Virus record (IMG/VR): IMGVR_UViG_3300017912_002752
DNA length: 64,000 nucleotides
Strand: one strand, 5' to 3'
DNA from: a virus
Lineage: Duplodnaviria; Caudoviricetes
Under the pieces are notes generated by a model. It searched no databases. It saw only the letters and a list, made by a program, of their open reading frames with translations, and was not told the DNA's origin. The position numbers and the translations under genes were made by a program. Position 1 is the stretch's first letter. Each line of letters begins with the position of its first letter. Below, one piece after another: positions 1 through 64,000 of this stretch.

Positions 1-3000
1 GTAGATTTCATATGGGTCTCTACTACCATCTGAGTTATTATCTCTAAAATGCCACCTGTATGAAGTACTATAATTTTCACATGCGTGGTCAGTACAAGTT
101 TCATTATCATTATAGTTATTATATGCATATGTTGAACTATCACCGGCTCTACCATAACAACTTAACATCGGAGCTGCCTTTTCAGTACTTAAATTATTAT
201 CTAATGAAACTTGGTAGTATTGGTTTCTATCAGTATTACCACCCGATGAACTTGAATTAGAATATCTTGTTACAGATGAAATATTAATATGAGGGTCATC
301 AATTGTTAAACTATCATATGTTCCTGCATATTCAGTAGATACATTCATAGTTATTTTACACATAGCTCTTGTTAATGGATATGACCTCTCATTATAGTTA
401 ATATTAGTATTATATTGACCATATACTTTTTCTGCTAGACCACCATCTGCGGTTGAAGTATATGGTTGGAAGTAATCAACTCTCATACCACCTATGACAT
501 CAATTATTGGTCTTGCGTCAGAATCCGTTGTAGATGACATATCTACTCTAAATACTTTTTCGTTAGATTTGTTAACCTGTAACCCTGCGTTATTAATTTC
601 TGTACCTTGTGTTAGTGGTGTAAGCTGAAAATAAGAATCCATATCAGTTTTTATCGAGTAAGTCCTATCACTATTATCACCACTATTACTGTACTGAGCT
701 CTAGCGTAATAATATCTTTTAAATCTATAATATTTTGTACCAGATGTCATACTAAGAGTTGTTGATTTAGAAAAAAGATATGCTAATGAAGTTGTTGCTT
801 GTTGAGGACCTTCTGCGGTGTTGTGTGACACTATATTATTTGAAATATAGTTAAACAAACCAGGAACAGAAAATGTATAAACTTGATGTTCACCAAATAT
901 TATTTCTAAAGATGTAACTAATTCTAATTTTATGTTATCACCATCTTTTACAAATATTTTAGATTCACCTTCTATAAGTTCATGTGCATAAATTTCTTCT
1001 TCTCTTGTTATATAAAATCCGTGTGTTTCGGATACATCAACTGATTTTCCACTTTCGGTTGTTACTCTGTATATTTTATCTACCAATCTTGTTTTTACCG
1101 AAGTGATTTCAGATACCATGTTATATTTTTTGCACTCATCATCCCATGCACAAACATTATCACCTTCTTCGATATCTTTTGCTTTCTTAATTGAACCATC
1201 GCTCATTAACATATCAGTATCACCAACTACGGATTCTACTCCACCTTCTTCCCGTAATTCTTCTAATCCAGCTTCACCTGAAGAAATATCCCATCCATAT
1301 GCAGATAAAGTTTTTAAGAAAATAGTATGTTGCAGAGTGGTATTACTAAACGCAGAACCATTGTGTATTTCTAAATATAAGATTTGGACTGCGTATGAAC
1401 CTTGACCCTTTGCAACACATTGTGTACTGGTACTTCCACCATTATATGTAAAATTAAATTGGTGGTTTGTACTTGTATTGACATAGAAATTATCTTGTGT
1501 GTTTTGATGTGGATAATCTGTCACAGGTGAAACAGTTACTGTTCCACCACTTGCATTACCACTTAAAGTGTTCATCGCACTTGCGTACTTATATTCTGTA
1601 ATAGTTGAACCTGCTTGTGGAGATTGTAGACTTGAACCTGCGTTAATATTTACAAGTGGAGTTAAAGAACTATCTGATAAAATAATATTATAATTTTCAG
1701 CATCAAGTACCATTCTACTTCCACTTGCGGTAATAGACGATTCATCAATAGTAAACTTACCAAGCGTTGCTGAATCGGATACTATATCACCTGATATCGA
1801 TGCCGTTGTTGCATACATAGCACCATCTTGAGTTACATAGAATTTTCTTCTACTAACACCATCCGTACCTGTTTCGTAACTACCGATACCAATAGTACCA
1901 CCAAGAATTGTTGAACCTGATACCGTTCCAAAGAATTGAGCATCACCTGACCCACTTAATATAAACCCTGATGCCGAGATGTCCATAATCCCATTTGATG
2001 AACTAATATTTGCGTTAGGACCGCCTATGTACATATCACCATTAGCTGCGAGTGTGAAGTTATCTGATTTAACTTCTAATTTACCTGCAGTGTGATTAAA
2101 CCTCATATAGTTACCACTAGCTTTACCAACTGCAAATTGTGCATTTGGTCCATCTATAAGAACACCATTAACACTTGTATATGCATTATATCCACCAAAG
2201 TAAGCTTTACCATTATCAAGACTTAATATTGTACCTGTGTTTGAACCAATATTATTTGATTTAATTGTTCCTGCTGATATAGCATCACCGCTAATTGTAG
2301 TAGAACCACCACCACCTTGGAATTCCGTAACTTTAATATAATCTACAAATGTAATACCTGCTTGACTATTGTAGTTTACGAGAAACATTGGTGCGAATGC
2401 AGTTGCCTCATGGTCAAGTGTACCTGGGTCGGTTATATCATTATGTTGTCCACCATTACCAGAAGTACCCGTTCCTTTAAAGTAACCTTTGTATATTGTC
2501 CAATCAGAACCTACATTCACGCCTGATGCTGCGAAGTAGTGTTGAGACCCAAAACTATTAGTTCCCGAGTTGTTTACTTTAGTAAGTGTAGTTTGACCAT
2601 TATATGCATTAAATGATGTTTTATAACCTGTTACACCACAATAGAATGTACCTGAACCTGCGGTCTTTTTTACTCTTACTTCAATTTCATATAATGAAGT
2701 TGGATTAAATGGTATTACTGTATTTGAACTACCCCAATACATATCATCACCAGCATTATTACCTACTCTTAAAACTCTACCAAAAAATTGTCCATAATCA
2801 GCATTGTCAACTGGTGGAGTGGCGCCACCATCGTATTTGTAAAATCCAACTCCCGTACCATCTAATTTGGGGTTGTCACTTTGATTAGTATATGTATTAG
2901 GGTCAGCAAGTGATGCTTGACTGAAGTCTTCAAAGTATAATGAGTTTGGTGTGTTTCTACCTACAAGTTCAACATCACCACTAATTTTAATATTACCATT

Positions 3001-6000
3001 AGAACCACTAATAGATGTTAGTCCTCTACCAAAATAAAATTCTTGTACTGCGAAGTCAACACCTGAACCTGATATTAATAATGTTTTTTCAGTATTATCC
3101 CATGCAAAGTATCCTTTACCTAATGCACCTGAACCACTACCTAAATAGAAGTTACCTGAACTATCCATAAATGCACTAAAGTCAGATATCGATGCTGGCC
3201 CCGAACCTAATGTATTATGATATCCAAATACATCTGCGTTCATTACCAATCCTGCTGGCGCTGGAGTCGGAACTGACGATAATCCACTTGCTAAGAAACT
3301 AAAGTCTTGATTATCAGCACCTTGAGCACCTGCACTACCTTGAGCACCTGATGGACCTGTTGGACCTTGAGCACCTGCACTACCTTGTGAACCTGCACTA
3401 CCTTGTGAACCTGCCGTACCTTGAGCACCATCAGCACCATCCGTTCCGTCATCACCTTGTAATGCTACTGCGACTGACATTGTTTTATTTAATGTAACTG
3501 ATGCTGAAGTTGCAGTTACAACTACCGAACCACTAAATGGTGTTGTTGCTCCTGTAATAGTTACAGTATCACCTGATAACCCTGTTGTCATGTGGGAATC
3601 GGATGTTCTTGATATTGTAAAATTATCTGTTACATCTGTTACACCTTGAAATACAATTATGTCAGTACTTGCACCTGCGAATGATATAATATTACCCGAA
3701 CTACTTAATGGTAGTGTATGAGAGTCGTTAGTCAAGAAAGCGGTTAATGCACTTGTACCATCTGTACCATCAGCACCGCCAGTACCTTGAGCACCACCAG
3801 TACCTTGAGCACCTGCTCCACCTTGAGCACCTGCCGCACCATCTGTTCCACCTTGTACCTTAAATATTTTTAATGTATCAGATAAAGAATCTTTTGATAC
3901 TGATATTGTTAGTGGTAAATCAGTTTTACTAAATGATGAGAATGCTAATGAGAATGTTCGTGTTCCACTTCCATCCGATACAGAACCACCTAACGATGGA
4001 GTTGTAAATGTACTTCCACCTGCTTTAGTAATTGTGATATCACTTGTTGCTACTGTACCACTTAAGTTTTGTTGATTTATGGTTATATTTGCTGATGAGG
4101 GGTCTGCGGATGTATCTGCCGCATTGTCAAATGCAAATGTAGGTGTATCTGAAAGTATACTCAGTAATTTAGCCGTTGTACCATCAGTACCATCATCACC
4201 TTGTCTTGCAACTTGTAAAGACATCGTCTTACTTAGTGAAGTAGATGCCGAAGTTGCAGTAATTACTACCGAACCACTAAATGGTGCGGTTGCGTTTGTT
4301 ATTGTTACTGTATCGCCTGATAAAGTTGTTGTGATATGAGAATCTTGTGTCTTTGATATTGTAAAGTCATTGGTTACATCGGTTACACCTTGGAATACAA
4401 ATATATCTGTACTTGCACCTGCGAATGATATAATTTGATTTGATGAACTTAGTGGTAATGTATGAGAGTCATTTGATAAGAATGCACTCAATGCACTAAC
4501 ACCATCTGTACCATCTGTACCATCAGTACCTTGAGCACCTGCACCCCCTTGAGCACCTGCTGCACCATCCGTACCAGATGTACCACCTTCAACTTTAAAT
4601 ACCTTAGCTTCATCAGATAATGAATCCTTAGAAACAGAAATTGTTATTGGAAGATTTGTTTTGTCTGTATTTAGACCACCCGCATTAGTGTTACCTGTAA
4701 ATGTTACACTACCACTTACTATACCTGTACCATTTGATACATCTGTACTATTTAAACTAAAGTTTGTTACACTTCCACCGTTAGCAGTAGTAATTGAAAT
4801 ATCACCAGAACCTATTGTACCACTTAAATTTTGTTGGTTAATTGAAAATATAATATTTGCTGGGTCTGCAGAATTATCACTTGCACTAAGGAAACCAAAT
4901 ACAGGCGAATCTGTTGACACCGCCAATAATTTTGCAGATGTACCATCAGTACCATCAGTACCTTGTTTTGATTTAGCAAGTGACATTGTTTTACTTAATG
5001 AAACACTTGCAGAGGTTGCCGTAATTGTTATAGAACCACTATCATGGGTCAAACCTGTAACTGTTACTGTATTAGATGAAATGGTCGAAGTTACGCCTGT
5101 ACCATTTACTCTTGCGAATGTATAACTTGAATTTTTATTAGTTACACCCTCAAATACTTCCATATCAGTTACTGCGCCATCAAATGATGCGATGTTTCCA
5201 CTTGAGTCTGCCGCCAGAGTATGATTTTCGTTTGTTAAGAAAGCAGTTACTGCATCAGTACCATCTACACCATCTGTACCATCCCCACCTTGAGCACCTG
5301 CTGCACCATCTGCACCACCCTCAACCTTAAATACTTTTATATCATCACTTAATGAATCTTTTGCTACTGCAATAGTAATTGGTAAATCAGATTTAGATAC
5401 AACCTTTCCTGCGGCTGGACTTGCTCCGTTATCGAATGTAACACTACCACTTTGTTGTCCTGAACCTGCTACTACATTTCCACCCAATGAAGGTGTTGTG
5501 ATTGTTCCACCACCTGCTTTGGTAATAGTAATATCACCAGTTGTTAAAGGTGCACTTAAGTTTTGTTGATTAATTACAAAACTTATCGAACTTGGAGTTG
5601 ATGAAGTGTCTGAGGAGTCGTCAAATGCAAATACTTGAGAGTCTACTGTTACTGATAGTATTTTTGCATCAGAACCTGCGAGACCTGCAGTACCTTGTTT
5701 TGATTTAACCAAAGACATTGTTTTTGCAAGTTGTGTACTTGCACTCACTGCAGTAATTACTACCGAACCACTATCATGTCCTAATGCTGATATTGATAAT
5801 ACATTTCCATTTGCACCAGATAGTGTTGATGTTACTCCTGCACTACCTGTTCTACTATAAGTGTAGTTTGCAGTTGAGTCTGTAACACCTTCAAACACAA
5901 TCATTTCTGAACTTGCATCAGCGAAACTAACTATTGTACCATCTGATTGTGCTGCGAAAGTATGTGCTTCATTTGTAAGGAATGCCGTTACTGCGTCTGT

Positions 6001-9000
6001 ACCATCAGTACCATCAGTACCATCAGTACCATCTGCACCACCTTCGACTTTAAATATTTTTATTGTGTCTGTTAAACTATTTTTAGTTGCAGATATTGTA
6101 AGTGGGAAGTGTGATTTTGTTCCTTCCATACCACCATTATTCAAGGCGTTTCCAAATACAATACTACCACTTGCTATACCACTAAAGTTACCACCACTAT
6201 TTGTTACATTGGTATTATTAAAATCAAAACCTGTAACTGATGAACCACCTTGTGTTGTGATTGTAATATCACTTGATTGAAGTGCGGCATTTAAGTTTTG
6301 TTGATTAAATGAGAATATAATATTTCCTGGCGTTGCCGTTGTATCACTTGAATCATCAAATGCAAATACTTGAGAACTTACACTTGCTACTAATGATTTT
6401 GCACTTGAACCATCAAGACCTGTTGAACCTTGAGCACCAGCAGCACCATCAGAACCTGCCGTAGATTTAGCAAGTGACATAGTCTTAACTAATTGAGTAC
6501 TTGCACTAACTGCAGTTATAGTTAATGACCCACTATCGTGACCCATCGCAGTAATTGTAAATGTATCTGTGCTTTGATTAAAACTAACGCCTGACGACCC
6601 CGTACCACTAAATGAGTAATTAGATGTTTTATTTGTTATACCTTCAAATACGACTATATCTGTAACGCCTGTACTAAAGTCTGATACTACACCTGACGGA
6701 TTTGCAGGGAATGTATGTGATTCGTTTGTTAGGAATGCCGTTACTGCATCTGCTCCGTCTGTTCCGTCTGCACCACCTTGTACTTTTACTACCGAGATAC
6801 TATCACTCAAAGTATCTTTACTTACTGCAATTGTTAAAGGTAAGTCTGTTTTATTTAAGGACAATCCACTAAATGATAAAGAACCACTTTGTTGTCCTGA
6901 CCCACTTATTACATTTGATGTTCCACCTAAAGATGGAGTTGATATTGTTGCACCACCTGCTTTAGTAATTGTTATATCACCTGTTGCAATTGTATCGGAT
7001 AAATTTTGTTGACTGATTGTAAAGTTAATTACATTCGGCGTTGCCGTTGTATCGTTTGAGTCATCGAATGCAAATACTTGTGAATCTAATGTTACAGAAA
7101 GTTGTTTTGCAGTATTTGATGCAGTTGCCTCATTAACTGCTTGTTGTACATCTTGACCACTTGCAAATTGTAAAGTACCTCTAACAGTCAAAGTAGATGT
7201 TGTCGGTTGCCAAATAAATTTATCACCTAAAGAAAACTGAGAACCTGAATCTACATAAAATCCTGTATCACTATTTCCGTGATTCCCTACACCAATAAAT
7301 AATTTACCAGATTCCATTTTGATTCCAGCAATAGAACCTGTTTTTGCGATTATACCACCTTGAAGGAATACATTATCTGTTGCAAGACCAAAACCTGGAT
7401 TTGAACTTCCAAACACATACTCTGAGTTTGCAAGGCCTGTTAGGTCACCAAGTCTTACTTTTAGTTGTTGGTCATATAAACCACTACCTGTTCTTTCTAC
7501 AATATCAATGTATGGAGTTTGACTATCTCTTGGATTTGCATTCATTCTAATGTAACCACTACCACTTACTCCTGTTGATACGATTACTTGTCCTTCATCA
7601 TATGATTGAGATGTTGAGATTAAGTCACCTAAGAATGCACTTCTACTTACAAACGCTTCGAAGATTTGAAACCTTGGAGATATAAAAGAAGCGGCAGGGA
7701 AATAAATTCCACCACTTTGTTCTTCAGGGTCACCTTCAACTTGAACTAATACAAGTTGGTCCGTGGTGCCTGGTCGTTGTTTTACATAAAAGAATCCATC
7801 CGTTCCTATTGTTGAACCATATGATTGTCCAAAAGTAGGCCCATTATCTCTTCTTAAATAAACATATTTGTTAAGTCCATAATCTGTCAGTACTCCATAA
7901 GTGTCAGGTTTCGATGAAGAGGCTACTATGAATGAAGATGTCATTGCCCCATAAACACCATATATACTCCTACCCGCCTGATTACCATCGTAAAAACTTC
8001 CACCACCTAATGCAGAACCTGAGTAATATTGAAGCGGTCCTTGGTATCCTCTTGTCACAAAAAGTCTACCATGTACTTCTTCTGCACCTGAGTTATCACC
8101 ATCAATAGATGCCGAGTTTACTAAAATGTATTCTGTTTGAAATCCCGTTCCATCTACTTTTTTAGCTATTAAAATTTCACCAGGTGTAAATCCACTTGCG
8201 TTCTTAACAGACATTGTTGTTGCGTTGGCAGTAATATTTGAACCTGTAAGTGTTGTTGCGTTAGCAATCCATAGTTGACCACCCACTGCGTTTACAGATT
8301 CCTTTTCAAATGTAGTTGTTCTTAGAGTACCTCTAATTCTTACATTTTCAAATTCTGCAGTTCCGTTTCCTTCCGAGGATATTTTCCAACCTTTAGTATT
8401 ACTTGCAAAATCTTTTGTTTGCAAGATACCTTGTGGTTTCATTATTAAGTTACCACCTTCAATAGAAGAAGTAGTAATATCCCACCCACCAATAGATGCC
8501 GATACGAATCTTGCAAAACCATCAGCTCTAATAGATGATGATGCATTTGTTTCTGTTGAAGGATTTCCTGCGATTTCTGCTGGAGTTCTAATACTATTTG
8601 CAGTAACCGAACCTAATATAGTTACACCATCCGTAATCGTACCACCTTCTAATAATACTCTTGATGCCGTAATGTCACCTGCCGCCTTTAATCTTAATGC
8701 TCTATCAGATGACCTTATTTCACTTGATACAACTTCAAATCCTGCAATAGATGCGGATGCGAATCTTGCAAAACCATCTTGGTCAATTGATGAAGATGCG
8801 TTTGCTTTAGTTGATGGTGCTCCGTTTACAATCGCCGGAGTTCTTATTTGATTAACAGTAAGTGATGATTTAATTGTAGCGCCTGTACCAATCACTAATT
8901 GGTTACTTACAGGGTCGAGGTGGAAATCAGATGAACTAATTTCAATTGCACCACCCGAACCACTAATAAATTGACTACCAGGTGTACCAATGAAAAACTT

Positions 9001-10584
9001 TTCTGCTTTGATATCTAATTCACCACTACCTGATGTTGTAAATTTCATATGACTTGTATCATTTGCAGATACAAATTCAAACCCAACACCTTCCATTAGG
9101 TCTGAACCTATGACAAGATTACCACTACCAGAATAGATTAAAAATCCACCAGGCCCATCGCCAGTAGATGCGGATGTAAATCCACTATAACCAACTGATT
9201 TTATAAATCCACTACTTGCACCACCGATTTCAATACCACTACCTAATGCGTTTGATATAAAAATAGAACCCGTTATCAAAGAACCTTTACCACCTATGAA
9301 AGTAGTTGACCCTGGGAAAACTATATCTTTCAATAATATAAATGTTGCAGATGGTTCATTCTTTTTATTTAAGAATTCTATTTTAATTGTTTTTGGGTCA
9401 CCAATATGTTGTGATGGTATTGGTACAGTATAGTTAAATGAATCTACTTTACTATCAAATGTATTTGTACCTATGATTTCAAACTCAGTACCCAATCCTT
9501 TTGATTTAACAGAAGTTCTTAATGTGTGAACTTCACCAGCGATTGGTTTTATATTTGATGTAGTAAATGTTGCTACTGTTTGTAAGTTTTGACTTTGTCC
9601 TACTGATGCGGATGAGAAGAATACAACATCGGTTGGAATAGTTGCACTATCCGTAAAATAATATTGGTGATTCTTACTACCTGTAAGTGTATGTTCTATT
9701 TGTAATATGTTACTACTTGAAACACTTAGTATGGATGAAGTAAACTCAGTTGGTTGTGTAACTCCTGTTTGTCTCGGAAAAACAGTTTGACTTGATAAAT
9801 CAAATCTTATTTCACCACCAACCATTTCAGAGGTAAATGCATCACCACTTGTTTTTGTAATTACTACATCATCACCAAAGTTTGACCTTTGATACTTTGT
9901 ATTAAATGACTTAGTAGTTAAAGATAACACATTATCTCTACCCTGTCCCAAGTCATCTTCTTTATTACTATCTAACTTAAATGTACTAAATGGTTGTAGA
10001 CTTGAAGATACTACTCCTAATGGTAAGACCTTTTCATCGAATATAATTTCTGAACTTGATTCCTCATTTGCTCTTACCTCTACATTTCGTGTCCATCTAA
10101 TTATTTCATTTCTATTTCCTGTACCTACGATTGTAACTTTTGCAGTACCCGATGCAGTATTTTCTTCTCGATTACTTCTACCAGAATAAACCCAAACAGA
10201 TATTATCTTACCTTTTACACTTTTTTTTACTTTTGGAATTTCATAGTATATAGGATTACCTTGAGAGTCAAGAACTTCTATGTCAATTTTAGAATTCTTT
10301 TTTAGTAAGTTAGAACCTAAAAGTCTAATCGTGTTTTTTCCTACTCCTAAGTATTCAGGAAATTCAGTAATTCTAAAAAATGTAGAGTTTGGGTCATTAT
10401 CGTTGATAACCACAGGCAAACCTAGGCGTACACGATTGCCCCCTCGTCCTATTCCAGAACCTCTTCCACTTCGTGGTAGTTCTCTAAATTCACGGGGGTT
10501 GTTGACTTCTTTCGCACCTTCTCTATCGAACATGCGGTCTTTACCTAAATTTCGTTTACCTCGTCTTCTGTATTCTAATGCCAT
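1..10584 (-). CDS. Giant tail fibre / receptor-binding virion protein (>3,528 aa, 3' end beyond left edge) with tandem repeats, collagen-like linkers and an internal Hint/intein domain
   Basis: ATG at 10584 (MALEYRRRGKRN...) after GGAG. The same frame reads as protein at 10584, 1260, 840 and position 1 (..DGSRDPYEIY); no stop seen on manual reading. Tail-fibre-like motifs (GWKISSEGNGTAEFENVRIRG, KVRLGDLTGL) and G-X-Y runs. Probably missed by the track because it has no stop in the window. Confidence 0.85.
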   Translation of the reverse strand, partial: MALEYRRRGKRNLGKDRMFDREGAKEVNNPREFRELPRSGRGSGIGRGGNRVRLGLPVVINDNDPNSTFFRITEFPEYLGVGKNTIRLLGSNLLKKNSKIDIEVLDSQGNPIYYEIPKVKKSVKGKIISVWVYSGRSNREENTASGTAKVTIVGTGNRNEIIRWTRNVEVRANEESSSEIIFDEKVLPLGVVSSSLQPFSTFKLDSNKEDDLGQGRDNVLSLTTKSFNTKYQRSNFGDDVVITKTSGDAFTSEMVGGEIRFDLSSQTVFPRQTGVTQPTEFTSSILSVSSSNILQIEHTLTGSKNHQYYFTDSATIPTDVVFFSSASVGQSQNLQTVATFTTSNIKPIAGEVHTLRTSVKSKGLGTEFEIIGTNTFDSKVDSFNYTVPIPSQHIGDPKTIKIEFLNKKNEPSATFILLKDIVFPGSTTFIGGKGSLITGSIFISNALGSGIEIGGASSGFIKSVGYSGFTSASTGDGPGGFLIYSGSGNLVIGSDLMEGVGFEFVSANDTSHMKFTTSGSGELDIKAEKFFIGTPGSQFISGSGGAIEISSSDFHLDPVSNQLVIGTGATIKSSLTVNQIRTPAIVNGAPSTKANASSSIDQDGFARFASASIAGFEVVSSEIRSSDRALRLKAAGDITASRVLLEGGTITDGVTILGSVTANSIRTPAEIAGNPSTETNASSSIRADGFARFVSASIGGWDITTSSIEGGNLIMKPQGILQTKDFASNTKGWKISSEGNGTAEFENVRIRGTLRTTTFEKESVNAVGGQLWIANATTLTGSNITANATTMSVKNASGFTPGEILIAKKVDGTGFQTEYILVNSASIDGDNSGAEEVHGRLFVTRGYQGPLQYYSGSALGGGSFYDGNQAGRSIYGVYGAMTSSFIVASSSKPDTYGVLTDYGLNKYVYLRRDNGPTFGQSYGSTIGTDGFFYVKQRPGTTDQLVLVQVEGDPEEQSGGIYFPAASFISPRFQIFEAFVSRSAFLGDLISTSQSYDEGQVIVSTGVSGSGYIRMNANPRDSQTPYIDIVERTGSGLYDQQLKVRLGDLTGLANSEYVFGSSNPGFGLATDNVFLQGGIIAKTGSIAGIKMESGKLFIGVGNHGNSDTGFYVDSGSQFSLGDKFIWQPTTSTLTVRGTLQFASGQDVQQAVNEATASNTAKQLSVTLDSQVFAFDDSNDTTATPNVINFTISQQNLSDTIATGDITITKAGGATISTPSLGGTSNVISGSGQQSGSLSFSGLSLNKTDLPLTIAVSKDTLSDSISVVKVQGGADGTDGADAVTAFLTNESHTFPANPSGVVSDFSTGVTDIVVFEGITNKTSNYSFSGTGSSGVSFNQSTDTFTITAMGHDSGSLTITAVSASTQLVKTMSLAKSTAGSDGAAGAQGSTGLDGSSAKSLVASVSSQVFAFDDSSDTTATPGNIIFSFNQQNLNAALQSSDITITTQGGSSVTGFDFNNTNVTNSGGNFSGIASGSIVFGNALNNGGMEGTKSHFPLTISATKNSLTDTIKIFKVEGGADGTDGTDGTDGTDAVTAFLTNEAHTFAAQSDGTIVSFADASSEMIVFEGVTDSTANYTYSRTGSAGVTSTLSGANGNVLSISALGHDSGSVVITAVSASTQLAKTMSLVKSKQGTAGLAGSDAKILSVTVDSQVFAFDDSSDTSSTPSSISFVINQQNLSAPLTTGDITITKAGGGTITTPSLGGNVVAGSGQQSGSVTFDNGASPAAGKVVSKSDLPITIAVAKDSLSDDIKVFKVEGGADGAAGAQGGDGTDGVDGTDAVTAFLTNENHTLAADSSGNIASFDGAVTDMEVFEGVTNKNSSYTFARVNGTGVTSTISSNTVTVTGLTHDSGSITITATSASVSLSKTMSLAKSKQGTDGTDGTSAKLLAVSTDSPVFGFLSASDNSADPANIIFSINQQNLSGTIGSGDISITTANGGSVTNFSLNSTDVSNGTGIVSGSVTFTGNTNAGGLNTDKTNLPITISVSKDSLSDEAKVFKVEGGTSGTDGAAGAQGGAGAQGTDGTDGTDGVSALSAFLSNDSHTLPLSSSNQIISFAGASTDIFVFQGVTDVTNDFTISKTQDSHITTTLSGDTVTITNATAPFSGSVVITATSASTSLSKTMSLQVARQGDDGTDGTTAKLLSILSDTPTFAFDNAADTSADPSSANITINQQNLSGTVATSDITITKAGGSTFTTPSLGGSVSDGSGTRTFSLAFSSFSKTDLPLTISVSKDSLSDTLKIFKVQGGTDGAAGAQGGAGAQGTGGAQGTGGADGTDGTSALTAFLTNDSHTLPLSSSGNIISFAGASTDIIVFQGVTDVTDNFTISRTSDSHMTTGLSGDTVTITGATTPFSGSVVVTATSASVTLNKTMSVAVALQGDDGTDGADGAQGTAGSQGSAGSQGSAGAQGPTGPSGAQGSAGAQGADNQDFSFLASGLSSVPTPAPAGLVMNADVFGYHNTLGSGPASISDFSAFMDSSGNFYLGSGSGALGKGYFAWDNTEKTLLISGSGVDFAVQEFYFGRGLTSISGSNGNIKISGDVELVGRNTPNSLYFEDFSQASLADPNTYTNQSDNPKLDGTGVGFYKYDGGATPPVDNADYGQFFGRVLRVGNNAGDDMYWGSSNTVIPFNPTSLYEIEVRVKKTAGSGTFYCGVTGYKTSFNAYNGQTTLTKVNNSGTNSFGSQHYFAASGVNVGSDWTIYKGYFKGTGTSGNGGQHNDITDPGTLDHEATAFAPMFLVNYNSQAGITFVDYIKVTEFQGGGGSTTISGDAISAGTIKSNNIGSNTGTILSLDNGKAYFGGYNAYTSVNGVLIDGPNAQFAVGKASGNYMRFNHTAGKLEVKSDNFTLAANGDMYIGGPNANISSSNGIMDISASGFILSGSGDAQFFGTVSGSTILGGTIGIGSYETGTDGVSRRKFYVTQDGAMYATTASISGDIVSDSATLGKFTIDESSITASGSRMVLDAENYNIILSDSSLTPLVNINAGSSLQSPQAGSTITEYKYASAMNTLSGNASGGTVTVSPVTDYPHQNTQDNFYVNTSTNHQFNFTYNGGSTSTQCVAKGQGSYAVQILYLEIHNGSAFSNTTLQHTIFLKTLSAYGWDISSGEAGLEELREEGGVESVVGDTDMLMSDGSIKKAKDIEEGDNVCAWDDECKKYNMVSEITSVKTRLVDKIYRVTTESGKSVDVSETHGFYITREEEIYAHELIEGESKIFVKDGDNIKLELVTSLEIIFGEHQVYTFSVPGLFNYISNNIVSHNTAEGPQQATTSLAYLFSKSTTLSMTSGTKYYRFKRYYYARAQYSNSGDNSDRTYSIKTDMDSYFQLTPLTQGTEINNAGLQVNKSNEKVFRVDMSSTTDSDARPIIDVIGGMRVDYFQPYTSTADGGLAEKVYGQYNTNINYNERSYPLTRAMCKITMNVSTEYAGTYDSLTIDDPHINISSVTRYSNSSSSGGNTDRNQYYQVSLDNNLSTEKAAPMLSCYGRAGDSSTYAYNNYNDNETCTDHACENYSTSYRWHFRDNNSDGSRDPYEIY
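820..1233 (-). mobile_element. Mini-intein / Hint domain (138 aa, no homing endonuclease) inside the tail-fibre gene
   Basis: Block A E/SVVGDTDMLMSDGSIKKAKDIEEGDNV, block B VDVSETHGF, blocks F/G VYTFSVPGLFNYISNNIVSHN/T (Ser1, His-Asn end, Thr+1). Confidence 0.85.
3316..3460 (-). repeat. Collagen-like Gly-X-Y run in tail fibre
   Basis: GDDGTDGADGAQGTAGSQGSAGSQGSAGAQGPTGPSGAQGSAGAQG; repeated ccttgagcacc / ccttgtgaacc on + strand. Confidence 0.85.
3455..7110 (-). repeat. Five tandem ~236-254 aa repeat units in the tail fibre, each two beta-rich modules joined by short G-X-Y linkers
   Basis: Recurring AKxLxxxxxSQVFAFDDSxD..xxQQNL (~7110, 6402, 5667, 4935, 4173) and AVTAFLTNExHTF..KTMSL (~6745, 5990, 5250, 4490, 3750). 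Confidence 0.9.
8480..8860 (-). repeat. Two-copy internal duplication in tail fibre
   Basis: IRTPAIVNGAPSTKANASSSIDQDGFARFASASIAGF vs IRTPAEIAGNPSTETNASSSIRADGFARFVSASIGGW. Confidence 0.8.
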
Positions 10585-10603
10585 TCATAGACTCCATATA
10601 TAA

Positions 10604-13600
10604 CTATAAATATGAAACTTTTGAGAACCCTCTAACTTTACTGATATCTATTATTTGGTCTACCATATCCCTTGTTTTGTCAATATGTGATATCGTGACA
10701 ATAAAATCAAATTGTGTCTTAAGGTAATCAAATAATAAATATAGAGAATTAAAGTTATCAGTATCAAGTGAACCAAATCCTTCGTCAATGGCTATGAAGT
10801 TTGGTCTTGGTAAATTTGATACATTTATTAATGCGGTTCTAATCGCTATTGATGATATAAATTTTTCCATACCACTTGTTAGTTCAAGAGGCCAATATTC
10901 ATCCGTTCCATATGCAATATAAGAATTTATATTTTTTCCATCAGTATTTAATAATACTTGAAAATCTACTATTGGTGATAGTATGTTATTTATTTCTATT
11001 TCTAATTTAGGAAGTACTTCAGATATTAGTTGATATGGAATTCCATCTCGTCTAACACATTTTAGATAATACTCATATCCATCGTACTTAATTTCCATAT
11101 CACGAAGTTTTTCTATCGACTCGTTAACTTGTTGTATTGATTTTTCTGCTAATTTAATATCAGAATTAATCGACATAATCTCTTCATTAACCTCGGATAT
11201 TTTGTCTTTAAAAGTTTCTCGTGTGTCTTTAAAAGAATTTATCTTTTCATTCACTAGCTTGTTGTGCTCAACGGCTTGTTGTTGCTCATCTGCTTTTTTG
11301 ATTAATTCGTTTAAAGATTTAATTTCTGATTTGTATCTATCTACTAACTTAACACAATCATCATAAACTTTACTTGCCTCTAACCACTCTTTGTCTAATA
11401 CACGAGATTCATCTGTTAATGTTTCGTAATCTTGTAAATCGTTTTTAACATCATACTGAACTCTATCGTCTAATACTTTAATCTTTTCTTTGATTAACTT
11501 TTCAAACTTAGTATTCTGTGTCTTGATGTCTTTTTGTAGTTGTTCTGTTTGTTTTACGATTGGGGTGTTTTTGTTTTGTGTACAATGTTCACAATCATCG
11601 TCAAAGGTTAACTGACCTATCCCATCTAAGTGAGACCTCATATGTTTTAAGTCTAATTCAATAGTTTTCGTTTCTTGCTCTAACTTATTGTATTTTTTGT
11701 CTAACCTTTCGTACTTTGTATTTTTCTTCTTAAGTTCTTTGATATCTAACTTAGATAACTTAGATTCAATATCTTTTTGCTTTGCTTCAATATCATTGAT
11801 TTGTAATTTGTTAAAATCACATTCTGAGTTTTGATTATCTAAAAGAATCTGAACTTCATTTAATTTGGATTCTAAGGTTTCTTTATCGCCGATATCCTCA
11901 ACAGGTTTTAACAATCTCATTTCGAACTCCATTTTCATGTTAGTATTATCTAACTTTAATTCAAGTTCATCTTTTCTTTCTTGTAGTTCATCTAAAGAAC
12001 CTGTGATTGATGTTAGGGATTGTTCTGCTTCAATCAATTGACTTGGAAAGTCTTCCTTTTTATATTCTCTAAGTAATGTGTTTAATTCTCTAATCTCTTC
12101 ACTTGCTATCGCCCATAAATCTTCGAATATATCCATATCTAAAAATTGTGCTAATAGTTCTTTTCTTTCCTTTTGAGATTTTTCTATAAACCCACTACTA
12201 TTAGATTGTGTTGACATCGCAGTTAAAACAAAATCTTCATATGTTCCAATATACTCACGAATGATTGCATTGGTCTCTCTTCGTTGTTCACCATTCAGAG
12301 ATTCTTTTTGACCATCAATCATACGATAAAAATCAACATCTACTTTTACTGTTCCTCTTTTTGGACTCTTCTTTGCTTTTCTTTCTATAAAGTAAGCAAT
12401 ATTGTTTAACTCAAATTCAAACTTACAATCAAAGTTCATTTTAGAATAATTCAATACATCTTCTGCTCTGATTGTTCTTGAACATTTATCAAACATACAA
12501 AATGATAATGCATCCCATAATGTTGATTTACCACTTGCGTTTGGTGCAAAGATTCCATATGCACCTTTCATGTTTGTAAAATCAATTACATTATTAGTTC
12601 CATAGGAAAACATATTAGAAAACTCAAATCGTTTTGGAATCCATGTTGAGTTTGATACAATATTATGTTTACCAAGTTTATCATTTATGTCGTTGTTTAT
12701 ACTTGTAACGACTTCAAGTTGTTCTTTTGTAAGATGGTCAGTTTCTTCTAAATACTCTTGAATAAGTTTGTTCTGAAATCCTGTGTCTCTTACATTTTGT
12801 AAAACAATTGATTGATGTTCTACATCTCTTTTACGAGTTAAAACTTTTTGTACAGTAAACTCTTGTACATCTTTACCTTTTTTAATCTGTGCGATTAGTT
12901 TGTTTAGTTGAGATGTTTTCGTATCTTTTACTCGTACCCTTATTCTTGGTTTTTTTGGAATGTGGTTGTCAGAAACTATTTTACCATTTTCAATATCAAT
13001 GGTTACATACCCATAATCGTTGTGAATCGGAACGAACTCACTTGTAAGTTTTTCCATATCCCAAACTAAAATACCATGGATAGGATATTTAGCCTCACCA
13101 TGATTTTGAACTATCAATGAGCCAGGATATTTTATGTGTGATTTACCCATCACCTCATTATTTGGTTTATGGATATCACCTAATAAAACTAAATCAAAGT
13201 CTTCAAAGTGAGATACTTTTACATTTTGATTCTGTATTACAAACCCATGCTCTGTTTCGATATTATCTACTGGTCCGTGAAATATACCAATTCTACCATT
13301 GTTTTGTTTAAAACTTTTTGCAGGTGGAAATCCTTCTGATTTGTCCCAAATTGATTTATGTATAAATGTATATCCACCAATACCATAACCGCCTGTATCT
13401 TTTAGGTAATACAAATTTTTATGGTCTAATGCTGATATGATAGGACTAAGTGCGTCAAGTCTTGATGTGTTATTTAGGTTTGCGTCATGATTACCTGGTA
13501 TAACAATCGTTGGTAGTAAGTCTGCTAACTTACAGAAAAACTCTTGTGTTAAATCTACAACCTCAGGTGACATATCTGTTTTTGCGTGAACAATATCACC

Positions 13601-13774
13601 TGCAATATAGATGATGTCATTTTCCCTCATTGTAGCAAGAATATATCCGTAAAGTTGGGAAAATACTTCACGATACTCTTTGTGTCTTTTTAAGTTTCTG
13701 ATGTGGACATCTGCTATGTGATAGATTTTACCAATCTTTTCTACACCGATGTCAATGTATTTTATTTTTCTCAT
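10604..13774 (-). CDS. Fused Mre11/SbcD nuclease - Rad50/SbcC SMC ATPase (T4 gp47-gp46-like)
   Basis: N-terminal metallophosphoesterase motifs DVH, GDIVH, GNHD, GDIH; Walker A APNASGKST; coiled coil with CEHC hook; signature LTSGME; Walker B FIAIDEGFGSLD; ISH. Confidence 0.92.
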   Translation of the reverse strand: MRKIKYIDIGVEKIGKIYHIADVHIRNLKRHKEYREVFSQLYGYILATMRENDIIYIAGDIVHAKTDMSPEVVDLTQEFFCKLADLLPTIVIPGNHDANLNNTSRLDALSPIISALDHKNLYYLKDTGGYGIGGYTFIHKSIWDKSEGFPPAKSFKQNNGRIGIFHGPVDNIETEHGFVIQNQNVKVSHFEDFDLVLLGDIHKPNNEVMGKSHIKYPGSLIVQNHGEAKYPIHGILVWDMEKLTSEFVPIHNDYGYVTIDIENGKIVSDNHIPKKPRIRVRVKDTKTSQLNKLIAQIKKGKDVQEFTVQKVLTRKRDVEHQSIVLQNVRDTGFQNKLIQEYLEETDHLTKEQLEVVTSINNDINDKLGKHNIVSNSTWIPKRFEFSNMFSYGTNNVIDFTNMKGAYGIFAPNASGKSTLWDALSFCMFDKCSRTIRAEDVLNYSKMNFDCKFEFELNNIAYFIERKAKKSPKRGTVKVDVDFYRMIDGQKESLNGEQRRETNAIIREYIGTYEDFVLTAMSTQSNSSGFIEKSQKERKELLAQFLDMDIFEDLWAIASEEIRELNTLLREYKKEDFPSQLIEAEQSLTSITGSLDELQERKDELELKLDNTNMKMEFEMRLLKPVEDIGDKETLESKLNEVQILLDNQNSECDFNKLQINDIEAKQKDIESKLSKLDIKELKKKNTKYERLDKKYNKLEQETKTIELDLKHMRSHLDGIGQLTFDDDCEHCTQNKNTPIVKQTEQLQKDIKTQNTKFEKLIKEKIKVLDDRVQYDVKNDLQDYETLTDESRVLDKEWLEASKVYDDCVKLVDRYKSEIKSLNELIKKADEQQQAVEHNKLVNEKINSFKDTRETFKDKISEVNEEIMSINSDIKLAEKSIQQVNESIEKLRDMEIKYDGYEYYLKCVRRDGIPYQLISEVLPKLEIEINNILSPIVDFQVLLNTDGKNINSYIAYGTDEYWPLELTSGMEKFISSIAIRTALINVSNLPRPNFIAIDEGFGSLDTDNFNSLYLLFDYLKTQFDFIVTISHIDKTRDMVDQIIDISKVRGFSKVSYL

Positions 13775-14706
13775 ACACTAAACAACTGATACTCCATCAA
13801 CTTTCTTAAATCAAGTGGTGGTGTATCATATATTTTTTGGTTTATGTCGTCATATCCCATCTCAGATGGGTCTTTCTCACCTAAATCAACTAAATGCGTA
13901 TCTATTCCATAGGACATAAACTTTTTAGATAGTCCTATTGCATTAGATATAGCATCCGAATCTAAACAAATATACAACTTTTTTACTTTATTTGCAACTA
14001 TTTTTTTCTCTAATTCAGATTGTATTGATTTTCCGAATAATGGTATAGCATTTCTACGAATTGCAATTGCGTCAAATGCACCTTCACATAAAATCAAAGG
14101 AATATCCCAATTTATTAATAGGTCAAACCCTACAATGTTTTTAGATACTTTTGGATTTTTATGTTTAAACTTACTTTGATAAAATGACCTACCTACAAAA
14201 AAGTTAAGTCTGCCTCGGTCATCATATGATGGAATTATAATTTTATCTTCATATTCACCCTCTTCACAATATCCTATATTATATTTAACAATATCTTCTG
14301 GCCTTACGCCTCGTTTCAACAAATAATTTAATGCGTGTTTGTACTTAAATGATTTACTTGGTTTGTATAGTGGTTTAAATTCTTTTGGAAGTTCTACTAC
14401 TTCTGTAACACTATCATTCTGATATTCTGTATTGTATCTGTTTATTCTACTGAATATGGAATTGTACTCATCCCAAGTTTGTTTTGATACACGAAGTTTC
14501 TTGAAAAGAGTTTTGATTGTTCTACCCTTTTCATCCGATATCCAACAATGCCATGGATTCCTACCATCAGAAGTAATCTTAATATTTACTTCTAACTTAG
14601 GTTTGTAATGGTCTACAAATGGTGAATAAAACGCATAATTATCACCAGATGTTCTCTTGGATTTACCAAGAACAGACTCTAATAATTCAAGTAATCTATC
14701 TTCCAT
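13771..14706 (-). CDS. DNA primase (DnaG-type TOPRIM)
   Basis: YLLKRG, IIIPSYD..FFVGR, K.KNP, CEGAFDA, LDSDA, KDPSE motifs. Confidence 0.88.
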   Translation of the reverse strand: MEDRLLELLESVLGKSKRTSGDNYAFYSPFVDHYKPKLEVNIKITSDGRNPWHCWISDEKGRTIKTLFKKLRVSKQTWDEYNSIFSRINRYNTEYQNDSVTEVVELPKEFKPLYKPSKSFKYKHALNYLLKRGVRPEDIVKYNIGYCEEGEYEDKIIIPSYDDRGRLNFFVGRSFYQSKFKHKNPKVSKNIVGFDLLINWDIPLILCEGAFDAIAIRRNAIPLFGKSIQSELEKKIVANKVKKLYICLDSDAISNAIGLSKKFMSYGIDTHLVDLGEKDPSEMGYDDINQKIYDTPPLDLRKLMEYQLFSV

Positions 14707-14735
14707 TCAATACAAAATTAAGTAAATATACAAAA

Positions 14736-15170
14736 TTATTTTGAGAAATCAAAGAAATTTTCTTTTTGTTTTTCTTCAATCCATTCTTGAGGTATTTCTT
14801 TCTTTGCCCATTTGAATCCGTTCTTTTCACACCACTCTGCATAAGTCGTTTTAGAACCTTTGTATATTTTACCATTTGGGGATTGTAATACAAACCTTAA
14901 ATCCATTTGAGGATTTTGCTCTTTAATCAACAAATGTTTTTTTCTATCTTCAGGTAAAAACCACCCTTTTGATTCTATAAAAATACCATTTGGTAACTTA
15001 AAGTCGGGTTTGTATGTATGATGTGTTGCTGGTATTGTGTATGATACTTCGTGTTGTTCATACTCACCATCGATACCTTGAGCTTTTAATTGTTCATCAA
15101 TTCGTGTCTCAAGGCCGGACTTGTGTCCTTTCATTTTTTGGATGTGACTCCAATTGCCTTTTTTATTCAT
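14736..15170 (-). CDS. Holliday junction resolvase, T7 endonuclease I family
   Basis: SGLE, YKPDF.LPNGIFIESKG, DRKKHLLIKEQNP, KIYKGSKTTYAEWC..NGF, IPQEW. Confidence 0.92.
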   Translation of the reverse strand: MNKKGNWSHIQKMKGHKSGLETRIDEQLKAQGIDGEYEQHEVSYTIPATHHTYKPDFKLPNGIFIESKGWFLPEDRKKHLLIKEQNPQMDLRFVLQSPNGKIYKGSKTTYAEWCEKNGFKWAKKEIPQEWIEEKQKENFFDFSK

Positions 15171-15172
15171 AA

Positions 15173-16885
15173 CTATTCTATGTCTAATCTAACATCGATT
15201 GTAACATCGACATCTTGTCGTTTTTTTAGAGGTGCGCCTAATTTTCCAATTGCTAATAAATCACCAGTATCATTGTATAATCCGATTGATGTGATATATG
15301 GTCTAAAATCTGAACTTGTTACAAAGTTTCTTAACTCATTTGAGTACTCACCATCACCTTTTCTCAATGTATTATTTGTTGATACATTAAACTCACCCCT
15401 ACCAATCTCACATAAATAAGATTGTTGTCTTATATCTTTTGTTGATTTATATTTAAACTCAAATCCCTTATTTGCGTAATTAAAATTACCACTACCTAAA
15501 AATGCGTTTTGATATTTTGGCCGTGGGTCTGTTACTACTATTAATCCTTTTTCATAATAAACATATCCTACATTTCTTGTTTGATATGCAGAACCACTAA
15601 TTACATGATTGTTTGATAAAGAAGATACATGGCTAGGTGTTAGGTGTCTGTTGTAGATTCTTATCTCATCGATAGAACCACTTGTTCCTGTACTTGCCGT
15701 AGCGTTATCACACATTATATTGATATCTGACTCGTTTTGGAAATATAACCTTGTATTTGTTCTTAGATTTCCTTGACTTACACCATCTATATAAAAGTCA
15801 AACTTTTGAGCTGCTGCGTTAGATGAGTTATTATGGGTTACTATAATATTATGCCATTGATTATCATTATACTTTGTAGATGAACTTATAGTCATTTGAG
15901 CTATTTTATCTCTTCTTCCATCATTATATTCAAAAACAATTTGTCCATTCTTTGCACCAGCTAATTGATTATGTACACTAATGTCAAATGGATATTGACC
16001 ATCTGTTTGTCTTGTTAATTGAGATGTTCCTGATAAGTAACTATATGGGTCTCTTTTTTGGTCTCTTTTTCTTATTAAACTATTTCTTGAACTATCTGTA
16101 TATGATTGACTTGGTGGTAGTTTTACCCATAACGAAATACCAAAATCATTTTCTGGTGTAAAGAAATTATAGTTGTTACTACCTACGCTTGTATATATGT
16201 AAGAATCTTCAGTAGTGGTTACTCCGTATCCACTTGCACTAACTTCGCCTGTTGTTGTTATACCTTTAACTATTCTTGCTTTTGATATATGAACATTATT
16301 TCTTTTTGGACTTTCTTCAACTTGTCTTTTATAAAATTTATTGGCCACCCCATCTTGAAATCCTAAATAGAATTGTAAATTTTCTTTGGGTACAAAGTTA
16401 GTATTATCTATTATACTATCATATACATATCCACATTCGGATGTATGTTTTGATTCACTTAAAAATAATGAAGCGGAGCCAGCTAACTTAGAATGGTCAG
16501 TAATTACTACTGAACCTGGCTTAATTCCTAATCCAAATTTATTTTGTGGTATAGATATTATTGATGCAGTTGGATGTAATAAGTGTCCACCATGTCCACC
16601 TTTAAAACAACTCTGGTCAATTGTACTCCATATAATTTTTTGAGGAATCTTGTTTAATTCTTTAGTTGTTGCGCCTGAACCTGTTAAGATTGTGTTGTCA
16701 TACTCAACTCCTTGATGTTTGGATTGAGATACTTCTACATGAACTCCGTTTGGCGATATTCCTCTGAATATAGATATTTCAAATGAGGACGAATAGTTAG
16801 TATCCGTTACCTCATATGATTTATATGCAGTATAGGGATAATCTGTAATCCCTTGATTGAATATCCTTTTTAACGCTTGTGCCAT
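15173..16885 (-). CDS. Virion structural protein with LamG/ConA-like domain and tail-collar-like C-terminus
   Basis: ISLWVK, NDNQWHNIIVT, FYIDGV, GSIDEIRIYNR; C-terminal YITSIGLYN..GDLLAIGKL. Confidence 0.7.
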   Translation of the reverse strand: MAQALKRIFNQGITDYPYTAYKSYEVTDTNYSSSFEISIFRGISPNGVHVEVSQSKHQGVEYDNTILTGSGATTKELNKIPQKIIWSTIDQSCFKGGHGGHLLHPTASIISIPQNKFGLGIKPGSVVITDHSKLAGSASLFLSESKHTSECGYVYDSIIDNTNFVPKENLQFYLGFQDGVANKFYKRQVEESPKRNNVHISKARIVKGITTTGEVSASGYGVTTTEDSYIYTSVGSNNYNFFTPENDFGISLWVKLPPSQSYTDSSRNSLIRKRDQKRDPYSYLSGTSQLTRQTDGQYPFDISVHNQLAGAKNGQIVFEYNDGRRDKIAQMTISSSTKYNDNQWHNIIVTHNNSSNAAAQKFDFYIDGVSQGNLRTNTRLYFQNESDINIMCDNATASTGTSGSIDEIRIYNRHLTPSHVSSLSNNHVISGSAYQTRNVGYVYYEKGLIVVTDPRPKYQNAFLGSGNFNYANKGFEFKYKSTKDIRQQSYLCEIGRGEFNVSTNNTLRKGDGEYSNELRNFVTSSDFRPYITSIGLYNDTGDLLAIGKLGAPLKKRQDVDVTIDVRLDIE

Positions 16886-16896
16886 ACATCTTCATT

Positions 16897-18219
16897 TTAG
16901 AAATCTAATTTTACCTTAACTAATATTTCGTTAGAGAAAGATTTCAATATAGGTTTAGAAAGTTTAGCAATCGCCAATAATTCATTATCGTTATTGTACA
17001 GACCAACACTTGTAATATAAGTTTTTGGGTCACCGATAAATGTAGTTTGTCCTATCTTTCCTTCTGAACCTGAAACATATGTTGGATTATTACTAAAGTT
17101 ATATTCTGAGTTTTTAGCTCTAACAAAATAGAATGTTGACTTTATCTCTTCTTCATTTCTAGCTTGGAATCCATTTGATGAACCTAAATTAGCTGCAGCT
17201 CCACTAATTGCCGTAAACAATCTATTGTGGTTTTGATTATCTGCTTGAGTTCTCAATGTACCTAATGATGCGGAAGTATCAAGGAGTGCTGCTCCTAATA
17301 CTATAATACCATGTTGTGGATAAACTTCACCAAATATTCTAGTTGAATTTTGAACACCATTTAGTAGAGAACCACTTACAACATTATATTTAGTTTGTCT
17401 TGAGTTGCCTGATTGGTCTCTATCACCACTATCATCAATTAGTCTTAACATTGAATTACCACCAGAACCTGAAAGACATAATTCCCAATTTCCTGGGTCA
17501 AGTCTATCTTTTAATCTAGCTCTGTTTATTGCAATTGCGTAAACATCATCTTGGTTAGTATCATTCCATCTAAAGAATTTTTGATTTGATGGTAATAATA
17601 CTTGTTGTAATTGTGAGTATATCGCTGAAGATGGTGAATCTTCATTTGTTCCTGCAGAACCACTACCTGCATAGTGTCCGTATGCTATTGAGAATTGAGG
17701 TTCATTTGTAGATACACTTGGAAGTCCATTGTATATCTCATAGTAATATGCTTTTTGAGTATTTGATTGAAAAGACGAAGTATGAAATACTGTTAACTCA
17801 CCACTATTACCACTCCATAATCCTCTTGTTATTCTTTTAGTACCACCTTCTACTACATCTTCATTTGTAAATGCAGTATAAACTTTTCCACTACCAAAAT
17901 CATATGCGCCTGCTCCAATTATTGGAGTGTTGTCTGTATTGTTGTCACCTGCCGTAATATCACCTACGCTTGTGTTTCCACTTCCAACATTAGTGATTGA
18001 TATACCACTACCACCGCCAGTATTACCACCACCACCTGAAAGTAAAACTTGTCCACCGCTATTTAAACCACCAGAACCACCACCATTGATTCCTATGTAG
18101 TCTCCGAATAGACCACCACCATTTGGTCCGCCACCATAGCCACCATAATATGAGTCGCCATAAAGTGAGTCGTAACCACCGATACCACCGCCAAATCCAC
18201 TTCTGTTAAATATTGCCAT
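16897..18219 (-). CDS. Baseplate/tail structural protein, Gly-rich N-terminus
   Basis: C-terminal TYITSVGLYNNDNELLAIAKLSKPI paralogous to the neighbouring gene; structural cluster. Confidence 0.65.
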   Translation of the reverse strand: MAIFNRSGFGGGIGGYDSLYGDSYYGGYGGGPNGGGLFGDYIGINGGGSGGLNSGGQVLLSGGGGNTGGGSGISITNVGSGNTSVGDITAGDNNTDNTPIIGAGAYDFGSGKVYTAFTNEDVVEGGTKRITRGLWSGNSGELTVFHTSSFQSNTQKAYYYEIYNGLPSVSTNEPQFSIAYGHYAGSGSAGTNEDSPSSAIYSQLQQVLLPSNQKFFRWNDTNQDDVYAIAINRARLKDRLDPGNWELCLSGSGGNSMLRLIDDSGDRDQSGNSRQTKYNVVSGSLLNGVQNSTRIFGEVYPQHGIIVLGAALLDTSASLGTLRTQADNQNHNRLFTAISGAAANLGSSNGFQARNEEEIKSTFYFVRAKNSEYNFSNNPTYVSGSEGKIGQTTFIGDPKTYITSVGLYNNDNELLAIAKLSKPILKSFSNEILVKVKLDF

Positions 18220-18232
18220 AGTTTACTCTCCT

Positions 18233-18877
18233 TTATGCGTTAGATACTACCTTTGGTCTAACCGTAACATCTATCTCAGTTCTACCACCTGTCTCATTAC
18301 CTATGATAATGATTCTTGTAGTAGTTACTTGATTCACAGGTAAACTGGTAGTAGGTTGGAATTGGAATGCCGTTCCCGTTACCGATTGTGCTTTTCCTGT
18401 TGCGTATGAATTCATGTTTACAATTGCAGTTTGTTTTCCTGGTACTGCACCTAAACCTGCTATCTGTCCTACATCACTATTAAGTAGAACTGCGGTATAT
18501 CCTAAGTTTTCATTACCACCATTCTTTGTAGTTACTGTTATAGGTACTAATACAGATTCTTCCGTAGTTATGATACTTGTCGTTGAAGCTTCGATAAATG
18601 GTAACTTAACAGTACTTTTTGGTAATGATAATAATTTATATTTCATTAGATAGTTTTCATCTGTTATAGCCTCTAATACAGGCATATTTTCTATAACGAT
18701 ACCATAGTAGTCACTACCTAATGAGTGTGCCGGATTCCAAAGGTCATAATCAACCTCATCGTCAGCCAATGCGAATTGTGTTATTAAAAATTTGTCTCTG
18801 CCTTCAGCTAACAACTCTCTACCTCTTTTGGTAAGGATTGCGTCTACCGTTACAGATGAGTTATCTAAAAATCCCAT
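18233..18877 (-). CDS. Baseplate/tail-collar-like structural protein
   Basis: VDAILTKRGRELLA..ITQFALADDEVDY motif typical of phage tail-collar N-termini. Confidence 0.6.
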   Translation of the reverse strand: MGFLDNSSVTVDAILTKRGRELLAEGRDKFLITQFALADDEVDYDLWNPAHSLGSDYYGIVIENMPVLEAITDENYLMKYKLLSLPKSTVKLPFIEASTTSIITTEESVLVPITVTTKNGGNENLGYTAVLLNSDVGQIAGLGAVPGKQTAIVNMNSYATGKAQSVTGTAFQFQPTTSLPVNQVTTTRIIIIGNETGGRTEIDVTVRPKVVSNA

Positions 18878-18948
18878 AGTTGTTTCCTCTTTTACTTATA
18901 TAAATATAGTTTTTTTTATTTTTAAATCATTTTTTTAAATAAACCTAA

Positions 18949-21900
18949 TTATCCTCCTGGAAATCGTGGTTTACTTTCTCTAACATTTCTTTGTATAGGA
19001 TTATCATTACTTGAAAACGGATTGAACACTCCACCAGCTGATGGTGCTCTTTGTTGTCTTCTTTGTGTTAATCCAATCTGTCTATTTAGTGCGTTTGAAT
19101 CTACTCTAACTGCACTCGCTCTACCAATTTGGTCTGGAACTAAAATAATAGGTTTTGAAACTACTGGTCTAGCCACAGGCCTTGGTGGTGAAAGAGTTGG
19201 TGATGATGGTCCTAAAGTAACTGTTGGTACGATAGGCGGTCCTATTGGAATTGGTCTAAATATTATTCCTGCATCTTGAACCATGTCACCTTTTCCAGTA
19301 TTTTGTTCTTGTGCCGTCTCATATGGTTTTGTTACCATGACTAAATCTAAAATATCATTAACTATAACTGGTTTTGTTATTCCGCCTGACACTTCGTCTG
19401 AGGATTCTAACCCATCTGTATTGTTTACTAATATATCAGGGTCAACACTTGTTATTTGTACAACAGGCGTGTTATCTGGTGTGTCTGGTGACTTTGTTGT
19501 TAATGAATCACTTGTTATTCTACACCCTTTAAAAAATAAATTTTCTAAACCACCAGTTAGTCTGTCGTCCTGAATTCTTGCGTAATGGAATGATGCAGAA
19601 TTTGCGAATGTAATTCCAAGAGATGCACTAACAGAGTTAGAATAAAAATACTTAGGTTCTAATGCGCTCAATGAAAGTCTTGCGTCTAATACAGTAGAAC
19701 CAGTTGGTGAATATTCCCAATATGGATTTGTATCTGTAAAGTAATCGCCTGAAGAACTGAATCTTAAAATGTTCGTGTATTTGTAAACAGACGGATTAAA
19801 TGGATTTTGTGGAATACTACTTGTATAAGTCAAGTATGAACCTGTTACAGAACTTACTACTGAAATACCATTAGAACTAAACTGATGTTGAGTAAAGTCT
19901 ATATTATCTGGTGTCTTGTAATTATTTCTTTCAAAAACATGAGGTTCAATTAATATCCCTTTATGCCAATCTGCTCTTGCAGGTACGAGTTGTTTCATTG
20001 TATCAAAAACAGACATATCGTATCTTGACAACATCCCTATTAAAATATTCAATGCAGTACCTCTATTGTACTTTTGGAAATAGTTTCTTGCTCTAAAGTC
20101 TAATAAATCATATCCGTCAATATTTCTAACATCGGTATCACCAATTAAGTCGTCTACACTAAAGTATCCCTCAGATGCGTAAATATCAAAATTAACTGTA
20201 TCTGTTGTAGAGAAATAAGTTCCTAATAAATTGGAGTCAAGTGGCGCTTGGTCGTATTGACTAAGTTCATTTGACTTATCAAATTGTAACGGACCTTGTA
20301 GTGATGAGGATTCTATTCTAACTTTATTGTTACTCAGATTCAATGCGCCTACTGATGGGATTGTTACATATTGAGTATCAACTTCACCAGACAAATGTTG
20401 TGGGTGTCCGTGTTGGAATGATGCTGATAAAATAAATCCTCTATCAGATGATGTAAACTCTTGATTAGGATGTATAGATGATATTGAACCACTAACATTG
20501 TTAAATGTACTATCAGGGAATATTCTATAAAGAACATTTTCAAATGAAGTGTCAATGTCTAAGTCTGTCGTATTATCGTCAGAATAATATGCCTCTCTAT
20601 TCTTTGCGTGTCCATCTATTACCTCGCCTGAAAGTTTTTTCTTGTAGTATCTTATTTCTTGAATACTTGCGGTTGAGGTGTTTGTAACTCCACTAAGATT
20701 TGTACCTGTAAATGGTGACATGAATTTGTTTTCATCACTTGACCCACTTGAATTCCAAATGTAGTTCCAATTGTTATCAGTAGTAGATGCAGTTGCGTGA
20801 TGTAATATTTCACCAAAGTCATCTACAAATGCAGCATCTAAGGTGTATCCACCTGATGCGGATGAGAACCCAATAACAACATCTCTTTGATTTCTATATG
20901 GAAAATATGACGAGCTAATTTGTATTACAGGACTACCACCTTTTAATCTCAATCTAGCTTGTCTTGTAACATTATTCCAATCCCAATGTAAGTCAATCTG
21001 ACCACCATCTTTTTGATTTAACCTAAATATAGTATGGTCATCTTTTGGTAACTTACCAACATATTCGATAGTCTTTGGTCTAAATCCGTTAATTGTATCC
21101 CATATATGTGACCCTCGGTTTTTACCATCTAATTGTAATTTATAAACATATCTTTCATGTTCATATATGTTTTTATCTTCAATTACTCGTGGACCACCAT
21201 ACTCTCGTATCTTCAAGAATGAACTTGGAATACCATATGAAGATATCAATGTCTTAAATGACCTTGCAGTACCTTTAGTCTTGTAAATACCTGGCAAGTT
21301 GTTTACCAATCGTCTCCAAGTCTCTTGGACAATTTCCTTAGTTGGTTTAGAATATAATGAACCTGATTGTATTGGATTACCCGATTGATTAATTCCAAAC
21401 TCGTATTGCCACAATCCAACATCAGAATATCCGTTAAATAGTTTCCAACCAAATGATTCTGCGATTATATCAATTAGGTCGTTGGATAATCCATCTTTAG
21501 GGTGTTCTTCTCTAACATTAATATCTGTTAAAGATTTAATGTAGTTCCAAGATATGTCAAAGTGTTGACCTAACATATCTACAAATATTTTGTATTCAGC
21601 ATTTAACTCATCATCGGCCAGATTTACAGGAATAATATCACTTAATGTGTTTGGGTTTTGTGCATCATATAAAGATGCGCTTGCCAATGTTGCAGTCTTC
21701 CAATTTAAACCTTGACTTGATGTACTATGATATAAAACATCGGGGTTTCTATTTGATTTTGGATATGGGTTAATTGTAAAATCAGATGATGAATAGTGTG
21801 AGTAAATCTGAGCGTCATGATTGTAGTATAACCAATATTCAAAGTCGTCAAACCCACCAATTAAATTATCTCTTCTTCTTGCAGATGAGGTTATATTTGT

Positions 21901-23370
21901 TAATGCTTCACTACCACTAACATTATTTAATACACCAATTCGTCTATTGAACGCCTCAACTCTTTGTAGTTTGTAATAAAAGTTTTCAACTCGTTCTACT
22001 GCTGATGAGAAGTTAACAAAGTTTTTAAAGTTTGAATAATCTGTATTTAACTTTACATTACCAAGAGAACCACTAAAAAACTTATCTATAATTTTTTGTT
22101 GTGTTGATGTACCAGCATCTAATAAAGATTCCCATGTTTCGAACTCAGTACTTGCTCCCTTGTTTTCACCCAAGTCAATATTAAAGTTAGGTTGAGAAAA
22201 GAAAGGTGTTTGGTCTTCACCTAATTGTTCAAATAGTATTACTCTATCGATATATGATTTTTGAAGTTGTGCGTCTAACCCAACCGTGTCGTTTACCTGA
22301 ATGTTATCAGGTAATGGATTGTATAGTTTTACAATAGCTTCATCTGTTGAAAGTATCTCATAACTAATTCTTTGATACCTTACACTCCATTGTGATGGTT
22401 GTCCTAATCCAACAACTACACCACCACCTGGACTTCCGTTGTTCCAATTACCAGCTCTTTCTACTGCACTCCTAACCATTTCTTGGGTAACATCTTGTGG
22501 AAGTGACCCTGAGTTTGTGACTGTTCCTAAAGAAAATTTTCTATCCCAACTTAATGATGTATCACCATTTTGTTTTATTTTGAACTGGTCAAATCTACCT
22601 GTTAATTCAAAGTGTGGTGTGGGTTGGCCTGTTATAGTCTTACTTCTATCGATTTTAACTTCTGCGAAAGTTTGATAGTCAGTTTCATTATTGTCATCCA
22701 ATGCACTTTCTAATGCTCTATCTTCGACTGGAAAAAATATTGCACCTGGCTCATCACCGGGAGGGTATGGAAGATAGTCGGTTACTTCACCTCTAATCTG
22801 ACCATTAAACTTTGCGTTTATAATTGGAATTAATTTATTTTGTCCTAAGTTTAAAAGTAATGGTGTATATCTATCGTTTGGAGTTATTATTGAGTTTGGA
22901 GCTTGAACATTACTATTTTTTAAAAACAACGCTTCAAATGGTCCAAGTGCACCTTGTACACCATTAATACCACCTAATCTAACTTCAGTTCTATCTCCTG
23001 ATATTTCTGTGATTTTTACACTTGGTGTACTATGTAAGAAATTATAAACAACAGAATATGTTCCGTTATTAAATCCTGCACTTCTTAAGTCTGATTCAGG
23101 TGATACATATATTGTATATCCTTCTGCGTCATTACCTAATGTCTGAAGTCCTTGTCCAACTTCAGATGCGACTAAACTTGAACCTGCGTAGTAATGTTTT
23201 TCTACATTTATTTGTGTGATTCCATCAATGCCTGTAATATCTGAAGAATTTAATCTTACAAAGTTAGCACCACCATCAAGTAGAGACTGGTCCGCATTAT
23301 CAAATATCTGACCATCAGTCGGTTGTTTTGATAATACCTCATCTTGGTTATAAAATCTATCTAATGCCAT
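18949..23370 (-). CDS. Large baseplate wedge-like structural protein (1473 aa)
   Basis: IAESFGW..WRRLVNNLPGIYKTKGTARS..LISSYGIP..IREYGG resembles the P2 gpI / T4 gp7-type wedge segment; baseplate cluster. Confidence 0.6.
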   Translation of the reverse strand: MALDRFYNQDEVLSKQPTDGQIFDNADQSLLDGGANFVRLNSSDITGIDGITQINVEKHYYAGSSLVASEVGQGLQTLGNDAEGYTIYVSPESDLRSAGFNNGTYSVVYNFLHSTPSVKITEISGDRTEVRLGGINGVQGALGPFEALFLKNSNVQAPNSIITPNDRYTPLLLNLGQNKLIPIINAKFNGQIRGEVTDYLPYPPGDEPGAIFFPVEDRALESALDDNNETDYQTFAEVKIDRSKTITGQPTPHFELTGRFDQFKIKQNGDTSLSWDRKFSLGTVTNSGSLPQDVTQEMVRSAVERAGNWNNGSPGGGVVVGLGQPSQWSVRYQRISYEILSTDEAIVKLYNPLPDNIQVNDTVGLDAQLQKSYIDRVILFEQLGEDQTPFFSQPNFNIDLGENKGASTEFETWESLLDAGTSTQQKIIDKFFSGSLGNVKLNTDYSNFKNFVNFSSAVERVENFYYKLQRVEAFNRRIGVLNNVSGSEALTNITSSARRRDNLIGGFDDFEYWLYYNHDAQIYSHYSSSDFTINPYPKSNRNPDVLYHSTSSQGLNWKTATLASASLYDAQNPNTLSDIIPVNLADDELNAEYKIFVDMLGQHFDISWNYIKSLTDINVREEHPKDGLSNDLIDIIAESFGWKLFNGYSDVGLWQYEFGINQSGNPIQSGSLYSKPTKEIVQETWRRLVNNLPGIYKTKGTARSFKTLISSYGIPSSFLKIREYGGPRVIEDKNIYEHERYVYKLQLDGKNRGSHIWDTINGFRPKTIEYVGKLPKDDHTIFRLNQKDGGQIDLHWDWNNVTRQARLRLKGGSPVIQISSSYFPYRNQRDVVIGFSSASGGYTLDAAFVDDFGEILHHATASTTDNNWNYIWNSSGSSDENKFMSPFTGTNLSGVTNTSTASIQEIRYYKKKLSGEVIDGHAKNREAYYSDDNTTDLDIDTSFENVLYRIFPDSTFNNVSGSISSIHPNQEFTSSDRGFILSASFQHGHPQHLSGEVDTQYVTIPSVGALNLSNNKVRIESSSLQGPLQFDKSNELSQYDQAPLDSNLLGTYFSTTDTVNFDIYASEGYFSVDDLIGDTDVRNIDGYDLLDFRARNYFQKYNRGTALNILIGMLSRYDMSVFDTMKQLVPARADWHKGILIEPHVFERNNYKTPDNIDFTQHQFSSNGISVVSSVTGSYLTYTSSIPQNPFNPSVYKYTNILRFSSSGDYFTDTNPYWEYSPTGSTVLDARLSLSALEPKYFYSNSVSASLGITFANSASFHYARIQDDRLTGGLENLFFKGCRITSDSLTTKSPDTPDNTPVVQITSVDPDILVNNTDGLESSDEVSGGITKPVIVNDILDLVMVTKPYETAQEQNTGKGDMVQDAGIIFRPIPIGPPIVPTVTLGPSSPTLSPPRPVARPVVSKPIILVPDQIGRASAVRVDSNALNRQIGLTQRRQQRAPSAGGVFNPFSSNDNPIQRNVRESKPRFPGG

Positions 23371-23941
23371 TTTTCAAATCCAAAAATTTACCAGTATAAG
23401 TTTTTTCTCTAATTCTTTTATTTACCTTTGATATAGTATAATAATCACTTCCTTCAATTTCATATAGTCCACTAACTAATTCTTTTACCGCTAAACTTTT
23501 TGGTAAAACTTTTTCTTGTAGTGTAATTCCATCTATTGTCTTAATACTTTTTTTGTGGTTTTTAATTCTTTTAAATTTATTGTTTACCCTACATGGTCTT
23601 TCACATTTTTTTCTAACACCCAAATGTTCTTTCCATAATGGTTCGTTACTCCATTTAATATCGATAAACATATTTCTATCAAACCCTAATATCATTGCGG
23701 TATCTAAAATATGTTTTAGTTTATCATAATCTTTTACTTCGTTTCTTAAAACAATATCAACATCCATGGTTGGTATATCTGCTCCATAAATGTTTTCTGC
23801 AAATGACCCAACTAAATAAACCTTATAGTCTGATAAATCAACTTCTTTGTCAAATTCAGACCACCACCCTTTAAAGTTGTCATACCTTGGTCGTTCCCAT
23901 GGTGTCGTTGTTTCAATATTTCCTATTCTAAAATAAAACAT
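23357..23941 (-). CDS. Pol-beta superfamily nucleotidyltransferase-like protein
   Basis: VYLVGSFA..MDVDIVL..FIDI (hGS, DxD, third Asp). Confidence 0.65.
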   Translation of the reverse strand: MFYFRIGNIETTTPWERPRYDNFKGWWSEFDKEVDLSDYKVYLVGSFAENIYGADIPTMDVDIVLRNEVKDYDKLKHILDTAMILGFDRNMFIDIKWSNEPLWKEHLGVRKKCERPCRVNNKFKRIKNHKKSIKTIDGITLQEKVLPKSLAVKELVSGLYEIEGSDYYTISKVNKRIREKTYTGKFLDLKNGIR

Positions 23942-23953
23942 TTAATCTTTCTT

Positions 23954-24562
23954 TTAAGATGGGGATGGTCCACCTGGTCCCATACCACCACCACCTGCAG
24001 GCGGTGGAAGAGTTCCAAACGGATTAAACGAATATCCAAACCCGCCAAAATATCCTGTTCCACTCGAAACACCTACATTACTTGTTCCACCATATCCACT
24101 ACTTGAACCACCACTATTAATTCCACCACTACCAGGACCTACTCCAACTGTTCCGCCTGTTGCACCACCAAACTCAGGATATACATTGGTTGGAAACCCA
24201 TATCCAAACGGAACTCTTGTTCCATCATCTAAAACATTAAATGGTGGCCACTCGATTCCGTTCTCTGATTGGATAACATTAAAAGTAGCCGATGGTGTTA
24301 CTATTGCACCTTGCCTAGCTCTTTGTCTAACTACTTGGTCTGGGTTAATCGTTAATTGTGGGAAACTTAATTCTTTTATTTCTATGTCAAAGTTGTTTAC
24401 TAAATCTGCGATTGAATATCTACTTGGCTTAGTTTGCGTCCCATCTGCTTGGTCTATAAAATAAACCTTACCATACAATGTGTTGCTTGGTGCTGGATAG
24501 GATACAATCTGCCCTCTGACATTTCTTTGTACATCTCTTGTATTTACTGCTACTTCACCCAT
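23954..24562 (-). CDS. Hypothetical structural protein, Gly/Pro-rich C-terminus
   Basis: ORF coupled to upstream gene in structural cluster. Confidence 0.5.
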   Translation of the reverse strand: MGEVAVNTRDVQRNVRGQIVSYPAPSNTLYGKVYFIDQADGTQTKPSRYSIADLVNNFDIEIKELSFPQLTINPDQVVRQRARQGAIVTPSATFNVIQSENGIEWPPFNVLDDGTRVPFGYGFPTNVYPEFGGATGGTVGVGPGSGGINSGGSSSGYGGTSNVGVSSGTGYFGGFGYSFNPFGTLPPPAGGGGMGPGGPSPS

Positions 24563-26640
24563 TATCTAACTACCTTAAAGTAAAAGTTGTCATCGTAGTA
24601 TCTTGTATTACCACCTTGGTCAACTCTAAAAATAAATTTATAAAATCTTTCAGGTTGTAATCCGTTGAACCAAAAGTTAAAATAATTACCACTACTATCA
24701 CAACTTAACTTTGTGTAGTTAGTATCAAATGGAATGATAACTTGTTCAGTTTGTGAATCAACTACTGAATAGTATGAAGTGGTTGGTAAGTATTTAACAG
24801 TCTTCAATGGACTTGTTGAAAAAGTTCTTGCTGGATATCTTTCTCTACCAAAAACCCTAATCTTAGATTTAGAAGATTCTTTGTATTGTTGTTGTAAATT
24901 TTTAACATACAAAATAATATCATCGCCTGTTAGTGCGGATAACGAACCTGTTACGAAGGATGAGTCGTCCCATCTTACCTCTAATACAGGTGGATAAATT
25001 GTATGTGTATCTGATGAAAAGAATTTTATTGAACCAAATTTAGTAGTAGAGTTTTCATCTGCTTTAGATTTCTTGATTATAAATCCATTGTTTGCTCTTG
25101 TACCATTTATCATTTCATTTACATATTCAGTTATTGGTACATCTAAATTATTGGTTGCTTTGGTAAAACTCTGAGTATAATGTGTGCCTGCACTATATGA
25201 TGATGTGAACCATGTTCCACCACCTTCGTTTATTTTGTGATGCGCTTCCCATAATGTATCATGGAATGCGGAACCTGTTGTATCGTGATTTGCTGATTCT
25301 ATTTTAAAGTTATCAATTGAACCACTTGCGTTTAATCCACTACCACTTGCGTAGTAAGTCCATCTAAAGTTGTAATCGCCAGTTTCTCTTGCCGTGAACT
25401 TTACAGATGGTGACTGGCTTGATGTTATGTATCTTAAGTTATTGTCGTAGTCGTTTATATCTACTAGTCTACCTGTTGGTGTTTGGATTGTAAACTCAAC
25501 ACCCAATGCACTACCATCACCTCTTTGAGATGGGAAATTTCCTGGGTCGATTGTAAAACTTGCAGTATAAATTGCATCAACTTGTAAAGGATATGTTCTA
25601 TTAAGTGTTGCTCCACCAAAATCAGATGCAGTTATATTTAGTAAACCATTTGCTACAAACGCTGACCCTGTTACTCCTACCGAGTTTTCAAGTCCTTGAT
25701 TTAAAACATATGTACTTGGTAGATTGTTACCATCCACAACTGAAAATTGGTCGAATACCAATACAGTCTCATCCACAGTTCTAAAAAGTAGGAAGTTATC
25801 AATTGACCCCGCTGAACCATCTGCTCCATTGTCATCAAAGAAAGTATATTGTAGTTTATGAACTCCTGACATACTTGCTGTAAATGCCATTTTATAAGTT
25901 GCAGTAGATGTTAATGATTCTTGGAATCCGACAATATCATTATTTAGTAAAGAACCACTTGGATTGATTACATTGAAATCAACGCCTGATAATGAACCTC
26001 TGTTGAAATCAAATTGTAATTGGTATATAGAACCTGCCTCTAACGAAGATGATAGGTTTGCCGTACCACCACTAAACTGCGAAGAGGACATTTGCATTCT
26101 TCCGCCTGATACAAATAGTATTGGGTCACTTCCGTCTTGTCCTTTGATTTTGTCTACTAACTCAAACCCACCAAGACTTCCTGCGAAGTCTACTGATGCG
26201 AGTAGTGAATTAATTGTATCTGCGTCAAGAGGTTCACCTACTTTAGCTCCTGCAATATTCCAACTTGTACCTGTTGTTCTTTCTGTCCAAGTACACCCTT
26301 CTTCATGATGTGGTGTGTCTGCCTCTTGTCCTAATCCCTCTACCCAAGATTCTTTAATTGGATATACAAATAAATCATAATTATCTTGGATTGCACTTGA
26401 TTCTACATTTTCTAATCTTAATCTATATTGGGGTGATGTGATTGTACCATTAGATACTGATTGAGAAATATCGTTTAGGTTGAACTCAACTAACGCTCTA
26501 CTGTTACCTAATAGAGTTGTGTTATCAGTACCATATAATTTTCCAACCTCAAGAATTTGGTCTTTACCTGTATTCTGAGCTTTACGATTTGAATCTTCGT
26601 AAATTGTAGTATCTTTATTTGAATATATTCTATAAATCAT
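24562..26640 (-). CDS. Virion protein with DNRLRE-like split domain and two inserted carbohydrate-binding-like repeats
   Basis: KDTTIYE..NTG....LEVG..SRALVEF, NNGFIIK, FFSSDT..PPVLEV; two repeats ending GSIDNF. Confidence 0.55.
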   Translation of the reverse strand: MIYRIYSNKDTTIYEDSNRKAQNTGKDQILEVGKLYGTDNTTLLGNSRALVEFNLNDISQSVSNGTITSPQYRLRLENVESSAIQDNYDLFVYPIKESWVEGLGQEADTPHHEEGCTWTERTTGTSWNIAGAKVGEPLDADTINSLLASVDFAGSLGGFELVDKIKGQDGSDPILFVSGGRMQMSSSQFSGGTANLSSSLEAGSIYQLQFDFNRGSLSGVDFNVINPSGSLLNNDIVGFQESLTSTATYKMAFTASMSGVHKLQYTFFDDNGADGSAGSIDNFLLFRTVDETVLVFDQFSVVDGNNLPSTYVLNQGLENSVGVTGSAFVANGLLNITASDFGGATLNRTYPLQVDAIYTASFTIDPGNFPSQRGDGSALGVEFTIQTPTGRLVDINDYDNNLRYITSSQSPSVKFTARETGDYNFRWTYYASGSGLNASGSIDNFKIESANHDTTGSAFHDTLWEAHHKINEGGGTWFTSSYSAGTHYTQSFTKATNNLDVPITEYVNEMINGTRANNGFIIKKSKADENSTTKFGSIKFFSSDTHTIYPPVLEVRWDDSSFVTGSLSALTGDDIILYVKNLQQQYKESSKSKIRVFGRERYPARTFSTSPLKTVKYLPTTSYYSVVDSQTEQVIIPFDTNYTKLSCDSSGNYFNFWFNGLQPERFYKFIFRVDQGGNTRYYDDNFYFKVVR

Positions 26641-26650
26641 ATTTTAACCT

Positions 26651-28576
26651 TTAAAATAATGGTACTACTCTACCTCTAACATCTTGGTCTGGATATTTTA
26701 TTTCAAATATAGATGGGTCTTTTGGTGGATAAACTACACCATTTCGTGTTGCACCCTTAACATCATATCGTTTGTTTGAATATGTCCCACCATACTTGTT
26801 GGTAATTTGCAATCCACCCAATCCGTCTTTGTCTGGTCTTACAACACTTTGTACACCATCAACTTCATCCAACATTACATATAAGTCAGATAAGATTATT
26901 GGTTGATTAATACTTCGTTTGTCTACTTTAAAATAATCTCTTATTTTCTGAATACACTTTAGTAAAACATCATTTCCGTTATAGTTTGGTTTTACAACAA
27001 TTTCAAAATCAACACCAATGTTTACAATGTATCCATTTTTGATATTGATTGCATCAGTTAATATTCTATAATAAGATAAATAATTTCTTAGATTAAATTT
27101 AGTTGCATCGTTTAGTGCAGTTAATTTCTTTTCTTGGTCATATCCCAAACAATAAAAGTTTATACCTAATGGATTTGAAACTGGTCTGGCTTGAGTTGGA
27201 CCACCATCATCAAGTGGAGTTTGTATTTGAAAATCTGGAGCTACATATGCTTTTGCTATCGAACCAAATTGTGGTGGTAGTGCGTATGCTCTAACTAAGT
27301 AATCCTCTTTTGTTACACTTCTATTCTGTGCACTAAAATATGCTTTTGCATTTTCTCTTACTTCTTCTAACTCTTCTTCAAACTTACCACCTCTTGCTGG
27401 TTGGTCATTGACTACTGCAAGTGATTGTTTTATTTCGTTAAATAATGCACCATCTAATCCTGTCCCTGCAGTTTCTATTGTTACATCTGCAAGGCCCGTT
27501 AAGTCGCCTGATATTACATTGTCTGTTACTCCCTTACCAACTCTATAAGTTACAGTTAAAGTTTGGTTTGCAGGTGCAATACCATATGTTCTTGAATATA
27601 AAAAGTTAGATGGGTCTATTCCTTGATTTAAGTTTCCACTTGCGTTGTACAAAGCAGAACCAACATTATCTGGGTTAGGTAATAATTCTTCGTCTGCATT
27701 TGAAGATACTCCTGCTCCAAACTGAATTGAAATTTCCCCTTCGTCTGTAATTCGTGTTACATATCTTTTAGGAACTTTTTTTAATTTTAACAATGCTGGT
27801 GTATCTGCGTTAAATGCCGAATATCTTAATGAGTATTCAGATGTGTTTGGACTTTCTTCAAATACAGTATCTTGTCCAAGATAATCTACCTTTGTCCAAT
27901 CTTCCCCATCGTCATCTGATATTTTAATTACATCAATTAATCCGTCTTCATCTGATAACTTTATTTTGTCATATATCTTTGGTGCGCCAAAAGTAAATGT
28001 TTTTGTTTTTTCTTTTCCACTTGTCGCCTGTACATACTTCTTAAGTAAGTATTTTACTGGCAGGTTTGTACTGTCATCTATTTGATAAACAGAAACTTCA
28101 GTTGGGTCAAACGAAGATGAATAGTTAAATCTAACTTTTTGATTTGTACTGAATTCAATTTCACCATCTGACTCTGCAGTTATCTTTGCACCTTCTTTAA
28201 TTGTTAATGCGTATCTCCAATCAGGTCTTACATTTGCACCACTACCAATCGCAGGTACTAATTGGAACATAGTAATTTCTGCCGTAGCTGGAACATTTAA
28301 TTTTGGTTTATATCCATATGCCTGTGAAATAGCAAATATGTTTTTCTTTTCTTGAGCTTGTTCTAATATAGATTCTCTAAGTTGGACATCAGTATAATAA
28401 GAAAGAACATCACCTACATACGATGATAGTTCCATCATCATCATACCTGGAGATGATTCGTTGAAATCATTATAAGTTTGGGGAAAATAAGTTTTTGCAA
28501 AATCAACAAGATTACTTCTTATTGACCCAAAATCCCTTCCTATTAACTTAACATCCTTTTTAATTTTGTCTGCCAT
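26651..28576 (-). CDS. Baseplate wedge protein, T4 gp6 / baseplate J-like
   Basis: RDFGSIRSNL..DFNESSPG..ELSSYVGDVLSYY, GYKP, IQFGAG, QNRSVTKEDY. Confidence 0.85.
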   Translation of the reverse strand: MADKIKKDVKLIGRDFGSIRSNLVDFAKTYFPQTYNDFNESSPGMMMMELSSYVGDVLSYYTDVQLRESILEQAQEKKNIFAISQAYGYKPKLNVPATAEITMFQLVPAIGSGANVRPDWRYALTIKEGAKITAESDGEIEFSTNQKVRFNYSSSFDPTEVSVYQIDDSTNLPVKYLLKKYVQATSGKEKTKTFTFGAPKIYDKIKLSDEDGLIDVIKISDDDGEDWTKVDYLGQDTVFEESPNTSEYSLRYSAFNADTPALLKLKKVPKRYVTRITDEGEISIQFGAGVSSNADEELLPNPDNVGSALYNASGNLNQGIDPSNFLYSRTYGIAPANQTLTVTYRVGKGVTDNVISGDLTGLADVTIETAGTGLDGALFNEIKQSLAVVNDQPARGGKFEEELEEVRENAKAYFSAQNRSVTKEDYLVRAYALPPQFGSIAKAYVAPDFQIQTPLDDGGPTQARPVSNPLGINFYCLGYDQEKKLTALNDATKFNLRNYLSYYRILTDAINIKNGYIVNIGVDFEIVVKPNYNGNDVLLKCIQKIRDYFKVDKRSINQPIILSDLYVMLDEVDGVQSVVRPDKDGLGGLQITNKYGGTYSNKRYDVKGATRNGVVYPPKDPSIFEIKYPDQDVRGRVVPLF

Positions 28577-28586
28577 ATCTTATTAC

Positions 28587-29018
28587 CTATGCTATTGATA
28601 GACCACCTTGGTTATCTACCTCTACTATAATTATCTGATTTGCTCCACTTTCTCCTACTGAAAATGAAAAAGTCATGTTTACTCTATTTTCGTCTTCAAG
28701 TGATTCAATTATTATTTCTTCCATCTTAATATAGGGTAACCAGAATTTTATATCTTTTTCTAATCCTGCTTTTAAACTATCTAAGAGTTCTCTTGTTATA
28801 TTTTCAAATAAGAATGAAGGTATATCTGTTCCAAATAATGGTTGAAAAGGTCGTTCACCTTTTCTTGTTAGTAACAAGTTTTTTAAATTAGATAACGCTT
28901 GTTCTTCTGTTGTAAATGTACTACTAAATATAGGAGTACCACCCAATGGTAATGGTATTCCTATTGCCACATTTTTTTTTAAATCTAATGGGTTTATTTT
29001 TTTAGTAGGTCTAGCCAT
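28587..29018 (-). CDS. Baseplate wedge / sheath initiator, gp25 family
   Basis: NLKNLLLTRKGERPFQPLFGT..LFE..WLPYI. Confidence 0.9.
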   Translation of the reverse strand: MARPTKKINPLDLKKNVAIGIPLPLGGTPIFSSTFTTEEQALSNLKNLLLTRKGERPFQPLFGTDIPSFLFENITRELLDSLKAGLEKDIKFWLPYIKMEEIIIESLEDENRVNMTFSFSVGESGANQIIIVEVDNQGGLSIA

Positions 29019-29464
29019 TATACTCTACCCTTCTTCTTATCAATTGCTTTCATTAAACCTGAATAATCTTTTGTCAATGCTTGACCAACGCCTGAATTCA
29101 TAACTGCGTTTACATCTACTGCTTTTCCGTCAGAGTCAACCTGAGGTATCATTGATTGTGGTGTTGGTGCACTACTCAATCCCATCATTGATGCCATCGT
29201 AGCTCTGTCCATACCTTGTGCATTATTTGCAGTCAAAGTTCCACCACCCATAGTTGGCCAACTATCAACTGTTTCATTTAATAACTCGGAATATTTTCCT
29301 TCTTTAAATTTAACATTTGGTTTCTTAACCTTTTTAGTTGGTTGAGGTTTACTCATTTCTTGAATGATAGATTCACGAATAGCAAGTTTTTCTTTTGCTA
29401 CTTGTTTTCTAACCTCTTCTTTTATTAATGTTCGTATAGCTTTTACAAATTTATTCGTGTCCAT
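29018..29464 (-). CDS. Hypothetical phage protein
   Basis: ORF in operon with gp25-like gene. Confidence 0.6.
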   Translation of the reverse strand: MDTNKFVKAIRTLIKEEVRKQVAKEKLAIRESIIQEMSKPQPTKKVKKPNVKFKEGKYSELLNETVDSWPTMGGGTLTANNAQGMDRATMASMMGLSSAPTPQSMIPQVDSDGKAVDVNAVMNSGVGQALTKDYSGLMKAIDKKKGRV

Positions 29465-29488
29465 AGTAATAAATAGTTTTATATATAA

Positions 29489-30544
29489 TTATTGTTTCAT
29501 TAAATTTAACTCAGTTGTTATCTTTGCAATCTTACCTTTTATAGTACTTGTCTTTCCTACCAATACACCAGATTGTGCTCCTAAAAGAACATTCGGTCCA
29601 CCTGATGGTGGCGGTGGTGGAACTAAACCACCACCCGTTAAGGCGTTTGCGAATGCATTAACTGCGTTATTTAACGAATCGAGTTCATTTTTAATTTCGT
29701 CTATTTGTGTAAACATATTATCCATCGCAGCTTTCCACGCTGGTGTTGAAATATTTACATCCGATGTTCCTGCCAAGATGACTCTATCCTTTTTGGCGTT
29801 TAACAACACTCTATCTGAGTTTACTAAGAATTGTGGGTCACCATGAAGGTTTGCTGGTTTTACTCCTAATGAAAAAGGATGTGCTTGACTCAAACTAATT
29901 TTTTGTTTGGATGTCATGTATAAAGAAGTGTCGTCTTCATTAACATCTTCTATAACAAATTTATTCCAGCCACTTGTGTTTTGAGTATTTCTAAAAATTG
30001 ATATTGGTGAAGTGGAGTCTCCTGTCCAAGAAGGTGATTGTGTAGTCTGTGCATTTGATGGAGTATATCCTAATCGTATTGTTTGTCCAAACCTACCTTC
30101 AACAATAACATCACCACTAAATGGTTGTAACCCAGATACATCTTTAACTTCTTCAAAACCGAAATCAAATGAAAATGCTGATGTTGAACTTGCGTTTGCA
30201 TTTCCTGCTGCGGCTGATGCATAATCACCTGAGTCTGCACCGCCAGTTTTTATACTTGTATATCCTTTTGGTATTGCGTTGTGATTTACATTCTTCTGTA
30301 ACGATACTGGACTTGTATAATATAATTTTGGTTTACTTGCAGTTGCAGATGAATCTGCAGATACTCTTGGTACAAGATACACCATTTCACCCACAACAGG
30401 TGTTCGTTTTACATTTGTGTCTAAAGGAAATACTATTCGTTCTACTTGACTTTTTCCACTACCAATATTGGTTTTAACTTTAATGGAATATAGTAATTCA
30501 CTATCGGTATCAGTATACTTGACTTCGGTTACGATGCCAGTCAT
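29489..30544 (-). CDS. Baseplate hub/spike-like protein (gp5/gpV-like)
   Basis: N-terminal OB-like P.VGEMV, LQPFSGDVIVEGRFGQTIRLG, beta-repeat NSDRVLLNAK; upstream of gp25/gp6. Confidence 0.55.
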   Translation of the reverse strand: MTGIVTEVKYTDTDSELLYSIKVKTNIGSGKSQVERIVFPLDTNVKRTPVVGEMVYLVPRVSADSSATASKPKLYYTSPVSLQKNVNHNAIPKGYTSIKTGGADSGDYASAAAGNANASSTSAFSFDFGFEEVKDVSGLQPFSGDVIVEGRFGQTIRLGYTPSNAQTTQSPSWTGDSTSPISIFRNTQNTSGWNKFVIEDVNEDDTSLYMTSKQKISLSQAHPFSLGVKPANLHGDPQFLVNSDRVLLNAKKDRVILAGTSDVNISTPAWKAAMDNMFTQIDEIKNELDSLNNAVNAFANALTGGGLVPPPPPSGGPNVLLGAQSGVLVGKTSTIKGKIAKITTELNLMKQ

Positions 30545-30903
30545 TATTCATCTCCTGTATCTTCTTGTGGTAGGTCTTTTTCTACTTCTTCTATTGCGTC
30601 CATAAGTTGTCGTTTCTCTTCATCGGACAACATATAGTTTCCATCACCTGTATTGTTATCTTTCATCATCCTTTGAACAATTGCCGCTAACTTAACTAAT
30701 GCGTCATCATTCTTCACGGATATTTCAAGATACTCCTTTATTAAAGGAACAACTACTGAGGCATCATTTAGGTTCTTGACCATTGGTTCAAGTTGTGCTA
30801 TCAGTAGTTTTATTTGTCGGTCTTTCTTTTTCTGATTAGAATAAATGTCAGACATTATATCTGAAAAAGATTTACCTTTAAATATTTCATCGTCTTTGGT
30901 CAT
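30544..30903 (-). CDS. Hypothetical phage protein
   Basis: Coupled ORF, helical. Confidence 0.55.
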   Translation of the reverse strand: MTKDDEIFKGKSFSDIMSDIYSNQKKKDRQIKLLIAQLEPMVKNLNDASVVVPLIKEYLEISVKNDDALVKLAAIVQRMMKDNNTGDGNYMLSDEEKRQLMDAIEEVEKDLPQEDTGDE

Positions 30904-31612
30904 TGAATTCCTCGATTCTGTGATTTACTTCTAAGTATCCGTTTTTTAAAAAGTCAATGTATAACTCTCTATAAATATTTTTTAATTTACCAATTACTTT
31001 AGTAATATATTGAGTTTGTACACCTGTCCTCTCTCTAATAAGTATGTAGAGTGCCTTTTTGTTGTAAGAATACAAATCATGTCTTGTTCTAAATAGTTCA
31101 TTGATAGAGTCAGCTATTTTCTGTTCTCTTTCTTTAGCAAATAACTTGTAGAGATTTGCATCAATATATCTAACATAAAAATCAAAAAAGTCTGCAACTG
31201 ATTCTCTTTGTTCTTTTTCATATACTTCGTTTCCTACATTTCTCGAAGTATCTATTGCACTTACTTTTTCTTTTTGTTTCATTCTTTGGTAGTTCTGATT
31301 ATTCTCATTAAACAGATAGTTTCTAGCTACAACTGTAAAGTATGAGAATGCTCTACCATTTGCTCCATTGAATTTGTTAATTTTTTGATTTAAGAATGCA
31401 ACTACATTTGCCTTGACATCGTCATACGGAACATCGAAGTAATAAGTCTTGTATGTGTGAATTACATTTTCAGCCAGCTTATCAAATGGGTAATGAATAA
31501 ATCTATTGTATATTTTATTCTTTAACTTATAATCATCTATACCATTATAAGCATTGATAGCTATCTCAGTAATTTTAGTGAAATATCTTTTATTCCTTCT
31601 CTTCCTCGGCAT
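30887..31612 (-). CDS. Phage sigma factor, T4 gp55-like (late transcription)
   Basis: KRYFT N-terminus, KLAENVI, KF...AFSYFTVVARNY region-2 motif. Confidence 0.7.
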   Translation of the reverse strand: MPRKRRNKRYFTKITEIAINAYNGIDDYKLKNKIYNRFIHYPFDKLAENVIHTYKTYYFDVPYDDVKANVVAFLNQKINKFNGANGRAFSYFTVVARNYLFNENNQNYQRMKQKEKVSAIDTSRNVGNEVYEKEQRESVADFFDFYVRYIDANLYKLFAKEREQKIADSINELFRTRHDLYSYNKKALYILIRERTGVQTQYITKVIGKLKNIYRELYIDFLKNGYLEVNHRIEEFNDQRR

Positions 31613-31871
31613 AATATTTTTCCAGTTTTTCTATAACTTCATATAATTGTTTAAATACAAACCCCGTCTCGTCATCCGATTCAAATGCACCTTTAGTATC
31701 TAAGTCTTTCATTTTCCCCATTGAGTCATCTACTAACTTTGCGAAATCTGAAATTAGTTTTTCTTGTTCTTCTACAACATCTTCAGTAGCTTCATTCTTT
31801 CTTAGGAGATTCCAAGTAGTGAATCCAAAAACTAAAGTCGTTATAGAAAGTATAATAATTGTTGTAATCAT
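31590..31871 (-). CDS. Single-pass membrane protein
   Basis: N-terminal hydrophobic helix. Confidence 0.55.
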   Translation of the reverse strand: MITTIIILSITTLVFGFTTWNLLRKNEATEDVVEEQEKLISDFAKLVDDSMGKMKDLDTKGAFESDDETGFVFKQLYEVIEKLEKYYAEEEKE

Positions 31872-31872
31872 A

Positions 31873-32664
31873 TTAGTCTTCTACTATATCTTTAAATGCG
31901 TCAAATACTTTTTTAGTATCTTCAGTTGTAGTTTTAGAAGTGCTAAATGTATCTGATAGTTTTCCCTTTGAAGATGGTCTTCCGTTAGGATTACGAGTCG
32001 ACTTTACAGGACTCATTTCGTTTTGCCATCTTTCATATTCATATCTTGCTGCGTTAATATCTGCTTGATGCATGATATGAGGTAGTGGTGTTTTAAGTGT
32101 TTGGTCTTTATTATATGTGATATAATATTTTTTATTATTCTCATCATATAATCCATCAGTAAGTTGAATACCTAACCATTCTTCCTCACTACACTTAACT
32201 CCAAAGTGATTTAATAAAAAGAATGTTCTAAGTGTATGGTCCATGTAATTAAGGTTTGGATTTGTTTTATAAATCTTACCTTGATTTTTCACATGCCATT
32301 CAGAGTCATTCTTTATGTAAATGTCTTCATCTACTGAACCAAGTTTACCTAAGTCGTGGTGTAGTGCCGTAAATATAATAGACTCTTTTGTAAGTCCTTT
32401 CATATCCAATCCCCACTTTTCTTGTAGTTCAAATATACCAAGTGCGTTTCTTGTAACTCTTAGTACATGGTCAATATATCCACCAGGAAATGCATTGTGA
32501 TAGTGTTCAACTGATGAAGCTGGTGTATAGATTATTCTTTCTTCAAAATGGTCATACATTTTGTTTAGTGATTCTAATCTCTCACCTTCAAATGTGTTAT
32601 TAATTAATTTTCTAAATTTTTCGTAATTGGCTACTAATTCTTCAGCCGTAAAAAAGTTTGTCAT
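31873..32664 (-). CDS. HD-domain phosphohydrolase (YhaM-like)
   Basis: PASS..YHNAFPGGYIDH, ALHHDLGK, HQAD. Confidence 0.85.
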   Translation of the reverse strand: MTNFFTAEELVANYEKFRKLINNTFEGERLESLNKMYDHFEERIIYTPASSVEHYHNAFPGGYIDHVLRVTRNALGIFELQEKWGLDMKGLTKESIIFTALHHDLGKLGSVDEDIYIKNDSEWHVKNQGKIYKTNPNLNYMDHTLRTFFLLNHFGVKCSEEEWLGIQLTDGLYDENNKKYYITYNKDQTLKTPLPHIMHQADINAARYEYERWQNEMSPVKSTRNPNGRPSSKGKLSDTFSTSKTTTEDTKKVFDAFKDIVED

Positions 32665-32665
32665 T

Positions 32666-33310
32666 TTATATTATTTTATCGATGATTCCAAGTTCTAATG
32701 CTTGTTGTGCTGATATGAAGTAATCGTTTGATGAAATGTTTTCCCAATACTCTTTATCTTTCTTGGTACATTCAGCCATCAATTGATTACAATCACTTTC
32801 TAACTCTTCGCTAAATTTAGCGTTAGATTTTACATCACTCAATTTACCTACTACTATTGTAGATAATTGGTGTACCATAATCTTAGAGTGTTTGGACGCC
32901 ATACGGGATCCTGTTCCACAAGCCAGTAGTAATGCTCCTGCGGACATAGCTGCTCCCCTAACAATGATGTTATATTTGATACCTTGTTTTTCTTGAGACT
33001 TCATAAAGTCTATTAATCCAAGTGTTTCAATTACATCACCGCCTGGTGTGTTAAGTAAAATATTAAATGTCTTAACTTCACCATTTAACTTTGTTAACAA
33101 TCTTGATTTAGCTATAACATCAAATGTCATACCTGATTGGATTTCACCTTCTATAATGATAACATTATCTTTAGTGTCTATTCCATAATCAAAGTGTCTA
33201 AAGTGTTTTCTATCCGGGTCACTATCCGATGACTCAGATACTCCCTTCTCATATCTAACTTCAAGCTCTTCCGCGCTTGTAGTTGATTCATTTCCGTATA
33301 ATTCGTCCAT
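32666..33310 (-). CDS. clpP: ClpP-family protease subunit
   Basis: NTPGGDV, GAAMSAG (Ser), IMVHQ (His), DYFISAQQALELGIIDKI (Asp). Confidence 0.88.
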   Translation of the reverse strand: MDELYGNESTTSAEELEVRYEKGVSESSDSDPDRKHFRHFDYGIDTKDNVIIIEGEIQSGMTFDVIAKSRLLTKLNGEVKTFNILLNTPGGDVIETLGLIDFMKSQEKQGIKYNIIVRGAAMSAGALLLACGTGSRMASKHSKIMVHQLSTIVVGKLSDVKSNAKFSEELESDCNQLMAECTKKDKEYWENISSNDYFISAQQALELGIIDKII

Positions 33311-33377
33311 ACTTTAAATATATTTTGATACTAATATACAACATTTGTTTGAGAAAACCAAATGTTTTTATATTTTT

Positions 33378-34526
33378 TTACCCCTTTGCACCAGCCCGTC
33401 TTACAACACTTGTTGTAGGTATTTTAGTTACCGAGGTATAAGTGTGTTTTGGTTTTTCATTGTAAAGTTCTTTTGCATCCTCGTTTGGTACAAATCTTAC
33501 TTCTTGTTTGTCATTATCTCTGGAGAAAGTTGTTGGTGTTTCTTCCACTTCTTCCAAAACTTCTTGTACTTCTTTTTTGTCAACTTTGACTTCTTCTCTT
33601 CTATCAGTTCCCAACTCAACCGAGTCATCTGATAAGTGTTCCCTATCTTCCGTAGTATCGAGAACATTACTTTCATTAATGTCAACATCAATATTGTCAT
33701 TAAGGTTATCGTCAATACTTTCATCTTTTTTTCCTATTAGTTTATTAAGTGCGATTACCATAGCGATTGCTAATGGGTCAAAAACAAATACTATTAATAA
33801 GGTAAACCAATTGACAATTACATCCATTGGTTTCTGAGTTAATTGTGCCATGTACCTGAGTGGTCCTATCTCGGCAGCCACCTCATTGTTTGATTCAATA
33901 TCTAAGACTTGTAATTCAAGTTTGGTAATTGAGTCAGTCAATTGTTCAAGTTTAACATTTATATCTGCTCTTGTGTTTACTGCAGTTTCTAATTCTTTCG
34001 TTAACAATTTTCTTGTTGAGGATGATTGGGTTGTGATTATTCTACCTAAAGTATCTGTATATTGTATCTTATTATTAGAGATACCATTTCTCAAATCAAG
34101 AATAGATTTCGTTAAATTACTTTTTTCTATATTGTAATAATCAAGTTGTTCTTGAAATCGGTCTTTTTTTAACTCAATTACTTTAACTTGTTTTTCTACT
34201 ACACCTAATTGGTCTGCAGTTGTTTGGTATGCTGAAGTTAAAAATCCATATATACCCAATGAGGTAATCACCATCAGTATACCAACGGCAAGTGATAGAT
34301 ACCATTTCATCCAACCTGCCTTTTTCCAATTGTTATGTAGATATGATGCAGTTACAAGTTTTGCTAACTCTAATGCACCTGCCATAATGATAACTTCAAA
34401 CCTTGCGCCTGCGAATAAAGAACTCAGTCCAAATACAGAATAGTATGCTGCTGAACCAGCTACTAAGAAGGTACTTAAAATCATCAATAGGATAAAACCA
34501 TTCGACCTATTAAAAATTTTTTTCAT
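33378..34526 (-). CDS. Multi-pass membrane protein with periplasmic coiled coil
   Basis: Three N-terminal TM helices, coiled coil, TM LIVFVFDPLAI, acidic tail. Confidence 0.6.
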   Translation of the reverse strand: MKKIFNRSNGFILLMILSTFLVAGSAAYYSVFGLSSLFAGARFEVIIMAGALELAKLVTASYLHNNWKKAGWMKWYLSLAVGILMVITSLGIYGFLTSAYQTTADQLGVVEKQVKVIELKKDRFQEQLDYYNIEKSNLTKSILDLRNGISNNKIQYTDTLGRIITTQSSSTRKLLTKELETAVNTRADINVKLEQLTDSITKLELQVLDIESNNEVAAEIGPLRYMAQLTQKPMDVIVNWFTLLIVFVFDPLAIAMVIALNKLIGKKDESIDDNLNDNIDVDINESNVLDTTEDREHLSDDSVELGTDRREEVKVDKKEVQEVLEEVEETPTTFSRDNDKQEVRFVPNEDAKELYNEKPKHTYTSVTKIPTTSVVRRAGAKG

Positions 34527-34680
34527 TTTTTTTCCTAAAAATTGGTTTTATTAACTTTAAAAATTGTACTTATATACGAACAACTAAGTTGCTAAGTCGC
34601 TAAGCTCCCCCGTACTTAAGTCCTGTATAAATATAAAAATAATATTTAATAAAGTAATAAAAAACAAGCTTTCCCCCTAA

Positions 34681-35592
34681 CTATGCCCTTTTGTGTTTAC
34701 TAAAATTGGAAAGATAATTTAGAACAGTCAGCTCTTTTGCTTTAGCTTCAACCACAATATCAAGGTCATGACCATAAGTATTAATCTCAGAATAAATATA
34801 ATCAGAGTGTGCCTGAGGCTTTGCAGTCTCATCTTCAAGGGTTCTTGATTCAGAATAGTGAACAATTGGTTTGATGTCACCCCATGTAGACATAGCCAAC
34901 TCCAACGCTTCTTGTTCTGTCATATCACCTGTACAAAACTTGTGGTGGTGATAATCAAAGACAATAGGAATACCAATTCTCTCGTGTATATACATTAAGT
35001 CTTTTACTGAATACATACTTGCCTTGTCATCATTCTCAACAGTAAGTCGTGTCTGTACTGATTCGGGCAACCTCTCAAAGTTCTTACAGAATCTATCCAT
35101 CGCCGATTGTTTGTCACCATAAACACCATTACAATGTATATTGATTTTATTGTAAGGAGTTCTACTTAGTCCCATCAAGTCAAATATCTCACCATGAATA
35201 GACAAGTCTCTAATCGTATTGTTTACTACTCGTTCATTTGGTGATACAAGAACATTGAATGGACCAGGATGAGATGTAATCCTTTGACCATACTTTTCTG
35301 CCAGATTCCCTGCACCATTTAGTAAGATAGAAATCTTACGATAGTCAGGCATTGAACTAAGAGAAAACTCTGAAGCCCATGGAATCAAATCAGAAGTCAT
35401 ACGGAATAGTTTGAATCCATTCTTATGATTCCACTTGATAATCTCAATAAGGTCTCTGGTGTTTTGTAATGCGAGGTCTGATGACCTTGTGATTCCTTCT
35501 TTAAGGAAAGTTCGTTTTATCATACTACGATTTGTAGTAATCTTATCTTTGCGTAGTGTCATATTGATACACGCGTAACCTAAGTTTGTCAT
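34681..35592 (-). CDS. uvsE: UV-damage endonuclease (UVDE)
   Basis: LGYACIN, LFRMTSDLIP, SHPGPF, NIHCNG.YGDK, LTVENDD, VFDYHHH, AHSDY, VEAKAKE. Confidence 0.95.
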   Translation of the reverse strand: MTNLGYACINMTLRKDKITTNRSMIKRTFLKEGITRSSDLALQNTRDLIEIIKWNHKNGFKLFRMTSDLIPWASEFSLSSMPDYRKISILLNGAGNLAEKYGQRITSHPGPFNVLVSPNERVVNNTIRDLSIHGEIFDLMGLSRTPYNKINIHCNGVYGDKQSAMDRFCKNFERLPESVQTRLTVENDDKASMYSVKDLMYIHERIGIPIVFDYHHHKFCTGDMTEQEALELAMSTWGDIKPIVHYSESRTLEDETAKPQAHSDYIYSEINTYGHDLDIVVEAKAKELTVLNYLSNFSKHKRA

Positions 35593-35646
35593 TTTTTACT
35601 ATTTAATCTATTACTAATATACAAAATTTTTTACAAATATCCAAAT

Positions 35647-36117
35647 TTAAAAGTCACCATCTGCGACTTGAAAACAAGAGATACCATTCGCTCTCCACAT
35701 ATCAACGACTTTGTTTCTGTCATCGAATGTACAAAGAACATTATCTTTACCAATGTCGTTTAACCAATCTTGTTTTAGGACATCATCAGGAGTAAAATCC
35801 TTAAGAGGTCTCATAAACAATCTATGCCACGGAACATTGTGTTTGTTCAACCATTGTTTAGTTGTATGAATAGTACCTTTACTTCTACCACTAAATATCA
35901 CAATCTGATGACCACTATCACACAATGATTGTGCCATTTTAATTACAGGTACATTTGGTTTATCCAAACTAATATTTTTAGGGTCAAAGAATTTGTCCCA
36001 ATCTAACTTACCATTTGGTTTAGTAGAAATCTTTCTCCTATCATCGATAAGAGCAAGAGTACCATCTAAATCAAAGATTACTATTTTAAATTTTTGTGGT
36101 GGAAGGTTTACACTCAT
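35647..36117 (-). CDS. HAD 3'-phosphatase (PseT/PNKP C-terminal-like)
   Basis: FDLDGTLA, FSGR, LFMRP, FDDRNKVVDMWR..G..CFQVA.GDF. Confidence 0.88.
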   Translation of the reverse strand: MSVNLPPQKFKIVIFDLDGTLALIDDRRKISTKPNGKLDWDKFFDPKNISLDKPNVPVIKMAQSLCDSGHQIVIFSGRSKGTIHTTKQWLNKHNVPWHRLFMRPLKDFTPDDVLKQDWLNDIGKDNVLCTFDDRNKVVDMWRANGISCFQVADGDF

Positions 36118-36138
36118 ATCTTAATTATTATTACATAA

Positions 36139-36195
36139 TAAAGATAACAAAAAAAGGGGACTTTTCCAAGTCCCCTATGTTAAATTTATGTTAAA
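36139..36195 (-). promoter_or_regulatory. Conserved 57-bp phage promoter, copy 1
   Basis: Minus strand TTTAACATAAATTTAACA..CTTGG..TATCTTTA. Confidence 0.75.
36149..36176 (-). terminator. Rho-independent terminator overlapping promoter copy 1
   Basis: AGGGGACTT-GGAA-AAGTCCCCT followed by a T run on the minus strand. Confidence 0.75.
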
Positions 36196-36201
36196 TTTTT
36201 G

Positions 36202-36405
36202 CTATAACTCTTCGTACTCTACATCCGTAACTTCTTGTAAAAAATAGTAAAAACCATCACTTCCTCTGAGTACTAAGTCGCAGTTAAGATGTTCTTTCCA
36301 TGTAGAGATAATTGGTCTTTCTTGTTCATGGATTTTTCTTATGATTAAGTATAATGTATCATTGTGTTGTAACTTCTTGTATCTAAACCACGAGTATGCA
36401 GACAT
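36202..36405 (-). CDS. Hypothetical protein
   Basis: Short ORF downstream of Hsp20. Confidence 0.5.
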   Translation of the reverse strand: MSAYSWFRYKKLQHNDTLYLIIRKIHEQERPIISTWKEHLNCDLVLRGSDGFYYFLQEVTDVEYEEL

Positions 36406-36410
36406 CTAAC

Positions 36411-36761
36411 CTATTTAACTTTTACTGTAATGTTTTTTGCTTTTCTATCTTCATACTTTGGAATCTCAATGTTAAGTAAACCATCTTTACAGATAGCTGA
36501 TGTAGAACCTAAGTCAAAAGACTCGTGAATCTTATACTTTCTTTCAAGTTTACGATTCTCTTTTTCTGCTTTGATTAAAAGGAATCTATCCTCAACCTTA
36601 ACATCGACATCCTTGTTTGATAAACCTGGCACTTCTAACTCAATCTTTAAGACATCATCCTTAATATAAGATGTAGGTGATGAAATACTTCTTGTGTCAT
36701 TGTCCCAATTCAGCATTGAATCAAACACAGTATCAAAATTTGAATAAAATAAATTTGTCAT
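36411..36761 (-). CDS. Small heat-shock protein (Hsp20 / alpha-crystallin)
   Basis: IELEVPGL..DVDVKVE..L.I.A, A...DGLLNIEIPK, C-terminal I-T-V. Confidence 0.88.
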   Translation of the reverse strand: MTNLFYSNFDTVFDSMLNWDNDTRSISSPTSYIKDDVLKIELEVPGLSNKDVDVKVEDRFLLIKAEKENRKLERKYKIHESFDLGSTSAICKDGLLNIEIPKYEDRKAKNITVKVK

Positions 36762-36800
36762 AATAATCCTTTTTTAATTAATATCTTTGATTATTATAGT

Positions 36801-36862
36801 ACCAAATCCGTACCATCGAGTGTTTTATGAAATTATGTCAGTATTTGTATGACATTTTGTCA
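36801..36862 (-). promoter_or_regulatory. Sigma54-like promoter with two upstream TGACA-N3-TGTCA-type palindromes
   Basis: Minus strand TGGTACGGATTTGGT (36801-36815) vs TGGCACG-N3-TTGCW; palindromes at 36828-36840 and 36850-36862. Confidence 0.55.
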
Positions 36863-37246
36863 GTTTAGTGACAAAGGTGACCCATGTTTTATGACACGAT
36901 ATTGTCTTGTATCTTCAAATGAATCCTCAAGCTCTAAGATTAGACCATCCATAACAAACATTTTGATTGTGTCGTCCATCATTTTATGATTGGGACAAGT
37001 AATCCAAAGATGTTCTAAATCAAGAATTACATTTATCTTGGTTGTTATGTGTTGTGATTGTTCTTCAAAAGCGTTTTCTTCAAACATAGGAGTGTCTTCG
37101 AGGTCCTCTTCATATTCCTCACCGAACTCACCATAAAGATAATCGTGTAGATAATAGACCTTAGTCATATCATCTAAACTCATGAAGTAATTGTATTCTG
37201 CTTCATCCCACGCCATGATATCCCCTTTACTATAAGTATCTCTCAT
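36860..37246 (-). CDS. Hypothetical acidic protein
   Basis: ORF track; start may be the downstream Met (MAWDE). Confidence 0.5.
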   Translation of the reverse strand: MRDTYSKGDIMAWDEAEYNYFMSLDDMTKVYYLHDYLYGEFGEEYEEDLEDTPMFEENAFEEQSQHITTKINVILDLEHLWITCPNHKMMDDTIKMFVMDGLILELEDSFEDTRQYRVIKHGSPLSLN

Positions 37247-37674
37247 GGTTTATCTTTCCACAATTTATTTAGATATTCTAAACCCTCTATGTTTATAATG
37301 GTATTATCAGCTTTTACAAAATCTAAAAATATATCGATTATTGTAATTTTAAACTCACTGGTAAACTTATCCCTCATCTGGTTTAGTTTAGCGCCCATGT
37401 TAACAACATAGTTTGTATTAGGCGCCTGTTCTGAATCTATAAGTGAATGTATTTTATTTTTAGCGATTGTGAAGTAAGGTTCTTTCTTTGCTACGATAAC
37501 ATCACGAACTGATGCAATATAAGTTTCTAAGTCTGACTTATCACCAAGGGTATCATCAGCCAACATATCAAATATATCACTTGAAGCAAACTCCAAGTAA
37601 TACTTGTCTTTGTATCGATAGTTCATTAGACTATCGTCATAGAAGTCTTGTATGTCTAAGTGTTTATCGTTCAC
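37243..37674 (-). CDS. Hypothetical protein
   Basis: ORF track, packed operon. Confidence 0.55.
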   Translation of the reverse strand: MNDKHLDIQDFYDDSLMNYRYKDKYYLEFASSDIFDMLADDTLGDKSDLETYIASVRDVIVAKKEPYFTIAKNKIHSLIDSEQAPNTNYVVNMGAKLNQMRDKFTSEFKITIIDIFLDFVKADNTIINIEGLEYLNKLWKDKP

Positions 37675-37680
37675 TAACGA

Positions 37681-37983
37681 TTATGTTTGTAGTCCTAATC
37701 TATATTTTTTCTTTGCCAAATCAACGGCTTCAAAACAAGTCATTCCTAACTTATTTAATTCAGCCATTGTTACCTCAAATTCTTTTCCACCGATTTGTAT
37801 GTACCCTACCTTAGTAGCACTATGTGGATGTTCTGAAAAACTAAATTGTTCGTGAATTCTGAAGTCTAAAGAGTTATATAGATTTCCATATCTTTTTTGA
37901 TTTCGTTCCTGTCTTTCTTTAGGAACACCAAATGAGTGGTTCACATTACCATGTCTCATTTTTACTTTATTATACTTTTTCAT
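37681..37983 (-). CDS. Hypothetical basic protein
   Basis: ORF track. Confidence 0.55.
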   Translation of the reverse strand: MKKYNKVKMRHGNVNHSFGVPKERQERNQKRYGNLYNSLDFRIHEQFSFSEHPHSATKVGYIQIGGKEFEVTMAELNKLGMTCFEAVDLAKKKYRLGLQT

Positions 37984-38037
37984 AAGTAACTAATTTTGGT
38001 TATATACCAATAAATAGTTTTCTTAATGCTAATAAAG

Positions 38038-38340
38038 TTAATTTTTCTTACGATTTCTTCGAGAAATTCTATCAAACTTTTTTTCATCAAATGCCATATC
38101 GTGTTTCATTGGATGTGTTCGGTTGAAGTTCTGTTCTATTTGACACGACCTACTCGCCCAATACCATGCATCATATGCTTTAGATTGTGGTGGGATGAAT
38201 AACTCTTCACCCACCACAGTTCCAACTCCACTTGATATGTAGAACAACCCATCGTTGTTCATTTGAATTTTTGCTTTAGGATATCTTTTCCTAACTTTTC
38301 TTTGGAAGGATTTAAACTTCCTCGCTTGAATTTTGTCCAT
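38038..38340 (-). CDS. Hypothetical basic protein
   Basis: ORF track. Confidence 0.55.
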   Translation of the reverse strand: MDKIQARKFKSFQRKVRKRYPKAKIQMNNDGLFYISSGVGTVVGEELFIPPQSKAYDAWYWASRSCQIEQNFNRTHPMKHDMAFDEKKFDRISRRNRKKN

Positions 38341-38551
38341 CTAATTTCTTTTTTAAATGTTTGGTTAGGCCTTTATGAATATGACAGGTGGATAGTTCTT
38401 TATTTACAGAACATCTTTCAACCTTCTTTCCATTCTCAAGTAGTACTTCGTACACCAACCCTCTTTTCAATCTTGTTCTGTTTGTCACCTTACCTACTCT
38501 AAAAAGGCCGTTTACTTTTACAATAATGTCATCACCTTTTTCGAATACCAT
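38312..38551 (-). CDS. Small SH3/KOW-like protein
   Basis: FEKGDDIIV..GKV..YEVLLENG pattern. Confidence 0.45.
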   Translation of the reverse strand: MVFEKGDDIIVKVNGLFRVGKVTNRTRLKRGLVYEVLLENGKKVERCSVNKELSTCHIHKGLTKHLKKKLDGQNSSEEV

Positions 38552-38552
38552 A

Positions 38553-38753
38553 TTACTTAATTACTTTAATGATTTTAGTCTCTATTACAGACCCTACTTC
38601 AAATTCAATTCCTGAACCCTCGAAATCCTTTGTAACTTTTACCTCTGCGTCTGTCACAGATACTGCGTTAACCACATATTGTTCTGTTAACTTCTTCACC
38701 TTACCTTTGTCATCAGTATGATGTACTTTTACTTTTGCGATGTAATACTTCAT
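38553..38753 (-). CDS. DUF4494-family protein (Bacteroidota-associated)
   Basis: K.K....D.KGKVKKLTEQYVVNA.SVTDAE matches the family pattern as recalled. Confidence 0.7.
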   Translation of the reverse strand: MKYYIAKVKVHHTDDKGKVKKLTEQYVVNAVSVTDAEVKVTKDFEGSGIEFEVGSVIETKIIKVIK

Positions 38754-38762
38754 AATTTACTT

Positions 38763-38978
38763 TTAATAATTTAACATTTGACTTAACTCATGTTCAGTTA
38801 CAAGTTTGTACTGACCATTAGGACCATTGTCATGATAGTCCTCAGAAATAGTGTGATAGTATTGTATATACTCCTCACCATTATATTGTTTACCAGCAGG
38901 TATAACTACAATACAGAAGTTGTCACCTTGGTCTTGGTAGGAAATTACTTCCCTTTTAAATTCTTTATAATTCGCCAT
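38763..38978 (-). CDS. Hypothetical protein
   Basis: ORF track. Confidence 0.5.
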   Translation of the reverse strand: MANYKEFKREVISYQDQGDNFCIVVIPAGKQYNGEEYIQYYHTISEDYHDNGPNGQYKLVTEHELSQMLNY

Positions 38979-39297
38979 TTTTAAATTTATTTATTAATGT
39001 TCCTAAATCTCTACCCTTTTTGGTAGGTTTGTATGCCAACTTTCCATCTTCGTTTACATACATTGAAATAAGTTCTTTATCCAACAATCCCAACAGAGCA
39101 TCATCAACTTCATATTGTTGGTACTTTCTATATGCTTTAAGAATAACATCAGACAAGAAATCAATACTTGATGATTTCCGTAAACCCTCTCTGACAAAGT
39201 CTTCCATTAATTCCCAATCGGTGATATCAAAAACACCTTTTAGTTCTTTACAAATTTGTTTTGTCAACTCGTTTAGTTCTGATTTATTCCACTCCAT
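38965..39297 (-). CDS. Hypothetical protein, possible winged helix
   Basis: L..L.DKELI......G...Y.PTKKG. Confidence 0.45.
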   Translation of the reverse strand: MEWNKSELNELTKQICKELKGVFDITDWELMEDFVREGLRKSSSIDFLSDVILKAYRKYQQYEVDDALLGLLDKELISMYVNEDGKLAYKPTKKGRDLGTLINKFKNGEL

Positions 39298-39298
39298 A

Positions 39299-39490
39299 TT
39301 AAAACTTTTCTCTTAATTCTTTTTCTACTTGTTTATCCAATTCGTCAAGATAATCCACAGATTCAACTGAACCAATTATTGCATCATATCTTTTGTGTTT
39401 GTAAATACCCACTACATATTCTGCACCCCACTCTTCTACTTTTTTCTTGAGGTCTTGTATCTCTGGTAAATGTACTTTATTGAATCCCAT
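39299..39490 (-). CDS. Hypothetical protein
   Basis: ORF track. Confidence 0.5.
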   Translation of the reverse strand: MGFNKVHLPEIQDLKKKVEEWGAEYVVGIYKHKRYDAIIGSVESVDYLDELDKQVEKELREKF

Positions 39491-39755
39491 CTTTTTTATT
39501 CCAAATTGATTGTTCGTTTTCTTTTCCTAACTTCTTAATTTCTTCCCATCTTTTTTGGGAAATCTCTTCACCTCTACTGGCTGCATCAAGAAAGTTTATC
39601 TTTTTCAACTCATGTGTATTTAAAGGTCTTACTTTTGTTTTGAGATATTCTGTTTTAGAATCTAAGTATTCCAAAAACATATCAAAATCATATGCAGCTA
39701 TCTTGTCAAGTTGTTCGTCTGTTAACGGATTGTCGGGGTCGTACTTTAGGTTCAT
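39477..39755 (-). CDS. Hypothetical protein
   Basis: ORF track; TTTGG..TATATTTA promoter immediately upstream. Confidence 0.55.
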   Translation of the reverse strand: MNLKYDPDNPLTDEQLDKIAAYDFDMFLEYLDSKTEYLKTKVRPLNTHELKKINFLDAASRGEEISQKRWEEIKKLGKENEQSIWNKKDGIQ

Positions 39756-39779
39756 ATCTTTAAATATACAAAAAATTTA

Positions 39780-40214
39780 TTAATTTACCAAACTTTGTCT
39801 CTTCAATCTTTCGATTAGATAAAACTCGTACAACTCTTCTACATCCATCAATCTACTATTCATAGCTTTATCCCAAAGACAAAATCCAAACTCTTTTTCT
39901 AATTCTTTTTTTAAACTGGCTAATATCTTAAGTTCGTCTCGGTGTCCTTCTTCTGCCAATTTGTTTGCTCTAACATTCTTTAGATAGGTCTTTTGTCTTG
40001 CTTCATATTCATATCCCCAATAATCACCACCATCAGGACACTTACTCATTATCTCATTGTAGAGGTCAGAAGACTGCTTTCTCGCAGCCTTCTCCTCTGA
40101 GTAATAATGAGAGTAATCGAAATCACCATTGTTAATTCTTTCTATCAAGGGTTTCTTGACTGATAGTTTTTTCTTCCTACCATTGGTCCACCATCTGAAC
40201 TTATTGTATCCCAT
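39780..40214 (-). CDS. Hypothetical protein
   Basis: ORF track. Confidence 0.55.
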   Translation of the reverse strand: MGYNKFRWWTNGRKKKLSVKKPLIERINNGDFDYSHYYSEEKAARKQSSDLYNEIMSKCPDGGDYWGYEYEARQKTYLKNVRANKLAEEGHRDELKILASLKKELEKEFGFCLWDKAMNSRLMDVEELYEFYLIERLKRQSLVN

Positions 40215-40217
40215 ATC

Positions 40218-48762: not shown

Positions 48763-48998
48763 TTTCTTTTTCTTTTAGAGTTATAATATCTTCTTCTCTT
48801 AGCGGCTTGTTCTCTGAAGAAATCATTTCTTCTTTGTCTGATTGCAACTGCCATAGCTAAAATAGATGGTACCCAGATACCAACAAAAATTCCTTCTAAC
48901 TTCTGACCACTAAACCATAGTGATACTGAATAAAGGAATGATACGAATGCTAAAACTATTGGGTAATATAAATCCCAAAACTCTTTTACTTTTCTCAT
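48759..48998 (-). CDS. Small membrane protein
   Basis: Two TM helices, GIFVGIWVPSIL motif. Confidence 0.55.
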   Translation of the reverse strand: MRKVKEFWDLYYPIVLAFVSFLYSVSLWFSGQKLEGIFVGIWVPSILAMAVAIRQRRNDFFREQAAKRRRYYNSKRKRK

Positions 48999-49348
48999 TG
49001 TCCTAATGTTTTAATAAAGTGGAGCGTCCATGCGATTAATCCATTTAGTTGTAATGCAACTAAGTTCCATTGTCTTCTACTAAATACTTGAACTAACACA
49101 CAGATAAATCCAATAATAAATAATACGGGCTCAACAGTCCATTGTCCTGCCATCAAGAATCCTGCTCCCATGTATCCAATTCTTGAAGCCAGCCTTTCAC
49201 CTGCAGTTAACTTTCTATCTCTAACCAAGGTTCTTAAAAATCTTCGCCACGGATTGTACTCACACTTCCCACAAGTTTTCTTGTTTGGTGTTTTGTACCA
49301 CCATAGTGGTCTATCTTTTTGGCAAACATTACATTTTTTAGATTTCAT
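48995..49348 (-). CDS. Zn-finger plus small multi-pass membrane domain
   Basis: CNVC..CGKC followed by three short TM segments. Confidence 0.5.
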   Translation of the reverse strand: MKSKKCNVCQKDRPLWWYKTPNKKTCGKCEYNPWRRFLRTLVRDRKLTAGERLASRIGYMGAGFLMAGQWTVEPVLFIIGFICVLVQVFSRRQWNLVALQLNGLIAWTLHFIKTLGQ

Positions 49349-49925
49349 ATCCTAAGTCTCTTCTAATATCTTTTTTAACACTTTGTAGATACTTCCATCT
49401 TTTCTTTTCAGTCACGAAAGGAACTGACCAAAATTGTTTGCACTTACGCCATCTTGAAAGTTTCCAACCGAATACAAATGAGAATACACCTAGCACCAAC
49501 CTCAACTTGACTGAGTTGAGGTACAGAGTTCTAACAGGTAGACTTGGTGCACCATGTGTGATGTAGGTTCTAACTTTCTTGTCTTTCAAGAATGGTTTTG
49601 GATATGCATATAGTTTAGTAAAGTTTACAAACTTGTATGCGAATCCTGGCGTTAATACTTCGTCAAAAAATATTTCCATTCTTGGTGTCAATCTAAACCA
49701 CCATACAGGTGATATAAAATAAATTCTATCAGACCAAGTTACTAAGTCTTGATAACTTTTCATCAAGTCTGTTCGTGGTCTCTGAAAACTATCACGATAC
49801 AAATCAATAACTTTGACTTGTTCTTTCTTCTTATGTTTTCTTAACTCTCTTAACATGGTCTTATAAATCCCATTGTAACAGAAAGACTTTTTATCAGGGT
49901 GCCCTATGACTATTAGATTCTTCAT
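49338..49925 (-). CDS. NAD(P)H quinone oxidoreductase, flavodoxin-like fold
   Basis: LIVIGHPDKKSF, IDLY, PVWW, DEVLTPGFAY, THGAP. Confidence 0.85.
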   Translation of the reverse strand: MKNLIVIGHPDKKSFCYNGIYKTMLRELRKHKKKEQVKVIDLYRDSFQRPRTDLMKSYQDLVTWSDRIYFISPVWWFRLTPRMEIFFDEVLTPGFAYKFVNFTKLYAYPKPFLKDKKVRTYITHGAPSLPVRTLYLNSVKLRLVLGVFSFVFGWKLSRWRKCKQFWSVPFVTEKKRWKYLQSVKKDIRRDLGYEI

Positions 49926-50803
49926 TAGTTGTTTAATGGTGCTTTAATAGTTGGGTGATAATTGTAGTTGGTTAGTTCATAATCAAACTCACCATTTAAT
50001 ATATCAACATTCGATACTTTTAAATCAGGTAGTTCATATCCTACTCTTGTGATTTGTTCAGTCGCTTGTTGTATATGATTATTGTATATGTGAATGTCAC
50101 CGAAAGATGCCATCAAATCACCTGGCTCATAGCCCGTTTCATGACACAATAGTAATAGTAACATTCCATATGATGCGATGTTGAAAGGTAACCCAAGGAA
50201 AGCGTCAACGCTTCTCTGGTTCCATTTAAGAGATAACTTGTTGTTGGATACATAACATTGGAAACCATAGTGACATGGTGGAAGAGTCATCAGTCGTAGT
50301 TCACCGACATTCCAAGCGTTGACAATGTGGCGCCTTCCATGTGGGTTATCTTTCAGTCCATCAATTAAGTTTTTTATTTGGTCAACTCCGTTCCAATCTC
50401 TCCACTGCTTTCCGTAGATTGGTCCGAGGTCACCATAGACCTTTGCAAAAGATTCATCGGTCTGAATTCTTTTTATAAAATCTTTTTGGGAAAGTCCTTC
50501 GTCTAAATCATAAGAGTATACATCTGAATACTTCTTGTATGCATCCCCATCCCAAATGTGACAATTGTTATCTAAAAGGTATTTGATATTTGTATCACCT
50601 TTTAAGAACCACTTTAATTCAGTCATCATTGTTTTAACTGCCATCTTCTTAGTAGTCAATAAAGGAAACCCATCACACATACAGTATGCAAAACTACCAC
50701 CAAAGATTGACTTTGTACCAACGCCAGTTCTATCGGGTTTGTCTACACCATATCTGAGTACATTCTCTAATAGGGTTTGATATTGATTATCTACTCGGTT
50801 CAT
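49925..50803 (-). CDS. thyA: Thymidylate synthase
   Basis: DRTGVGT, FPLLTTKK, ELKWFL.G, GPIYGKQWR, LPPCH, QRSVD.FLGLPFNIASY, HIY.NH. Confidence 0.97.
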   Translation of the reverse strand: MNRVDNQYQTLLENVLRYGVDKPDRTGVGTKSIFGGSFAYCMCDGFPLLTTKKMAVKTMMTELKWFLKGDTNIKYLLDNNCHIWDGDAYKKYSDVYSYDLDEGLSQKDFIKRIQTDESFAKVYGDLGPIYGKQWRDWNGVDQIKNLIDGLKDNPHGRRHIVNAWNVGELRLMTLPPCHYGFQCYVSNNKLSLKWNQRSVDAFLGLPFNIASYGMLLLLLCHETGYEPGDLMASFGDIHIYNNHIQQATEQITRVGYELPDLKVSNVDILNGEFDYELTNYNYHPTIKAPLNN

Positions 50804-51141
50804 TAATATCTTTTCAATTGTTCGTTAATTTGTTCAACTAAATGATTATCCTCTTCACACCCAAACTCATCAATCAAAGTATCTTTGATGGTGGACAATA
50901 AAGCTGACATCTTTGCTTTACTTTTTCTTTTTGCATATCTACTATTCTGAGATTCTATCATATAGAGTTCATATGCAAGTTCATCAGTTTCTTTTAATTT
51001 GTTCTCGTACTTTGAAATACGAGTATCTACAATACGATTATTTGTTGAGGTGTAGTTTGGAACATATCCTTTATACAACTCATCTATTCTTCCTTTGAGA
51101 TATTGAATCTCTAATAACTTATTTAAAGTTGTCCTATCCAT
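50803..51141 (-). CDS. Hypothetical protein
   Basis: ORF track, coupled. Confidence 0.55.
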   Translation of the reverse strand: MDRTTLNKLLEIQYLKGRIDELYKGYVPNYTSTNNRIVDTRISKYENKLKETDELAYELYMIESQNSRYAKRKSKAKMSALLSTIKDTLIDEFGCEEDNHLVEQINEQLKRY

Positions 51142-51447
51142 GCTGCAAATATTGTTATTACTAATCCAATCAATGAAAGGAAAGTTAACTTATAGTTTCC
51201 TTCCATTTGCTTTCTACTTCTACCTTGTCTATATTTTATATCTTTCATATTCACTTTACACCACCACTTTGAATAGTATCCACCATGTTCTTGATTTGGT
51301 CATGCCATTTTCCGTATGTGTCTCGTGATTGTTCACAAGTGTTTTGTTCACATCGTCTTTTCATGTCTACCATGGCGGCTTCTAAAATTAATATTAATAC
51401 TTGTTTCATATCACAATATACAAAATTATTCTGACAATTCCAAGCAA

Positions 51448-51984
51448 TTACTCAAAAAATTTCATTACAATTTTGTTGTTTATTTCTGCTTTTTCTTCTA
51501 ATCGTTTGGTTCTTATTTTAGAATAATGTTCTTTAAATGATTTTGCGTTCTCTTGTGGTGTACACCATTCTAAATTTTCTAATGTGTTATTTGTTTTATC
51601 ATGGTCCTTATGATTAACATGAAGAGAATCTGTTAGTATCTTTCTTATTTCTTTAGGCAGCTCTTTACATTGTTTTTTTGTCATTCCATGTACTGATTCT
51701 AAGTAATTGTCAAGTGATAAAAATGCGTTTGCTACCAATCTGTGAACTCTTTTTTGTTTACCATTTATACTTGCAACCACATAACCCCTATCCATTCTAA
51801 CCATTTTGTTATCAACTAATTTAGTATTCTTATGAATCTTAGCAGTCAGTTCATTAAAATTTAATTCTTTAGACCAAACAGATTCTTCTCTTTGTAAGAA
51901 TCTTCCTGTTTTTTTATTTTTAACTCTACCCTTAGTTGACACCCAATAGTTTCCTTCAATCTGTTTCCAAACCTCGTTTGTCAT
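51448..51984 (-). CDS. HNH homing endonuclease (NUMOD4 + HNH)
   Basis: EVWKQI...Y.VST.GRV, VHRLVANAF, VNHKDHDKTNN.LENLEWCT.QEN. Confidence 0.9.
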   Translation of the reverse strand: MTNEVWKQIEGNYWVSTKGRVKNKKTGRFLQREESVWSKELNFNELTAKIHKNTKLVDNKMVRMDRGYVVASINGKQKRVHRLVANAFLSLDNYLESVHGMTKKQCKELPKEIRKILTDSLHVNHKDHDKTNNTLENLEWCTPQENAKSFKEHYSKIRTKRLEEKAEINNKIVMKFFE

Positions 51985-51989
51985 AATTT

Positions 51990-52310
51990 TTATTTTTGAT
52001 TTTTACTTTTAAATCTTGTTGATTCTGATGTCTTACCATGTTTGGTTTTTCTACCTTTAACTCTTTTACGCCATCTTTCAAATGAACTTCTCTTCAGATT
52101 CTCTCTCATAATCTTACGAACCTCATTCTCTTTGATTCCAAACTGATACTCAATAGCTTCAAAGGGAGTTCTATCTTCCCATGCCATTTCTATAATTCTA
52201 TCTATATCTAATGTGTAACTCATAACCGATGATAGTCCCGAATAGGAACAATAAAAATTAGACTCCATATTTCTTTTTGTATTTTTCCAAGAAGGATTCA
52301 CCAACTCCAA
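51990..52310 (-). CDS. TIGR03643 / DUF2805 family protein (start may be downstream)
   Basis: IIEMAWEDRTPFEAI..QFG..E..V...MR..LK.SSF..WRKRV.GRKTKH. Confidence 0.85.
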   Translation of the reverse strand: MELVNPSWKNTKRNMESNFYCSYSGLSSVMSYTLDIDRIIEMAWEDRTPFEAIEYQFGIKENEVRKIMRENLKRSSFERWRKRVKGRKTKHGKTSESTRFKSKNQK

Positions 52311-52440
52311 TCTGAAGTATATTACTTCCTTGTGGAATCCTCTGACTTCTTGGTGCGATTAATTTATCTACATGAAGGTCAAACGACTCCACTCTGACCT
52401 TCCTACCTCGTGGTGGTATGTATGCTACTATTGTTCTCAT
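52258..52440 (-). CDS. Hypothetical protein
   Basis: ORF track. Confidence 0.45.
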   Translation of the reverse strand: MRTIVAYIPPRGRKVRVESFDLHVDKLIAPRSQRIPQGSNILQIGVGESFLEKYKKKYGV

Positions 52441-52817
52441 TTCCTTGATAGATGTTTGATAAAGATATGACCTGCCTTATAGTTGGTTGCTAATGGTACA
52501 TTGTGTACATCACATAACCTCATCAACATAGACACATCAACTTCGTGTGCGTGTTTTCCAAGTGGGTCTCTAAAGAATACAACTGCTGATAGTTTACCTT
52601 CAGAAACCATACTTGCAATCTGTGCGTCACCACCAAGTGGACCTGACAATACTTTTTGTATTCCTTTTACTCCAGCGTCTGTCATGAACTGACCTGTCGT
52701 TCCTGTTGTTACGATATCTACATCGTCTCTATTGAAAAAGTCTAATCGTTTCATAACGAATGAAACCATTTCAGCCTTTTTACCATCGTGTGCTATTAGT
52801 GCTATTTTCATAAACAA
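52437..52817 (-). CDS. mgsA: Methylglyoxal synthase
   Basis: IALIAHDGKK, TGTTG, SGPLGGDAQI, FFRDPL..HAHE.DV..L.RLCDVHNVPLATN. Confidence 0.95.
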   Translation of the reverse strand: MFMKIALIAHDGKKAEMVSFVMKRLDFFNRDDVDIVTTGTTGQFMTDAGVKGIQKVLSGPLGGDAQIASMVSEGKLSAVVFFRDPLGKHAHEVDVSMLMRLCDVHNVPLATNYKAGHIFIKHLSRK

Positions 52818-53242
52818 AACTTTTCTACTGATTCACTTCGTACTTCATTACGAATATCAGATTTTAAATTATCTATAAACTTTTTAAACTTGTCAGCTGA
52901 CATTGTTCGTCTACCCAAGTTTGCAAACCTTGTACATATAACAAAATTGCCAGGTATATATCCCTTATCATTATCTATTCTATCTACTGACATGGCGGCG
53001 TTGTTCTTTGGTTCAAATATATCATTGGGGTTTAAATGATAACCTAACCAATAACTTATACCATTTTGTTTTTTATATTGTTCTCTTAAATCATCTGAAG
53101 TAATACTAACTTCAGTCTCACCATATGGAATTTTTGCCGTACCAAAAGTCTCACCTTCCTTAACACTTATAGTTCTTCTACGGGGCCTAAGTGAGGCGTT
53201 ACCTTTAACATTTTTTAGTAATGTATCAAATGGGTCTTTCAT
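52808..53242 (-). CDS. HNH-like endonuclease
   Basis: SVDRIDNDKGYIPGN......AN. Confidence 0.7.
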   Translation of the reverse strand: MKDPFDTLLKNVKGNASLRPRRRTISVKEGETFGTAKIPYGETEVSITSDDLREQYKKQNGISYWLGYHLNPNDIFEPKNNAAMSVDRIDNDKGYIPGNFVICTRFANLGRRTMSADKFKKFIDNLKSDIRNEVRSESVEKFCL

Positions 53243-53511
53243 AAATGTCTATTATCTAAATGAATTATCTTACCTAAGTGAAGTTCCCACTTGTCTGTAA
53301 GTTTCTTGTCGATACATTCGACCACCATGTGTGTGGGGTTCTTGTGATACGCATACTGAAAGTATATGTATTTGATATCCTTATCTTTCAGTCGTTTAGT
53401 CCAATAGGGTGTGTTGTCTCTATACTCTATTGGTTTAGTCCCATTCATGATTCTTTCAAATGGGTCTCTCATCAGAACTAAATGTAAAACTTCTTTATCT
53501 TTCCAAATCAC
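53239..53511 (-). CDS. ASCH/PUA-domain protein
   Basis: LHLVL...F..I..GTK..EYR...YW.KRL. Confidence 0.75.
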   Translation of the reverse strand: MIWKDKEVLHLVLMRDPFERIMNGTKPIEYRDNTPYWTKRLKDKDIKYIYFQYAYHKNPTHMVVECIDKKLTDKWELHLGKIIHLDNRHL

Positions 53512-53633
53512 TTTTTCTTATTTTTTTTCTTAGGTATGACATTACCCTTCTCGTCTACTTCGGGGGCAATCCACATTTCATACACAATCCATAACCAAAT
53601 AATACCTAATGTTATAAATACTGCTGCCATAAT

Positions 53634-54077
53634 TTATTCTATTGTGGGGTCACCATATGGTATATCATCGTAATCGTAACCACCATTCCACTTATCTAAT
53701 TTTCTGTATCTTCTTTTCTTTGGTTGAAACAAAGGTATAGTTACAGACATTGTTATCCCACCCATCGTTGTGGCTAGGATATCTCGATGGTCTACATATC
53801 CACCTCGGATACCACCATCGTATAATTCTTTCATTACTCCTGCAGCAAACGCCGTACACAAGCCAGTTATCATAGCTCTCTTTTTATTTTGATGTTTGTT
53901 GTAGGACCAAGTATAACCCAATGTTGATGTAATCATTCCAGCACCAAAGTGTAATTGTTTGTCAGGTTCTTGTAGGATGAATTGTTGACCATGATTCTCG
54001 CTAGTCATTAAAAATGTAATACCTAAGATTAGTATTAATCTCACTATCCAATTCCTTATGTGTTTGAGGGTTACCAT
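53634..54077 (-). CDS. YfiM/DUF2279-like membrane protein
   Basis: DKQLHF.AG, G..KE.YD, D..AT..G. Confidence 0.65.
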   Translation of the reverse strand: MVTLKHIRNWIVRLILILGITFLMTSENHGQQFILQEPDKQLHFGAGMITSTLGYTWSYNKHQNKKRAMITGLCTAFAAGVMKELYDGGIRGGYVDHRDILATTMGGITMSVTIPLFQPKKRRYRKLDKWNGGYDYDDIPYGDPTIE

Positions 54078-54114
54078 AACTTGTTTATTATATATATTAT
54101 TTCATTCTTAAAAA

Positions 54115-54174
54115 AACTCCCACCGCTGCTCGAGTATCTTTCATCACCTATAAAGACTTACGCGGTTCGGAGTT
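54115..54174 (-). ncRNA. Structured hairpin RNA, SRP S-domain-like, or long terminator
   Basis: AACTCC-GAACCGCGTAAGTC..G-AGCAGCGGT-GGGAGTT followed by a T run. Confidence 0.4.
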
Positions 54175-54203
54175 AAAACTAAAAAAATGAATACAGAATT
54201 TCT

Positions 54204-54386
54204 TTATGCCGCCGTGTCCATGTATCGTTTAAATCCGATTACTTTAGTTGGACCAGCGACTGCCAATCTTCGTTTCTTAATAGCTACTGTTGTTAGGTCT
54301 AATAACTCGACATCCGTTTCGGTATCTAACCACTCAGTAAATAACTTAGTCAATAATTTCTTTTTTAACTTGTTCATAATTTTCAA
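54204..54386 (-). CDS. Hypothetical protein
   Basis: ORF track. Confidence 0.5.
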   Translation of the reverse strand: MKIMNKLKKKLLTKLFTEWLDTETDVELLDLTTVAIKKRRLAVAGPTKVIGFKRYMDTAA

Positions 54387-54388
54387 TT

Positions 54389-54775
54389 TTAAATGAATAA
54401 TTTATAATCTTTTTCGAAACTAATCGCTTCTTTCTCATATGGGTGAGATACATAATCATGACCCATAGTGTAATATCTTTTGAACCAAATCGGTGATTGT
54501 AAGTAGTGGATGTATTCGTGAATCAAAGTCTGAACAACCATCTTCTTACTTTTCATGTTAGGATAGTAGATAGTAATCTCGTTCATGTCACTACAATACT
54601 CAGCGTGACATCCATCTTCATCACCTTGAGCACCTTCCTCACCAGAATACTTTTCGTAAATGTTCTTGTGTAACTCAATATAAGGAGTACACTCTTGAAA
54701 CTTTGAGAATCCGTAGTGTTCTTCTATCTTCGGAAGAACCTCGTTAACTATCTCTTGAACTTTTGATTTTGTCAT
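54389..54775 (-). CDS. HEXXH zinc metallopeptidase-like protein
   Basis: TLIHEYIHYLQ, HPYEKEA. Confidence 0.75.
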   Translation of the reverse strand: MTKSKVQEIVNEVLPKIEEHYGFSKFQECTPYIELHKNIYEKYSGEEGAQGDEDGCHAEYCSDMNEITIYYPNMKSKKMVVQTLIHEYIHYLQSPIWFKRYYTMGHDYVSHPYEKEAISFEKDYKLFI

Positions 54776-54795
54776 ATCTCTTAATCTTACACTAC

Positions 54796-54851
54796 TAAAG
54801 TACGCAAAATATTTGAAACGGCCAAATTTCTAATGTTAAGAAATTGTTAAA
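54796..54851 (-). promoter_or_regulatory. Conserved phage promoter, copy 5
   Basis: TTTAACAATTTCTTAACATTAGAAATTTGG..CGTACTTTA. Confidence 0.75.
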
Positions 54852-54854
54852 TTT

Positions 54855-55193
54855 TTATACAAAACTTGTAAATAAAGTTGAGGTGTGACCTTCTTCCCAT
54901 CCTTTGTCTTTATAGAACTGATGTGTAGTAGGTAAACAATATGTGATTACTTTATATCCTTTAAGATTAGCTTCACACCAATCCCATCTGGCATTCCACA
55001 ACATTCTGTAAATACCATGACCTCGATATTCTTCTTCAACATATGCGTTAGCGAATTTTATGGTTCTGTCTGAAAGGAATAGTAAAGAGTTCCAACCGAT
55101 AGCTTTGTTATCACATAACGCAATCCACCCACACTCGTCTTTGGGAGTAGGTACAGAGTCGGGCAGTTTGTAGGGTACTATCGTTATATTCAT
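54855..55193 (-). CDS. GNAT acetyltransferase
   Basis: YVEEEYRGHGIY..L, FYKDKGW. Confidence 0.8.
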   Translation of the reverse strand: MNITIVPYKLPDSVPTPKDECGWIALCDNKAIGWNSLLFLSDRTIKFANAYVEEEYRGHGIYRMLWNARWDWCEANLKGYKVITYCLPTTHQFYKDKGWEEGHTSTLFTSFV

Positions 55194-55230
55194 TCTTTGT
55201 TCTTACCATAAAGAAATAAATATATCTGTT

Positions 55231-56106
55231 TTAGTTATTACCTCTACCTCTTGATGAACCGCCTGAATTACCACTACTTCTTACTGATGATGACCCACCT
55301 CTGTTGATATTAACATTAGACCCTCTGCCTGAATTATTGATTACAGGTGGTCGTGAGTTAAAATTATTATTGGGTACTCTTGGTTTAACATTCCAATTGT
55401 TGTTATTGTTATTTGGTCTGTTTGGGACAACAACATTATTATTGCTATCTATATTATTAATACGAATGTTATTGTCTTTACCCCATCTGATAACATCGTT
55501 AATAACATTGTTAGGTTTGTTAGGATATACTCTGTTGTTTCTTCTTCTATTAGTATCTTGTTCTATATTAGAGTTACCAACAAAGTTTCTACTTCCTCGT
55601 CTACCAACTACAAAAGAGTAATTGTTGTTACTTGCTATCAGAGGTTCGTTGTACCAATTGTAAGAATAGTGATTCCAACCATACCAACCTTGTGGATATG
55701 GATAATACCAATTGTAGTATCTATGATTCCTAACCCACCATGGATGACTCCATCCGTACCAAGGATAGTTCCATGCCCAATCTGTCCAGAACTGATGACT
55801 ATGAAAATAAACATCGAATCTGTTGTAAGGACGCCAGATACCATCGAGTCTTGGATTGTTGTAATACCAAGAAAGAGGTTGGTTCATCGCATATTGTGCA
55901 AAGTCCCATCTGAAGGTAAAGTCTGTTCTTAGTTTTCTCTTGAGTTGAAATAAAGAATTGATAGTGTCTATCTTAGTAGATGAATCAACTTCTACCACAA
56001 CGCCTTGATATATAGGGTCATGGTTAGAAGTAGAGACATACCACATAGGTCCACAACTGACCAATAATAAAAATGATAGTAAAATTAATAATTGTCTCAT
56101 ACTCAT
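55231..56106 (-). CDS. Lipoprotein with W/Y-rich and N/R/S/G low-complexity regions (Bacteroidota-style)
   Basis: Lipobox LLVSC; aromatic-rich middle; C-terminal SSGRGRG-type tail. Confidence 0.7.
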   Translation of the reverse strand: MSMRQLLILLSFLLLVSCGPMWYVSTSNHDPIYQGVVVEVDSSTKIDTINSLFQLKRKLRTDFTFRWDFAQYAMNQPLSWYYNNPRLDGIWRPYNRFDVYFHSHQFWTDWAWNYPWYGWSHPWWVRNHRYYNWYYPYPQGWYGWNHYSYNWYNEPLIASNNNYSFVVGRRGSRNFVGNSNIEQDTNRRRNNRVYPNKPNNVINDVIRWGKDNNIRINNIDSNNNVVVPNRPNNNNNNWNVKPRVPNNNFNSRPPVINNSGRGSNVNINRGGSSSVRSSGNSGGSSRGRGNN

Positions 56107-56357
56107 AAATATGAGAATAATTTAATTACATAGTAAAGGTAAGGTTCTGCTTATCTAATTTATACGATTTAGCAGGTATACCAAAACGCCAATAACAATA
56201 CTTTGTACCCTCATCGATTTCAGACTTAGTTATATTACCTACCTTCTTAAACATTACCACCTTTTTTAACTTCGGTTTCCAAGTTACATTAATTCCCTTT
56301 AACATATAATTTACAATTTTAATTGACCCCTCATTATGGGGAGAGGATTACCCTTAG

Positions 56358-56443
56358 TACCGATGGGCGGGCTCGAACCGCCACGGACATTACTGCCCAA
56401 GGGATTTTAAGTCCCTCATGTCTACCAATTCCATCACATCGGC
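56358..56443 (-). tRNA. tRNA-Leu(UAA)
   Basis: GCCGATG..AGGGA-CTTAAAA-TCCCT, long variable arm, GGTTCGAGCCC..CATCGGT-A. Confidence 0.95.
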
Positions 56444-56530
56444 TTACAAAAATTTCGTGGACATCAAAGATACAAATACTATATATACTACTACATAGGT
56501 ATATGCTAAAAGAAATCCAGCTAAATTTAG

Positions 56531-56604
56531 TGTTCCCAATAGGATTTGAACCTATGACCTACTGATTATGAGTCAGTTGCTCTAACCATCTGAGCTATGA
56601 GAAC
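56531..56604 (-). tRNA. tRNA with CAU anticodon (Ile2-type or elongator Met)
   Basis: GTTCTCA..ACTGA-CTCATAA-TCAGT..GGTTCAAATCC..TGGGAAC-A. Confidence 0.9.
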
Positions 56605-56614
56605 CAAATAAGGT

Positions 56615-56762
56615 AGGAATAGGTAGGAATCGAACCTACTATGGCACATCTCGTGTTTCGAACCACTTGATAACTCCACCACAGAGTATTGATGAGAGAC
56701 CCATGTCTCTTATAGGGAAGTTACTCCCAACGGTTTCATCGAACCTTCACCATTACTATTCC
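56615..56762 (-). ncRNA. 148-nt tRNA-like RNA: acceptor stem and T-arm enclosing a multi-hairpin core
   Basis: GGAATAG/CTATTCC acceptor; GTAGG-TTCGATT-CCTAC T-arm; five internal hairpins; lies between tRNA-Arg and tRNA-CAU. Confidence 0.8.
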
Positions 56763-56783
56763 ATATTTTCAAAGAACTCTTAG

Positions 56784-56857
<74 letters not shown>

Positions 56858-56877
56858 ATATCATCAACTTTACAAGG

Positions 56878-56934
56878 TAAAGATACGCAAACACTTTTTA
56901 ATTTCCAAACTTTTAATGTTAAATAATTGTTAAA
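56878..56934 (-). promoter_or_regulatory. Conserved 57-bp phage promoter, copy 6 (tRNA operon)
   Basis: TTTAACAATTATTTAACATTAAAAGTTTGG..CGTATCTTTA. Confidence 0.8.
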
Positions 56935-56935
56935 T

Positions 56936-57297
56936 CAGAGGAAGTAAGGCAAAATAAAGTTGGCTAACTCAGTAGAATACTGGCTCAGAGGGGACTTTCC
57001 CTATGGTAAAAAACCGACCCCGGTATGAAAACGACTCACAGGCCGTTGTAACTTGCTGATACTCAACGGTTTACACGAAAATACCCGCCCCCCTCGCTCG
57101 GCGACATGCGTCGCCTCGCTGGGTTGGTCCACTTCTCGGACCTCATCTGGCTTATTTAGCTAAAATTATTTCAGCTTACCTACTGGCTGGCAGGCTTGGT
57201 GTGGGTGTCCCTACCTCTGTATCCCTATATACGGGCTATTTTAGCTATTTTATTTTTATGTCACCGCAAGAAATTTAGCGTAGGGGCAGTCTTTCCC
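56936..57297 (-). ncRNA. Candidate ~360-nt GC-rich structured RNA or cis element
   Basis: No ORF >=60 aa; directly after promoter copy 7; multiple hairpins and long-range complementarity. Confidence 0.4.
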
Positions 57298-57301
57298 AAT
57301 A

Positions 57302-57358
57302 TAAAGATAAAAAAATTAACTGACATAGCCAAATTTTTAATGTTAAGTTTATGTTAAA
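57302..57358 (-). promoter_or_regulatory. Conserved 57-bp phage promoter, copy 7
   Basis: TTTAACATAAACTTAACATTAAAAATTTGG..TATCTTTA. Confidence 0.8.
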
Positions 57359-57400
57359 TCTTTACATGACACAATGTCAGTTGCGTTGAGGGCTGAAAAG

Positions 57401-57441
57401 TTATCCACAATTTGCGAAAGTTATTAACAAAGTTATCAACA
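57401..57441 (+). promoter_or_regulatory. Cluster of three co-oriented DnaA-box(-like) 9-mers
   Basis: TTATCCACA (57401, perfect), TTATTAACA (57421), TTATCAACA (57433), each preceded by AAAG. Confidence 0.6.
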
Positions 57442-57771
57442 TGACACGATGTCACATATATCGCTCATTTTCATAAACCCTTGAGCGTCAGAGGATTATG
57501 CGCTATTACCTAAAGTACCACTTTAACATGACAAAATGTCCTAAAAATTTCTCAGCCAGGAAAAAAATTGTTTTGCCGCAGAAAACGGACTTGTGCCTGT
57601 CTTAATTTCTGTATAATTCGTATATGTGGGGTAATTTGGGTCTGAGTTTATGAAATATGTGGTAAAATTATATTAGCCCTACGGATTTGATGGATATGTC
57701 GAGGTGTGACAACTTGTCCAATTAAAAAAAACACGGATAAATTAAGGAATAAAAGGGCACGAGTTTACCAT

Positions 57772-57811
57772 TAAGTGGTAAAAAGTGGTAAAAAAGGGGA
57801 GAAAAGTGTGG
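57772..57811 (+). repeat. Roughly 10-bp-period AAGTGG repeats (MraZ-box-like)
   Basis: taagtggtaa aaagtggtaa aaaaggggag aaaagtgtgg. Confidence 0.5.
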
Positions 57812-57983
57812 TTATTTGTCTAACCAATGAAACCATCGGTTCATAATGAACCAAAAAAGGACCATAATAAGGATTATCTTTATGATTAACATATACGCTA
57901 AATAAATATCGTCTGAGAACTTGTTTCGATGACTTATATGGGGTTATTTTAGGCCTGTTAAATTTCGTGGGTAATTAAGGACT

Positions 57984-58199
57984 CTACCCTACGATTATTG
58001 TCTTACCTTGATTCCAGCTCGTCATATGGTATCGGAAGTCGTGTAAGTCTAAGAACTCGTGAACTATCCTACGCATTTCAGCTGAATTACCATGAATGAT
58101 TTGTGTGTCAAGATAAGGTTTGTCGTACCCTAAAAGGTTTTGCTCTAAAATAATTTCAGCGTCCTTATGTCTTACTCCATGTAGGTCAATTATCTTCAT
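57984..58199 (-). CDS. Stand-alone Smr/MutS2-domain protein
   Basis: IDLHGV...A, IIHG, NQGKTII. Confidence 0.75.
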   Translation of the reverse strand: MKIIDLHGVRHKDAEIILEQNLLGYDKPYLDTQIIHGNSAEMRRIVHEFLDLHDFRYHMTSWNQGKTIIVG

Positions 58200-58410
58200 A
58201 GTAGTATTTCTCTCGTTTATGAGGCAGATTACTTAGGTGAAGGAGTTGACCTTGTAGTATGTCTATATGTCTATCGTAATCTTTATCTTTAATTGTGTAC
58301 ACCTCACCGAAATTGTCTTTTATTTCTATAAAGTCCTCACCAAAGTAAACGGCAGTTATTTTCTGCTGTTTCTGGGCGTTCCTGGATGCAATTTTATTTA
58401 TATCTTCCAT
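58186..58410 (-). CDS. Hypothetical protein
   Basis: ORF track. Confidence 0.5.
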   Translation of the reverse strand: MEDINKIASRNAQKQQKITAVYFGEDFIEIKDNFGEVYTIKDKDYDRHIDILQGQLLHLSNLPHKREKYYYEDN

Positions 58411-58552
58411 AACCTCATCTATTGCCTTTTATATCGTTTTGAGAGTCACCCCAACCTTTCAACGCCCTCATTCGGCGCTTGTAGAAAACATTTTGGGTTT
58501 ATCTCAAAATTTTTCTTCGACACACGACATCGTCCCATCTCATAAGGTCGAG

Positions 58553-58741
58553 TTAGTTGTCGTTTCTTGATTGTAGCTCATCTAAGATTTCTTCTTCTGT
58601 TATATCGAGGTCCATAACAAATGGTTTCTCACATAGGTCAATCATTCGCCATTTTAACTCGTCTTGAGAATCTACGATTGACTGAGATGTTTTACGAACT
58701 TTGTTTCCTACTGATTTTAATACTTCTTTAAATGTTTTCAC
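58553..58741 (-). CDS. Hypothetical protein
   Basis: ORF track. Confidence 0.5.
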   Translation of the reverse strand: MKTFKEVLKSVGNKVRKTSQSIVDSQDELKWRMIDLCEKPFVMDLDITEEEILDELQSRNDN

Positions 58742-59148
58742 TCTACTTCCTTTATGAATATTTGATAACTTCCTTTTATTATATATAGTACTTTTTTACT
58801 TATTGAAGTAAGGTCGTAATCATTTATCTCATTAAAGGTAATCCATCTCACTTTCTGATGGACATTGAGCTTTGGTTTTCCACTCTCATATTTGATTATA
58901 TATGGATAAACCATCACACCATCAATCTCTCTTTCGGGTATGTTATAATAGGGAAATATCTCTATATCTAACTCCTCTTTCCATTCTCTTTTGATTGCGT
59001 CATAATCAGATTCACCTTCCTCGATTTTTCCACCAGGAAGTTCCCATTGGTTGGGACATATACTATCTGATTCTAATCTCTGACCTATAAGGACTTTATC
59101 CTCGTCCAATAAAGCCCCACAAACTATCTTCATCTTGTTCCCCATCAT
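58738..59148 (-). CDS. Nudix hydrolase (MutT-like)
   Basis: WELPGGKIEEGESDYDAIKREWKEELDI Nudix box. Confidence 0.9.
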   Translation of the reverse strand: MMGNKMKIVCGALLDEDKVLIGQRLESDSICPNQWELPGGKIEEGESDYDAIKREWKEELDIEIFPYYNIPEREIDGVMVYPYIIKYESGKPKLNVHQKVRWITFNEINDYDLTSISKKVLYIIKGSYQIFIKEVE

Positions 59149-59290
59149 CTTGGATTATTCCAAGGTCTTTGTAGTTAATCGGAATATCATATTTCTTAGA
59201 CATAAGAATCATCATTTCCGTTGCTTTTATCATTTTCTCTGGATGTCTATTCCAAAGTATTTGATGCATTAATGTTGAGTCAAAACTCAT
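59096..59290 (-). CDS. Hypothetical protein
   Basis: ORF track. Confidence 0.4.
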   Translation of the reverse strand: MSFDSTLMHQILWNRHPEKMIKATEMMILMSKKYDIPINYKDLGIIQDDGEQDEDSLWGFIGRG

Positions 59291-59907
59291 CGTATATTCG
59301 GTATCTGAAAATCAGACCAATCTCTACCCTTTAAATTTACATTATCGAAGTAGAATGTCCACTCATGTTCACCTGCCCATATTTGTTTTGTGAATCCACT
59401 CGGTATAAGTGCTCCACCTTCTACATATTCGGGTTCATTATCAAAGTGTACTATCACATTCACTTTCACCTCTTCAAATACCTTGGATAAGTCTCGTTCA
59501 AATCTTTCGAGTTCTTTCCATGGTCCTCTGTTTAGTGATTCGTGTTGAAGTGCACAATTCAGATAATTAAATGTTTCTCTGAGTGTTTCTTTGTCAAAAC
59601 AATTAAATGCTGCTGCGGGTGCCATATGACCCTTGTCATATACATTTGCTTTGTAGTCATCATTGTCTGAAGTCTTATATCCCTTTGGTTTCCAAAAGTC
59701 CATTCCACTTCTACTGATTTCACCCGTTGGACACATTATCTTGTATGTTACTTGAAGTGGTTGTTCATATTCTTCACTATAAACAACATCATATAGTTCA
59801 CCATCGTAATTTACAACTTGTGCAGATACACTCAATGTACCTACTAACATAAAGAAGATTATGGCGAATACCATAAAGTAATCTATTAAATCGAATTTAT
59901 CTTTCAT
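59287..59907 (-). CDS. Secreted DNA/RNA non-specific endonuclease (NucA/EndoG family)
   Basis: Signal peptide; YDKGHMAPA, TF.Y.N...Q...LNRG.W..LE. Confidence 0.88.
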   Translation of the reverse strand: MKDKFDLIDYFMVFAIIFFMLVGTLSVSAQVVNYDGELYDVVYSEEYEQPLQVTYKIMCPTGEISRSGMDFWKPKGYKTSDNDDYKANVYDKGHMAPAAAFNCFDKETLRETFNYLNCALQHESLNRGPWKELERFERDLSKVFEEVKVNVIVHFDNEPEYVEGGALIPSGFTKQIWAGEHEWTFYFDNVNLKGRDWSDFQIPNIR

Positions 59908-60057
59908 TTTCTTGCCAATACCTTATACTTAAGTGGTGGTCTGTTTCTCTGATATTGTTCCATGGTCCACCTAAGTCTGTCTGTTTTTACCATGAAAATA
60001 TTGTCCTCACCCTGCTCTGAGTCAATGTACTTGATTTGTATCTTGTAAGTTTTAAAT

Positions 60058-60534
60058 TTAGCCATCCATTTCTAATTTTCGTTCAAAATAATCCGCAGAA
60101 TCTTTTATCTCTGGATTCTGTCTTATTGTTTGCATAGCAATCATGTCTTTCATCTTAGTCGTTGACCAACCATGTGCTCTTGTTGTATAAACAACTTTTG
60201 GTGGTAAGTCATCACCTGTGAAAGGTTTTCCAATGTAATCCTCACCTAAGATTCTTACATCGGGTTTGAAAAACTTAATCAAATCGTAAAGTTCTTCTTC
60301 TGTCTGATATACATATACTTCATCGATATATTGGATTGCCATCAATGTACGATATCTTTCGTATAATGGTATAACAGGTTTATATTTAGATTTTCTGTGT
60401 AGACTTGGGTCTCTCTGAAGAAATACTATAAAGTGGTCACAATGTCTCTTTGCCTCTTGGAATGTGTAAATATACCCAGGATGAATCAAATCAAAGTTTC
60501 CTGCAGTAAATCCAACTATTTTATTTTTTTTCAC
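60058..60534 (-). CDS. Cytidylyltransferase (TagD-like)
   Basis: FTAGNFDLIHPGY, KPV....ER, IDEV, LGEDY.GK.FTG, R.HGWSTT. Confidence 0.85.
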   Translation of the reverse strand: MKKNKIVGFTAGNFDLIHPGYIYTFQEAKRHCDHFIVFLQRDPSLHRKSKYKPVIPLYERYRTLMAIQYIDEVYVYQTEEELYDLIKFFKPDVRILGEDYIGKPFTGDDLPPKVVYTTRAHGWSTTKMKDMIAMQTIRQNPEIKDSADYFERKLEMDG

Positions 60535-61179
60535 TTTTACCTTTTAATAATTTCTTTGTCTGTTTCCTTAAATCAGGTGGAAGGTCCACATTTCTAACTT
60601 TTAATTTGGTCTCTTCCTCAACTCGTTGTACACAAAATTGTCTTTGACTTTTATTTCCATTTCCCCATAACCAACCGATTGTATCTTTGATTCTGTTGAT
60701 TTCATTTTCGAGTTGTCTTAAGTTTCTGGTCAACAAGATTTCATCATTCTTATCCATATTATAGTCAACCTCATATTCTGCTGCTAACTCTAACATTTTT
60801 CCCAAATCTTGTTTTTCATACGCTTCTTTAACTGATTGAAACTCTTGATGTTTCCCACCTAATTTATCTGGATGGGTTTTAGCCGCGAGTCTCTTATATA
60901 GATTCTTGACCTTTTTCGGAGCGTCCCTAAGTAGTTCCCTCTGTTCGTCAAGTTTCCGTTGTTGTTTTTCTCTCTCTTTCTTTGCATTCTCAAAGTGTGT
61001 TGTTGGGTTTTCGAATTCTTTCTGATTCTTTGTATTTTCTATCTTTGCTGCTTTTTTATAGTATTTATCAAAATATTTGTCAAAATCAGTTGTGTATTTT
61101 TCAAAGTCGTCTCTTACATCTTCCAACTCTAATTTCAAATACTCATACTTTAACTTTAATATCTTGAGTTTTCTATCCA

Positions 61180-61180
<1 letters not shown>
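60521..61180 (-). CDS. Coiled-coil J-domain protein (DnaJ-like co-chaperone)
   Basis: VKNLYKRLAAKTHPDK....F..V.EAYE. Confidence 0.8.
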
Positions 61181-62781
<1,601 letters not shown>

Positions 62782-63390
62782 TTATTTACCTTTTTTTTGT
62801 TTTTCTCTTGCTTGTTTAATTTGTTCTGCTCTCCATTGAGGTTGTTTTCCACGGATGTTTCCACGGAGATTATGGAAACAATTGTAACACAAGAATCTGA
62901 TATTGTCCCTTTTATGATTGGTCCAATCATCATCCATATGGTCAAGAATCAAAGGTATAGTTCCATCTGTAACCCTTTTTTCATTGTAACCACAATTGTG
63001 ACATTCATGCGGAAAATTTAATTCTTCTTTATGTGAATTGTTAATTAATCTTTTCTTTAGTAAAAAAACAGGATATTTAGGATGTTTACCATCTAATATG
63101 TCATTCAATGCGTATTTACCTTGAGTTACATTATATGGTTTCTTTACACCCTTACCCCTCTGATTCTTATGTAAGTCCCAAAGAGTTTTTCCTGTTTCTT
63201 CGTCTTTATATAATTTAGAATATTTTTGATATGTAGTCAACGACACATTTAAGAATCTTGCTGCGCCTGAGTTTGACTTTGAGTTCTTCATCGCATACCG
63301 AATCTGACTCTCTGTTAGGTTCAAGGGAGTTCGTCCCTTTCCTAAAACATAACCATTCGGTAATTTAAAACCCTTTTTCATATCTTTCAT
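62782..63390 (-). CDS. HNH endonuclease with N-terminal HTH-like segment
   Basis: AARFLNVS..T; CHNCG, LDHMD.D..N...N.RFLCYNC. Confidence 0.8.
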   Translation of the reverse strand: MKDMKKGFKLPNGYVLGKGRTPLNLTESQIRYAMKNSKSNSGAARFLNVSLTTYQKYSKLYKDEETGKTLWDLHKNQRGKGVKKPYNVTQGKYALNDILDGKHPKYPVFLLKKRLINNSHKEELNFPHECHNCGYNEKRVTDGTIPLILDHMDDDWTNHKRDNIRFLCYNCFHNLRGNIRGKQPQWRAEQIKQAREKQKKGK

Positions 63391-63407
63391 TTATATATAA
63401 ATATGGT

Positions 63408-63626
63408 CTACCCATATTTTTGTACTATACTTTCCAAAAATTGGAATTCTCTGTAACTTAAGGTCATCCTCTTTTTCTCTATCTTCTGCCTTAAATCATA
63501 CAATTTCTTTTTATCTTTATATTGGAAAATACCTTTTATGTGTTTTGGATTAGAATATAAAATTTCTTCTGCACTCCTCACATAATTAAAGTGTCGCCAA
63601 AGCTCTTTTTCTATTATCATTTCCAT
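63408..63626 (-). CDS. Hypothetical protein
   Basis: ORF track. Confidence 0.5.
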   Translation of the reverse strand: MEMIIEKELWRHFNYVRSAEEILYSNPKHIKGIFQYKDKKKLYDLRQKIEKKRMTLSYREFQFLESIVQKYG

Positions 63627-63961
63627 AATACCTGAACACCTAATAATAGAGTAGCTAATACTAATGATACTGCGACCTTTGGAGTGATTCCTTCATTGAA
63701 GAACTTTGCAACCATGACTGCGTACACAACCATACCCACACCAAATCCTAAGAATCTTGCAGGCCATAACAATCCATCAAAACCTTCTACTGCGTATTTA
63801 GTTCCCCATATATAAAAGTATGATATTGGTATACCAAATAATGCCAGTAGAAAAGTATTCTCTTTAAACCATTCCCACTTGAATTGTCCATTTAGTTGAA
63901 AGAACACTGCGATGTGTCCTACCAAAAACCAAAATAAACCCAACAACACATACCTATTCAT
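63617..63961 (-). CDS. Small four-TM membrane protein (DMT/SMR-like)
   Basis: Four hydrophobic helices; F.E.IT.K before the last helix. Confidence 0.6.
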   Translation of the reverse strand: MNRYVLLGLFWFLVGHIAVFFQLNGQFKWEWFKENTFLLALFGIPISYFYIWGTKYAVEGFDGLLWPARFLGFGVGMVVYAVMVAKFFNEGITPKVAVSLVLATLLLGVQVLWK

Positions 63962-64000
63962 TATCCGTTGATTTTCATTAGTATTTCTTGCTCTCTGTAT

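What the first reader, a model, noticed from the sequence alone, without database searches (positions are those of the whole stretch)
57360..57980. Gene-free array of host-regulator-like binding sites: origin or DNA sponge
Seen in ~620 bp: three co-oriented DnaA(-like) boxes (57401-57441); TGACA-N3-TGTC(A/C) at 57367, 57442, 57529 and 57707, the same motif as at the Hsp20 promoter; ~10-bp-period AAGTGG repeats (57772-57811); and palindromes GGTTCA-TAA-TGAACC (57838), AAAGT-ACC-ACTTT (57512) and CATAA..TGA-N3-TCA..TTATG (57472). Known: TTATCCACA is the DnaA box, and MraZ, the cell-division operon regulator, binds 10-bp-period GTGG/AAAGTG repeats. Inference: a lytic-type phage with its own primase should not need these. 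As its genome amplifies, the cassette could titrate DnaA, MraZ and a stress activator together, reprogramming host replication, division and chaperone output without any protein. Alternatively it is a host-licensed origin.
Basis: partly seen in the sequence, partly recalled or inferred. Interest (0 to 1): 0.75.

Follow-up and report, generated by a model that had tools for sequence, protein, structure and literature searches.

The report
Phage copy of host MraZ operator
The only long gene-free stretch of this large marine phage carries a conserved copy of the DNA site that bacteria use to control their cell-division operon (the MraZ operator), next to phage promoters and operators, so the phage probably plugs a host cell-cycle regulator into its own control region.

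Summary
The AAGTGG repeats (57773-57812; cores 10, 11 and 10 bp apart) are the best-conserved part of the region: 83% invariant columns against 38% overall. They are the top match in 64 kb and in a 180-kb relative to a matrix built from Bacteroidota mraZ upstream regions. Their 19-mer, searched in about 186,000 bacterial species genomes, lay just upstream of mraZ in 108 of 120 fetched loci. This is an MraZ-operator copy.

The 'DnaA boxes' are not conserved as DnaA boxes. TTATCCACA reads TTATCAACA in a 97%-identical relative. The consensus TTATYAACA is the element that abuts the MraZ boxes at Flavobacteriales mraZ promoters, and it recurs upstream of the phage's own stereotyped promoter.

TGACA-N3-TGTCA is phage-specific. 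It is conserved upstream of the phage Hsp20 gene and was absent near host hsp20 genes in the genomes sampled.

The region is the only long non-coding gap in the genome. It shows no significant RNA structure, and it ends in a promoter driving a non-coding RNA and tRNAs.

Best reading: a transcription-control hub that recruits host MraZ. A decoy or an origin is not excluded.

The parts
57773..57812 (+). Four-box MraZ-operator-like array: AAGTGGTAAA, AAGTGGTAAA, AAAGGGGAGA, AAAGTGTGG. Cores are 10, 11 and 10 bp apart. It reads antisense to the phage genes.
   Evidence: Top hit on both strands of the window and of relative G002 to a matrix built from Bacteroidota mraZ upstream regions (27.2 against 18.2 for the next). 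Only 1 of 200 Markov simulations reached that score. 83% of columns are invariant across four lineages. The 19-mer lies 12-200 nt upstream of mraZ in 108 of 120 bacterial loci.
57741..57772 (+). Conserved block to the left of the array: ATTAAGGAAT (57741-57750) and an inverted box TTTACCA (57764-57770). The inverted box forms the palindrome TTTACCA-N5-TGGTAAA with box 1.
   Evidence: 75% of columns are invariant in four lineages. An inverted box upstream of the direct boxes is also seen in 5 of 20 phage loci, against 1 of 120 host operators.
57655..57668 (+). Isolated MraZ-type box ATGTGGTAAAA. Further single boxes lie at 57622-57636 and 57965-57974.
   Evidence: Five boxes with matrix score of 8 or more fall in 57300-58000, out of 43 on that strand of the 64-kb window. 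The 57655 box is 71% invariant; the other two are not conserved in distant relatives.
57836..57854 (-). Hairpin GGTTCA-TAA-TGAACC followed by TGGTTTCATT, 130 nt after the stop of the upstream gene. Possible weak terminator.
   Evidence: It is the only terminator-like hit in the scan, and the number found is no higher than in shuffles. It is 95% conserved with L011 and 58% with L010.
57442..57454 (.). PAL2, TGACACGATGTCA, a palindromic operator. Other copies: PAL1 57367-57379, PAL3 57529-57540, PAL4 57707-57718, and 36850-36862 upstream of Hsp20.
   Evidence: 8 strand-matches against 0.95 expected. PAL2 half-sites are conserved in L010/L013/L014 with a different N3 spacer. A PAL also lies about 105 nt upstream of the Hsp20 homologue of G002. 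It was not found near host hsp20 genes or enriched in host genomes.
57398..57441 (+). Three AAGTTATYMACA boxes (the 'DnaA-like' boxes), at 57398-57409, 57418-57429 and 57430-57441.
   Evidence: TTATCCACA reads TTATCAACA in G001. The consensus TGTTRATAAC occurs on the gene strand upstream of promoter modules: 5 perfect copies and none on the other strand in the window, and 6 against 2 in the 180-kb relative G002. The same 9-mer abuts the MraZ boxes at Flavobacteriales mraZ promoters.
57290..57360 (-). Stereotyped phage promoter: ATTTAACA-N6-TTAACATTAAAAATTTGG-N20-TATCTTTA. The -33 TTTG is at 57330-57333 and the -7 box at 57302-57309.
   Evidence: Six copies found by pattern, all on the gene strand, against 0 expected; they align in register. 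A looser pattern gives seven copies in the window and 14 in G002. A second copy at 56868-56936 sits 21 nt ahead of tRNA-Arg.
56937..57289 (-). GC-rich non-coding segment transcribed from that promoter (candidate non-coding RNA). It is followed by a second promoter and by tRNA-Arg, tRNA-Met and tRNA-Leu.
   Evidence: No ORF and no Rfam match. Blocks are conserved in L011 and L010. Nearly invariant against G001.

Best explanation
Positions 57360-57980 form the upstream part of the phage's single large transcription-control region. It acts as DNA, not as an RNA gene.

Read in the direction of the genes (right to left), it holds:
1. the end of the chaperone/NUDIX/Smr operon, with a weak hairpin;
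2. a four-box array that copies the host mraZ operator;
3. scattered single boxes;
4. phage-specific palindromic operators, which also precede the phage Hsp20 gene;
5. three TTATYAACA boxes, the same element that flanks MraZ boxes at Flavobacteriales mraZ promoters;
6. a stereotyped Bacteroidota-type promoter that fires into a roughly 350-nt non-coding RNA and a tRNA operon.

Inferred mechanism: host MraZ binds the array, and the unknown host factor that recognises TTATYAACA binds its boxes. A phage regulator binds the palindromes. Together these would tie read-through from the upstream operon, or firing of the promoter, to the host's division and replication state.

What is shown: the sequence identity to natural operators, the conservation, and the promoter architecture. 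What is inferred: the binding itself and its regulatory consequence.
For: **MraZ-operator identity**
- A matrix built from 24 Bacteroidota mraZ upstream regions ranks this site first in the window and in relative G002. Only 1 of 200 simulations reached its score.
- The phage 19-mer was found in at least 120 bacterial loci. In 108 of them it lies 12-200 nt upstream of mraZ on the same strand.
- Flavobacteriaceae operators read AAGTGGTAAA three times in a row.
- Published MraZ sites are GTG(G/T) or GTGG cores with a 10-bp period (PMC12957436; 10.1101/2022.02.09.479790; PMC8475190).

**Conservation**
- The array is 83% invariant against 38% for the region as a whole.
- A more distant relative (L351/L335) has a four-box array in another long intergenic gap.

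**No phage-encoded binder found**
- No MraZ or AbrB/MazE-type gene was found in five related records, including one that is 94% complete.

**Regulatory context**
- This is the only long ORF-free gap: 1210 nt against 205 for the next in G002, and 1678 against 167 in the window.
- It ends in a promoter module.
- In the window the TTATYAACA-type boxes occur only on the gene strand, upstream of promoter modules; in G002, 6 of 8 are on that strand.
- The palindrome is shared with the Hsp20 upstream region in two phages.

**Not an RNA**
- Fold z-scores are -0.3 and -0.75. Rfam gives no match.
Against: - No binding data exist.
- Only two of the four boxes have a perfect GTGG core. Host operators usually have three (83 of 120).
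- The array is about 410 bp from the nearest recognisable promoter and reads antisense to the genes. No conserved Bacteroidota -7 box follows it on either strand, so no simple repression or activation geometry can be drawn.
- The distance from the array to the PAL/BOX block varies between relatives (about 320-400 bp). That fits a free-standing element as well as a promoter-linked one.
- The binder of TTATYAACA is unknown.
Confidence: 0.5

Rival explanations
1. DNA decoy. As phage genomes multiply, the array titrates host MraZ off the chromosomal mraZ/dcw promoter, and the TTATYAACA boxes titrate their binder. Host division-gene expression changes without any phage protein being involved.
For: - The array is an operator copy with no promoter attached to it and a variable distance to neighbouring elements.
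- No phage MraZ-like gene was found.
- The same double box lies in non-coding DNA of about 15 phage lineages, none with mraZ nearby. All 20 loci examined were outside ORFs.
- In B. subtilis the triple repeat is unique to Pmra, so a second high-copy site would compete directly with it (10.1101/2022.02.09.479790).
Against: - There is one array per 180-kb genome.
- Only two boxes are perfect, so the array is probably weaker than the host's three-box operator. Two-box DNA binds MraZ less well than four-box DNA (PMC12957436). A sponge under selection would be expected to carry more or better sites.
Confidence: 0.2
2. Replication origin, or a replication-associated site. The direct and inverted boxes act as iterons next to AT-rich DNA, bound by host MraZ, DnaA or an unrecognised phage initiator. 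The adjacent promoter could supply a primer or an activating transcript, as at phage T4 and T7 origins.
For: - It is the unique long non-coding region of a tightly packed genome.
- It has helically phased direct repeats plus an inverted copy, next to the A/T-rich stretch 57720-57760.
- Boxes within one mismatch of a DnaA box are present.
- A promoter is adjacent.
- Other phage lineages show direct and inverted boxes flanking strikingly AT-rich DNA, for example L336 and L358.
Against: - GC skew is monotonic across the 180-kb relative, so it neither marks nor excludes an origin.
- The DnaB-type helicase gene lies 57 kb away.
- The perfect DnaA box is not conserved.
- The TTATYAACA boxes also occur at other promoters, 13 and 16 kb away.
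- The iteron sequence equals a host operator in phages of different GC content and lineage, which an initiator-specific iteron would not predict.
Confidence: 0.15
3. The repeats are bound only by an unrecognised phage protein, and their likeness to MraZ boxes is convergent. The region would then be an ordinary phage operator cluster with no host regulator involved.
For: - Phage arrays differ in architecture from host operators. A third perfect box is rare (3 of 20 against 83 of 120), and an inverted box is more frequent (5 of 20 against 1 of 120).
- Most small proteins encoded nearby have no recognisable family.
Against: - The exact 19-mer is about 90% specific for mraZ promoters in bacteria.
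- The box variant (T after GTGG) and the accompanying TTATYAACA element both match Flavobacteriales promoters.
- No protein family is shared among the phage lineages that carry arrays, within the DNA fetched.
- No MraZ or AbrB-fold gene was found.
Confidence: 0.12

Closest known systems
MraZ-binding repeats (MraZ boxes, MBRs) of the mraZ/dcw promoter
   Same: - Direct repeats with a GTG(G/T) core and a 10-bp period, in three or four boxes.
- The phage's first two boxes and spacer are letter-for-letter the sequence found upstream of mraZ in Flavobacteriaceae and many other bacteria.
- Published sites: four GTG(G/T) boxes with 6-nt spacers in Mycoplasma genitalium (PMC12957436); three GTGG[A/T]G boxes with 4-nt spacers in B. 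subtilis (10.1101/2022.02.09.479790).
   Different: - The array is in a phage, not upstream of mraZ, and no dcw genes are nearby.
- It is antisense to the neighbouring genes and has no -7 box following it.
- The third box is GGGG in all relatives.
- An inverted box precedes the array.
Host transcription-factor sites carried by phages (LexA boxes of CTXphi and coliphage 186, Fur boxes at Shiga-toxin prophage promoters, IHF sites at lambda promoters); recalled from the literature, not checked here
   Same: A phage cis-element that recruits a conserved host regulator, so that phage expression follows the host's physiological state.
   Different: The regulator would be the cell-division regulator MraZ. 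Four searches of the held paper library that included the term MraZ found no report of a phage site for it. The phage also appears to be lytic rather than temperate.
datA-type titration loci and DnaA-box clusters (oriC)
   Same: Clustered, co-oriented 9-mers within one mismatch of TTATCCACA in a non-coding region. The decoy idea parallels DnaA titration by datA in E. coli (general knowledge).
   Different: - The conserved consensus has A at position 6 (TTATYAACA), not C.
- The one perfect box is not conserved.
- The same motif sits at the mraZ and hupA promoters of the host group and at phage promoters.
Promoter-linked origins of phages T4 (oriF, oriG) and T7; general knowledge
   Same: An intergenic region in which a phage promoter lies next to repeats and A/T-rich DNA.
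   Different: No evidence of initiation here. No skew change was seen, and the replication genes are distant.

Membership tests
MraZ operator (MraZ-binding repeats) | Three or more direct repeats with a GTG(G/T)/GTGG core | tested here: inconclusive
   There are four in-phase boxes, but the cores are GTGG, GTGG, GGGG and GTGT. The third is GGGG in all relatives. The distant relative L351 has GTGG, GTGG, GTGT, GTGT.
MraZ operator (MraZ-binding repeats) | 10-bp (one helical turn) period between cores | tested here: met
   Cores at 57775, 57785, 57796 and 57806 give spacings of 10, 11 and 10.
MraZ operator (MraZ-binding repeats) | Sequence matches natural operators upstream of mraZ | tested here: met
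   AAGTGGKAAAAAGTGGKAA lies 12-200 nt upstream of mraZ in 108 of 120 bacterial loci. The site is also the top matrix hit in two phage genomes.
MraZ operator (MraZ-binding repeats) | Located in the promoter of mraZ / the dcw cluster | tested here: not met
   No MraZ domain was found in five related phage records. Neighbouring genes encode a Smr-like protein, NUDIX, an endonuclease and tRNAs.
MraZ operator (MraZ-binding repeats) | Bound by MraZ | not testable with these tools
   Needs EMSA, pull-down or ChIP with MraZ from a Flavobacteriaceae host.
DnaA-box cluster / oriC-like origin | Several conserved 9-mers matching TTATNCACA | tested here: not met
   One perfect box (57401) reads TTATCAACA in G001. 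The consensus in relatives and at other sites is TTATYAACA.
DnaA-box cluster / oriC-like origin | Strand-composition switch at the site, or adjacency to replication genes | tested here: not met
   GC skew is monotonic over 180 kb, with all genes on one strand. The DnaB-type helicase gene is 57 kb away.
DnaA-box cluster / oriC-like origin | Motif equals the host's own DnaA box | tested here: inconclusive
   - Flavobacteriaceae dnaA promoters carry one TTATTCACA.
- Canonical boxes are neither clustered nor enriched in Polaribacter.
- TTATCCACA occupies the same position next to MraZ boxes in 5 of 57 host loci, where 49 have TTATYAACA.
Bacteroidota sigma-A type promoter (-33 TTTG / -7 TAnnTTTG) | TTTG, a spacer of about 19-20 nt, then TAnnTTTG, upstream of a transcribed gene | tested here: met
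   TTTG-N20-TATCTTTA (7 of 8 positions) in five of six copies. The copy at 56868-56936 ends 21 nt before tRNA-Arg.
Host heat-shock operator | Same palindrome upstream of host heat-shock genes | tested here: not met
   No TGACA-N3-TGTC(A/C) in 98 kb around 30 Bacteroidota hsp20 genes. There were 0-3 copies per Flavobacteriaceae genome, the same as the control pattern.
Structured non-coding RNA | Stable or catalogued structure | tested here: not met
   Fold z-scores are -0.31 and -0.75 for 57600-57870. No Rfam match up to E = 10 apart from chance-level hits.

The most novel reading that the evidence does not exclude
Phages of many lineages carry free-standing copies of the host MraZ operator, here together with the Pmra co-element TTATYAACA. 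These would act as protein-free decoys: as genome copies rise they strip MraZ from the chromosomal dcw promoter and reprogramme host cell division. That would be a DNA-only host-takeover device.
Probability: 0.2. Interest if true: 0.85.

Novelty: new variant of a known kind. Interest (0 to 1): 0.62.

Why it matters
MraZ is one of the most conserved bacterial regulators. In the organisms studied, its triple- or quadruple-box operator was thought to be confined to the cell-division operon. Here a conserved operator copy sits in the main non-coding region of a large marine phage, and look-alike arrays lie in non-coding DNA of about 15 phage lineages.

This would make one of two ideas directly testable:
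- phages read the host's division state through MraZ; or
- phages titrate MraZ to change that state.

The work also defines the mraZ promoter of Flavobacteriales: TTATYAACA, three AAGTGGTAAA boxes and a -7 box. It points to an unknown regulator shared by the mraZ and hupA promoters, whose sites the phage has adopted.

Tried and rejected
- **Rfam**, at gathering and at E up to 10: only tRNAs and chance-level hits.
- **RNA folding of both strands:** not significant.
- **blastn and tblastn against cultured phages:** no relatives.
- **Host assignment from the phage GroEL:** uninformative, about 50% identity to many Proteobacteria.
- **Sigma-70 promoter and terminator scan:** no excess over shuffles.
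- **GC skew as an origin marker:** uninformative, because all genes lie on one strand.
- **Phage-encoded MraZ or AbrB/MazE-type binder:** none found.
- **Host heat-shock link for the palindrome:** none found.
- **Defining the Flavobacteriaceae DnaA box from clusters:** no clusters of TTATCCACA or TTATNCACA. Pairs of TTATYMACA occurred at roughly control frequency, apart from the fmt-hupA spacer.
- **Pfam and PHROG scans of small neighbouring ORFs, and of genes next to arrays in other phages:** no DNA-binding or replication families.
- **A protein shared among array-bearing phage lineages:** none within the DNA fetched.
- **A plus-strand Bacteroidota -7 box after the array, as in host Pmra:** only a TTTG without the TA, and not conserved.

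Full report
**Setting**

All genes in the 64-kb window lie on the minus strand. The stretch 57360-57980 lies between two features. On one side is the stop codon of a 71-aa Smr-like ORF (57984-58199, minus strand; weak Smr match). On the other is a block holding a non-coding segment and three tRNA genes: tRNA-Arg 56783-56857, tRNA-Met 56530-56604 and tRNA-Leu 56357-56443. Upstream genes encode GroEL, a DnaJ-like protein, a cytidylyltransferase-like protein, a non-specific endonuclease and a NUDIX protein. Downstream genes are small auxiliary genes, thymidylate synthase and an Hsp20, followed by very large ORFs (up to 3528 aa) that I take to be structural genes without having tested them.

The window's own assembly is not held. 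Relatives were found in IMG/VR:
- G001/L009, 97% identical;
- L011 (G003);
- L010 (G002, 180,769 bp, 94% complete);
- L012, L013 and L014.

G002 was fetched nearly whole (180,000 of its 180,769 bases). Its GC skew is monotonic, so genes appear to run on one strand throughout.

**The observation**

On the gene strand, this is the only long ORF-free gap:
- 1678 nt in the window, against 167 for the next longest;
- 1210 nt in G002, against 205.

**A stereotyped promoter bounds the region**

The sequence ATTTAACA-N6-TTAACATTARAAnTTTGG-N20-TATCTTTA occurs six times in the window by pattern search. All copies are on the gene strand, against 0 expected by chance. A looser pattern gives seven copies in the window and 14 in G002. 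It fits the Bacteroidota promoter form (-33 TTTG, -7 TAnnTTTG; general knowledge).

One copy ends 21 nt before tRNA-Arg. Another occupies 57290-57360 and fires leftward into 56937-57289. That segment is GC-rich, has no ORF and has no Rfam match. It is nearly invariant against G001 and shares blocks with L011 and L010. So the left end of the finding is the upstream region of a promoter.

**The 'DnaA-like' boxes**
- The perfect TTATCCACA (57401) reads TTATCAACA in G001.
- The conserved consensus is AAGTTATYAACA.
- The same motif lies just upstream of two other promoter copies, at 44017/44028 and at 41617.
- In the window its perfect consensus is only on the gene strand, with 5 copies as TGTTRATAAC and none on the other strand. 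In G002 it is 6 against 2, and five of the six lie within 2 kb of this region.

So the boxes are a promoter-associated element of this phage clade, not a conserved DnaA-box cluster.

**The AAGTGG repeats**

I took the upstream regions of mraZ from 30 Bacteroidota genomes, of which 24 were usable. They carry (A/T)AGTGG(G)NAA boxes at a 10-bp period. A matrix built from them, scored for three boxes in phase, gave:
- window: this site first on both strands, 27.2 against 18.2 for the next;
- G002: the homologous site first, 25.2 against 17.3;
- first-order Markov simulations of the window: mean maximum 15.6, sd 3.6, with 1 of 200 reaching the observed score.

The phage double box AAGTGGKAAAAAGTGGKAA was then searched in one genome per bacterial species. 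Of these, 112 had mraZ within the fetched DNA. In 108 the motif lay 12-200 nt upstream of the mraZ start on the same strand, mostly 50-75 nt. Hits were dominated by Flavobacteriaceae (Polaribacter, Tenacibaculum, Formosa, Maribacter, Aquimarina), Chryseobacterium, Pedobacter and Saprospiraceae.

Published MraZ sites have the same form:
- four GTG(G/T) boxes with 6-nt spacers, seen by cryo-EM in Mycoplasma genitalium (PMC12957436);
- three GTGG[A/T]G boxes with 4-nt spacers, unique to Pmra in B. subtilis (10.1101/2022.02.09.479790);
- AAAGTG[T/G] repeats in Mollicutes (PMC8475190).

The phage array is therefore an MraZ-operator sequence. No MraZ or AbrB/MazE-type gene was found in five related phage records, so host MraZ is the likely binder.

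**Link between the two motifs**

In Flavobacteriales the mraZ promoter reads (A/C)TTAT(T/C)AACA, then three AAGTGGTAAA boxes, then a TAnnTTTG -7 box. Among the 120 host loci:
- 57 have TTATNNACA on the same strand within 60 nt upstream of the double box, and 48 of these are at offset 0 or 10;
- the variants are TTATTAACA (39), TTATCAACA (10), TTATCCACA (5), TTATGAACA (2) and TTATTCACA (1);
- none of the 120 has it in a control stretch further upstream.

So the phage's 'DnaA-like' box is the element that accompanies MraZ boxes in the probable host group. Two copies 21 bp apart also precede the HU gene (hupA), in the fmt-hupA spacer of five Flavobacteriaceae genomes.

Whether DnaA binds this element is open.
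- For: canonical TTATCCACA sits at the same place in some taxa, and DnaA has been proposed to regulate the B. subtilis mra operon (cited in 10.1101/2022.02.09.479790).
- Against: Flavobacteriaceae dnaA promoters carry TTATTCACA, and no clusters define a variant box.

**The palindrome TGACA-N3-TGTCA**

It is over-represented in the window. It lies 89 nt upstream of the Hsp20 gene here and about 105 nt upstream of the Hsp20 homologue (64% identity) in G002. PAL2, together with the two adjacent boxes, is conserved in L010, L013 and L014 with a different central triplet.

It was not found within 1.5 kb of 30 Bacteroidota hsp20 genes. It is no more frequent than a control pattern in five Flavobacteriaceae genomes. 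A phage-encoded regulator is the simplest reading. No candidate was recognised among nearby small proteins.

**Conservation test**

| Segment | Columns invariant across window, L011, L010 and L013 |
|---|---|
| Whole region | 38% |
| MraZ boxes 1-3 | 83% |
| Block to the left of the array, with the inverted box | 75% |
| Single box at 57655 | 71% |
| BOX3 | 67% |

Against L010 alone, BOX3 is 100% identical and PAL2 85%. PAL1, PAL4, BOX1 and the palindromes at 57472 and 57512 are not conserved.

**Other phages**

The double box occurs in 32 IMG/VR contigs, which fall into about 15 lineages. None has mraZ nearby. All 20 loci examined have it outside ORFs of 60 aa or more, often in gaps of 350-1200 nt. 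One lineage (L335/L351) is a distant relative of this phage, with a four-box array in a gap of about 450 nt.

Phage arrays differ from host operators:
- a third perfect box is rare (3 of 20, against 83 of 120 in hosts);
- an inverted box upstream is commoner (5 of 20, against 1 of 120).

**Mechanism**

The region acts as DNA; no significant RNA fold was found. I favour a control hub in which host MraZ, the TTATYAACA binder and a phage regulator act on read-through or on promoter firing. The reasons are that there is a single array of moderate quality, it lies in the one region that ends in a promoter, and the companion boxes are promoter-linked elsewhere in the genome.

A decoy is not excluded. 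No promoter is attached to the array, and its spacing to neighbouring elements varies. An origin is not excluded either: the region is the unique non-coding gap and has phased direct and inverted repeats. However, skew is uninformative and the helicase gene lies 57 kb away.

**Literature**

Four searches of the held paper library that included the term MraZ found no report of MraZ sites in phages.

Another reading of this same stretch exists in the scan, and its follow-up was withheld.

Noticed in passing
window 56937-57296 (minus strand); L011:4990-5480; L010:5370-5720: A promoter-driven, GC-rich non-coding segment of about 350 nt. Blocks are conserved across three phage lineages (GTGAnATAAAAATAAAATAG; GGGTATTTTC; GCCTGTGAGTCG; GGGAAAGTCCCCTCT). 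It has no Rfam match. The fold z-score of the single sequence is only -1.4.
   Followed up: partly
L330-L361 (IMG/VR loci): About 15 phage lineages, with GC from 26% to 53%, carry the MraZ-type double box. It always lies outside ORFs and often in long non-coding gaps. Some carry inverted boxes and very AT-rich repeats alongside (L336, L358, L359).
   Followed up: partly
L195-L265 (host loci); L313, L316, L317, L320, L323: In Flavobacteriales, mraZ promoters read TTATYAACA, then three AAGTGGTAAA boxes, then a -7 box. The same TTATTAACA occurs twice, 21 bp apart, in the fmt-hupA spacer of five Flavobacteriaceae genomes. This suggests an uncharacterised regulator shared by the division operon and HU.
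   Followed up: partly
G087, G089, G090 (Polaribacter genomes): Canonical TTATCCACA is unclustered and rarer than its reversed control (27, 16 and 14 copies against 58, 72 and 72). No close pairs of TTATNCACA exist. The origin and the DnaA box of these bacteria are therefore not recognisable by the usual rule.
   Followed up: no
window 56611-56768: This 158-nt piece, between tRNA-Met and tRNA-Arg, is cleanly absent from the 97%-identical relative G001. It covers the tRNA-shaped RNA noted by another reader.
   Followed up: no
window 41549, 43754, 43995, 54828, 56911, 57335 (plus 36194 by a looser pattern): A stereotyped promoter of about 57 nt with a conserved double TTTAACA upstream element. 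Between the window and G001, substitutions cluster in the 20-nt spacer while the flanking elements stay fixed.
   Followed up: partly
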